Positions 1-64,000 of a stretch of DNA of 64,000 nt are shown one piece after another. The position numbers and the translations under genes were made by a program. Source of the DNA: Microbotryum violaceum (Eukaryota); the NCBI GenBank assembly GCA_001244265.2, contig CDLV01000009.1, forward strand, positions 62,001 to 126,000. Direction: 5' to 3'. Numbering within the stretch: the stretch's first letter is position 1; every line of letters starts with the position of its first letter. The notes under the pieces were generated by a model. It searched no databases and was not told the DNA's origin. It was given only the letters and a program-made list of their open reading frames with translations.

Positions 1-1204
1 CAGACAGTCGACGAGATAAGCCCATGTCATGGTGCCAGAGTCAGCGAGCCAACTGAGAGGAATACGTAAGATTTGTGTCGGTTTGCCGGGCGCTTGCGCG
101 ACCTCGGCCATAACAGTGAGTAGGGGGCTATTATCACCGGGCCAGCGCCCGCGGAGTGCGGAGCCGGTGTGCTCCATTCTTGGTCAGCTTCGTGGGGTGT
201 AGTCAGTCGACAGTCGATGTCAACGGGAGATTACTGATGCACTGAGGAAGGAGCTGCTGACACGAAGAGAGGTATGCGCTCGCGTGCAAGGAGTTCGCCC
301 GTCAACAGTGACAGAAAAGAGATCAGGTAAGACAACGTGAGACAGTCCGATGAGAGTGTCCGGTCTGTGACATCAGAGCTTGGTGCGTCGTCTGGCTTGC
401 CGAACGCCACGGTGCATTTCCTCTCAGCTTCAAGCACCGTGCAGTGAGCTGGGTACCGCCTGTTGCTCTGCAGTGTTGCCGACTCGGAGGTGCCAGTATT
501 TGACCTCAGCTGCCTGCTCGTCGCAAAGCCCTACTGCGTCTGCTGGCCCTTCATGGTACGACCTTTTTCGGGACGGGGTTCGCGACGGCGACGGCGATGG
601 CAACAGCCTCAGCGTACTCAACAGACTACAGACGACCAGATGGTACTCCGATTGCATCGTGGCGTAGATCGATCATTCGTACCCTCGTTCCGTTCCGATG
701 CAAGTCGTGCACTTTCGTTGAACCTTCTCTACATCTCTGCCCTGTTCAACTCTGGCAAGCGGCTCCGTCGCAATGACACGATCTCTTGTGCAGATGCTGG
801 CATCTCCGAGTCGGAGCGGCGGACTTCATTCTCTATGGCTTCCTGTCTGAGACTACTATCAAACAATGCCCTTGCCAAGGCGTGCAACGCCGGCTGGTAT
901 AATTTCCGCACATTCCCAGGGGGTTGAACGCCTTGGCAAGGTCTTTGTGCAATAGTAGGAAGCCAACGAGGATGGAGTCCACTCGATGCTAGCACCTGCA
1001 CAAGAGGTCGTCTCATTGCGACGCTCGCCCACCAGAGACTAGTAGGGCAGGACGCATCGGAGAAGGTTGAATGATAATGATAATTGGAAAGCGCACGAGC
1101 TACATTGGTTCAGAATCCAACCCGGAGGCAAGTAATTATACTTGTAGTCGTGGACGGGAGTCGGTCCTTCCTTCCTCGAAGAAAGCAGAAGAGACTACGA
1201 GCAC

Positions 1205-1575
1205 TGCAGCTTCATCCTTATCCAGCTGATCCATCCTTGTGCAACTCTGATCAGAGGTGAGCAAGGGGAAACCACCTTCCTTTTCGAGGCTACCCACGAC
1301 AAGAATATCGAACGACGTGTTTGAGTTCCGGGCATCCCAGGGTTCAGCGGTACTGGGTCAAGAACGGGACCTCGTATCGTCAGCGCCGAACGTCGTCTTT
1401 CTCCCATCTGAGGTCGTTGACATGAACCGGCCGCCGTTAGAGCCTGACCCAGTCGCCGTACCCTCGGATGCCCGGAACTCAGACATATCGTCCGATATTC
1501 CGGTCGTGGTCAGCCTCGAAAAGGAAGGTAATGTTCCCTTGTTCACCTTTGATGAGCTGGACAAGGCTGAAGCTG
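1205..1575. repeat. Long imperfect inverted repeat (arms ~1205-1361 and ~1444-1575, loop ~80 nt); candidate hairpin RNA locus
   Basis: CCTTCCTTTTCGAGGCT in the left arm pairs with AGCCTCGAAAAGGAAGG in the right arm, and TGAGTTCCGGGCATCC pairs with GGATGCCCGGAACTCA. Opposite-strand ORFs 1195..1407(-) and 1468..1863(+) share MPGTQT..ASKRKV..PCSPL. Confidence 0.85.
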
Positions 1576-2470
1576 GTTTGGAACGTTGTCTTTCCCGAAC
1601 GCAAACAGTCCACGACAAATATGCTCTTTAGTGAATACACCGTACCGACTCTAGATAGTCTGTTCGGCGATCCATTCACTGTGACTTACGTTGACTCGCA
1701 TCTCAGAATGCCACTGCGGAGACCACCTCACTGGATTCCACACGATCGCGCGATTCAGCACTCGTTGTCTACTTTTAGGGGCTCGGGCTCGCGATTTTCG
1801 GTCCTTATACGGGCTGAGATTGAGCAAAGCACACCTAGACAGCGATTATACCAGTTAGAATAAGTCATCAGAGGTTTTAACGTTCGCGCGCGTCTGCTGT
1901 AGCACCGATATAAGATGCTTCTCGCACAATGCCCACCCCTCAGCACCCGCTCCTGCACAGATTGGCCGGCCGCGGGTTACCTCTGTTGTACCGCACGCAT
2001 AAGGCGCAGACAGCGTGTGGAGAGCGAACCGCATTGCGATCGCAGGCGAAAACATTGACAAACCATCGAACTACTGATGGGAGTCAAGAAAGCGAACGCG
2101 AGACGGAGAACAAGCTCAAACAGCAACTAAAAAAGCACTTCAAGACGATTAACGGTATTAACGGTAGAAAGCTAGAAGCCGAAGCCGGAGGAGACAAATC
2201 AGAGGTGCAGTGGTTCCGAAACATGTTGACAGATCAGCACAGAGGATATAGAGGCTTCAGAAGCGCGGATAAGTGTGGGATGAGCTGCAGAAGAAGATGA
2301 GTGGCGGACCACCGGAGCCATGGTCACAGCTCCACATGGCCCTGCGTTCCTCCCAAATTGTCTCGGGCACCGCGGCGTTGGGCCTGTCATTTTTGACAAG
2401 TGATGTACGCCTCTCAGCTGACATGGCACGGCCAAGGCTGTCAGACACGGTCAAGAATCAGAGTCCATGC

Positions 2471-3631
2471 TTACTCTTCTCTGACAGCAATACCGCGCAG
2501 GTGCATCAGAACGCACTGGCGGTAATGCCAGCCGAGACACTTGTGACTGGGATAGTTGGCGCGCGACCCACGAAAATGCGAGCGAGGGACCACCTTCCCG
2601 TAATACGCGAAGTCGGTGTCGCTACTCGGATAGAAGTAGTGCACGACCAAGTTGCCGTCCTTAACCGAGATACGGCGCATGTAGCAGCGAGTCAGTCGAA
2701 GGGTCGGTACGACGCAATGAGAGGGGGTGCAGAGACAATCACGCCGAAACTCACTCCCAAGGGATAGAAGGCCCATTCGTAGCGCTCCCACGATTCATGC
2801 AGGCGCTTTGACAGGAAGAGACCGCATGGACTGAGGTAAGGCCAGACCACGTCGAACTGCTCCCAGATCTGCCGGGCCAAGCGGAGTATCAGTACATGTG
2901 ACCACATCAGCGGAACACTAAAGCACTGTCAATGAACTCACATCCAGCCGTGAAATGGGTATAATGTGTGCGGCTACGCAACCCTTGTAATCTTCCTTCG
3001 AAACGATACACTCACCATCACGCGAGAGAAGTCCTTCAAGGTAATTGTTCTGTCAGGTGGTCACAGTCGTTCGGGCGGATTCGATGGCAAATTGTTAAGC
3101 TCATATCAAATAAAGTGTGGACAACAGTGGGACAACAGCCTGGCAACGGTGGACTCACCTGGTAGCGAGCTGCAATGGTGGGACTGGTGGAATTTTTCGT
3201 ATCATCTGCGCCCGAGTGACGCATCGAGGGCATGCTGCCCAGCTTATTGCCGATGGGGCCAGTCGAAAGAGTTACATATTCGCCGTCTGGAGCGCGGACA
3301 TGGTCTGACATTAGTGCACCATCAGCTGCGCTGGAGGCGAGGCGAGGGGCGTCGGCTCACGATTAGGAACAAAAGTGTAAGTGCCTGCGACCGGCGGCGT
3401 CATCGAAGTCACGTCGACCCAAGAGCCCTTCTCATCCTGCAGACGGCCGGCTTCGTTCACATACATGCTGGATATCTCAGTGATATAATGCCAGTGATTG
3501 GTCTCTGACGATTGCAGCCAACTGAGGGGAAGGGCGGCGATCCGGACCGACTTTGACTCGTCGCGGACGTTGGCGACGACGGCCACGCATTTGCCCCAAA
3601 GCGTGAGGAACGCCGAATCGGTAAAGATCAT
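2471..3631 (-). CDS. HNH_2 (His-Me finger) endonuclease-like protein, ~5 exons
   Basis: Spliced by eye with GT..AG introns: MIFTDSAF...RDGECIVS..CVAAHIIPIS...CGLFLSKRLHESWERYEWAFYP...WHYRQCVLMHLRG. This matches the fungal HNH_2 pattern RD..C..AAHI.P / G..L...H..(F/W)D / H..C. Confidence 0.75.
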
Positions 3632-4269
3632 CACAGCGGATCTTTTCGGATGAGAGTTGATGGGCAGCAGTGGGAAGACGTGCTCCGGGTGGCGGCTTGA
3701 CGAGTGCCGCCGGTTGCGAGGCGTGACAAATAGTGCAGGCGAGCGCAGGCGTTTCTGATGAGGGTCGTCTATGTTTTAGAAGACTAAGCCATATTCCTAT
3801 TCTCGCTCCTTGTGCAGGCTGGGGAGCGGACTGGTGGAGAAGGGCAGAGAGACGCAGAAGGTGGCAAAGCAAGGCAGAGCTGCAGAGCCTACGCGCAAGC
3901 CTGTGAAGGCATGTGGAGGCAAGTGAAGGCACGTGACACGCGTGACATCTCGCGACGTGCTGGACGCGGGCTGACGCGCTGCGACGTGCGCATGTCGGGA
4001 TTCACGGTAAGCCGGAGAAAGTTTTCAGACCTTCCTATTAGCTTATAGGCGCGCGGCGCTTTCTCAGTGCTTTCGACCGCTTTTGACCCCTTTCCGGCTC
4101 TTTCGGCTCGAACTTTTGAAGCTTGAGCGCTTGGGGACGTGAAGGGTCACTTCGTCACACACAGGCCACTCAGGCTTCTCCATCTCGCCGCTGTGCGCTG
4201 AGGGGCAATCCTGCCTTGGGACTACTGTCTGCATGTCGCTTTTGCCGCACCACCTCCCCACTGCCGCGC

Positions 4270-4692
4270 CCCCCTGCCACATTCTCGACTGCCGCCTGTC
4301 GGTGAACCCGGCAACAAATTCACTGCGATGACGACCTCGGTGTGCGCTGGTCGTACTTTGGGACGTGCGGGCTCTCGCTTTCTAGACGTTTGCAAAGTCG
4401 TTCGACCGCTACGAACGGGCTCTCTATCCCTTGGGGGTCAGTTCTCCTGGTTCAATCTTCAAGGTTTGCGCCTCTTCTCTCCTTCCATCGGATTTTAGAC
4501 TGACTCGCTTCCGACATCGCAGGACGGCAACTTTGTCGTCCACTACTTCCACCCGAGTAGCGACTGCGACGTAGCGTACCACAGCAAAGTCATCCCCCGC
4601 TCTCATTTCCGCGGTTTCAAAGGGAAGCTACCTGGCGAAGCTTGTGTCCGCTGGCATTACTGCCAGTGTGTCTTGATGAACTTGCGAGACAT
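4270..4692 (+). pseudogene. Internally deleted, frameshifted inverted paralog of the HNH gene at 2471-3631
   Basis: Encodes PGNKFTAM / VRWSYFGTCGLSLSRRL-[1-nt deletion at ~4394]-KSFDRYERALYPLG / intron / DGNFVVHYFHPSSD..KVIPRSHFRG..WHYCQCVLMNLR. The AAHIIP exon is missing. Confidence 0.75.
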
Positions 4693-5326
4693 CGCCGTGT
4701 GTGGACTACGGTCTTGGTCTTGCATCCGCCCCGCCTTGTCTTCGGGAACCTAACAGCTCTTTACTACATGCCGTGTGACACATTTGTGGTCACAACGACA
4801 ACCTTACCGAGCGGGACCGGCGACGACAGCGAATTATATGATGACGTGGAAACATAGATGGACCAGAGCAAAGTCACTGGCGCTTCGTCGCTTATCCTGC
4901 TCCAACAAGCTTACCTTCCCAATCTTGCGCTCGTGCTCGATCCCTTGAGTCATGATCCATTCCTCCAATCTTCTGACGACCTTCATCCATCGCCCGCCCG
5001 CAACCCTTCTCCGCACTGCGCAAGTTAGATTCTGCACGCCCTCTACCGGTCCACCCCTGCCGCCACTTCAGTCGTGCTCTCGACTCTTTCCATTCTCTTC
5101 GTCGTACCCTACTTTCAGCATGTTCCATTGACGCCTCTGTAATCGTCAGCCCGTCCGCTGCGCTTTTCAGCTCGCCGCTGTGGGTCCGCGCGTTTTCTAC
5201 GAGCCCCTGTCTTTTTCAACCAAAAAGTCTTGACGGGGAAAGCAACCCCTAACGCTTTGAAATGCAGCAGCTATGACACGGGTAAAGTACGAAGTAGGTC
5301 TGGAGCTTAGAACGATTTAGCGCCGT

Positions 5327-7794
<2,468 letters not shown>

Positions 7795-9965
7795 CGAAAG
7801 ACGTATAAGCAAAGATCGAAAAGCTGTTGTAAAAGTGCGCAAGAGTGAAGGTGGACTGGCGGGCGAGCGCGGAGGGGATGTCGGATGTCGAAGCGCGTGG
7901 ACGACGCGTCGGTGAGTGCACGGTTCAACGACGCGATGACGTCAAGTCGGGCAAAAAAACAGATCCTGATTGACAACAGACAGAAGATGAAGCAATGTCG
8001 TGGGTAAGCGATCTGGATGCTAGCAATGTTGTGCGCCTGTGAGTGGTGCGGTCGAGAGAAAGTGGATCGCGGTCGCGACGGTGGCTCGTCTCGCGTGGTG
8101 ATGTCCCCCACGCCGTCTAATCACGTGACTATCTTCGGGCCCGTCGGTCACCGGAAATGATCCAAGCCCGAATCCGTCGGGGTGCGTTCGACGCTCTCCG
8201 TGCTCTGTGCTCCGAGATAGGAAAAGAAAAAACCGCTTAGTCGACGCGTCATCACATGCTCCCTGTCTGCGGCTCGAGCACAAGCGGGGACTCTCTGGGA
8301 CTCTGAGGCTCGTCCGAGTCGGCTTCACGTTCGCGCGCGCCAACGCTCCTTTCCCTCTCCCCAATCACTCGCGCCACGCGCACCACTTGACCCGCCTCGA
8401 CTCGACTCGGCTCGGATCCCACTACACCACAACGCTCTACCCACATCACCCAATCAGCAAGATGCAGCTCGGCCACTCTCGACGGACGCTCGACGTGTGC
8501 CTTTGTGCGGGCTCACGCGGGCACGGTGCGACGTCGCACGATACGACTATCAACGACTCCAAACTCGCCATCTTCAGCAAGTTACGCTGAACAGCTTGAT
8601 CTGAAAGGGCGTGGTCACTTTCAGCTGCGTCCCAACTACGTCGATGCATCGCTCGAGCGTTCTCGGTCGGACACGTGCTCGGTCAACGCATCGCTTCGAT
8701 CACCCTGAACGCCCGCTCGCTACTCGACCGATGGGTGTGGTGAGCCCTTCATTCAGATAGTCCTCAGCTCTCGCTCCATTCGCTCACCTCATCTTTGTCT
8801 TTGCTGCTCATCACCCTAGTTCAGATCGCGGGTTGGCCGACTCGCTGGCATCCGCCGAGCTTCGCACCGAACCGCACGACCATATTCTACGATCACGATG
8901 CGACTCCTTGATCAGCACCATTGAAGAGATGCTTACCCTTTCTCAGGCCTCGATTCGATGTACACGTCACTTGATCCTTGTCGCCCTACCCCCGAACACC
9001 ACTTTCGACCTGTGACGACCACCTCGGCCAGCCCCGCATCGTTCACTCGCGTCGTCAACATTGACCGATCGCTCGAGTGCAATCACTCGTTGTCACATGA
9101 ATCGAAGAGTCTTATCGACGCGGCAACGGAATCTGTTGGAGCATGTATTGCACCACTTGGCGAACATTTGCTCGATGCCCGTTCGAAGCTTCGCACCCGT
9201 CATCGACCTTCGATCCGATCGTGTCTTTGGGGTCATGCTGTACAAGTTCGACGACAGCGCCTTTACGGATGGGAGCGGACGATTAAGCTCGGTGTTGATC
9301 CCGTCGACTTCGAATTGCACGGCCAAGTCGACGGTCGGCACCTGGAAACGAACACGGATGTAGTAACGTATTTAGCGGCGAATATGCGGACGAGAAGTGC
9401 TTTTTGGCGGCTCACCGAGATGTTGCCAAAGGAAGAAGAAAATGCGATGGGGTGACGGACGATCACGCTTCAACGGACGAAAGCGGGAATCGGAGGATTG
9501 AGGGATTTGCGCGCTTTCGAGGGTATGCTGAACATCTCACCCAGCTCTGCAAACGCGGTGCGCCACTTGGCGTTTTTGTGCAGTCCGACTGGGCGTCCAG
9601 CCGTGTTTGAGTAGTCGAGTCTGCCAAGTCATTGGTCGACTAGCTCAATTTGTGCTATTATGCATTGTGCTTTGAGTATAATCATTTACACTAGCCGTAG
9701 TGGCCTCGGCGACTTTGGCGCGCGCGGCGGCCCACTGCTTCTTCGCCCTCAGGCCAGAACGAATGTACGGATCGGTCCACTTGATTGTAGGTACACAACT
9801 GGATCAGATGATACTGATGCTGTCGAACAATTATTTGAGTAGACTCATTTTGATTCTGTAAGGAGAACATGATAGCATGTGTATTGCAGTGTTTATGAAG
9901 ATTTGAAATTGTCATGCCCGTACCGCAACCCCATGTCCGTCCACTTGTCGGTCGCGGTTGCGGAC

Positions 9966-10033
9966 ATGGCTGGGAGATGTCAATGGCTGGGAGATGTCAA
10001 TGGCTGGGAGATGTCAATGGCTGGGAGATGTCC
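9966..10033. repeat. Minisatellite, 4 x 17 bp (ATGGCTGGGAGATGTCA)
   Basis: Four adjacent copies without spacers (the last ends in C), bracketed by the inverted pair TGCGGACAT/ATGTCCGCA. Confidence 0.9.
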
Positions 10034-10336
10034 GCACACATCCGACCCACACCGCGGCTTCGCTCGCTCCGAAGTGGTCTGTGACAGAAGACAAGTGGCT
10101 GTATAGAGTAAACTCATTGCATCAAATAATCATCCTCGAGTGGTGATTTTGCAAGTCAAAGGCCATGTATAGTGAAAGTCATGAACGCCGGCCCGGACGC
10201 GACTAACAAACGCCTTGAGCCGGTCGGTGACAAGTTCCATCGTTGAACGGTCACCCGCCTTCCTCTCTCCCTGTACACGGTCACCCTCAGTCCGTGCTCG
10301 GTGCTTTCGAGATGAGCCACCGCGTTACCTCTTATA

Positions 10337-12710
10337 ATGCCTCAACCTGATCTGTCTGACCCACCTCTTCTGCCGTCGTCAAGGCGTAGCGCCCACGAGA
10401 TGCACGGCCACGACTGGCGCAAGACGGGCCCTTCCGATTCGAACCTCAGCCACCCCTCAGCTAGAGAGCACCTCGAACCTCAACCACCACTTCCCACCGG
10501 ATCATGTAGTCCTATTGCGGCATTGCACGACGCCACAGTCGATGACCGTGTGCATCAAGCCCTCGTCACCTTTCTCGGCGAGCATGAACTGGCGAACAAG
10601 GTGCTGGCCAAGGCCGCCACGCTCTTGGAAGATTTCCCCCATCCCATCTTCTGCAGCGGCACGCCCGAATGCACGGCGACAATTCACGACTGGCGCATCC
10701 GTGTGCTTGAACCTCTTCTCAAGTTTCTCCTACGTCACTACACTCACAAGACGACCGGTTCGCCCGTGGATCCGGATCAATATCGCCTGACCTTCACCAC
10801 TCCCGACGCGTCCCGACCGTCAGGGATCACGCTCGACCTCCTCGAGCAGAATCATCGCAGCCACACTTCAAGCCTTCCGATCGTTTTCGAACATGATTCC
10901 AGCTTCTAGTGCTTTGGACCGCAGCCGAATCTGTTCGCGCGTGAGGGACGATGCAAATTCTCTCTCGAGCAAACGGATCCCATCCCGCTGGACCCGAGCA
11001 TCAGGAGTCACGGTGCACAGGTAATGCTGAACAGGGTCAGTTAACAAATTCCTTCTCGAACAAAGTATGGCCACCGTTGCTAATGCTGTGTGCCCGCTGG
11101 ATCTCTAGCTGGCCGTATCGATGGAGTTGGCCGTCAAACGAAATCCGCAGACCGGGGAGATCATGTGTGCGCCTCGATTCGGCATGCTGATCAGCTCGCG
11201 TATGAGCGTCCTAGCCGAAGTCGTTAAGCTTCCGTATTCCAATTCGTTGCGGTGCCGCAGTTTCTCCCAAAGTTAACGCCATCTTTTGACATCCAGTCGA
11301 GAATCCTCAAAACGCTCAAGAGATTGGCTTTCTGTTCTCTTCAATCCTTCTTGATCCAGACGACGAAACGCAGAGTCGTGGCGGTCTACCTCTGCCTTTC
11401 CTCTTCAACCGCCGTTCTTCGACGCGTCTTGCTCTTGCAGCGCTGGTGGACTTCCTCACTCATACTCGAGCTCCTTCCGCCGAGACAGTTGCGCGACTGT
11501 TCGGTGGTCCTTCGATCGACAAGCAGGAATGGAGACAAGTTTGGAAGCAAAACTGGCTACTAAAACTCCAATCTACACCGATGCAAAAAACTCCATCGTC
11601 GTCGGTTGAGGTTTGGAATGGCAGTCTCTTTGCCGTGCGGGCGGGGCTCGCCCAAGGCGACAAATCAGTGAGTGCCGAGCCGGTTTGCTCCAACTTGCGT
11701 ACTAGTCAGATCCGCTCAACCATTGACCGGGTCCTCCGTCTGTATTTTTCATCTTCAGCTACGGTTTATCTGCAAACCTCAAGGACGTATGGGACGTTTC
11801 CTCGTGATAATTGTGATGGAAGCGATCAAATTCAAGGTTTTCCAGAACCGCAGTCAGCTGATGCACAGTTGTATCGCCGGTATAAACCAAGTCGTCGTCT
11901 GAATGCGCTGCCTCCGCCCTTGGTCGCCTTTCTCGAGCGCGGTACTCAGCCTCGTGAGGGGTCCAAACGACTGCGTCGCTTATCAGAGCTCGAGGTCGAA
12001 GATCCTGAATTACTGCCTGCGCTGGAAATTCATCAACTGATAGCTATGGGCGGCGCTGGGTGGGTATATGGTGGCAAACTCTCTCAAGCTCCCTCACAAC
12101 TCCAGCCCAACCTGCCAAACGTCGCTTCGGTGGACGAACCAAAAACGTCTTCCTCTGAACTTGAGCTCGAACATCGACACGTGTCCCGTCCCAAGCGGCA
12201 GCTACCTACCAGGAAGAGCCATCTTCCATTCGACGAGCCGATTATCATCAACGCCTTCCGTCCGGACCATAGGGACTCCGTCATATAGGAATCCTTCTTT
12301 TACGAGAAGGTTTTCCCCCTCTTATCGCCCGAAGCTCAAGCGGTACTTGCTCACTATTACGGGGCCTTCCGGTCCACGGATGGCAGCGTTTACATGCTCA
12401 TTTTGGGGTTTTCGGGTCGTCAGATCGAAGAGAAGGACTGCACCGACGAGAAACGTGCCAAAATTGCATGAGTTGACTCGTACTGCTGGTTCTTCTTACC
12501 TCCTCTCATCTGACACTGTTGGCTCATGGTGCGCCAACCTTGTTACGATGACGCAGAGCGGCTTTCGAGCTTCTTGTCCAGCAGGGTGTCGCACATGGTG
12601 ATGAGAAGGAACAAAATATTTTGGTTCGAGACGATGACTCGATCTGCATCATCGATTTCGACTGCGCCAGACTCGATTTTGATCCCGAAGTTTTGCGCGA
12701 TCCGGTTTGA
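10337..12710 (+). pseudogene. Disrupted lineage-specific protein-kinase-like gene
   Basis: Gly-rich IAMGGAGWVYGG (~12040-12075) and catalytic-loop-like GVAHGDEKEQNILVRDDDSICIIDFD (~12583-12662). Several in-frame stops and frame breaks separate ORFs 10337..10909, 11446..12288 and the C-terminal part. Confidence 0.6.
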
Positions 12711-14086
12711 GTGAGCGGCTCACGTCGCTCGCACGGCGCTCAAGGGCTTCGGGTCCTTCTTCGACCTCGGGCGATGATTTGATCATGTTGTGATTTGGAA
12801 TGACAGAGGAAGTAAAGTTCATCGGGAATATGTGATATGGTATTTGAATCTTATCCACTCACCCCGCAACATAAAAGGCATGCGTTCGACACAGTGACAA
12901 ACTTTGCATCATGCGCAGCCTCCTAAGCGCAAGTTCCAATCAAGGTCGAGTGATTGCCTACTGCCGACAATATTACACCTGACGTCATGCCATGCCTGCA
13001 GCAGTGACAGCAGGCCTTTGTTACCATACAAAGAGAGTGAAATGCTTAATACAGGCAGTGACTCATGTATTGAATTTCAGTTGTGCCGGTTTATAGCGCG
13101 TCGACGCAGCATGATCTTCAAGTTATTGGCCAGCTGAACCGGCGCGGTACCGGTGCGACAAAAATCGTCGACTCGGCGGTCGATCGGGATCTTTCCCACC
13201 TTTTGACCTCCAATACTCTCCTCGTCCTCGTCATTTGAGGGCATTCTGCCCCAGAGCTTTGTTCAGTCAGGATTTCCTGTCCTCGGTCCAAATCGCTAAG
13301 AGGGTGTAAGAAGGTATACGATGGACGGGTGCGCACGAACTCTTCGTTCACGGGATCCGTGCGCTCGCTCCGAGTCGACGATGCTGCTCTCGAGCCACGC
13401 GTCGTTACACTTCTGGCAAATCGTCGTTGACGTATAGGTTTAACAGGGATGTGTTTGACTTTAGTCGTAACACTTTCGAAAGACTAAAGCGTTCAGCGTG
13501 GTCTAGCGTGGTAGCGACACGTCCGTCAAGGGTTCTCATATATAGGATCAAATCTGATCCGATCCTGATCCTAGCTGGGCAGGATCAAGATAAGATAGAT
13601 CAAGCCTCGGAGAAAAAGAAAAAAAGGTGGGGGGGTGAGGCGATGTAGCGTCGTTACTTGCAGTGGTAGATAGCCCTTTAAATGATACCTGTCGTTCACA
13701 AGAGCGCGCTACAGGGTATGTACCACTATCCGACATGTCCTTTGTTACACAAGTCTAAACTGACTATAAACTTATGTTTGCATTTTGTAGATGTCATGCG
13801 AAACCCACCTGCACCGGCGAGGGCAACGCGCGCAATCGGAGCTCATTAAAAAAGGCGAATATGTGAGGTGATCATTTCGGATGATGATAATGATAGTGAT
13901 TCCGACAAAGATGAGGAAGATAGTTATGGGCACAATAGTGGTGGTAGTAGTGAGAATGATGCACTCAACACCGATATCGATAGCGACAACTAGTGAGATG
14001 TAGTCATCAGTTGCCATATAAGGCAGTTAAATGTCTCGGATCAAATTGATCCTTCTGGATAGGATCAAGAAAGGATAGATCAACGC

Positions 14087-14679
14087 TAAGCTCGACGCCC
14101 CTCCCTTTGGGAGGGGCTTGTGAGTTATCGGCGCGTTTGGCCCAGTTGCCCTCCGAAATTTTGGCCCTGAAAAGTGCCCCATTGCTGTAGCATGGCATAT
14201 ATTGGTGCTATCTGAAAACTGGAGGGATACGTCTTTACTCCATCTCTATTGATGAGGCTTTACCGAAGCTTGAAGTATAGGAACGCTTGATCATCTCGCT
14301 ACAGCAGCTTGAATCAAGTGATTCCGAACGAGACGCAGGTCGGCGGACGGACCGACCAGTCGTAGTCCAGTCCGAGGCTCGCCGATGATGAGAGCGCCAA
14401 CTACATGATGCGCTCGGACCATCTGAGGCCCGATCGACCGAAATCGCAGACTTCGGATCGCTGTAGCTCCACCCACAGCTGATGAAAGCTCTCTCCACTT
14501 GGGGTATGTCATTTTTAGAGCATAAAGAAAAATAGGATCCCTCACTTTTGCATGAATGTAAGTATTTGCCAAGTTACAGAAAACCACTCTAAAATGGCCC
14601 TGAAATTTCGGAGGGCATCTGGGCCAAGCGCGCCGATAACTCGTAAGCCCCTCCCAGAGGGAGGGCTTAGTTGAGCTTA
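14087..14679. mobile_element. Nested MITE with ~75-bp TIRs and 9-bp TSD (Mutator-like by TSD length)
   Basis: TAAGCTC..CCCTCCCTTTGGGAGGGGCTT..GAGTTATCGGCGCG..GCCCTCCGAAATT at the left end, with its reverse complement at 14603-14679. Direct repeat GATCAACGC at 14078-14086 and 14680-14688. Confidence 0.8.
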
Positions 14680-15169
14680 GATCAACGCGGATCGAGAAAA
14701 AGAAAGAACTGATCTGATCTGATCCTCCGGTGATCTGATCCTATGAGAACAGGACCCCCGAAAGCCCAGCCAGAGGCGCATGCGAAAAAACGCCCTTTTC
14801 TGGCCTTCACCCTAACTAGTAAAAAAAAAGTGTCGATCCGCGACCATAATCGCTGCTTTTTGACTGTATTGCGGTCCGGAGGGCCGCCTGTGGTGAGTAC
14901 CAGTGCAGTATTGCGTCTGCCGCACCTGTCTGTGATATTGGCGTCCCGACCAGAAGTCATGTACGACCCTTTCTGCATTTTCTGCACCATAAAAGTCGAG
15001 CTACAGCCCGAGGACAGTTTTTGTTGATTTTTGGCGGGGTGCGCAACTATTGAGCAGTTTGTGTAATCCCGAGTATCGACAGCTACTTGAAGGGTCCGAT
15101 ACCGGTCAGTCTCTCCAGTCCGTCGTAGGCCCACATGCTGAACTGTTCGACCCACCTACATAGAAGCGG

Positions 15170-16470
15170 TTGCATTCCGCGAGAATGCCCGGTCGTACAA
15201 CAGCTTGAACGCGCTGTCTTCACTTCGCTCGCTGCCCACTTTGACCAGACTCGGCTAGGCACTCAAGGACCCCGCATGTTTCGGATATTTCGACGCCTTT
15301 ACCATCGCTCGGCGCACTCTCGGCGCCCTGATTCCTGCCGTCAATCAGCGCCCAACCCTTGCCAAAACATGGCTCATCTGCCCGGCCGAGGCCACCGACA
15401 CTCAACTTGGACCCGACGGCGCAGACAGTCGCATACAAAGATCCACTTTGACCAAGCTCTATTTTAAGTTGCGTACCGGCAATTGCTTCGCGAGGGAATT
15501 TGCATCGGCCAAAGTTCGCGCGGGTTAGGCCAAAGAGTGGGTCCTGCGCCTCTGCCTACCACCTGGCCGAGACCGACGCACCCACAACCTTCCTACGTCA
15601 AGCACGGAAATGGCGATGCTTATCTGCGATTCCGACACCAACACGGGAGATCGTGGACCGCAAGACCTTATTCTCCAGGTGCACGGTGATCGATGTCCCG
15701 ATGGTCGGCCCAAGTACCAAATCGTTAGCTCGCTCCATCCGTCTGCGATGCCTCTCCGGTACCCACTACTCTTCCCCGCAGAGGAAGATAGCTTCCACCT
15801 CAACATTCCTCTTTGCGCGTTCAACCAAATTGGGCCACTCTTTGCCAAAAAACCGCGACGAGGAGGAAGGGGACGCAGAGAATGGTGATGGTGAACGTAA
15901 GCCCTTTCAGCTCTTTCTCGGATGTTACATTCTGTTAGGGCGCACGCACAGACTGACATTGAACGTTTGAACACATAAGACGAAGCTCAAACAAAGGGGA
16001 TTGAGGTGGCAAGTCTCGCATTCACAATTATTTGCGTACTACTTGCACAAACGCGACGAGTACTTCTCAATCCCGCATTGCACCCAATGTGCCTTCCTGG
16101 CGTTCGTGATGACGGATACTCCCAGGTCGAGACCGATCGACTCAACTTACCTCCAGTTGGATCAAGAAAACCTCCGCCTCACCACGGGCCAAGGCATCAT
16201 CAGCTTGACCCCGGATCAAGTTGGATGTTCGGTGATTTTGGGCTCCGCGCGAGAACACACAGCGTTACCAAGATGCGATGGCGTGCGTCGTATAATATGG
16301 AAAGCCTTCGCTGTTCATCACGGTGACGTGCAACCTCGAATGGCCTAAAATCAAGGCTGCACTGGGACCGAACGACCAAACATGCAACCGACCGGAACTC
16401 ATTGCACGAGCGTATGAAGCCAAGTTTAACCGACTCTGCGAGGATGACGTTTTTGGCAACAAGCAACGGG
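15170..16470 (+). mobile_element. Degenerate Helitron Rep/helicase N-terminal fragment
   Basis: Frameshifted pieces FRENARSYNS..FTSL..GPRMFRIF..LYHR; SSLHPSAMPLRYPLLFP.EDSFH; FAYYLHKR; SQVETDRL; TCNLEWPKI..RPELIARAYEAK. These resemble the Helitron Rep N-terminal conserved blocks. Confidence 0.8.
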
Positions 16471-17677
16471 CAGGCTGTTTTTGTGAATGGAGAACTGTTT
16501 GCTTGCTGTACTTCGTAGTGTGTTTATTTAATCTCTGTTGAAATCATGTAGACTGTTCAATTCTCCTGCTATTTGAATCTCACCCTCCCGTTAATTTAAC
16601 GGGTTCCCACTGGTTTTGTCAAAGTTTTTTACCCTATTTTGGCCCCAAAATGTCAAAATTTCACATGCGCCTCGGGAATATTATCGAAATGTGTTCTAAA
16701 TGCTACAAAATTCGCTCAAAAGTCCTCGAAAACGCGTTCCGAGCGTTTGCGGGCGTGCGGCGGCCTATCGAAAGTGGCTTGCGGCGCGCGTCGCTTCGAC
16801 TGGTGTTGCGCGTGGCTCCAGGCTTCAAACAAGCCTTCCTTGCTTTGCTGGCTGGCTCGCTGCTTCGTTGTCAGACTTCCTTTTTGCTGAAGTTGAGCTC
16901 CTTGTTTCCGCGGTGGCATTTGTGCGGCTTGTAGAGGTTCTGCCGGCGGCGTCTTGCAGGCCGGGCACGCTCCGAAGGGAGGCAAATCTTTGCTCGGCAT
17001 TTGCGCTCGTGCTGATTATGCGCTCGTCGGGGTAAAGTGAGGTAAGGTCCGTGGTTGAACTATATGTGATCTTTGGCGGGCCTAATGACTCGATGACCTT
17101 TCGACCATCAATTATGCGGAACGGTATAGTGCCATCAATGAGGTGAATGGAAGAGCAAGCTTTCTTGATGAGGCGAAGCTCCTGTACGACGACATTTGAG
17201 AGTAGAACCAACGAGGCAAGCGTGTCTTGGTTGCAGTGGTATGTTGTCACTTTGCTGTAGAAGTATCGCACTGTAGCAGACACGACCTGTGTCAAGTGAG
17301 AACGTCACAGCTCAACTGCCATTCAAGGCATCGTACCAATTCCAATGGACAGCAGTTCTTCTCCATAGAGTTTGATCGCAGCTGAGTGAATGCCACGCTT
17401 CCGTAGAAGAAATCTTTCAAGTTGCAATGGCCGGAGGCAGGTCTGTCACGTGGCTCCCACATCGAGGTCGAAATATTCGTTGGTTTAGCAGCTGCAATCA
17501 AATACCGAATTCGTGACCCCATGCATCGCTATGCTTCGTGTCGCAATTTTCGGAAGACTTCCCTTGGAGATGCTGGCTACACTACTGGCTTAAATGCAGC
17601 TTCTCCGACCTGTCCAGAAATTTCTGGGCCTTGATACGATTAGACTATTACTATTAGACTAGGTTCGGCCGCGCGGC

Positions 17678-18346
17678 TCAGCCTTGAAAGAATATGAGCC
17701 GTGCGCAAATACTCAGGCCGAGGACCATCATCGAAAAAGGAATTTTGCGTTGCGGAAGAGCAGCGGCAATGTATCTGTTTTGTATATTTGTAAAGGGAGG
17801 GCAATGCCGGGCGCCGGGTGAGATTAATCCGGATCCGCTGAGCACCGAAGCGAGCAACTTGAGAGCCCCGGTCCTCAGATGAAATAAAAAACGAAAGGGA
17901 CGTACGAGTCATTTGGTCCACTCACTACTGTTCCGGTGGCTCCAGGGGCGACAGCCGTGAAAGCGGTGTTGCTAAACTCTGCCGGGGTGGTAGCAATGAT
18001 CGGACGACTCAAGTTCGACGTTGTCGTCGCTACGGCGATTGGTGCCGACAGAGCGGACGCTGAAGTGCCGTTCACTAGTGTAGCTGTCGAGAGGGATGTC
18101 AAGTTGACTGTAGAAAAACCTGTGCTCGCTGCCCTTGCCAAAGTGGTTTCGGTAATGTTCCCGCTAGCCGACATCACTGTGCCATTCGTCACCGTTTGGC
18201 CCCAAGCCCCGAGCGAGAGGCTAGTACCCCACATGACGAGCACCTGCCAGTGACTCGCAGACCGGTGTCAGTGTTCCCGTACAGCCGGAATCCGAGAACG
18301 TGAGGACAGGCTCCTTACTCACTGCCAGGTATCGCATGATCAGCAT
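17678..18346 (-). CDS. Small secreted Ser/Thr-rich glycoprotein with putative GPI-anchor signal (152 aa, 3 exons)
   Basis: Exons 18346-18323, 18243-17906 and 17774-17678 with GTGAGT..CAG and GTACGT..CAG introns give an open frame. It has a signal-like MLIMRYLAVLVMWGTSLSLGAWG, a S/T-rich body with NGT/NIT/NLT/NLS sequons, and a hydrophobic C-terminus FSMMVLGLSICARLIFFQG*. Confidence 0.75.
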
Positions 18347-18473
18347 CGGTGTGAACAATCAGAGGTCAACTCGAACGTTGCGCAAGCGGCGGGCAGGGTC
18401 CACTTGTCCCGAGGGAGCCGCTGGGAGCCGTGCACGTCTGCGACTGCGGAACGGTGCGTCAACTGGCGCCGGT

Positions 18474-18533
18474 CACGTGATGCCGTCCGCTCTGCGTCAG
18501 CTGAGGCCGTCGTGTCACGTGGCCCAACACGTG
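18474..18533. promoter_or_regulatory. Cluster of three CACGTG (E-box) motifs upstream of the secreted-protein gene
   Basis: CACGTG at 18474, 18516 and 18528, 130-190 nt upstream of the ATG at 18346. Confidence 0.4.
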
Positions 18534-19798
18534 GCGCGTAGTGGGGCGCCGTCAAGGCCGTCAGGCAGCACTACACTACCAGGAAGGGATCGAATCTCTT
18601 GGAAAAATAGGGGAGAGAAGCCGCACGACAAAACAGACCAGAGATCCGATCTCCGACGTTGTGGTAATGGTTACAGCTCCGCCGTCAAGCGATCCAAATG
18701 AGGATAGCGTAGTGCTAGTGCTCCCTCTGCTTGTTTCTCCAAACATTAAATCCAGTTGCCTTCGCTCCTAAATTCAGCGACAACTCGAATGCGGCCGTCC
18801 TCAGTATGGACATTCTTCTGGATCCTCGTGTGTTGTGAGCGCTCGGTCCATCTGGTCACTCTAGTCCAGCGAAAGCTCCTTGTCGTGCCCGCCATGTCTT
18901 CGCAGCGAGATGGTCCCATGGACTGTACCAACCCTTTCAAGACGCATGGATGTGCTGTACTGCGTCCTTCCTCTGTATTGCTAACCCCTACACCTGCCTC
19001 TCCGCGAGTTGGGTCGCTCGATTCCATCGGCCTCCCTTGAGTAGAATAGCTTGAGGTGGCTACACTTATGAGCAGCTTGATGGGCAATCAGGTTGGCCAG
19101 TTCAGCGAGAAATTGGTATCGCGAGCATCGACAACTTGAGGCGGAAGTTTCAAGTGTGTGGGCTGTGTAGGACCAAACACGCGTGAGCTTAGACCGAAAT
19201 TTCGATAGTTGAGCTTGGTAGACGATTGCTCGTGAGAAAGTGTTTGCCTTCTCAACGGCCTCGACTAGATGATAAGGTCGAGTACTGCCTGGGTGTGTGC
19301 TCGTCCTTGGACAACTCGATGTGAAGAGACGCGTCGGCGAGAGCGACATCGAAGGCGAGGAGCTCGGCGATCATCATGTTCATGTTGGTAAACGGCGATA
19401 ATCAATCGAAGGCATCGTTCATATAGTAGGCCTACATGGGATGATGTTGTCGTGCTATGCTCCAATCTCGGACCGAAGTGAAGCGGAACGGAACCTGCGC
19501 CCCTTCAATATCTAATCGGCCTAATCCTCACAGCCACTTAACTCAAGTGATTACCGAAGATGGCTAGTACTAAGTGACTTGTTCAAGCGCAAGCATCTTG
19601 TAAAGCGTCTCAAAGCGAAGGCAAACGGGCCCAAAGTCATGCCGTAGGCTGCTCAGGGTAGGCCAAAATTGGGCCGACTCACGGGAAAATGTCAAAATCT
19701 GCAAATGCGCCTCGGGGGCGAAACGTGTGTTTCGTCCCAAAATGGCAATTTTTTGCAATGCGCCTCGATGATTTTCAGGATTTGGGTCCTCAAAATGT

Positions 19799-19799
<1 letters not shown>

Positions 19800-19830
<31 letters not shown>
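19800..19830 (+). repeat. Poly(A) tract (31 nt) in the right subterminal region of the composite element
   Basis: The run of A expands the AAAA spacer of the repeated motif AAAATGTCAAAA..GCGCCTC, also seen at ~19686-19713, ~19739-19765 (variant) and ~16647-16673. Confidence 0.9.
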
Positions 19831-19831
<1 letters not shown>

Positions 19832-20014
19832 CGCCTCCGGCTGGGCTTTCGGGGTCCTGGGTCCTATGAGAACCCTTGACGTCCGCTTGAGCTCGAATCC
19901 CAAGTCAAGTCTGAGCTTCTCCTTGTCCCTTGAGCTCGTCACTCGGGAACCGCCAGGGGCCTCTCACTCGCCCCGAAACCCCTGGGCTACACGCACGATG
20001 TACGACTGAAAGCG

Positions 20015-22330
20015 ATGCCAGACACCTTCACGGTCATGGTTTAATCCCCCTCCGCCGGGCAACACGCCGGATCACTCAACCGCTGGGCGCAGTGCGGCCC
20101 ATGTTGGGACTGCCTTCGAGTGCGTTGCACGGCTGGGAGGATTATGATGGGACGACCCTCGCTCTCCAGCTGATCGGGTCGTGGACGCGTTTTCCGGTCT
20201 GCTGCGGCAGCACCGCTCACTGCTCGAGCTGTTCGAGGCCAAGATGGCGGCCCTCGGCGCCATGCGCGTTGTCCCCCGGGCTCGGACGACAGAAAACGAC
20301 GTCGGTTTTGCGTTCGCGGCCTTTCTCGCCGCCGGCCTCGAAGGTGCAACAGCAGACTTGCTCGACCATTACGCGTCAATCACCGAAGGTGACGCTACGG
20401 CTGCATCGCGCCCGTACATGGTGCAGCTGGCCAACGTGCCCGACCAAGCATATCAAACGCCAGCCAATGCTCTCGTTCTGATCAAACGCGGAGCCGACGT
20501 CGATTCACAGAACGTCGTCGCGTCGATCGCATTCGAGTACAAACGGGAGACCGTGCACCACACGGTGGCCACAGTGGCCCGAACGGACCCTCCCCCGGAG
20601 ATCCGGGAACTCGATTACCCGTTGCCGGTCGGGCTCCAGAACCTCGAGACGGAGAGGTCGGAAGGTGCAGACAGCGTCGCCACCAAGGTAGGCGATGGGC
20701 TCGCGTGCATTCGTTTTCTTGAAGATCTGGTCTTATTCTGTTCTCGTGTATTTTTTTCAGGCGATAATACATTGCGTTCATCACGACTGTCGCTTTTTCG
20801 TCTTGCTGTCGACGGGGTTCTTCCAGATCGGTGAAGTGGGTGAGCCTCCGTCTTCATTCGGCCGCTGGGTGTGACCAACACGCACCGCACAGTAACGACT
20901 GACGCATACAGTTGCATGGTGCTGGTGTTTCTACTCGCAGTCAAACACCTACCATCGGGTGCTGCAACGGCGAGTGATGCCTCGGTATCGACCGCGGCAG
21001 CGTCGAGCTCGACTGCGGCGGCGTCAAGCTCGACCTTGTACACGCAAACACCAACATCCCCACCCTCCCTCGGTACCATCACGACCGAAGCAATCGTCGA
21101 ACCGGCCGTTCGACCAAGCTATAGCCTCCTCGTTCAGGAGCTAGCCCGCGCGGTCGAACCTCATCCAGGCGCCGTGGACAGGGCCGCCGAGGTCCGCGGC
21201 CTCGACCTCCCAAAGCGATCGTTCTTTGTCTCTTTCATCACGCTAGCATTCGCAGCTGTGAAAGATGTCCCTGAACCGGAACATGCGACCGTCCAACAAT
21301 TGCTCGGTGCCAAACTGGTACCTTCGAATTGGTGCCGACCTCCCCTCGGATCGGACTCAGATTGTGAGGATGAGCCGGACCGGAAAGCCCGAAAAACGTC
21401 GGCCAATGATATCATCGCTCGTCGTTCTTCGAGACGACTGGTAGGTCTTGCGTCGACGGAATCGAGTCTTTCGACTTTGTCTCCTTCAGGCTTGCGCCCC
21501 CGATCGAAAGCAATCACCGTGGTTCAAGATCGCGACTTTCTGATTCGGGCGAGGTTGACGAATGCGCACTGGTCTACGATGGTCCGTCAAGCATTGCGAT
21601 TTGCTCCTCCTCCCCGTGGTAGCCCTGTCCCAGCCCACTGAACGTGGCTTTGTAATTTTTCCTTGTTTACAGTCGTACATGGGGACGAGTCGGGTAGATC
21701 TGGTCGAGATCGAATTCGACATCGTCTCCTCGCCTTCATACTCGCCTGTCCCGTCCCGTCTGTCGTCGAGCCCGTCCCCAGCTCGCGACTTTATCCAAGG
21801 TCTTCCTTTGTCCGATGCTGTACTGCAGTGGCTGTCGAAAGATCCGAGGGAAGAGCTCACGGAAGAGCTCACGGACGCTCGGTTGCCGCTTTCATCACCG
21901 GATCCGTTCGAGGCCCATGTAGAACTTCGTCTCGAGGTGCTGGTCGGGACAGGACGTACAGCCGGCGATTGGCTAGCAAAACCGATGCGAATCAACGGTC
22001 ATGAGTTTTGCCGACTTTTACGCTGGTGGACAATGGTCGTGAGTTTATTTTGTGGTGGGGAGAGGTGACTCGGAGAGGCGGATCTCGAGTTTCTGACGCC
22101 TTCAAGTTGACGCGGGTCCAATGGACTTGAATTTAGCGAGAACGCTGATCGGTCTACTCTTCCTTCTTTTCACTCTTACTTGGAGGTACAGCGAGATTGA
22201 GGAGGCCTTTGACCGAATCGGAATCGTTCATAACGACGTCAGCGACGGCAACGTTCTACGTCGACCCGACGATCGGCGCTTTTGCTTCGTTGATTGGGGA
22301 CACTCGTATCTAAGGCATCGCAAAGTCTGA
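20015..22330 (+). pseudogene. Disrupted kinase-like gene with possible N-terminal PD-(D/E)xK-like region
   Basis: C-terminal GIVHNDVSDGNVLRRPDDRRFCFVDWG is a kinase catalytic loop plus DFG-equivalent. Upstream are VGTGRTA and IAFEYK. Introns lie near 20688 and 21582-21672. There are in-frame stops and a frameshift at the 5' end, and the kinase core appears partly deleted. Confidence 0.55.
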
Positions 22331-22989
22331 ACTGTTCACTCTCCGTACTTTCTCGTGTTGTTTTATGGCTCATTTCATCGTTGTTACTTGCAATGCCAAT
22401 TTATGATGCAATGTCAGTCTATGATCCAGAATCCAGATTGGGTTGGGGGGGACGGAGACGTTTTGACCGTGATACCATATGAAACTGTATGCGCACTACT
22501 TGGAGTATTTAGCGTACCTGATAATATGTGAAGTGTCCCCTGGAAAAACTAGATAAATCACATCAATAATTTCACCTCGTCCTATTCAACTCTACCACTC
22601 TGGCCCGAGCGGTCCGATTGGCCAATTATCCAACAGGTCTTCAAGTTGTCTGCCCGAGACGAAGTGCGCGGTGGCAGCGCGAACTCACGGCCCTCTTTGG
22701 GCATCTCCCCCTCCCCCCACACCTACTCACACTGAATCATTCACACACCTTTTGCGACTCATCTCGAGCTTGTACCATTTCTAGTACCCGCCCCGACACC
22801 GCACTGCCAAGCTCTGTCCCGTGTCCACGTCGGGCGCGTTTCCCTCCCCTTCCCAGCTAAGCCCCGCCCCCACCACCTCCCACCACCGCCCGCACCCCAC
22901 CTTGAGGCCACGCACGCACGCACGTACGCACGCACGTCACTGCACACCACCGCGCACCACCGCCACCGACCGCCACCTCCGCGCACGAT

Positions 22990-24107
22990 ATGGCCTCCCT
23001 CAACTGGGTCATGTTGTCCCCCACTCGTTCTCCGATCCCGCTGCCCTCCGAGAAAGTGCTACACACCGTCCCCTCCGTCTCCATCTCGCTTTTCCCCTGC
23101 CCACCCGGCTCCGCACCCAATGCGAACCCTACACCACCTTCAAGCGAATCCAAATCCGATAAGGGCAACTTGTACGCTACGAACAAGAGGGTCGTTTACG
23201 TTTCTACTGTAGCTCAGGAAGGAAAGGGGAGGGTGGATTCGTTTTCGGTTCCTTGGCAGGGTTTTGTCGATGGACGGTCAGTCAGGATGGGATCGGACCC
23301 CCCACTTTTAGCCGTGATCAAGTAGAACTGACTCGTTATCTATCCCCCCCCCCTCCCCATGCTTTGTCTTGTGGATGACTGTATAGGTTCGTACAACCCT
23401 GGTTCGGAGCCAATTACTACGAAGCACTATGTCTTCCCGACCCACGCTCAACAGACTCGGGCATATCCGTACCTCCTCCCAGCCATCTGAACCTTCAACA
23501 TAACTCATCAAGCTAATCAAAGCCCTTTCTCTCTCGCATAACACAGACCCCGCACCTCTCTCGCTTTTACTTTAACGAAGCAGGAGGTTATCAATTCTAC
23601 GAAATCTGTGAAGAGATGAAAGCGCGCATTGGCAATTCGAGCGAACGTGGTAGAGGCACACCCGTTGAGGCCTTGCGTGAGTGATGCATCAACCAACAGG
23701 TTAACGCTAAAGTTATCCAAGCTGGAAACGAAGATTGTACTGATATGTCACTTTGAAAACCATAAACAGCTCTCTACGAACCTCCTTCCTCAACCACCAG
23801 CAACACCACCGGATCCGGACCTGGACCTTCCCCCTTGTCCCAACTCCACATCGATCCAACCACCACATCCACATCCACCTCCCAAATTGACCTAGCTTCT
23901 CCCCAAGAACCTTCCGCCACCGACCTGGCAGTAGCTCAAGTCGCTCAACAAGCTCAATTAGATGAAGCGCAAGAGGCGGAAAAGGATTTAGATCGAGCGA
24001 CCGCGCCGGGGGGTTCGAATCTTTCGAGTGGGAGTGGGATAGGCGCGTTGGGCGTTCCGCAACGAGATGGTGGGGAGGAGGATGGTCCGCCGGGGTATGA
24101 GGCTTGA
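22990..24107 (+). CDS. WW-domain-binding protein 2 (WBP2/GRAM-like) family protein, multi-exon
   Basis: LNWVML..P.PLPSEK, GNLYATNKRVVY, DSFSVP..GRFVQPWFGANYYE, FYFNEAGGYQF, LYEPLP and terminal PPGYEA*. Confidence 0.75.
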
Positions 24108-24471
24108 TGAGGACTATGGATTGGGTCTTGGGGTTCCCCACTGTGAGGTCGCGTGAAGGTGGATAGAGATTGGGGACGGGAGGAGGGTCAGGATCCGGTT
24201 CGAGGTGGGCAGGTTTTTCAGCACGCGATGTTTTATTTCTTTCGTTTTCCCCCCAGCGTCTGTGTACTCATCAGTTTCAACTAGAGGTTTATCCGTATTA
24301 AAGATTCGAATACACCTTAGCGCACCTCGCTCGGGGAGAAATATACTATACCACGCTGCACCGAAGTTCGATCTCTTAAGCTACACGCTCCACCTCACAC
24401 GAACAAATACAACAACTGCACACCCAACGCTACAAAAACCCATTTGCCTCCACTCCCCCTCCCTACACCTC

Positions 24472-27400
24472 TCAAACCATCTCCCCCGCATCAAAGCTCG
24501 ACCTCCCCGAAGGCGTATCATGATGCCCTCTCAACCACCTCCTCTCCTCCTCATCCCCCTCGTGTTGACGTGGTTTATAGTTGAGCGAATCAAGACCGTA
24601 CATGAGGTAATGTTCACCTACCAAAGCTTTGGTGATGAACATGAGACGATCGAGACGCTGAAGAATGACGAAGAAAAATTGCCCAGTGTTCCATCAGTAA
24701 TTTGCTCCAAATCTTTCCCCCCGAGTCCCGCCCGCAACGAATACGTTCAAAACCCCAAGACTCACATTAACAATCGCATACACCTGAGAGATTCCACAAG
24801 AAAACCTTAAATACTCGATCGAGCAAATCGTTTCCAACGTCACATGCGAAGGGATTCCTTCGACCTCATCCTCCTCATTGAGTGCGATATCGAACCCATA
24901 TTGACGATGCGCTTCCCTCGTTTCGGGCGATTTGAGGAACCTCTCCAATAATGGGTTGTAAATCATAGGTAATTGCGTCCCGTCCATTAAAGCCGAAGAA
25001 ATGAGTTGAAAGGTAGTCAACATGTCACCTAGAAACTGGGGGTTAGAGAGTTGAGAACGGTGTAACATCGCTTTAGTCCATTTCTTATCGAGCGAGGCGA
25101 GGACGGAAAGTAATTGACCGAACGAATCGAGCATCTCCATTTGAAGTGATTGAAGAGAAGCGTAATGTTGTTCGGGCCATTTACCCGCCCAAGACCATTC
25201 GAATCGAACCATCATTTTCGAAGCTGTCGTTTTGCTAACTTTGGTACGCAACGCAGCCAAGTTCTGAAGGATGATAGTCGGACGAGCTCCCGAACCGTCT
25301 TCTTTACATGCTGCGAACGAGACGATTTGACAAAACACTCCTCCCATCGAATTGATAACGCTGGCGTACGTTTTACGAATCGCTTTCTTCTGCGTCACTT
25401 TAGGAGGGATGAAAGCGACCAAGAAAGCGATGACGACTCCTAATGCGACGCACACCATTCGACGCCAAGTGACCGGCCAACCGCTTCCTACCGATGACCC
25501 GGAAGGGTGGTGCGCTCCTTGCCACGAGTAGCCAAATACGAGCATCGTCGTTACGGTCGGGATGATGGCCGTTGGTACGGGGGTGTAGTACAAGCGGAAG
25601 AAGAAGATCAAAGGCATCGCGACGGCCATGACCGCACCGGCGGCGAAAGGATTACCCCCAGCTGTCTGCGCCGCGATGGACCAGAGCAACAAGCCAAAGA
25701 TGGCACCGGCAACGGTGCCGACGAGTCGAATGATGAAACCGAATGTCGTATCACCGATGTAGAGCGTCGAGGTGAGAGCGATCATGACCAATGGCCAAAT
25801 TCCTCGCTCGCGGTAGAAAAAGTAACACGACGTGCGAAAGAAAGCCGGCATGGCGCACACCCCAATTACAATCGCAAGTTTGACGGCGAAGAGGAACTCC
25901 TTGCGAACGAAAAATTGGAGAAAGTGGTTGAGCTTGACGCCGAAGAGGGCCAGCGCCGTACGCGGAGGACGATGGTCGGGATCACGAGGAGCGCGGAACA
26001 CGGATCGATTGATGACTTCGACCGAGTCTGGTGATTCCTCTTCGAAAGTTGCTTCGGGATGACTCGTCGCGAAATGGAACTTGGCCCACTCGGGGGTCCA
26101 CAAACGAACGGTCTGACGCTTCTTGCCGATCGTATGACATTCCTTACTGAGGTCAAGCAAAGCCTCACCCCACGAGATGAGCGAGAACTGGTACGACAGG
26201 GCCCAGAACAAACCTCGATGGCTCGGCGCTTGAAAGGTATCGTCCGCGATCGTCCCATCCGGACCGAGATGCGAGATGGGGTCGAACAAGCCCGCAAAGG
26301 GTCGAATGACGTCGAGCCTCCGCACATCTCGATGATGGCTGTGCGCCATTTCGACGCGTTCAATGCACGCGCCTAATTCTTCCATCAATTGCTCCTGCGT
26401 CTTTTGATCGGTTTTTCTCATCCCGAGGTCCTTGAGAAGTCGCCAAACGATATGGCTCGACAACTTGAAAGCGTGAATCATCTCAATCAAGACGCTGACC
26501 AAGTCCTTTAAAGCATCGAGCAAATCGATCGAAGCCACGGCCAACAACTCCATGATCTCGCGTAGGTGTTCCTCATCTCGCGGGTTGTGTAGGTAATCCT
26601 CCAAATCCATGTACCTCTGCGATTCAAACATGCCGACAGGTCGTGGTATCTCGACGTTGGGGTGCAAGATCTCGTGCAATAACGACGCCGAGCTCTTGTT
26701 CTTGTGGTGTTGCGCGTGGAGTCGGGTTCTTGACTTGGACCGTCGCTTACTACTCGACGGGCGAGAGTGAATCTGATGATTGTCGACGATCCCTTCGTGC
26801 AAGTCCCCGATGGAAGCGGAAGACGAGTTGCGACTCGAGGTCGTGAACCCGGGGTGCGAATGGGAGCGATACGCCGATGCGCGCCGAGAGTGTGTCTCGT
26901 TCGTGGCTTTGGCAAGTGCACGCGAGAGCTGATCTGGATCGTCCGAGGTCTCGATTTCATGTTGTTGGTTCTGCTCTTGCGGTTTCCCAGGCTTGGGTGA
27001 GGGCGGTCGAGAAGATGAGGGAGTGGCGGGCCGAGAATGTCCCAGATGAATGACGAGTTCGTCTGCGATCGCTCCACCTTTCGCTTGCGACAAATCACGA
27101 TGGAGGTGCTTCTCCACAATCTCGTAAAATGAGATGAAACCGGCTGCAAGGTCGACGGAGCACTGTCAGCCCGTCCTTGGTGAAGAAGCTGAAATCGATC
27201 CTCGTCGACTTACTCGACCTCGCAACCAGTGTTCGCACCCCCTTCAACAACTTGATCAGATCCTTCCCACTGACTCTCCCATACGAGACCTCCCTCGTCA
27301 AATTCGCCTCACTCGCACCGAGCAACGCCAAAGCCTCCATCGCCCCCTGCACGCCCAATTTGATCGTTTTGAACTTGAGCCAATCGAGGGATCTCGGGTC

Positions 27401-28737
27401 CGTAGCGAGCATGTCCTTTTGCGTCTTGATCACGCCTTGTAGGGGTGTTAAAGTGGTGACGAGGCGATCGGCGAATTGGTGGCCTAGTGTTTCGGGGAGG
27501 ATGAGAAAGCTGGTCGCGAGTTGGATCGCTTGTTGGCAGGTGAAGGGAAGGAAGAATCTACCGTTGCACAAGATGTGAATCAGTAGCTGCGTGAACGCCG
27601 TCACAAGGGAGCCCCATAACTTACACGAGTCCCACAGAGGCATAGTAATAAGGAAACAGCACCGCGATAGTGAAGCAAATGATCATGAGGATAATACCGA
27701 AAATGATCCCGAACAAGGCCGGCCCAGGCCCGAGGCGCTGTCGCAACCACAACAGGAAACCCACCCCAACACCAAGGAAGATTCCACAAACCACTGAGCT
27801 CGTCGGCTCAAGGTATCTCCCATGAAAGATCTCGAGCAGTACACGATTCGAGATATCGTAACCCGCAACGCCTTGGGCAGCAAATTCCTGTCCGACGGTG
27901 GCTTGGAACTGCGCTTGCGAGTAACGGTACTTGCGTCGCGAGATATGGGCGATGTAGAGCCCAAAGGCCGAGTAGGCCCAGGATGCGGATACGATGGCGA
28001 ATTGGAAAAAGGTCAACTCGAGCATGGTCGCTATCGGATAGGCGGCGGGGGAGATGACCGAGACGATGAGGACGAGAAAACTCGCTGAGAAATGGGGGTT
28101 ATGGTCGCAAGGGTGCATCAGTTCCACGCTCCCACGCTCGTACGTTCTACTCGGCTTAAAAACTGACCTTGTCCAAGCATGACCTGTGACCGACTCGCAA
28201 GCATCAATGTGAGTCCTGCCCAACTCGCGATCGAGGCGCGGAAGACCGGTCTCCACGATTTCCAATTCATCTTGGGTTTGGCCCAGCCGATGTAAGGATC
28301 GATAGCTTCCTGCACAACGTGAAGGAGCGTGTGATGTGGTTTCTCCTCCGGCTAAAGAGAACGTGGAAAAAGACCGTCGGTCATCAGGAGTGCTCCTAAG
28401 CAGCCAAACTAGTGCCTTCGGAGATGGGATTTCGACCCACCTTGGTTGCTGCCTCTGCCCCAGTCCCTTGCGCCGCATCCGCCTCAGCTTTGGCCGGTGG
28501 GTACTTCTCATCATTGCCCTGCCCAGTCTGCGCTTCATGCATCGTCTCCCCACTGGTATGCTCCGACGGATCTTCTCCCTTCATCCGATCAACACCGGGT
28601 CGTCCCCGCTCGTCTCCCACAGCCTCAACGACGATCTGAGGTGCGTTCATGCCCGGTTGAGGATGATCGATCTCGCTACCACTGTGCTGTTCTTCGTCTT
28701 CGCCGAGGTTGAAGCGCGCGTGACTACCCGAGCGCAT
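24472..28737 (-). CDS. Multi-pass membrane protein, ArAE_2/FUSC-like (Bre4-like) family
   Basis: Two hydrophobic helix clusters (WRPVFRASIASWAGL..., FAVKLAIVIG..FYRERGIW..RLVGTVAGAIFGLLLW..RRMVCVALG) with a long cytosolic loop. The last exon ends ...DAGEMV* at 24472. Confidence 0.8.
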
Positions 28738-29172
28738 GTTGGTCTCTTTGCAAGTGGTATACAGACAGGCCCTGCGGAGTGCGGATCGTTCGCTTGGCTG
28801 CGGAAAGTACCTGCTTGTCCTCGTCCGAGTCCTCGGCTGCGAATCAAACGAACGTCCTCGAGTGTGGGCCGCACTCAGATGACGTGCTCAGTTGATCAAA
28901 CTCAACTTGGTGGGTGGAGAGGTTTCTGCCGTGAGTGCAGGATGAGCGAGGTCGAACGTAGACCACCAAACGCAAGACGACTGACTCGAAAGAGCGGAGT
29001 CAACACGCGTCGATCGCTATGACGCGCCCGAGGCAAAGTAGACCCCGGCGCACGTGACTTTTGCGCCAAACCTCTCCCACACGCCGCGCCGTTGCAGAGT
29101 CAAAGCGTAGCAATTTTCCTGTCCATCCTATGTCATTTCACAAATTATAGTTTCTGCACCTCGACGACTGAT

Positions 29173-32100
29173 CTAATCCGATTCATCCCCGGCCCGACAT
29201 TCACCTGTGAGAGACCCCATGGATCATCGAAATTCAGCCCAGCACGCGATTCAAGCATTTCGTCTACGGAGGAACTCACAATCGCAATCCGCGACGGGGC
29301 AGACGACGCTACGTTCGAACCAATCGAGTATATGGTTCGTATGACCTGTTATAAGTGGCGAACATTGCCAAACACATCAGTGTCTTGATTAACCTTGTTC
29401 GGGGTGGTTCGAGCCCTCCGCTTACCGCCATGTCGACATTTCTGACACCAGCACAAGCTCGACGCTGAGGAAATTGAATTACACCAACTCAAGGTCAGTT
29501 TCCTCGATGAAAGTCCCCCCGGGTCCTCACTTCAAACTCACAAATATCCATCGGGATCGAATGCAAATTTGGCTTTTTGAGGCATACCGCACAGGCCGGT
29601 AATCCCTTCGAACAACTTGGGCACAACGTCGACTTGACCCCCACGGGCCCGGAGGCCGCTCGAGACCTACCTTCATTCTCCCCCGTCGAAAGCCCAATAA
29701 AAGGACCCAAATTCGTCGCGCAGAATTGACACCTGATCACGATTTGAGGTGAAGCTAAATTGCGTAGGGTGGACTCGACTTCGTTGGCTTCGTTCGTACG
29801 ACCGCCGATGCGGTCTTGTTCGATCGAGGCGCGGGCACGTCGGCCTCGCGCACCGTCGAAAACGGCCCGAGCGGCGTAAAGTTGCAGACGATCGAGATGG
29901 GAGCGGTAGCCTTCGATCCAGCGCCGGAGTTGGAGGTGGTTGCGCAGTATGCCGGGAGAGATGAAGGACGCAGCGATAGCTACGGTCTGGAGGTCCGAGG
30001 TGCGGTCGATGTAAGAGGAGAGCAGGGAGATGCCTTCCGCATCCCGAAGGCCGAACAGGACGACAGCTTCGAGATCCGCGGTCGCGCGAGCTTCCTTGGC
30101 GAGGCCTTGCACGAAGGAGAGCAGCTGCGAGAGGAGAACGTTAGGTCCAGTAGGAATCTTAGCGTAGTGCTGCACGACGAACCTCGTTTTCCGGCAAGAA
30201 TCTGTGAGGTCCCCACGACGTCGTCAGTGACAAGCGAAAGCCGTTGCTCGGTCGTTGTGCTCACCTCAAAGCAATCGCGACTCGATCCTTCAACGGCAAC
30301 CCAGTCTCTTCAACGAGTTCTCTCCACTCTCCACCGCTGGCCATGTAGGCAAAGAGCGCTACGAGCAGCGAAGCACGAGGAGCAGGTATTAGCCACCAGA
30401 CGGAAGTTGAAGTATTTCGAAAAGAAAAGAAACTTTACCTCGAACCCATGGCTTATAAGCGTCCGACGAGAGTGTACGACACAAGTCCGCAAACGCGCCT
30501 TCTGATCGATTTGTCGACTTTTGTGCAATCTGCAGGTCGTCAAGAATCCCTTCAAATATACGAGCTCAACACGGAAAAGGTAGGCTACTCACAAACGCCG
30601 CCAAGAGCGGTGCCAAAAGCCGCAATTTTTCATCTGTGAGCCACGGCCGCCTGATATAAGCTCATACAGTGTCCAGCAACCCGTATACATTCTCGCCTTG
30701 CTCACCTTTACACCCCTGCAGATACCCAATCGCACCCTCCAAATGCCCACTGAAGAACGCATGCCTCGCGGCCTTTTCATGATCGCCTTGCTTGTCGTAC
30801 GCAGCACAGACTTCGCCCGCTTCCCTCTCCCAATCCGTTCCGCAAACTTGTGTCGCCAACTTCCTCTGACTCGAGAAAGAGCTCGAAGAGATGGGACTCA
30901 TGGCGTCGAGTTTGCGACGGGATACGAGCAAACCTGATGCAGCGACGAAGGCGGCTGCTGTGACGGGCGTTTTCCCGCGAGACGACGATGAAGGCGAATG
31001 TTCCTCTCGTCGTTCTCGTAGTGATCGATGAAACTCACTGTAGATCGATCGCGATGACGTGTTGGCCGCATGCGTCTGCAACTTGCTCTGGGCGGTATGC
31101 TGAGTCGGGCTCGAAGCCGGTGATCCCGGATTGGCAGCCGCAGCCGAAGAGGACGGAAATCCAGACAAGATGGACATGACCCCGCGATAACGAAAGTCGT
31201 AGTCCTGAATCAGACCGTCATGAGAAAGTGCCTCGGCACGAGCAATCCACGTCCAGAATTCGCTGAGCGATGACGACTCCGCCAGTGAAGCGTTTTTCAT
31301 CGGGTTCGAGCCGTAGCCTCTCGCCAATCGTTCCCGGTACAGCATCGAGACGTCCGATCTTAGGCCTTCAAGATTATCGATGTTGGTCGCCAGTTCCGAA
31401 GCGAGCTTTTGAGCTGCCTCTCTTGTTCTGGAGACTCCTCGAGGGGTGACGGATCCTCCCGAGGCTTGCAAAAGCGCCTCCTTTGGACCCCCAGGTCGAG
31501 GTGTCTGATTCCGATCAATGGGTTTGACGATGCTGCTCAGCGATAGACTCCTCCCGCGATCCAGTACCGCCTTGACCTTCCTTGTCGGCGACTCCTCATC
31601 TTCATCGTCGTCGGCAGCAAGGGAGCCTCGTCGTGAACCGACGGGTGCCGGACCCATCCTCACACATTCCAAACCAGCGTCACTCGACAGCAGCACGCCG
31701 TCCTCCAAGAAGGCCGCCTGTGGTATCCGTGGCATCTCAATGACCTCGAGTCGATGTCCCGAGTTACCAGGTGTGGCCGTGTCCCTCGAGATACCCAAGA
31801 ATTGTGTTCGCTTCGGATGCAGCGGCGAGATGGCGTAGGTGAATGAAGTCAATGGCGCGGCAAACGCTTTCGGTCTTCGATCTTCGAACAAGACGGGCAT
31901 CTGAATCGACTCGGAGCCCGGTGTCGACCCTTGCTCGTTCGTGTTCATATTCCCTTCCATACCCAAAACCCCCACGTTTTGTTTATGCTGCATCTGCACC
32001 GCACTCGGTCCATCGAGCAAATCCCACACGCGCAAGGTATGACTCTCCCGTTCCAGCGTCGTCAACTCCCCAGCCTTGCTGAGGTTCCACTCCAGTTCGA

Positions 32101-33095
32101 CGATTCCTCGCGGTTGAACGCTACTTCTTTGTCGACTTGAGAGTGCTCCGGCATCAATCTCGGACCAACTGAGGAGCGCATCCATCGGCTTGCGCATGTC
32201 CCACAGTCGAATGACCCCATCGTCGCCGGCCGAGACGAACTGGTTGCCTTGGGACGGGTTCGGCGAGATGGCCAACGCTGCTCGAGATCCCCACGATGCT
32301 ATCGGTGCGGTCGGAGATCGAAGATCATAAACCCGCAGCCACTTGCCCGACATGCCTGCGACGACGGGTGGAGACGTCGCCGAAATGGCCGAGTCGGCGT
32401 AGAGGAACCCGGCAGCCGAGACGCTCTCCGAGGGACCGAGCGAGAGAAGTGGGGAGGGCTCGACCAGTCCACCCGACGAGTTTCCGTTTGCTGAAGACGA
32501 TTTCGAAGGTGAATTGCCACGACTGCGTTGAGTGCCGTACTGGGATCTTCGATGGGACGACGTCGAGGGGTTGTCCTTGCCCGAGTCGAGTGCCTGAGCT
32601 GATTGCTCGATGTCGTAAATAAGTAGGGATTCACCTCGGCCTTTCTCTAATCCAACGGCAACGAGCCTAGGTCGGTCTTGAGAAAAGGTGACGACGTTGC
32701 AAGGCCGGGAATGGCGCACTGTACGACGTAGTCACACGATCTGGTCAGCGGCGTAAGTGGGGCCCGCGCAGCCGATTCGACCGAGCTCGGCCTCGCGTGG
32801 GCACGACGTACGATTGATCTGCAGAGCCGAGTGGCCGCTATTGTTCAGCTTGGACGAAGCCGAAGGTGACGAATCGAGTCGCAGTAACAACACTTTGCCG
32901 GCGTAGGTGCCAAGGGCGACCAGGTCCGGATAGCTCGCATGTGGCAACCACGCGAACGATCGTACTTGGCCCAAGTCGGTACAAGCTGCGACGGTGTTGA
33001 ATCTTGATGATGAAGGAGTATGCTATGTAGGAACGGGGCACGCGCATCAGTACACCAGCTGGTGGGCGCCGGGTCGTACGCGCCAACGACTCCAT
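29173..33095 (-). CDS. SEA4: SEA/GATOR2 complex WD40 subunit Sea4/MIOS, multi-exon
   Basis: N-terminal WD40 repeats (RHSRPCNVVTFS..AVGLEK, GDDGVIRLWDMR), LLSSYIDRTSDLQT, and a C-terminal zinc ribbon/RING CQFC..CPSCSKGLPACAVC..WCQKCRHGG..HILDWF..CPVADCDCEC. Confidence 0.88.
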
Positions 33096-33105
33096 GATCC
33101 AGCAT

Positions 33106-33138
<33 letters not shown>
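33106..33138. repeat. (CAG)11 microsatellite immediately upstream of the SEA4 start codon
   Basis: Perfect trinucleotide run 10 nt upstream of the minus-strand ATG at 33095. Confidence 0.9.
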
Positions 33139-33139
<1 letters not shown>

Positions 33140-33643
33140 TTACTAGACTAACCTCCCACTGCATCAACCGTAGATCACTCCCTCCACCAACGATGAACCT
33201 GTTTGATCCAGCAGGGTCCCACATGACCTGCTTGGTGCGCGTCGTCTGCATCGCTGCTGCTGCTCTGCCGCCACCCGAGACCTGGCGCAGTCCGCAGCCG
33301 AGTCGGTCAATGTGGGGCGCGCGAGAGACAGAGCGGTAGCGGCGGCCTCACGCTGACGGTTGTGCCGAGAGGGTTCTTAATTTTTAAAGTAGGATCATAG
33401 GGCAGTTTAGAGCAAATAAAATGAACTCGTTCCGACCTGGACTCGCCGTCACAGCTGTTGCGAAAAAGGCTCGGGGGGAATATTATTATTGTCACACCGA
33501 CGGCAAGAGCATACATGACTATAGCAAAACAAGAAGTGGGGTGGAGAGGATGTAGATAATTCAAGCAGGAGATAGAAAAGCGAAGTAATAAATCAATTAA
33601 AAAAATTCTACACATTACCGGGTATCATACGCCTACGCCTTGT

Positions 33644-36600
33644 TCAAACCCTCGCTCCCATCCCATGCAACCTCGCCTTGAGCGAGTCCACATTGGAAGC
33701 CTGCGTCATGCCAAAAGACGTGGTCGATAATGGCACCACGACCGGTGCGAACGAAGGGGCATCATTTCGCTCAACCATCTTCAACGCATCCCTTTTCATG
33801 GCAGGTGACAAAGCAGCAGGCTTGATGGGCACAAAACCGTCTTGTTTCGACGAGATAGCAATAGGGGCAAATGTGCGAGCGGAGAGTTTGTTCTCCTTGT
33901 CGAGGGACCGTTTTCGTGCCATCGGTGGCATGACTGCTCGAGGAGCTGCAGTCGCCGATGGAACGGGATCAAACTCGTTCGGTGCTCGTCGCTTCTTGGC
34001 TGCTGAGGTCGGCGCGACATCGACGTAGACGGGAACGGGCGGAAGGTTCGCCTGCTGGACCGGCGTGGGATGTGTCTGGACGGGAGCGGGGGCAGGAGCC
34101 GGTGCGGCAACGACTGAGGCTGCTCGAGCGATCTTGAGATCTCGAGTGAGGGATTCAATCTTGCCCTTGAGTCGTTCGATCTGCGACACGTATCGCTTTT
34201 GCTCTCGCAGCACCTGCATGGGAACTAGGCATTAGCAAAAACGCTTAGAGCACAGAGGCCACCGACCGACCTCGCGAACTCACGTCCATGACCTTCTCAT
34301 CGAGCTCCTCCGCCTCGATCGTCTTACACTCAACCTGCTTCTCCAACTCCTCAATCTGCGCCCTCGACTCCTCTTGCATACCCTGACTCTGCGTAGCCTC
34401 GTGGACCGCCCTCTCAAGATCCCTATTCCGTTCCATGAGCGTCTCAATCTGTGCAGCCGAACTACGTTCGTGCAGTTGCAGGTTGTCGATGACTTCGCGG
34501 AGTTGGTCTTGGGACTTCTTTTCGAGTTGTTCGAGTTGCGATCGCGCGCCCTCGAGGTCGGCTTGGCGTGCTTGCGAGTCTTGCTCCAGTGTGGTGATAT
34601 CTGCAGATGCAAAGATCCAATCAGCCCATTGGCCCAATATCTAAAGATATCCAGTACTCACAGCTCTGAAGCCCATTGATCTTATCATCGGCTGTTCGAC
34701 CTAGCTGGCGAAGAGCCTGGATCTCCCTCTTGGCGGCATCCATCTCTGCATCGCCGCGCTGTTTGCCCTCCTCGAACCGAGCTTGCGCATTCGCCCACTT
34801 CTCGGCGGCCACAGCTTGTTCCCGGGCAACATCGGCCTGGACATCCTCGACCGCTTTTCGAGCAGCGCTAAGCTCCACCTCGAGGACTCGAACTTGTTCG
34901 TTCGCCTTGACCGCGCCTTCGAGTTGCTGATTCAACACGAGGAGTTCCTTCTGAACCTCCGCAAGCTGAGCATGCATATCATTCCGTTCAACCTCGAGCT
35001 CCCTCACGCGCTGTTCATCGACATGCATCTGTTCCGCCGCTTCCGCCTCAACAGTCGAAAGTTCCGCATGCGTCTGTTCGATCTCGTGCTCCAACTCCGC
35101 AATCGTCTGTTCGAGTTGTCGACCGCGTCCAAGTTCGCTACTAAGCTGCGCCTGGACTTGAGCGAGCGTGCCTGTCGTCGAGGAAAGAGCGTCCAATGCC
35201 TCGGCGAGACGTTGATCGGTCGTACCAATTCGAGAGGCAAGCTCGGACATGTCACTGTGCGCGGATTCGACCGCTTCCCGCAGGCCGGCGATGGTGGAAG
35301 CCGAGCTTTGTTGCATCTCCACCGAAGATCGAGTCAGTTCGGTCAATTGGCGCTCAAGCGAAGCCGTCAACGCAGAGGCATCGACCGTGGCCTGCTTGGC
35401 AATCCCGAGTTCATTCTGCGCCTCCGCAAGTTGATCCTTGAGTTCCGTGAGCTCGTGTTGAAGTGAATCGCGCGCAGAGCAAAGCTCTTCGACTCGGCTC
35501 GTAAGTTCGATATGAGCCGGTGCGAGCTCGGGAGAGGCATCAAGTTTTTTGGTATCGCTCTCGTCGTCCGGTTCGACTTGCAGTCGCAGGGATTCGATCG
35601 TCTGTTCGTGCATGGCGATGGCGGCATTGCGACGCAAAACTCTGTGAACGCCACGAAACCTCATCAGTTCAGGTTAAGCGAACGGCTCCCGCTCAAATGT
35701 TTCACCACTTACCGTCCCTCGAGCTCGTCGACTTTCGACTGAAGCAGCAGACAGGCGTCCTTCAATTTCGACGATCCAGCAACGGCCGCTTGGAGCTCCT
35801 GCTCGGCTTGAACGAGCTTCTCATGAACCTGCCCTTCCTTGCTCGCTTCCTCCAAAGCCAGATCCAATCGTTCGATCTCCGCCTTAGCATTGAGGAGCTC
35901 AGTCCTAGTCGTTGCGCATTCCTTCTCGAGTTCGCTGATGCGTTGCTGAGCAACTTGGACTTCCTCGGACTTGATTCGACCAGACGTCGTCTCCGTTTCG
36001 AGCGCGACGGTGCGGTCGAGCAAGGCGACCTCTAACCGGGCCAACTCGGTTGCCTTCGACTGTTCCGCCTCGAGTAGACGATCCTGCAGCGCCTCAACGC
36101 GGAACTTTTGCTCATTCCGGGAAAAGTCAAGCCGGGAGCGCAAGTCGTCTCGTTCCTCTCGTAGGCGCTGAACCAGAATAGAAGCCGCTTCAGAGTCGGA
36201 GAAGCTCGACAACGTAGGAGAGATCTCCGACGGGGGCAATTTCGTCCTGTTATCCGTATCCTCTGGCTCCGGAGTAGTAGACGGCGACGACAGGAGTTGA
36301 TCCTGGGCATCGATGAGTTGTCGCGCAGCACGATCGAGATCAGTTTGAAGTCGGTGAACATCACTTTCGGCGCGCTCGGCCCGGATCGTAGCATTGCTGA
36401 CGCGATCCGTCGCGAGTCGTTCGGCTTCGCCCACACGCTCATCGACGCCTTCCAGCTCCGCAGTCAATTCCGCAATGCGCGCCTCGGAACGCATCAGCCT
36501 AGCCTCACCCACGCCTTGCGACTCGGAGGACTCGTGCAACGATTCAACTTCCCTCTCGAGCTCCTGAATCCTCCTCTGCAGCTCGTTGACCTCGTGCAAG

Positions 36601-39600
36601 TGGGCGAGCGTAGCATCCTCGTTCGAGTTGCGACTCGCCTCGAGCTCCTGTGTCAAAATTGCGATGGTGGAATGCAATTCGACGAGCTGGGCCTCGACGG
36701 CTGCATGATCGCGCAACTTGCGTTCCAAATGCTCCTGCGTCTCGATGGCCGCATCGCGTTCCACCATCATCTCATCCAAAGATCTCGTCGCCTGCTCCAG
36801 CTCGAGCCCAACATGCTCGATCTCCACTTCTCGAGCCTTCAAGTCAACGCGCAGTTCCTCTTCGTTCCGAGCCATTGCGTCCATCCTTTCGCGATGTACA
36901 GTTTCCGTCTCCTCGATCTGAGCTTCGAGGTGGTCGATTTCGCCCTGTAGAGTATCCCGGTTCTCGGCCGACTCGACTTCGATCTGGTTCGCCTTGGCCA
37001 CACCCTCTTCAAGACTTCGCTTCGCCTCCTCAAGCTCGGCCTCGAGAGCCTCGACGTGCGCATCCTCGTAGTTGCGACCATGCGACGAAGAGACCAGCTG
37101 TTCGATCGTTGCATTGAGCTCAGCAATACGAGTCTCAGCCGCTTGTAGTGCCTCGTCGCAGACGTCCAGTTCGGCTTGGTGGGTTGATGTAAGCTCTTCG
37201 CATTCGGTTCGTGCAGTCCTCAGAGCAGAGTCGGCGGCTTCGAGCTCAAGCTTGACGGCTCCCAGCTCGCTCGTGAGCCGCTCGAGCGACTTGGCAATGG
37301 TATCACGCTCCTCCGAGATCGATGTGAGTTGCGCACGAAGCTCGTTGCGCTCCGTCTCGAGTGACTCTTGCGCCTCGTTCGCCGCAAGGAGTGCCTCGAT
37401 GTGAGACGTATCCAGTGCCGATATTTGCTGCGCCAGGGTCACGATCTCGACCTCTTTGTCCAAACGTGCCTGCTGTGATGCCGTGAGCTTATCCTCCAAA
37501 ATCGATCGTTGTTCGTCCAGACTGGCGACTTGGGCTTTGAGGTCTTCAATCTGAGCTTCGGCTTGTACGAGCTTTGACCGAGACTCCTCGGTATCCTTAG
37601 CTTGTGTCTCGAGCGTCTTGACCTTATCCGCAGCGACGCCTAGCTTGGCTGTGGTCGCCTCGAGTTCGGCCTCGAGTTGGGTATGGATCACCTCAAACTC
37701 GGACTCGAGCTTGCTCCGTTCCTCATTCGCGAGACCCTGTGAAGCATTGGCGAGCGCATTCCGAGACGAGTCGAGTTCCCGCTCCAAGTCGGTGCACTTG
37801 GTCTGCAGTTCCTGCACGAGCGTGTTGGATCCCTCGAGCTGCCCTTGCGCCAGTTCGAGTTGTCGCTCCATCGCGTCCGAACCCCGACTCGCCTCAAGCA
37901 TCAGCTTGAGCCTCTGCACCTCGCGCTCGAGATCACTTCTACTCCTCTTGAGGTCCTCGAGCTGTTTCTGAGCCTTAAGCTCTTCATCCTTCTTCGCTTC
38001 GAGACGTTGTTCAGCATCTTCCTTTGCATACTCGGCCTTCTCGACCTCTTGCTCCTTCCTCTCGACTTCAGCCCTAAGCCTCTCAATCAGATTCTTGGAA
38101 TTGATCGCGTCGTCCTTAGCCTTGAGTTGCGCCCGATCCAATTCGGCCCTAAGCGTCTCCCTCACCCTCCCCACCTCCCTCTTCCTCTCTTCAACCTGAT
38201 CCTCCAACCCATCCAACCGCGTCTGATTCTTCTCATTCGAATCAATCAAAGTCTTTTGCGCGGCCATGAGTTTGTTCTCCAAAGTCAAAGCTTCCCGTTC
38301 CTTGAGGGTGAGTTTTTGCTTAATCGCTTTGAGGTCGCTTTCGAGGCCTTCGATCTTGCTGCGCGCCTGTTCGACTTCTTGAGTCAGTTGATTCAATTTG
38401 ACCGAGCTAGGACCGTTGGGCCCGGGTAAAGCGACGGAGGATGATCGGCGATGCGAAGTGGTGAAAGAGCTTGAGTTCGGGATCGAAGAAGGCTTGGGGA
38501 TCGCAGACGACCCGGTGAAGCCTAGCGATGAAGCGGGTCGAGATTGTGTGGGCGAAACGATCGAAGCTCGGGGAGCACTCGAGTTGAATCCGAACTTGCT
38601 GCCGCTGTTTCGTTTGGGTGAGGGCGCCGCTGTTGTACGGCCAGATGAAGTTGCCTGAGGCGCGCGGCGCAGAGAGCCAACGCTATCAGCACAGCCAGCG
38701 GTTCCACCAAGTGGGTGAAAGTAGAGTACCTTTGTCTTGAGTAAAGCAATTTCGGCCTTCAATGAAGTGTTTTCGTTCTCCAACGCGATCGATTTGTCCG
38801 TCGCCGCCGAGTTGACGACGCGAGATCGCTGGAGGGGTAAAACGCGTGTAAAGTCACGTGAGCACGATGTTTTGTCTCGAGCGCGCCAAAAAGCTCGTTC
38901 GGTTTGGGTATGCAGACGGTGGCAGCAAGCGCTCACATCGAACCCGAAACTCGTAGCAGCTGCAGAGGAGGCAGACTTGTTCTCCTTTTCCTGTTCCAAT
39001 TGGGTTTGCACCTTGTGTAGGTCCGATGTGAGTTGTTGCACCTTTTGCTCGAGCGCCGAGTTGGTCTCGGCCAGTCGGGTTTGACTCGATGACGCGCCGG
39101 CATTCCCATTCGGCGCTGTCGAAGCGGACATGTTTTCCAGTTCTGCAAAGTAGAATGGGATAGTGAGTTCACGACAAAGGCAGATTGAGTATAGCAGAAT
39201 GCTGCACTACTGACGATAGTTCAATTTTCGAACCTCGGCTTGCTCGTCCTTCAACTTTGCTTCCAAGTTGGAGCACGCCTGTAGCGAATTGGCCTTTTGT
39301 GTCTGGCATAGCTTGAGTTCCTGCATAGTGTTGGATCAAAGATATGAACAATGTGCTCAAAAGTGAGGCGGGTAATGGACATCTTTGACCTACCTCTGTT
39401 CGTTTCCTCAACTGCTCCTCCGCGACGACGGCCCTCTGAGATTCCTCCTGCAGCTGTTTAAACCAAATCCGCAGTTCGTCAGCTCCGTAACACGAACTCC
39501 AGGTATGGACAGCATGGTGCAGTATCATAGCTCGTACATTGCGCAAGTCATCCTTCTTGCCCTGCTTGAGCTCGTTCAGTTCCAAGTTGAGCGACAGCTG

Positions 39601-39696
39601 CAAGTTCGCCTGGTTCGCCAACTGCGCTTCCAACGACCCGACCTGCCGCTTCAACGACGCGAGTTGCGGATCATCCGAGGTCGACCAGAGCGACAT
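33644..39696 (-). CDS. Large coiled-coil protein of unknown function, multi-exon
   Basis: Long E/L/A/K/Q-rich heptad ORFs (35709..39131, 34621..35664, 34245..34637, 33644..34219) are joined by GT-AG introns. The start is MSLWSTSDD at 39696. No catalytic motif recognised. Confidence 0.75.
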
Positions 39697-40003
39697 CTTG
39701 GGGGTCACTGTGTATCGTGCCGTCGCACGTGCGAAGCAAAGTGGCACACGATGGCTCGCACGAGACCTGGCTTGGGCGAGATGTTGAGCCAGGCAGCCCG
39801 CGCGACCTCTCGCGACGCTGCTAAGGACCCGGGAAAGCTCAGCTCAATGTGTCTCCCCGAAAATGTACAAATCGGACCCTCCGAACCCCAAACTGCGACT
39901 CAAAAGTGGTACAAATCAGAAAAATTGGCACTCCAGATCTTGAACGTACGTCCGGGATGTGGTACAAATAGATGTACCTCGACCTCGCACCTCCTTCAGC
40001 TGG

Positions 40004-40619
40004 CAAGGGTCCGCACGTCCGCATTAGATCTGATCTGATCTGATCTGATGGGGTCAGATCAAGTTCAGATTAATCAAGCCTAGAGGAAAATAAATTCAAA
40101 AGTAGGCGGTACCTGGATGCTGCCATTGTGATTTGAAATGCCAACTGCGGCGCACCTGATCAGAGAAAGGAGCACGCCATCTGCCATCTGCCATCGCCGT
40201 CGCGGCATTGGGTGTCAGCCCCGCGCCACAGAAATACTACAAGGTGTGGTCCTCCTCTGATGGGCCTTCGTTGTAGTGTCAGGTGCTGAGTCATTGCAAA
40301 AACTTTCTCATAGGGATCATGCGACCCAATCCAGTCATAGAAGCGGGGAGCTCCTCCAGAAAGCGGCGGCTTAATTAGCACGGTGATCACTCCGGAGGAT
40401 GATGAGGATGGGGATGAGGTTGTTGTAGAAGAAGAAGGTGAGGATTTCAACATGTAGACATGTAGAAGGCTTTATGTGCCAAATTAGGCAATTTCATGTC
40501 TCAGATCAAATTGATCTGCGCAGATCAGATCAAGATCATCATCAATCAATGCCGAATCAGAAAAATCCAGATCAGATCTGATTTGATCTGACGGTGCTCT
40601 GATCTAATGCGAATCTTTG
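40004..40619. mobile_element. hAT-like MITE with GATC-rich subterminal repeats
   Basis: Ends are CAAGGGTCCGCA(cgtccgca)TTAGATC and GATCTAATGCGAATCTTTG, with a perfect 8-bp TSD TCAGCTGG (39996-40003, 40620-40627). It shares TGTCTC(A/G)GATCAAATTGATC with ~14032-14051. Confidence 0.85.
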
Positions 40620-41052
40620 TCAGCTGGTCGTCCCCTGCTCGGCCATCGGCCGAGCACGTTTCAGCGCTTAGAGCGCTCAGATCTCAGATCTCAGATTCGG
40701 GCGGCACTTGCGCCGCTGACGACAACCCTCCTCTACCTGCGAGACAGCAGCCCAGTGTTGGCCATCCCCACCGGGCTCGCTCATAGCTCACTTCATCACT
40801 ATGAACTCCGAGTTACGATTTTACCCTGTCATCACAAGCTCCAGTCCAGAGCCTCCGAGCCAGCGTACCCGCAAGCGAACGCGCGAGGTCAGCATGAGCG
40901 CAGACGGTTATGCTGAGTGTGCTGCAACAAGTGTCGATCCGCCCGTCCTTGCGCTCGAACGCGATATCACGGCAAGTCACCAGTACCTAGTGCAAATAAC
41001 GAGGTGACTCAAGGCATGAGCTCAGGTTCGAGCGCTCACCTGTGCATCCCTG

Positions 41053-43416
41053 ATGTCATCGACCGCCCCTGACATGGCTCGACATGGCTGCTATCAGAGT
41101 CCGTCCCCGTCTTCGTCGCCGTCCCAGTTGTCGTCATGTTGGCCATCGTCATCATCTCTATCGGGCTCGAACTCAAGCCCTCCCACGATGTCCGACCTGG
41201 ACCCAGTATTCACAGCTCTCCAGGACGGAACCCGCCACATTGAGGATTACGCTCTGCTCAAAGGCGTCATCGTACCCCGCCTTTCGGTGCGCTCGGCGCC
41301 GGACTTGGTTGAGCAGGTATTTGGAATCGATCATCCGGCGTTCGAAGAGATCTCACAACGTGCTCGCCAGTTAGGCAAACAGGTTCAATCCGGCCAGGAT
41401 CAAGATACCCAGGCCGAGCTCCGCAAACTTTTCCTGGAAGCCCACGACAGCAGTCGGGACCCGCGGCTTGAACCCTCGACCAGCCAGTTGGCCTGGATGC
41501 AGGGGGTGGCACGACTTGTAAGTCAGGACGAGCGAAATGTAGATCGACATCGCTCTGTGAGCACGGGTGCTTGGAGGGCTAAGCTATCTGACCAAGCTAG
41601 TATTCATCTGCGGTAGGCTCAGACCGATCCCACGCACGGGAAACAATTTAAACTCGCCGTTGCAACCGCCGAGCGACCGGCTCGGCTTTATCTCAGCGAC
41701 ATTTTCGAGCGGCCATTTGACTCTGGGCAAGACTCGGACAAGGAAGCGAAGGAGTGGACGCCTTTCTTGACATGCTGTAAAGTCGATTCGAGCTCAAACC
41801 GACTCTTGTGGAACCGCGTCCTGGTGCCGTGCGCGTTCGATGCTTCCCCTCAGCGCTCTCAGTTACCTGGCGGTCCGGGGCCATTTGCGCCCGAACTGGT
41901 CAAGGCAGTACTTGATCTCACTCAGCATGTGCTCCCGCATCCGACCCGACTGTTCGCCCCTGGTCTGGCCGTCAACGAGAGGCAGGCATACTTGGTCGTA
42001 TCGGATCTAGAGACGTGCCGAGTTGCGACCATTATGGACTGCTGGGGTCAAGGCTTTAGCGAGCTAGCGGCAGTGCTCTCGATTCTGCTCGACCTGGATG
42101 TCTACTCGGCCGGGGTTTGTCCCTTTTTGAACTACACATACCACCCCACGAGCGGGATCGCACCCGCGTCGTTACTCACGTCGGTCTTTGAGTCGTCCGT
42201 CGGTCGCACAGTCAAGTTTGAGGACAAGGAGCCGATCGAGCTCTTGTCCTGCGCGAAGGGGGACGGCGGGCAGCATCTGTCCGGACCTTGCACGACGGTG
42301 TTTCAACTGACCCATCCGAGCCTGAGCGCGACCGCGACCGCTCCGGAGGTCTCGACTTTGTCGCCCTCGTTCGTCCTGAAATCGCAGCTCGTCGGTCCGA
42401 ACTTTGTACGCGTCGAGTCAAACGTGCTTAGCAAGATCAACGCCGCGCGCGACAAGGGTGCTCTACTGCCGGCCGTGTTTGACCACCTGGCTGCGCTTGA
42501 AACTTCGGCGTCCCTCGCCCTTGACTCGGGCATTCCAATTGACGATGGGGAACAGTCGTCAGCAGCATCAATGCCCGCAGCGAAAAAGAGGAAACGTGAC
42601 GAAACCCGGCGCACCCCGCATGCCCCAACACGACGTACACTCGAGCTCCTCGTCCTGCGCAACCCGTCGCCACTGCCACAGCCGCTCGTCCGGCGTCATC
42701 GTGGCCAGCAATAAATACCTCTTGCTCAAGTCTTCCAAGTCTTCGATCAACTCCTGACGGTGCTGACCACGCTTCACAAGCTCGGCTTCCACCACCGCGA
42801 TCTTTCGCTCGGCAACATTCTTCACTTTGAAGGCCACCTTGTACTCATCGATTGGGATGGCGGTGTGGCGGCCGATCCCGGAGCCTGGTTTGGCATCGCA
42901 GCCCGAGAGGAAGGCCGCCTCCGGGTGACGGTGAAAAGCGCTCCTCGACAAGCGCTTAAGTGTAACGCGATTGGGTTCGATTACGTGCCTGAGTACAGGC
43001 TAGCACACGCGTTCGAATCGGCTGTGTATTGCCTGCTCCAAGCCCTGGCCTACCGCATCAGGCCAGAGGACCCTGCCTGGGACTACTTCAACTTCCGATA
43101 TCACCCCGCCCGCTCTGGTGCGTGTCCTGATCGTTTTGAAGACCAGGAGTCGCAACTGGTGGACCGTCGGGCGAGTCTTTGGGGCGAGGACGCGGGCAAC
43201 GACGTGGATCCGCAGCACAGGGAGCGTTTGATCAACATGATCCGCCGTGAAGATCCCAAGCTGGGCGAGTCGTTGGACTCGGTGACGCGGCTCTACCCAG
43301 TGAGGATGACCTCGCCTTTTACGTCGAAGGAGCGCTCGCCAGCAATGGATGCGATCCGGGTGGGTATACGAGAGCTCACAGCGAGACACTCGATAGGGAA
43401 GGCAGTGTCCGCGTAG
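41053..43416 (+). pseudogene. FunK1-like (fungal-type) protein kinase interrupted by two in-frame stops
   Basis: One continuous frame with TAG at 41614-41616 and TAA at 42712-42714. Motifs FVLKSQ, GFHHRDLSLGNIL..LVLIDWD and RLAHAFESAVY. Confidence 0.75.
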
Positions 43417-45217
43417 AATCGAGCACCGGGCTCGACCCAACCAGACGTCTCCTTGTATTCGCCATTCCGTGCTACTACTGGTGGTATATCTGGTGCCTGT
43501 AACTATAGCCAAACTTTATATGAGGAGTGACCCTTACTTGGAACAGGGGCGAGCGTCATACCCTTCCTCGCAGCAAAACTGGAGAAGTCGCACTCAAACA
43601 GCGGACCGCCTGCACGGTCTGAGGCTGGGGAGCGGATCAATTCATCTATAAATGCGTCTGCGGTTGGTAGTGGCGTCTCAATGCGGGATCAGGGACTCAG
43701 GGTGCGGCGCGGCTAACCGGCGTCAAGTTTTTTTCCCAGTTTCACTCTTCTTCCCCGGCCACGAGGTACTCACTGCTCCGGATCACACGAGCGCACAGCT
43801 GAAAATCTTATTGGAACAGTTTCCCATCTTATCAGATCGGTATTGCCATTCTGCCGAGGTAATCTTACCATGAATGTACGAAGTTGTTTACACCTCAAAT
43901 TGGCCCGAGACGAGCGAAGCGTCTGGAGTTGAGGAAGCTGCCCCGAAGAACGCTTTGCTGGTGCGTCCCCAATGATGAGGAAGTAGTTCGACAAGATAAG
44001 TTCTATGCTGGTTTAAGCTTTACAGTCGGAGAATTAAGCTTTTGATGTCTCTGCACCCCAGGCATTCATCATGGAGCAACCGTACAAAGGGGAGACAACA
44101 GTAATGTGCAAAGCCACGCCCTCAAGGGACACGCAAGGGCTATCATGAAGCATGGTCAGACAAAATTTGGGCAGGTTCACAGGAGCGCAGAAGCTGGAAT
44201 AAGAAATAGCCTCACAAGTAGGAAACTGTGAATGACAAGAGCTGTAATAAACGTTTCAAACACGTCCGTCAAAGCGTTTCTAGGGATCAGCAGGAGTGTC
44301 GGCACCCCAGGCTTAGTGCTCACTTCTCGAGCCTCATGTGTCTTGTAGACGAGACGACTTGTGTAAACCGTGTACGACGGTGGAATCCGGAATCCGAGTG
44401 GCGCGTGGTGGTAAACATAGGAGCACGATGCCAATACGATCGAGCACACGCTCACTTCGCCTGAACGCAGCCAGAAAGCCCCTAATTCGAAGAACACGGG
44501 CGCGAACTAAGTTAGTCGTTGGCGAAAAGCCTAGCCCACCGGTCGATGAGGTAAATAGGCCACTTGCCTTTACTCTCTAGCGTCGCAATGCTCCTTGACC
44601 CGCACAACTGTTCATACGCTGGCTCGAGAGCTGTCAGAAAAGAACAACTCTGCATGTATAGACACGTCAGGCTTAAGATCGCAGACTTGACATGATTGCC
44701 GAGGAAGCGAGCTTCGAAGCCGCTGCTTTGGCAGCAGCTGCACGTACAGTTTATCCAAAGACTTCATGGTTTTTATTGAATCATGCCTAGATTTAATGAC
44801 CTTTATTGAGCCAAGGAGACACGAAGTGAGGCCGAGTAGTCCGATGATGGAGAAGTTGAACCGCGGGTCCCGGCGCCCTCTGGCGCCCTCCCGTCCTTAT
44901 GGGGTGCTCGCGCCCTGTGGCCCTGTGGACCTGTAAGCGCGCGCTGCCGGATCTCGCTTGTTCTTGCAAAGGTATGCGGAGACGAAGGTGGCTCCACCGA
45001 CATCAGTTGCAGCCAGCCGACATCACCCTGAACTCCTTCTTGCAAAGCTCCTTTCGATTGATTGTCCCTCGTGATACTGCAGTGCTGGAATTAGACTCAT
45101 TTTACCGCTACACGTCGCGCGAAGCGGATCCGCACATCTGCTCCGGCATTCGGGCGGGAACAGGCAAGTCCAAATATATACCTGCTGGCTGCGACCGCGG
45201 TGCTATTTCGAGCACGG

Positions 45218-45258
45218 GGTCCGGGCGCAGTCGGTCCGGGCGCAGTCGGCCCGGGCGC
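45218..45258. repeat. Short tandem repeat, ~3 x 15 bp (GGTCCGGGCGCAGTC)
   Basis: Two perfect copies plus one degenerate partial copy. Confidence 0.75.
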
Positions 45259-45652
45259 GCTCCTGCCGCCAGACCAGCGTTGAAATGCGCCAATCTGCGC
45301 CAATCGAGGCGCGCGCAGCACCTTCTGCATCAGCAACCTTGACTGCATACAGCCGAGTGCCGGCAGCGGGATTCATCAACATGCAGTCGACTTTGAGAAG
45401 CTGACCGCCTCTTGATGTTCCACCCTGACTCATCTGGCTCGACAGGTTCCGCCTTCGCTCCTCTGTAACGTTACGGCCGCCAATTAGGTGTTCTCAACTC
45501 CCGCTTAGTGGACAGCGTGTCACGCCGAACTCCGAAGCGCGACCTCGCTTGCGCGTGCTCCCACCGGCTGCAGTCGAAGCGAAACGTCGTCCGCCGTGAC
45601 ACACGGCACACGACCACAACCGGCTTTCTCAGTACCTTCTACACACTCCTTC

Positions 45653-48600
45653 ATGTACTCTTCGACCCAGGCTCCGAAATCACCGCCTTTGGCCGTGACT
45701 TCGATGGCTGTATGGGCTGCCGATCCCCGCTTGTCGATGCCATCAACTGCGTCGCACGACCAGCGGACGCCAACTTCTGACTGCGGAACACCGCGCAGCG
45801 CTTGCGTTTCGGGCTCGGGCCTCTTGTCGACCCCCGCAGCGTCGCCGCATTCCTTCCATGATTTCAATACAACACCCGACCTCGAGAAGGGCCTTTGTTC
45901 GCCATCCTACTTTCATGCTCATGGTCGAGGCGGCTCCCCGCTGTACCACCATTCCACACCCTCCTCGTCGGAAGAAGATCTCTCAAGTGGCTCGGCCAAA
46001 ATTCCGCTGCTCGTCCACCTCAGCGGGCTACGCGGGTTGGCATCGGGCTCACTAAAATTGTCTTCGACTCGGTCAATACGATTGACCCAATACGTGCGAT
46101 CAAGGATAGCTCGATGCGCTCGATTCGTGGTCGTTGTCTTTGCAATTTCCCTCATGATCTTCACCTTTCAGTCGCGGGTCCGTCAACTGGTCGCGCCGGA
46201 GACGTGGAAGTTCGGCGACAGCCTCCTCAGCGACCTTCACTTTGGTTTCGATCAATCGCCAGCGGCACTCAAAGAAGCTCGAGAATCGGTCGCAGAGTTT
46301 CTGTCGATCCCCTGCATCAACGACGGTGTGGTCCCCTTCTCGCCGAATCTTTACGACCCGCTCCTCCCGCCGCGTCCATATCAGAAGACAGTCGCCCAGA
46401 AGGCCTTCTCTTCCGTCTGCGCCGACATCTGGGTCTCGACGGGTGAGTTGTGCCAATCGGCCGAAGACCAATGGGCAGACCAACCCCTGCAGATGGACGC
46501 TCTGTGGACTTGGGTCAATGGCTCGAGCGAGGATCCCTCGGCAGCTTGGCGGGCAAAGGTTTCGGACGAGATAGGCTTCGGGACCGAGACAAAAGTCGTG
46601 CCGGCGAAGCCGATCCTCGCTGCTCCCGCACCACCCCATCCCACGAGTCAATCTATACCGGGAGCCCCAGATCGAGCGAGGGGATCGAGGCTCCCCGCGG
46701 AGCAGCCGGGAGCCCCTGAACGCTTTTCGCGCGCTAAACGCGCACTCGGCGCTACTGTGGTCCGACACTTTCGGTGAGCTCTATGTCGCGTGACCTCGAA
46801 CTAAGCTTTCTAATCACTGATCGCATGATCCTGGGTGCCGTGTTCAACAGAGAGCATGATGAGCTTCGGCATTCGATTCGCTCCGTGGTCGCGTCTTTCG
46901 GAGCCCGAACGCTCAAGCAACTGCACCTCGTGGTCAACGACGAACCGTCTCTGACTCCAGATGGTGAGAAGATCCTCATCGGGGACTATCCCAATTCGAC
47001 CATCCTTTCGCAAGTGCCTCAGTGGGTCAACCTCGAACGTGTTCAACTCTCCGGTGTCGAGCCGTCCCCCAACGCGACCTTTTTCGACGGCCGCAACGAC
47101 GGCCCGGTCCTCAAGCTACACCCACACACCTCGTTGTTCAAGAAAACGATTTCCCCATCATCGCTCAAGAAACCTGCGAAAGATTTTCGCGCTCGACAAG
47201 CCGCAGCTTTGAAGTGGAGGGAGTCCGTCACCCCTAATTTCAACTCGTTGGCGGTCGAATCTCAGCTCGCGAACGTGCCGGAAGACACGAGCGACACGCT
47301 CCTTACCCTCTGCGACGATTTCTTTACCATGCGCGTGAGTGTCGCATCCCTCGTATGGTATAATTCTTTCAGCTTGACGCGAGCTGATTTCATCTTTTCG
47401 TCGCTCCGCCTGATAGCCCATGACCCTTTCCGATGTGGAGTCACCGTTGACCGGCCCGGTCATTCGAATGCAACGCGACCTGATCGTCGAATCGAGCCCG
47501 CCTGACCATCTGAAAGGAGACGCGGAGGGGGAGTGGCGAGGATTAGGCTTCACAAACTGGCTCTTGGGTAAGCGGTGGAATTGCGAGTGTGTGTTCCGGC
47601 CTGTAGGCTGAACTTTCTCCCTCACAGACCAGCGCTTTGGAGCCCGGCCTCGCCCGTATCTGCTGCACGTCGCCAAAGCAATTTCGGTCCCGATGCTGCG
47701 TGAGGTCCAGTCGGTGTTCATGGAGGAGATGACTGCGACGGCAGGTGCTCGCTTCCGCGGAAAAGCTCCCTACGAAATGCAATTGTGGTTCTTGCTGCAC
47801 CACTACACCATCGAAAAGCATCGCGAAGCTCTGTAAGCATCATGTTAACCTCTAATGGGCCGAGATTATATGACCAGAGCATGGATCTAACGCTGCGTTC
47901 ATTGCCTTTCGATAGGCTGTGGTCTTTCTTCGTCGCTCGATCCGACTCGGACCAAGACGATCGATACTCGCTTGCTGAACGCCTCGCCATCATGTCGGAG
48001 CTCGACATTGAGCCCGCCGCCCCCGCATCGAACGCAACCCTACCCTACACGGTCGCGACGCCATTCCGCCACACACTCGCAGTCCAGATGCAGCCCGAAC
48101 ACGACTACACAGGCCTACCGCGCGCCCTCGAATCGCACTACAGCTTTTCTTCCAAGGATGGCTACGCCTTGTTTAAGCCGGCGCCCAATTCAATTCTCCC
48201 CTCCACTATGGCCGAGGATTGGCCCCGCTTCGATCAACGCCATTCCGCCCAACTTGACGAGGACTTGGGCGTGCCCCCTCGGTCGAGCGCCTGCACAATC
48301 GGGGACTTGTCGGTCTGCTTCCCCAAGGACTTCCTCGACCCGGAGAACAACTCAAAGATGAGTGTCGACGAGACGTTCCGACGACTGGCGTTCGAGCAGC
48401 CCAAATGCGGCGATTGCTTCATCGTCCAATTACTCGCCAAGAGTGGAGAACTGGGTTTGAACAAGTTCTTGCCTGGCGCTGTGAAGCAAGACGAGGAAGA
48501 CGCCGGTATCCCTGTAGAGGTCATTGGTGGCGCCGAGAAGAAGTGGCACGACGTCACCTCCTTCCGGGGTGACCTCAAAGGCTTCACGCAGCGACAAAGG

Positions 48601-48957
48601 GTGAGTTCGCGGATTTGACCACCTCACCGATGTTTGGTCTCGTTACCTCAGTACTGACACGCCGGATTTGCGAATCAACAGGCCGTATCTTTGATCCAGC
48701 GGTACTCTTACACCATAGCGGATACCTCGACCCGCTTCCATTCGATGCGTTTTCCCTCGGCGCTGATGCGCGACCTCGCCGCTCTCTCTCGGATTCGCCC
48801 CGCGCTCATCGCCTTGAACGACGACGTGAGCGGCGAAACCTCAACGATCGACGACATTCTCGAAACCTGGTTCAAAAAGGAGTTCCCCGTCCCCACGATC
48901 TGGGAGATGGAGGAAGAGCAGGAACCCTCCGACCAAGTCACGAATCTCGACTCGTGA
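45653..48957 (+). CDS. Stealth-family hexose/xylose-phosphotransferase (Cryptococcus Xpt1-like), type II membrane protein
   Basis: TM helix FVVVVFAISLMIF; CR1 MDALWTWVNGS; CR2 HDELRHSIRSV..FNSLAVESQL..CDDFF; CR3 YLLHVAK; CR4 IALNDD..FPVPTIWE. Confidence 0.85.
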
Positions 48958-50367
48958 GCTTTGGTGGTGGCCGACCCCTATCCGATCATCTTTTCAAGCG
49001 ATGAATCCTCGACTCTCTTCACCGCATATCGCCATTCTATTCACAATTTGGTTGTGCCCGACATCGTTTGCTTACATTTACAAACATATTCATATGTTGT
49101 TCCCACTACACGTTACCCTCCACACCCTGTTGCAGACACTTTCTAGCATCTTCCTCGCTTTTTTTTCTTTTTGCACTGCAATCTGCAAGGTCCGTTGAGC
49201 CAAGTGAACATCGCAGAGGTCCCTCTTCATATGCGAGACCAGTCTCGCCGCCGGTAGCGTGATGCAAAAAACTTGCTTGCAAGTATTCTGCTTTCAAGTT
49301 TGCGCCGGAACAGGAAGCGTTTGGCCGAAGGGCGGGCGTGATCGGGTGAACGTCCCTAGAAAGTTGGTGTTTGTCCCCCGCCAACTCTAGTGTTCGATCA
49401 GTGCAACCTAGGATCACGTCGCACACGACCGCTTCGCTCTGTTGGGCCACTAAAAGCAGGCGGCGCGTCGCGAGGACGTCACCCACCGCGCCGCCGCTGA
49501 TCGGGACAGCGCTAAAGCCGACCGGTGCCGCTTTCTCGATTATCGGCCTTAAAGATGTGCCGGTGTGGATGGCCCATCGTGTTTTTCCTTCTCTCTCTCT
49601 GCTTCGCTTCAATCCATCTTGGAAGCAAACAAAAACAGCAAAACCGACTTCCGATCGACCGCAACAAATAAGGAGCTCCCGGTCACATCTTTCACAACCC
49701 GCTGCAGTGCTTCGGGCTTGAAGCAGCTGCTCCCTGCCGCGCAGGCGTGTGTGGCCACGCGAGAAAGCGACGCGTCGGTTCGCACGCGACGATCGATTGC
49801 GCTTGACCTCCTCCCGAGCCTTCACAAACCGACTTCCGCCGCTTGGCTCGATCGCGGACCCATCGCCTAACAACACCGCGCAGCTCATTGGAGAAAGTAG
49901 AGCATACGCAAAGGACACCGTCGACTTTCTTCTTGTGAGTCGGCAAGTTCTGGTCTGTTCTTTTGGATCTCGCGGTCGCTCCGCACGGCTCGTGCGCGCG
50001 TGGCGCCGGAGATGCGCGCACGAAGAAAGGGGAGGGTGGGGTGTCTCGCGTCGGAGACAGGAACCTCCTCTGGAACCGTGTTTGAATGCATTCATCCTGC
50101 TTCTCATCGCTGACTTGTTCTCCCGGTGCTCCATCTCACACCGTACATTGACTCTGCCGGAAGGATCTGTTGCTGGACTGCTCGTCGCGGTTCGACCGAC
50201 GTCGTCCTTCGTTCAGCGAGACGTGACCGTGTGATCGCCACCGCCTTCAACCCCCTCTGCCAACTGCGCCGCTCGGTCCTCGTTCGGCTCTCTCGAAGAT
50301 CGCTCTCCTCTCAATCAATCCCACGCCTGTGCTTGCGCGAAACACACCTGCGGAACATACGCCCCGT

Positions 50368-52108
50368 ATGGTGTTCCCACCGCCGAATCCGTCCGCCGTC
50401 CCACCGTTTTCGTCGCCGGCTTCGTCGCTTCCAGCCTCTGGGACCGCGCCTGTTTCTGCGAGACCTGCGCTCGGTCAACTCGACGTCAATCGTGCCCCAA
50501 ACTCGTCGTCGTCGTCCTCGTCGCAACCGCCGCACAGATCGCTCAGCCCGATGACGTCCAAGGACAAGCTCAAGCAGTGGACCTTCCCGCGCAACGGCTC
50601 CCCTGTGCTTCCTTCGCCTCCCGACTGCTTCCCTTCGACGGGGACCAATAATTCGCATTCCACACCGCTTATGGGGTACTCGCTATCGGACGATGAAGCC
50701 AACGCCCAGTCCTTCGACCCACAATCGCCCGTCATCATCGAGAGTCGAACGAATCAATACGATCGACACGTCCGACGTAATTCCCAAGACGACGAGCGGT
50801 CGTCCGGTTCGGATGGAGGGATCGAATCGCCGTGTGGTGCATCGTCGTCGATCCCTTTTATGCAAAAGCGATCCGACAATGGCGCCACCAACAAGCCCTC
50901 CCCTAGTAACAACGGGACCAAGCAGCAACACAAAACCACGGCTTCGACGTTCCGCCATCGTGGCAAGGCGTCAGTAGCGGTCGTGCCCATCTCCTCGCCC
51001 GAGAACTCACCTTCTGCACCGGGTCGACCTGGCCTCACGCGTGTCACCTCGTCGCCTCGTCAATTGACAAATCCGTCGGCCAACAACCCCCCGAGTTCCT
51101 CGCCTGAACCAATGGAGTTTCCAACTTCCCCCTCTGAATTGATTCGAATGATCTACGCCAATCTGCGGCGCAGATCATTGCAGGATTTCGCATGGGCCCT
51201 CGTCTTTGGCGTCTGCTTGCTCCTCTTTGCATCCGCGCTCACAGGACACGGTTACGCACCTCCCGAACTCGACCTCGACCTCTCGAACCAGGACAGGGTC
51301 GAAGCTTCGGCGACGTTTTTGCCCAAGGGAGGTCAATACCGTGACTTGCCTATGTCGGCGGATGTGCATCAGCCTACGGGAGATGATTCACATGATGTGG
51401 GGCACGATTGGATGAAAGACTCGCCTGATGATCGACGGTTGGATGACGAGCATGTGCAGTACGTTTACTCGCTGGCCTAGCTGATTTTTTTGTTTGTTTT
51501 GGTTGTAGCTCAAAGTGGCCCTGACCCCCCCACCCACACCAATCCACACCTCTACGCACAGCCACCACCACGAAGGCCCCGACGCGCTTTTCGGAGGTGA
51601 TCATTCCGTCGCAGCGGATGATCACGATCATTCACACATCAACGCCGTTTTGGACGACCAGAAGCCGGGCAGAAAAGAGTTAGAAGAGCTCGATACCCGT
51701 ACGGTCGAAATGAGCGCAGGGGTTGACGTCACCGAGCTGACGCAGGAAGATGATGTTGCTGAGGTTGCTGGGAACGACGAGGAGGAACATGTACAAGTAC
51801 AGGGCGAGGAGGAACATGGGGATGGAGCTGAAGCGGATGAAGGGGGCGACGAAGAAGATGTAGACGGCTCGGTACAGGATGAGGTCGAACACGACCACGA
51901 GCATGGCTCAGGCGGCCTTCATCTCGAACCCGAACCCGAAGCCGAGGACGAGCCAGTATCCTTCAGCGTGGACGCGAAGAATCGCGCCGTAGCGACCGAC
52001 CTCCCCGACCAGGGCCCTGATGGGGAGGTGGAGCACTCTATACAATACGGCGAGGACGTGCAAGCACTCAGGGTCAAGAGGATGTTGAAGCAGCGCAGGC
52101 GGCGTTAA
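50368..52108 (+). CDS. Hypothetical single-pass membrane protein (Ser/Pro-rich N-terminus, His/Asp/Glu-rich C-terminus)
   Basis: Long ORF 50329..51480 with TM FAWALVFGVCLLLFASAL, an intron at ~51458-51508, and a second exon ending QRRRR* at 52108. Confidence 0.65.
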
Positions 52109-53288
52109 GCGCCGACACCCATTCTCAGTACCCGGAGGCTGACGCTTATGGCTTCTTCAAGAGCCATGATACTCGTCCTTATCATTTTCGCTCGTGCAAC
52201 AAAGCGGACATATTTATTGCTTTCACCCTTCGTCCTCAGCTGTGTGCAGGTCGAAGGACCTTTGATGTGGCTCGAGCCTACCAAGGAATCATTCATATTC
52301 GGCCTTTCTTCTTACCTCTATTGGAAAATGTTTTTAGTGCTTGCAACGTTGTATTTAATCGCATTCGCTTTCAACCACATGATGCATCATCAAGTCACGT
52401 CATCAAGTCACGTCCCCTGCACCACCAAAATCGCGACAGACTGCCGAATCGAACGTGTTTTATCGGGATGGGTCAGTGCCCCCTTATCTTCCGCTTGCTT
52501 CGCCAACGTCGATTTTCCGACCATCAGGATAGGCGACGGCGACGTGCCTCTTTTGCAGGGAAAATGTTCCAAACAAATACCACTTGAGAACGGACATACC
52601 TTCCCACTCTAAGGACTCCACGCCAATCCTCTCCGAGCCTCTCGCGAGAGGAGTACTATAAGAAACCGAACAAATATAGGGTCTGGGTGACACCCCCGAA
52701 GCCGAGGGGATGATTACCGCGGAGATGTTGAGTTCTTGCACGAGGAGGAGCGTATTTTGGGTAGTTAGGTCCACGACACCACTTAGACTAGTTCACGTTC
52801 CGATCCCAGGGATAAGGGCCGACGTGATCGCGCGAAGCATTGACGACGCCTCAAGTGCAGTGAGGAAGATGGGACCGGCCGTCAAGCGGACCGGCGGGAG
52901 AAGGTGAGGAACGACGCGCAGTAGAGAGGCCTAGGAGTTGTGCACGGTCAGGAGAATGATGCATCCTGCTACGCTGAAGCAGTAGGTGAAAGCGATGCAG
53001 AAGCCGTGCTTGAGCGTGCAGAGGCAGGTCCAGAACATGAAAATTTTGACGGCCGAGAGGAACGATCGGCTTGAGGAGCTATTTATTTCTCAGACGATGA
53101 CGCAGAACTTCTCGAATAAGTCACGACCAGAAGACAACTTGGGCTACGGTGCGACACGGAAAGGTGTCGGTGGGCACAAACAAGGAAAAAAAAAACTTTC
53201 GTTCAAGTACAACGCACGTTTCTACAACAAAGCAGACGCATCTACTAGATGAAGCTTCGGCCGGGTTCGAGTATTCGGGATGCTAAGA

Positions 53289-53989
53289 CTACACCTTCCA
53301 CCGCAGGGAGGGTCCGACCTGGATCATTGCGCCTTCGAGCCCGAGGAGGATCTTCAGAACGATCTTTTATACGAAATCTTGGTCCAGATCGTTGCGGGGA
53401 TTATGCGAGACAGATCCGCCGCATTACAATGGCCAGAACAAGATCTCGATCCCAACAATGATGACCATCGCGAGCTTGCATTTGGTCTCGTGACTCATGC
53501 GTATGCAGGAGAAAGTCGGACATAACCTTGATAATGCGTGGCTGAAAATTCGTGCCACAGCTATTCGGTCTCCTTCGTCTCCTTTGCCTACTTTGTTTGC
53601 GCTGCATCCATGTTTGAATGGATTGCGTCCTCCTCCCCATACAATCGTTGACCATGCAACTGCTCACCCCACCACTACCACCGATCCCGGGCTCTGACAG
53701 GGGTGCAAAGGAGACGAAGCAGACCAAATCGCTGTGGCACGAATTGTTATCAAGGGTATGTCCGACTTCCTCCTGCCTACGCATGAGTCACGAGGGCAAA
53801 TGCAAGCTCGCTATTGCTATTGGGATCGAGACCTTGTTCCGACCATTGTACCGCGGCGAATCTGTCTCGGATGATGCCCGCAACAATCTGGACTAAAATC
53901 TCGTAGTAGAGCAGATCGTTCTGCAGATCCTCCTCGGACTCGAACACTTAATGATCCAGGTCGGACCCTCCCTGCGGTGGAAGATGTAG
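53289..53989. repeat. Long imperfect inverted repeat (arms ~53289-53588 and ~53704-53989, loop ~115 nt); candidate hairpin RNA gene
   Basis: CTTCCACCGCAGGGAGGGTCCGACCTGGATCATT pairs with AATGATCCAGGTCGGACCCTCCCTGCGGTGGAAG; CTCGTGACTCATGCGTA pairs with TACGCATGAGTCACGAG; AATTCGTGCCACAGC pairs with GCTGTGGCACGAATT. Confidence 0.92.
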
Positions 53990-54384
53990 ATAGCTGAGGA
54001 CCGGCTTACCGTTCCCGCACCGCACTGCAAATCCTTCGCTGGCTACCCATCGAGTGCTCTGAAGATAGAGTGTGGCCTTCTAAGGTAGTGGAGACATTGC
54101 GAGGTGAGATTACTGAATAGTGCAACGTTGTCGAAGCAAAGAAAAGAGGGCTGGGAGTAGGCGGAGGGAGGGAGGGAGGCGGGCCAGTGCGATGTGAGCG
54201 GAAGGAAGGAGAGAAAAAGAAAAGAAAAACAGAGACGTGCGCGGGTGGCACGTCGCACACCGGCTTATTTTGTCCCATTTATGGCCCCTAGCTGCCGCGT
54301 GTCCAAAAAGCTGCCGTGGCGCGCGCGAGACGCTCAAGCCGGGCGGCACAGCTTTGGCTTCATCTACAACCTCGAGCTCGAAGA

Positions 54385-54453
54385 TGCAGCTTTGCAGGCT
54401 GTAATTGGATCTTCAACCATGTTCACGGTCTCGAAACGCACAAGAGCGCTCAC
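54385..54453 (+). other. Isolated C2H2 zinc-finger coding fragment
   Basis: CSFAGCNWIFNHVHGLETHKSAH fits C-x4-C-x3-F-x5-L-x2-H-x3-H within ORF 54316..54789, which has no in-frame upstream ATG. Confidence 0.5.
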
Positions 54454-55156
54454 TATCGGGGCCAAACACCTACTGGCAGTCCATTAGCGTCATCGGCTGC
54501 TGAATGGTATCACCTGCACTTTCTTACACATCAACGGGCCCGTCAAGCGTATGTTCACGGACTCTGTAGGCGACACTGCAGTCGAGACTCAGAAACCTTG
54601 GCATCGATCCAGACAGCTCCGATTCCAGCGACAGCGACAGCTACAGCGAAGACGACTCCTCAAGCGACAGAATGGGACTACCGTCAGAAGAGAAAGATCG
54701 TCATGTTGGGTGGCATTTTTGGCATCAACATATTGCGTGAGAACTTGCAGGGCACGTTGCGCGGCCCGCGGTGCAACAGCCACCAGTGAGGAATGCAAAC
54801 TTTTTTGAAATTTAAGGACGTTTCTTTTACAAAATTCAAGTCGGATAATTGAAACCCTTAGGTAGGCTGATCTGACTTGCCTGGTGTCACTAAGCACAAG
54901 AGGTGAGATGCTACTTATCACTAGAGAAGGAGCCGGAGGCCTAGGGAGGTTCATCCGTGATCCTGGGGCGGCGTCGCGTTGACCGATTACCGATTAGGAA
55001 CGGGCAATTTATCACTTGTGAATGGGATCGAGGCGGATAAGCGCCGTAATGAACAAAAGCGTAAGCCGTTCGCCGCGAACGGGTTCCGTCCTCTCTGCGC
55101 CCCACTCACACTGCAGCCCAATTCTCAACCCATCTCTCCACCGCCTGGCCGTAGCG

Positions 55157-56832
55157 ATGCAGCAGCTGCACAACATGGGTCGCAACGGCCCACCGCCGCA
55201 ACCGTCCCACGGTCCACCTCCACTATCGAACCAGCACCAACAGCTCCAACAACAACCGCAGCAGCAACAGCAGCAACAGCCGCAACAGCCACCGGCCGGT
55301 CCAGCAGCGGGCGTCGTCGTCCGACCGGGCGAAGAACCGCGTATCCGGGAGGTCTGGGCCAACAACCTCGAGGAAGAAATGGCGCACATTCGAGCTAGTA
55401 TCGAAAAGTACCCTTATGTCGCGATGGTGAGCTCTCCCTCGCCCGCGTTGAGTGCGACTCGGCTCGGCTCGACTGCAACTGACCGCGTCGGCCCCCACTG
55501 CGATGCTGCGATGCTGCGATGCTGCGATGCTGTGACGCTCCGATCAGGACACCGAGTTCCCAGGTGTGGTCGCGCGACCGATTGGTTCTTTTCGTGGATC
55601 GTCCGACTACCACTACCAAACGCTGCGGTGCAACGTCGACCTGTTGCGCATCATCCAGCTCGGATTGACCCTCGCCGAACAGAATGGCGAGCTCGCTCCC
55701 GGGGTGTGCACGTGGCAGTTCAACTTCAAGTTCAACATAAAGTAGGCTTGTCGCATCATCGACAGAGAAGGGGCCGTGTATTGCAGGGTGGACTTTGCTG
55801 ACGGGGGTTCCTCCGCTCGCGCTCCCCCCCGTGTCTGCCGCCCTCGTCCCCGTCCCCGTTCCCACAGTGACGACATGTACGCCCCCGAATCGATCGAACT
55901 ACTCGTCAAATCAGGCATCAACTTTAAACGCAACGAAGAGTACGGCATCGACGTCGAGCACTTTGGCGAACTGCTCATATCCTCCGGACTCGTCTTGCTC
56001 GAGGACGTGCAATGGGTGTCGTTCCATAGGTCAGTACACTTTTCTTCACTGTGCACAGAGAAACTGAGAAACTGAGTCACATTGGGCTGATGTCTGTTGT
56101 ATGCACCATCTCTCAGCGGCTACGACTTTGGCTACCTCCTCAAGATCGTATCCTGCGCTCCCTTACCGCCTACAGAAGCCGAGTTCTTTGACTTGTTACG
56201 CATCTGGTTCCCGTGTATTTGGGACATCAAAGTGGGCTCACCCGGAGATGAGAAAATCGGGACCTCTAGGTGGTGGGGCTGACTCGTGGTGTTTCCGGCG
56301 GGCGAACAGTATTTGATGAAGAGTTGCAAGTCGCTCAAGGGGGGGCTGCAGGAAGTGGCCGATGACCTTCAGGTTCGTTGGCACCGATCTTGATGCTGGC
56401 AAAGACTAGATTCTGATCCTGTCAAACCATACCCCGTACCTCAGGTCCCGCGGATAGGACCCCAACACCAAGCCGGATCGGACTCGCTCCTGACCGCCGC
56501 GACGTTTTTCAAGATGCGTGGCAAGTTCTTTGACGACGCGCTCGACAACAAGTTCATGGTCAGTCAAAAAAAGGGGGGGTCCCCAAACCCACCCTCACCC
56601 ATCTAAGCTTACCCTTCCTCACCAACAGGGCGTGCTCTATGGCCTCAACTCGTCTTCAACCGAACGCAACCCCGCCCATCCAAGAGAACACAACGGTGCC
56701 GTCCATTACCCGCATCCACCTCAAGCGCAATCACCCGCCTCAGTACCACCACAGAACGTGACCCCGTTGGCGGCGGCGACGTCCGCGGCGATTGCGATCA
56801 TGAGTCCGAGTCGGAATAATTCGGCACGGTAA
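55157..56832 (+). CDS. CAF1: CCR4-NOT deadenylase subunit Caf1/Pop2 (DEDD), multi-exon
   Basis: IREVWANNLEEE..YVAM-DTEFPGVVARP..YQTLRCNVDLLRIIQLGLT..WQFNFKF..VSFHSGYDFGYL..GGLQEVADDL..RIGPQHQAGSDSLLT. Confidence 0.95.
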
Positions 56833-57275
56833 AACGCGTTCGATGAGCGGGCTGTTTCACGGATAGAATTGGGCGGCTTTCGCTTTAGGCGGGCGAGAGG
56901 AGGGTATCAACTATCTTGACGATGTGGGTTGAGTTTGGGTTGGATCAAGGCGTGCTGGTGAAGGAACGAACAACTTTTGGAGTGGAGCGACGACGGGGAA
57001 AGCACGCATACGGAAGAATGCGAAACACTACACATGAAGATATCTTTGACGAGGCTCGCAATCGCATCTTATCGCATTCAGATACGCCCCACATTTCTCC
57101 CTCGTCTTTGGAAGCCGTTCCTACACTATTTGACGATCTCTCCTTGTTTATTGTTTTTGTTTTGTGTTTGTACACTTGTGCTATTCTACTTCTCTTTCTC
57201 TCTCAGTTTTCCCGGGGGAAGTCTTTGGTGAAGTGAGTTGAGATTCCAAATGAAAGAGAGAGAGAGTACTATCTA

Positions 57276-59891
57276 CTACCCGCTTGCCCTCTCTTCCCCT
57301 CCCGTCTTCTCAGTCCTCCACGCCGCCGACGACGAAGAAGCCAATTCCCACCTCCTCAGCACCCTCGGTTCCCCAAAGGCCCTTGTCCCCTCCCCCTCCC
57401 CCTCCCCACCCTCGTTGAGCTGCATCCCCTCAAACTTCCAATCCACTTTCTTGCCCTTCCCATTCCCCTTCCCAACTTGCATCCTCCATCCTTCCGCACC
57501 GCCACCAGCACCATCCTCATCGTCCTGCTTGACCCGTTCATAAAACAACAAAAACGGGTTACCCGCCAGTACGTGTTGTATCGAAGCGAACTGAACGGTC
57601 TCGTCCGAAATATGATACCATTCCGCTCTCGTCTCTCCACCAACGAAACGTTTAAGATGACTATCGAGCTCGTCATTTGGTTCTGCTCCGACCGCGTCTG
57701 AGTGGTCGGGGTTGGTGTTGGGGTCGGGGTGGGATGTACGACTTCTTCTTCCACCCTCTTCTTGAGTTGGTATTTGATCGCGCTGACGTAAATGGGGAGG
57801 TAAAACGGGTTTTCTTCTGAAAGCGACATAATGCCCATATGAATGCGTTCCATGATGAACGACGACCGAAGCCAATCGATAAAAATCCCTCTTCGGTCTC
57901 TCGTTCAATAGTACCTCAGCACTTGCCGGTGGAACGTTCGTCGTGAAAGCCGGATCGTTAGAAAAGGGTGCAAGGTCGAGGTATTCCGGAAAGTCGACTC
58001 GACAATGGTTCTTGACGGCCAGACCACCACCCGTAGCGTAATGCGATGATCTTGAAAGATGAAAGGTTAAAATCTCGGGTGTCTGTACGAATGTTACCGA
58101 CTCCCCTTTCAGCTATCGACTTGGGGAGGGGGTGGGGAAAGGCCCGAATCTTCAACTCGGGGGGTTCTCGCTCGATACGTACCCTAGCGAAACGAACCAA
58201 TTTCCCCGCCGGCCCGAACACTTTTTCAACTTTGACCTCGTTCCCAAATTCTTTCTCGTAATCACCCGCGTCGAAGGCTTCTTTGACTTGGTTGATAATC
58301 TTTTGCACTTTGCGTCGTCGGTTCGCGCGGGAGGACGTCATTTTCGGTACGCCGGGTGCTGCTCGTACTGCGTCGGTCCTAGTCGAATAAGAAGCCGAGT
58401 CAAGTAATAGTTCAAAAGCATTCGCCGCCTCGCTCGATTTCACGATCCGATTCGACGTCGATCCACTCGAAGTCGTGGTGCAGTTCTCGGTTGACGCCGT
58501 CAAGGTCGTCACCGAATCGACGAGCGCTAACCGATCGCGTTGTTCCTCTAACTTGGTCAAGGTCGCGGCCAGACAGCATTTTCGACAGGCGTAATCGGAC
58601 AAGAGGTCGAGTTTGGTCCATTCGTCCAATAATTGGTACAATGAGCATCGATCCTATGGGGAACGACGGCAGTCGTCAAGTCAATACGTAGTGTGACCAT
58701 CGGCGGACACGATGAGCGAAGACTGACCATATCCGGCACCTGCAATTCGACCTGTTGATCACTCGTGTGCCTCACGTCCCTCGTATACGCACACGTCAAA
58801 CACTGTACCCTCTGACTCGTCAACAACAACCACGGATCGGTCTTTCCCGGCGCATCGTTTACCCCTTCTCTCCCCTTACCCTTATCCTGATCCGCCGACT
58901 CGCCGAAATGTAAAAGAGCACCCAAACCCGGCAACTCGTTCTTACGAGCATCTCTAACGATCTTGTCAACTTCTTCCTCGACTGCTTCCCTGATCATACC
59001 CAACAACTCGTGCGCATCCTGTTGTTCGCGAGAAGCGAGTAACCTTTTTCGAGTTGGGGAACTCGCGGCGAGCGCATGAGCGAGTGCGGTCGGTCGAAGT
59101 GGGGGTGGACGTAGGATGCAAGGCGAGTTGAGCGCATGGAGCGTACGTCTCAGGGTTAGGATGACCGAGTTGGGGGAGTTGAAGGTGGAAGGGAGTGATT
59201 CGAGGTAGTCTAGAAGAGGGGTGATGGATGCGATGGACTGGATTGAGGAAAGCAGGGGGGCAGGGGGCAATGTTTTCGTGGGTCAGCTCGGCGGCGTACG
59301 TGGGAGGGGAGGGGTGGGTTGTAGGAACGGAACGCACTTGGAGTGTGGCGTTGAGGAAGCAAAGATTTCCAGCGGCATTGAGTAGTCCTGGGTAGTGTGT
59401 GCCATTGGGATCACCGGAAGCAATAGGTAGATGAGCGTTAGGAAATCCTGACGACGACGGAAGCGCTGCTTGAACCCATGCCGGAATGATGATGAGCAGC
59501 TCTCGAGTCAGTACCTCTCAAAGGGGAATGAAGGAAATGAGCAGTTCTGACCTGAATGTTCATCGTCATCAGCGTCTGGGTCGATCGCCAACCCTGAGCC
59601 GATCCGTGTCCAGTCGACCGCTCCAGCCCACTTCATCACCATCGCCAGGATCCAATTATCGCCTACGAAGCCTTCGATAAAGTAAAGCACCGCCGAAGAT
59701 CTCGGTCGACCGAACAGCGCGACCCAGGTGACGATGATCGCGAGCGAGGTGAGGACCAAGCCGACCAAAGCGACGACGAGCTCGTGGGACAGACGACCTG
59801 CACTGTGGGACGTGGAAGACGGGTGGTGCGACGAGTGCGTGTGGGATTGCCGGTACGAGTAGGTGGTGTCGTCGGTCCACGGGTAGCTCAT
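57276..59891 (-). CDS. Ubiquitin-specific protease (peptidase C19) with N-terminal TM anchor, USP30/Ubp16-like
   Basis: Cys box PGLLNAAGNLCFLNATLQ, QQDAHELL, His box HHGTHSYGHYVAFRR, WYHISDETV, and N-terminal hydrophobic LVVALVGLVLTSLAIIVTWVALF. Confidence 0.88.
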
Positions 59892-60930
59892 CCTTTTTTT
59901 CAGAGACGAGGTCGCGCTTGTCCGGCCGATTTCTTCCTCTCACGCGCTCGTCGCCATTCCCTTTGTGCCCCGATCGATCTCTGTGTGTGTGTGTTTCTTG
60001 GTCGGACGAACGTCGTCAGCGTGAACACGCCGAGCCGACAGAGAGAGATCGCGCTTCCATCGTCGAGCACTCGCGGAGGCCATAATCATGCAGATTCGAC
60101 CATCTATCTTGAACATGCCATTTGTGCAGTCGTAAAGCCTGATGCACATTGTTGTATTTTCTTGAAACAATTTCAACCCGTCGGAAAATGTTGAAGCAGC
60201 AGCTAGCGTGAAACGACTTTTCCCCAAAGGCGAGCCCTGGCCGGCCCGGCCCCTCGTCCGGCATGACATGATGCAAACGACATGATTTTACGTCAGATTG
60301 CAGGCTATGGTTGCAGCAGGTGTTGCACTAAACAAACCTGTATTCCATGAGTGTATGTGTGTGGGCGAGTAGGGCCTCTCATGTTCAGAGTATGAAATTG
60401 TGCCTCAGGCACTGCAGTGGGGACCCCAAATTTAAACTTTGTTGCGCGACATGGGCGACGATCAGGTAGAAACTCGACTCCGAGTCGGGGGTGGACGATT
60501 CGGGAATCCCAGGCGAGTACTAATGGGCGGTAGTTTGGCGATGAAATTGACGATCAAGGTGTCCAATTGAGATGAGTTCATTTTTCTGTCCGTGCATAGC
60601 TAGGCCTGAGAAGAGCGTTGGCGTTGTAGCTTGCGGAGTTGAACCTTGGAATTCGTAGCCGTGATCTCGCCGAACACCTACGAGCGCTAAAGAGATAATC
60701 CAGATATTTGTAGCAGCTTTCTTTATCTACAACAAGCCAAAAACAAAGAAACAGACGATGAAGAGATGCACATATCGGGACAACAAGACATATGTCTACA
60801 CAAACATACCCAGGCGACGTGGCGGACCTTCGCCAAGGGGGACCACAACTTGGAGCATATCAGAAAACATTGAACCTTCTGTTCTAAACGCTCCTCAACT
60901 GAGAGTCAATACATATTCATTCTCGCCTAC

Positions 60931-63900
60931 TCAATACGCCGTCGTCCCTGGCCCCGTCGCACCAGGCGTCGCTCCAACAGTCGAGCCTTGCGAATGAGGG
61001 CTCTGACTGGCCCTCTCAAATACCCTTACGGCTAATCTGGCCCGATCTCCTCGGACCATGCTAGAAAATTTGGAGCTGATGGCCCATACGAGACCCATAC
61101 GATCGAGCGCATCGCAGAAGCAGTCGACAAAGGCGAGGCGTTCTAAATTGAGGGAAGTGAAATAATGAGCTAATGGAACGAGCAAGGGAGAAAGGCGATC
61201 GATGCGAATTGCGCTTACTGTCGTCAAAGCCCACGCCGAACAAAACGTCGGATTGAGGCAAGACGGGGCCGGTCGGACCGGTGCTGACCCGACCGGGAAC
61301 ATTTTCAGTTCGGTTTCGAGCGGCGACTGCAGAGAGATAACCGCGCGTCAGTAAGGTTCGGAACCGATGCTGATCATGACTGCTGACTCACCCAAAGTTG
61401 ACCAGTCACCGATGGCAAACTTGGCCGGGAACGCTACAGCGTACGACGTGTCTGAAAAACGAGCACGGAGAGTTGGTCAATAGTCAGCATAGGGTTAGGG
61501 AAGAATGAAGATGATCAGAACGACTGACATGGCAAGAACGAAGAAAATGTCGTGATCCTCGATCGCTCGAGCGTCGTCCGCAAGTTCTCGTACATCGCAG
61601 CTTGGGAGAGTATCTGAAATGGAATACAAAGTCAGCAATCAAGTTCTACGATGCTTCGCACCGTCGCGATGCGCGAAATACTCACCTCGTACAAAGCACC
61701 CATCCCTTCAATGCAACGCTGCATAGAGTACTCCGCCGTGCCAAGTGTCCCCGCAAGTTGACTTGGGTGAGACAGATTTGCGTGTCCTCGAGCCACAAGG
61801 AGGTGATGCGCATTAACAAAGTTGCTGTAGGACATGAGACAATCAGCAATAATCCAGTACAGCCCAAAGTTCATGTCACGGATTGTGCCTACCAATTGAG
61901 CAGAATCAGAATCTGGATCAACGCCGCGTTGAACCCCTTGTTCTTCTGCGAGGGTTCGTTCGCAAGCCAGTGCAGCTTGTGGCGGAACGACTCGAGAACG
62001 TGGTCCATCTCTTGGAGCGCCCGGAGATCGTCGAGCCCCGCAGCCCGGGTATGATAGGGCCCTCCAGCAGGTTGACCCACAGAGCCGTACGCGTTCGACT
62101 GGATCCGAGCACCGATCCAGACTGCGACAAGAAGCGTACTCGTGAATATGATGGGAACACTCAGCCCCACTCAAGTGCACTCACCAACTCGAGAGAACCA
62201 AGCAAAAGTGCCCAATCTCGGGCCCACCTCCGAATCCTGACCGTTCTCAGGCCACCAGATCGGGTTATCGCCTTCCTGACACCGCCCACTTTCAAACAGC
62301 AACTCATCACAGGGCAGCAGTAACCGCACATCGTGTTCAGCCAGGGCGGTTGGCCAACCGACGCACGCTGACTCGAGTCGATCAACGCAGAGCACGGTCG
62401 CCATCGTGCGCCGGCATTCTTCCAACATCAGCGGGTCGTCCGGTAGTTGGTGCAGTGCTGGTGGGCGCAAGCGCCGACTCGAAGTTTGCCCCGTCAGCCC
62501 CGCCAGCCGATCCTCATCCATCCTGTGCAACCCCAACATGGCACTGATCCGGACGGCCTGGCCGATCGACAAAAAGGCCCTTTGGTGGTCCGAGCACCCC
62601 ATCTCGATCATCGTACAGATGCACAACGCTTGCACGGTCTCCACCGTCAACGAGGCGATCGTCTTGCCGGTCGGTTGGACTCCAATCGCAATCGATGTCT
62701 CGATCTTTTCGCGTGCTAAGAGGTAGAACGATCGCGATTGAGTGCGAACGGCCTCGTGGTCGTGGTAGGGTGCTGCGATCGCGAGGACGGCAAAGATGAG
62801 GGAGAGCGAAGGGGGAGAGGCGAGCGAATGGGGGTTTTGGAGCGAACACAAGAACCTTGGTCGGTACAAGAAAGGCAGGTGGATGTGGGTTGTAGAAAAA
62901 TAGATGTCGGTCCTTTGGATGTGGTGAGTAATCGCAGACAAAGTCAGCTGTGTTCAAAAAGCACTGGGGGACGAGACCCTGCCAAGCAAAGAGAACTCAC
63001 AAATCGAGCATCAACTCGGTGTCGGGCAGCCGAGCGCCCCACGCTCGCTGCAGATCCATGCCCTGCGTCTCGCTCTGACCCGTGGTTTGGGTCTGGGGGC
63101 CATGCGCGGTCCAGTTCGACTCGTTGTAATATCCCCCCTCCAAGTTGGCAGTGTCGAGACCAAGCAATGGGGTTTTGGAGGGAGGAGCCGGCTCGGGTGG
63201 GTACAGTCCAAGAGTCGCGTCGCCGAGACCGGGATTCGCATGAGCGCTCGACGACGGTGCGGCCAGAGAATGGGTCGGTAGGAGCGTCGCATTTTGGGTC
63301 GCGTCCAGCGGCGCGTTCATCAGATCCGCGAGCTGAGGACTCTGAGGATGGGTGACGCTATAAGGGAACGACTGCAGGTGCGAGCCGTTCAGCCCGACAG
63401 CAGCATTTGGACCCGCAACTCCTGCCCCCGGTCTAAAGACGAATGGTTTGTGTTCGGGCTCATCGAGCGAAGCCGGCGAGGAGCCGTGAGAAACGATCTG
63501 CGCCGAGGCCGGCTTGGAGTAGAGCGAATTCGCCGAGGATGAAATCGGGTCAGGTCTGGGGCCGTGTGGCAGTCGGTATCGAAACAGTTCCTCCTCAAGG
63601 GATTCTGTATGGGATTGTCGACATGTGTTTGGATCAGAATCAGTCATTCACCGCCGTCCTCGATGGATCGGAATGAGGGCAAGCCGCATCCCGGCGAAGT
63701 CACACGTCGACTTACGAACTTTGGCCACGAGTTCTCGTGTTCGTTCTTGCAGTTTCTCGTGCACCGGGTCTATTCAATACAAGTGTCAGTGTATGGTACA
63801 TCCATTGTGACTTGAACATTGCCGCTCTCAAAGCGAGCACTCACCTCCATATACGCAGTCATGCCCGAGTCGCACACAGGTCTGGCACTTGGGCCTCGAG

Positions 63901-64000
63901 CCATCGCACCTCTGTAGAAGGAGGAGATACGTGGGTGAGCGGACGGTCAAAGCCATACCGAGTAGGGTGCAAACACATACCAGCTTCTTTTTGCGACAGG
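60931..64000 (-). CDS. Zn(II)2Cys6 fungal transcription factor with Fungal_trans middle-homology region (5' end outside window)
   Basis: CRKKKL..CDGSRPKCQTCVRLGHDCVY at the window end, plus YF..IHLPFL, VQAL..AVRISAMLGLHR and EECRRT..DR. Confidence 0.88.

What the first reader, a model, noticed from the sequence alone, without database searches (positions are those of the whole stretch)
53289..53989. ~300-bp fold-back with strand-biased G:U-compatible substitutions: candidate long hairpin RNA (endo-siRNA/milRNA) gene
Seen: two ~290-300 bp arms around a ~115-nt loop, with no obvious TSD. By manual alignment about 13 isolated transition differences would be G:U wobbles on a minus-strand transcript, against only about 3-4 on the plus strand. 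A CT-rich tract (54140-54235 on the minus strand) and a GTAAG donor-like site at 54009 lie just upstream on that same strand. Several differences are synonymous in the frame LHLPPQGGSDLDH..EEDLQNDLLYEILVQIVAGI, hinting that the arms derive from a protein-coding family. Established: inverted gene duplications give rise to hairpin RNAs that Dicer processes into small RNAs. Inference: this is a Pol II hairpin RNA that silences a cognate gene or TE family, or supplies exported small RNAs.
Basis: partly seen in the sequence, partly recalled or inferred. Interest (0 to 1): 0.75.

Follow-up and report, generated by a model that had tools for sequence, protein, structure and literature searches.

The report
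Fold-back scar in a dead transposon
A real 300-base mirror repeat in an anther-smut fungus (Microbotryum) is a rearranged scrap of a dead DNA transposon's second gene, one of many such mirror repeats in this genome; it could make silencing RNA if transcribed, but nothing shows that it does or that selection shaped it.

Summary
The fold-back is real (z -30/-38; an independent DNA contig spans it). Its arms are an exon of the second gene (ORF2) of a decayed Plavaka-like DNA transposon; the closest paralog is Microbotryum lychnidis-dioicae MVLG_00679. Other copies are colinear and single-armed, so this is no MITE. The CT-rich tract and GTAAG are the element's own promoter spacer and intron donor, so a minus-strand hairpin transcript (maize Mu-killer layout) is plausible. 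The G:U skew is 14:6 (two-sided p 0.12), beside 14 transversions and 20 gap columns. It is the most skewed of 12 informative fold-backs (P 0.45), and fold-backs are common (21 segments in 780 kb sampled). Against three paralogs, the right arm has decayed like the unpaired loop (18/166 vs 11/96), the left arm far less (4/166), and they share no derived change there, so the left arm probably came from another copy and most mismatches predate the hairpin. Best reading: a template-switch repair scar (0.72). A working killer-type siRNA locus is not excluded (about 0.18); no RNA data were available. This scan already noted several similar fold-backs elsewhere in this genome.

The parts
53253..53288 (+). 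A0: 3' part of an ORF2 intron, present only on the left (unpaired); start of transposon homology
   Evidence: aligns with L011, L012, L013; one private change (alignment); the right arm has deleted it
53289..53517 (+). Left arm, segment A: intron end (acceptor ends 53306) plus ORF2 exon; antisense to ORF2 mRNA in a minus-strand transcript
   Evidence: 89% to L011 = MVLG_00679 locus; 4 private changes in 166 sites
53518..53587 (-). Left arm, segment C': inverted copy of segment C and of the C/A junction, inserted exactly between A and B
   Evidence: matches paralogs in reverse; shares 7 derived letters of 63 with C, 2 of them junction letters
53588..53704 (+). Loop, segment B: remains of the next ORF2 intron and exon start
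   Evidence: colinear with paralogs directly after A; 11 private changes in 96 sites
53705..53763 (+). Right arm, segment C: ORF2 exon piece, 11-nt deletion, ending in a microhomology junction to the inverted A
   Evidence: alignment
53764..53989 (-). Right arm, segment A: sense copy of the ORF2 exon (frame broken by stops)
   Evidence: 77-79% to paralogs; 18 private changes in 166 sites; 2 TAG and 1 TAA in the match to P0001
53972..54009 (-). ORF2 intron shrunk from 92 to 38 nt; donor (54009) and acceptor (53972) kept, likely branch site lost
   Evidence: that 38 nt is too short to splice is inference
54010..54097 (-). Putative ORF2 start codon (54097), stop after five codons, then the remains of the upstream exon; most of the ORF2 5' part deleted
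   Evidence: sequence; alignment with L012 and L011; that this ATG is the true start is inference
54082..54357 (-). Spacer between the two divergent genes of the element, holding the CT-rich tract: probable bidirectional promoter
   Evidence: 77% to L012 over 286 columns; promoter activity not tested
54382..54670 (+). 5' remnant of the Plavaka-like transposase gene
   Evidence: 85% to C19 and C3 copies; 62% to the first exon of the long C2 copy, whose downstream exons pass the PF18759 cut-off
54699..54903 (+). Sub-terminal fragment of the element; homology stops before the terminal repeats
   Evidence: 84% to L013 and L023, which run on into short tandem repeats

Best explanation
A fold-back scar made by break repair or replication template switching inside an already decayed, non-autonomous derivative of a Plavaka-like (CACTA-related) DNA transposon. 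The family order is A-B-C; here the plus strand reads A, inverted C, B, C, inverted A. Shown: the anatomy, the source family, the two short-homology junctions. Inferred: B-C was inverted at a short inverted homology; the new strand folded back, copied C and the junction from the local template, and segment A with its intron end was copied (then or by later conversion) from a less decayed copy elsewhere in the genome. The hairpin was therefore born with roughly a tenth of its A positions mismatched, and the G:U skew is mostly the right arm's own mutation spectrum. It may be transcribed now and then from the retained ORF2 promoter and leak into the Dicer pathway, but it is not a selected RNA gene.
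For: Arm has 5 other genomic places, all single-armed; those covering B and C are colinear. Family carries PF18759 over cut-off. Right arm decays like the unpaired loop, 18/166 vs 11/96; left arm 4/166 (18 vs 4, p 0.004); 0 shared derived changes in A against 7/63 in C. At 5 of 22 lineage-informative sites covered by both arms the arms differ, all in 53369-53402, the left arm mostly with L011 alleles and the right with L012/L013 alleles. Unpaired intronic A0 is as little changed as the paired left arm (1 change in about 36 nt). 14 of 34 substitutions are transversions, no fewer than between dispersed paralogs (ts/tv 0.9-3.0). Non-hairpin paralogs swing 6:2, 2:6 and 3:2 in the same classes. 21 fold-back segments in 13 of 78 sampled 10-kb stretches; no over-dispersion of strand skew (chi2 11.7, df 19, p 0.90); P 0.45 that one of 12 is as skewed as this. 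All close copies inspected are deleted derivatives; the better preserved subfamily shares none of 279 left-arm or 265 right-arm 21-mers.
Against: The skew points the same way as the retained ORF2 promoter, so a one-sided test is fair: p 0.058 / 0.039; private transitions alone give 12:4 (counts, one-sided p 0.038 by hand, 3 of them in an ambiguous stretch of alignment). It has the largest absolute strand difference in stem energy of 15 compared (-34 kcal/mol, 7.5%; one other reaches 11.5% in relative terms). The better conserved arm is the antisense one, as selection on a guide strand would predict. The arms agree at 17 of 22 informative sites and the tree that separates them has modest support (85). 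Conversion between old LTR copies is reported rare in this genus (PMC10502011, passages).
Confidence: 0.72

Rival explanations
1. A working 'killer' locus: the element's ORF2 promoter drives a minus-strand transcript that folds into a 290-bp stem; Dicer cuts it and siRNAs from the left (antisense) arm silence ORF2 relatives such as MVLG_00679. Selection has kept the antisense arm close to the family and let the sense arm drift by G:U-compatible changes.
For: Promoter spacer, start codon and donor face the hairpin; minus strand has helices of 40, 33, 20 and 20 bp; left arm keeps 38 of 279 21-mers identical to L011, right arm 1 of 265; 4 vs 18 private changes; two Argonaute loci in the genome; Dicer, RdRP and two Argonautes reported present and expressed (PMC4469406, passages).
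Against: No shared derived change in A and lineage-type alleles point to a second donor, which explains the asymmetry without selection; unpaired A0 is equally conserved; 6 of the right arm's 18 private changes are transversions and there are indels of 3, 6 and 11 nt; no intact close target element was found; skew is unremarkable among fold-backs.
Confidence: 0.18
2. A dedicated hairpin-RNA or milRNA gene aimed at a host gene or exported to the plant, as the first reader also suggested.
For: Long stable stem; RNAi genes present.
Against: Every genomic match of the arm is a copy of the transposon family; no Rfam match. Plant targets were not searched.
Confidence: 0.04
3. A foldback or MITE transposon whose arms are terminal inverted repeats.
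For: Long inverted arms; sequence is repeated in the genome.
Against: Arms are internal exon and intron sequence; no second locus has both arms; no duplication flanks the arm pair; homology runs on 900 bp beyond the right arm.
Confidence: 0.02
4. An old local duplication with identical arms in which the right arm simply mutated faster by chance or by a local mutation process, with no second donor and no function.
For: Arms agree at 17 of 22 informative sites; paralogs themselves range from 7 to 12 private changes.
Against: Needs 18 vs 4 (p 0.004), a later separate insertion of C', and homoplasy at several sites in 53369-53402.
Confidence: 0.04

Closest known systems
Mu killer (Muk) of maize (PMC3440606, abstract and outline read)
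   Same: Partial inverted duplication of an internal gene of a DNA transposon inside a deleted derivative; predicted long hairpin RNA against its own family.
   Different: Muk duplicates transposase sequence and a TIR, gives a ~4-kb hairpin by read-through from a flanking gene and is shown to silence MuDR. Here the stem is 0.3 kb of the second gene, 12% mismatched, with no transcript, siRNA or live close target shown.
Ac-silencing composite insertions of maize (bioRxiv 10.1101/2020.01.07.897926, abstract and outline read)
   Same: Inverted repeats of fractured transposon pieces, transcribed in part from the element's own promoter.
   Different: Made by alternative transposition at element ends and shown to give dsRNA, siRNA and silencing; the junctions here are internal short homologies, not element ends.
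Drosophila hpRNA loci, e.g. hp-ODox2 with Jockey-derived arms (PMC10317233, passages read)
   Same: Local inverted repeat of 200-300 bp derived from a gene or transposon, antisense to its source.
   Different: Defined by Dicer-2-dependent 21-22-nt siRNAs and precursor build-up in the mutant, none of which is known here.
Fold-back inversions from hairpin-primed repair (PMC7467729, PMC3907307; search listing and start of abstract only)
   Same: Inverted duplication with a short spacer and short-homology junctions.
   Different: Those are mostly large rearrangements; this one is 0.7 kb, nested, and appears to draw on a second template.

Membership tests
hpRNA / killer-type siRNA locus | Long local inverted repeat able to form an extended duplex | tested here: met
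hpRNA / killer-type siRNA locus | Arms homologous to a source gene or transposon elsewhere in the genome | tested here: met
hpRNA / killer-type siRNA locus | One transcript running through both arms | tested here: inconclusive
   no run on record as RNA was offered; promoter-like spacer faces the hairpin
hpRNA / killer-type siRNA locus | Dicer-dependent 21-24-nt RNAs from the arms, precursor rising in the mutant | not testable with these tools
   no small-RNA data
hpRNA / killer-type siRNA locus | Silencing of the cognate target in trans | not testable with these tools
   38 of 279 left-arm 21-mers match L011; none match the better preserved subfamily
hpRNA / killer-type siRNA locus | Selection for pairing (G:U excess, few true mismatches); a supporting sign recalled from memory, not a strict criterion | tested here: inconclusive
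   14:6 with 14 transversions; P 0.45 among 12 fold-backs; 12:4 on private changes
MITE / foldback transposon | The whole inverted unit occurs at several loci | tested here: not met
   5 other places, all single-armed
MITE / foldback transposon | Target-site duplication at the ends of the arms | tested here: not met
   none of 4 nt or more within 3 nt of either end
Plavaka DNA transposon (parent element) | Transposase matching PF18759 | tested here: met
   over cut-off in the long C2 and C1 copies of the family; the window keeps only the first exon
Plavaka DNA transposon (parent element) | Termini and 2-3-bp target-site duplication as given in PMC12730594, which also classes some Plavaka-like rust elements as EnSpm | tested here: inconclusive
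   ends of the long copies are ragged and differ between copies; hence 'Plavaka-like'

The most novel reading that the evidence does not exclude
A natural fungal 'killer' locus in which repair built a hairpin behind the transposon's own ORF2 promoter, taking its antisense arm from a then-active family member, so that siRNAs from it helped extinguish that subfamily; and, more widely, the hundreds of transposon-derived fold-backs of Microbotryum form a self-generated, RdRP-independent source of siRNA against its mobile elements.
Probability: 0.15. Interest if true: 0.6.

Novelty: new member of a known kind. Interest (0 to 1): 0.2.

Why it matters
As a single locus it is ordinary: one of many repair-made mirror repeats in transposon debris. 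It would matter if such fold-backs feed the RNAi pathway, because it would give a fungal case of how a genome first recognises a new transposon (the maize killer model), testable with one small-RNA data set. The analysis also shows a trap: a G:U skew between two arms says little about selection unless the arms were identical at birth.

Tried and rejected
Expression: no RNA holder listed; run X1 is only guessed to be RNA and covers spacer and hairpin thinly and evenly, so it was not used either way. Runs X6 and X7 (another organism label) cover the flanking genes deeply but not 52375-53251, with only faint exact pieces in the hairpin and no contig joining across; not used as evidence of absence. 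Rfam: 0 matches. Pfam: none for P0001 or the arm frames; the ESM Atlas gives DUF6532/DUF6698 clusters at 0.93-0.94 with only 144-148 shared features, a lead only. Left-flank 88-aa frame: single copy, no homologue among longer proteins; near-length proteins were not searched. MVLG_00679 in the supplements of PMC4469406: one annotation row, no expression value, in the 12 of 24 files searched; files 13-24 were not searched and may hold expression data. Literature: no paper on Microbotryum small RNAs or fold-backs among the listings (25 of 953 listed; 4 of 4; 12 of 399; 0); the library lacks most subscription journals. One search found no usable paper on wobble pairs in hpRNAs, and PMC10317233 has no such passage, so that sign is recalled. 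RIP-like CpG change does not explain the skew: about 2 of 8 C>T differences are at CpG (contexts). The fold-back count uses fixed-interval stretches, 20 of 78 from the window's own contig, arms of 50 columns or more and spans up to 3 kb; only segments with 6 or more transitions (19 of 33) entered the dispersion test.

Full report
Observation. The inverted repeat is real: arms 53289-53587 and 53705-53989 with a 117-nt loop. It folds at -465.6 kcal/mol on the plus strand and -505.8 on the minus strand, z -30 and -38. A short-read contig matches 53407-53935 letter for letter, so the assembly is sound, though that run may be the same strain. The computed alignment has 248 matches, 14 transitions that give G:U on a minus-strand RNA, 6 that give G:U on a plus-strand RNA, 14 transversions and 20 gap columns. 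The skew has two-sided p 0.115 (14:6) or 0.078 (15:6, BLAST alignment), one-sided 0.058 or 0.039.

Source of the arms. The left arm matches five other places in the genome at 76-89% (C3, C8, C7, two on C2) and a short piece at a sixth. None has a second arm. A relative's translation finds one database protein, MVLG_00679 of Microbotryum lychnidis-dioicae, which the C3 copy encodes almost letter for letter. The longest relatives are elements of about 6.5 kb with two divergent genes: one passes the Plavaka transposase cut-off (PF18759); the other, ORF2, holds the arm exon. I call the element Plavaka-like because its ends were not resolved and PMC12730594 (passages) places some such rust-fungus elements in EnSpm.

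Anatomy. In the family the order is A (intron end and exon), B (next intron), C (next exon). The window's plus strand reads A0-A, inverted C, B, C, inverted A. B resumes exactly where A ends, so the inverted C is a clean insert; the C-to-inverted-A junction sits at a short inverted homology and is present in both arms. Beyond the right arm the element goes on: a 38-nt remnant of a 92-nt intron whose donor is the GTAAG at 54009 and whose acceptor is kept at 53972, an exon remnant, a probable start codon at 54097 followed by a stop, a spacer 77% identical to another copy that holds the CT-rich tract, the first exon of the transposase on the plus strand and a sub-terminal fragment to 54903. They do make the minus strand the likelier transcript, and that strand has four uninterrupted helices of 19 bp or more against one on the plus strand.

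Is the skew selected? First control: other fold-backs. In 78 stretches of 10 kb taken at fixed places I found 21 fold-back segments in 13 stretches, 6 of them with 200 or more columns. Over the 19 of 33 segments with six or more transitions there is no over-dispersion of strand skew (chi2 11.7, df 19, p 0.90). The focal locus is the most skewed, but among the 12 segments with ten or more transitions one as skewed is expected with P 0.45. Second control: polarising with three close paralogs. At 166 sites of A where they agree, the right arm has 18 private changes (9 minus-compatible, 3 plus-compatible, 6 transversions), the left arm 4, and the arms share none; in C (63 sites, two paralogs) they share 7, two of them junction letters, with 1 and 4 private. 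The unpaired loop has 11 private changes in 96 sites, the same rate as the right arm. So the right arm, loop and C look like one copy decayed by about 11%, while the left A is only 2-3% from the family consensus, about as far as the two C copies have moved since their duplication. The left arm also keeps 36 nt of intron that the right has lost, with one change. The simplest account is that the left A was copied from another, less decayed family member, so that most mismatches are older than the hairpin. Paralogs with no hairpin show 6:2, 2:6 and 3:2 in the same classes.

What speaks against that. The skew runs with the promoter; private transitions alone give 12:4 (counts; one-sided p 0.038 by hand; three lie in an ambiguous stretch). 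The stem has the largest absolute energy difference between strands of the 15 compared. The conserved arm is the one antisense to ORF2 mRNA, and it keeps 38 of 279 21-mers identical to the MVLG_00679 locus against 1 of 265 for the right arm. The arms agree at 17 of 22 informative sites, and the tree separating them has support 85. The genome has two Argonaute loci, and PMC4469406 (passages) reports Dicer, RdRP and both Argonautes expressed. A transcription-linked excess of A>G and C>T on the non-template strand (recalled, not tested) would give the same skew without selection. No close, intact target was found: the near copies are deleted derivatives and the better preserved subfamily shares no 21-mer with either arm.

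Mechanism. Shown: structure, source, junctions, unequal ages of the arms. Inferred: template switching at short inverted homologies during repair or replication, with part of the new arm taken from an ectopic copy. Untested: transcription, small RNAs, any effect on a target; no RNA run was offered.

Comparison. It is laid out like maize Mu killer (PMC3440606, abstract) and the Ac-silencing composite insertions (10.1101/2020.01.07.897926, abstract), and like Drosophila hpRNAs with transposon-derived arms (PMC10317233, passages), but the features that define those loci, precursor, Dicer-dependent siRNA and silencing, could not be tested. It fails the tests for a MITE or foldback element. Rfam has no match. 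My searches listed no paper on Microbotryum small RNAs or fold-backs, in a library that lacks most subscription journals. Earlier notes of this scan describe several similar transposon fold-backs elsewhere in this genome (unchecked AI notes, not counted as support) and none on this sequence.

Verdict. A real but ordinary fold-back scar in a dead transposon (0.72), with a residual chance of about 0.18 that it works as a killer-type siRNA source. Interest 0.2.

Noticed in passing
window 53247-53251 and 54906-54910: A 5-bp direct repeat flanks the whole transposon-derived block; 49 offset pairs were tried, so about 5% by chance. The borders are mid-intron and sub-terminal, so it would mark a repair-patch insertion and not transposition.
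   Followed up: partly
window 766-1023, 1232-1569, 2496-4686, 14086-14680: Four more degenerate fold-backs in this window; none of the three counted is significantly skewed.
   Followed up: partly
L012 5392-5539; L014 4386-5858 and 5848-6208; L024 4759-5403 and 2885-4425; L025 4171-4532: Other loci of or next to the same transposon family also carry fold-backs, of different parts of the element.
   Followed up: partly
78 sampled 10-kb stretches of G000: 21 fold-back segments in 780 kb, 6 with 200 or more aligned columns, which extrapolates roughly to a few hundred long ones in the genome; ts/tv between arms is 302:202 over all 33 segments.
   Followed up: partly
L015 4285-4479: A 195-bp repeat inserted in ORF2 has more than 30 close copies, many 98-100% identical: a young MITE-like family.
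   Followed up: no
window 52375-53251: Single-copy stretch with an 88-aa open frame (52986-53252) and no homologue found; perhaps a decayed gene.
   Followed up: partly
window 55158-56600 (+) and 57276-58112 (-): Neighbouring genes: a CAF1-family deadenylase (exon hits E 7e-5 and 0.003, under cut-off singly) and a ubiquitin C-terminal hydrolase.
   Followed up: partly
L011 / L002 (G000:C3 about 216,000): The annotated 'hypothetical protein' MVLG_00679 is a piece of transposon ORF2 and probably not a host gene.
   Followed up: yes
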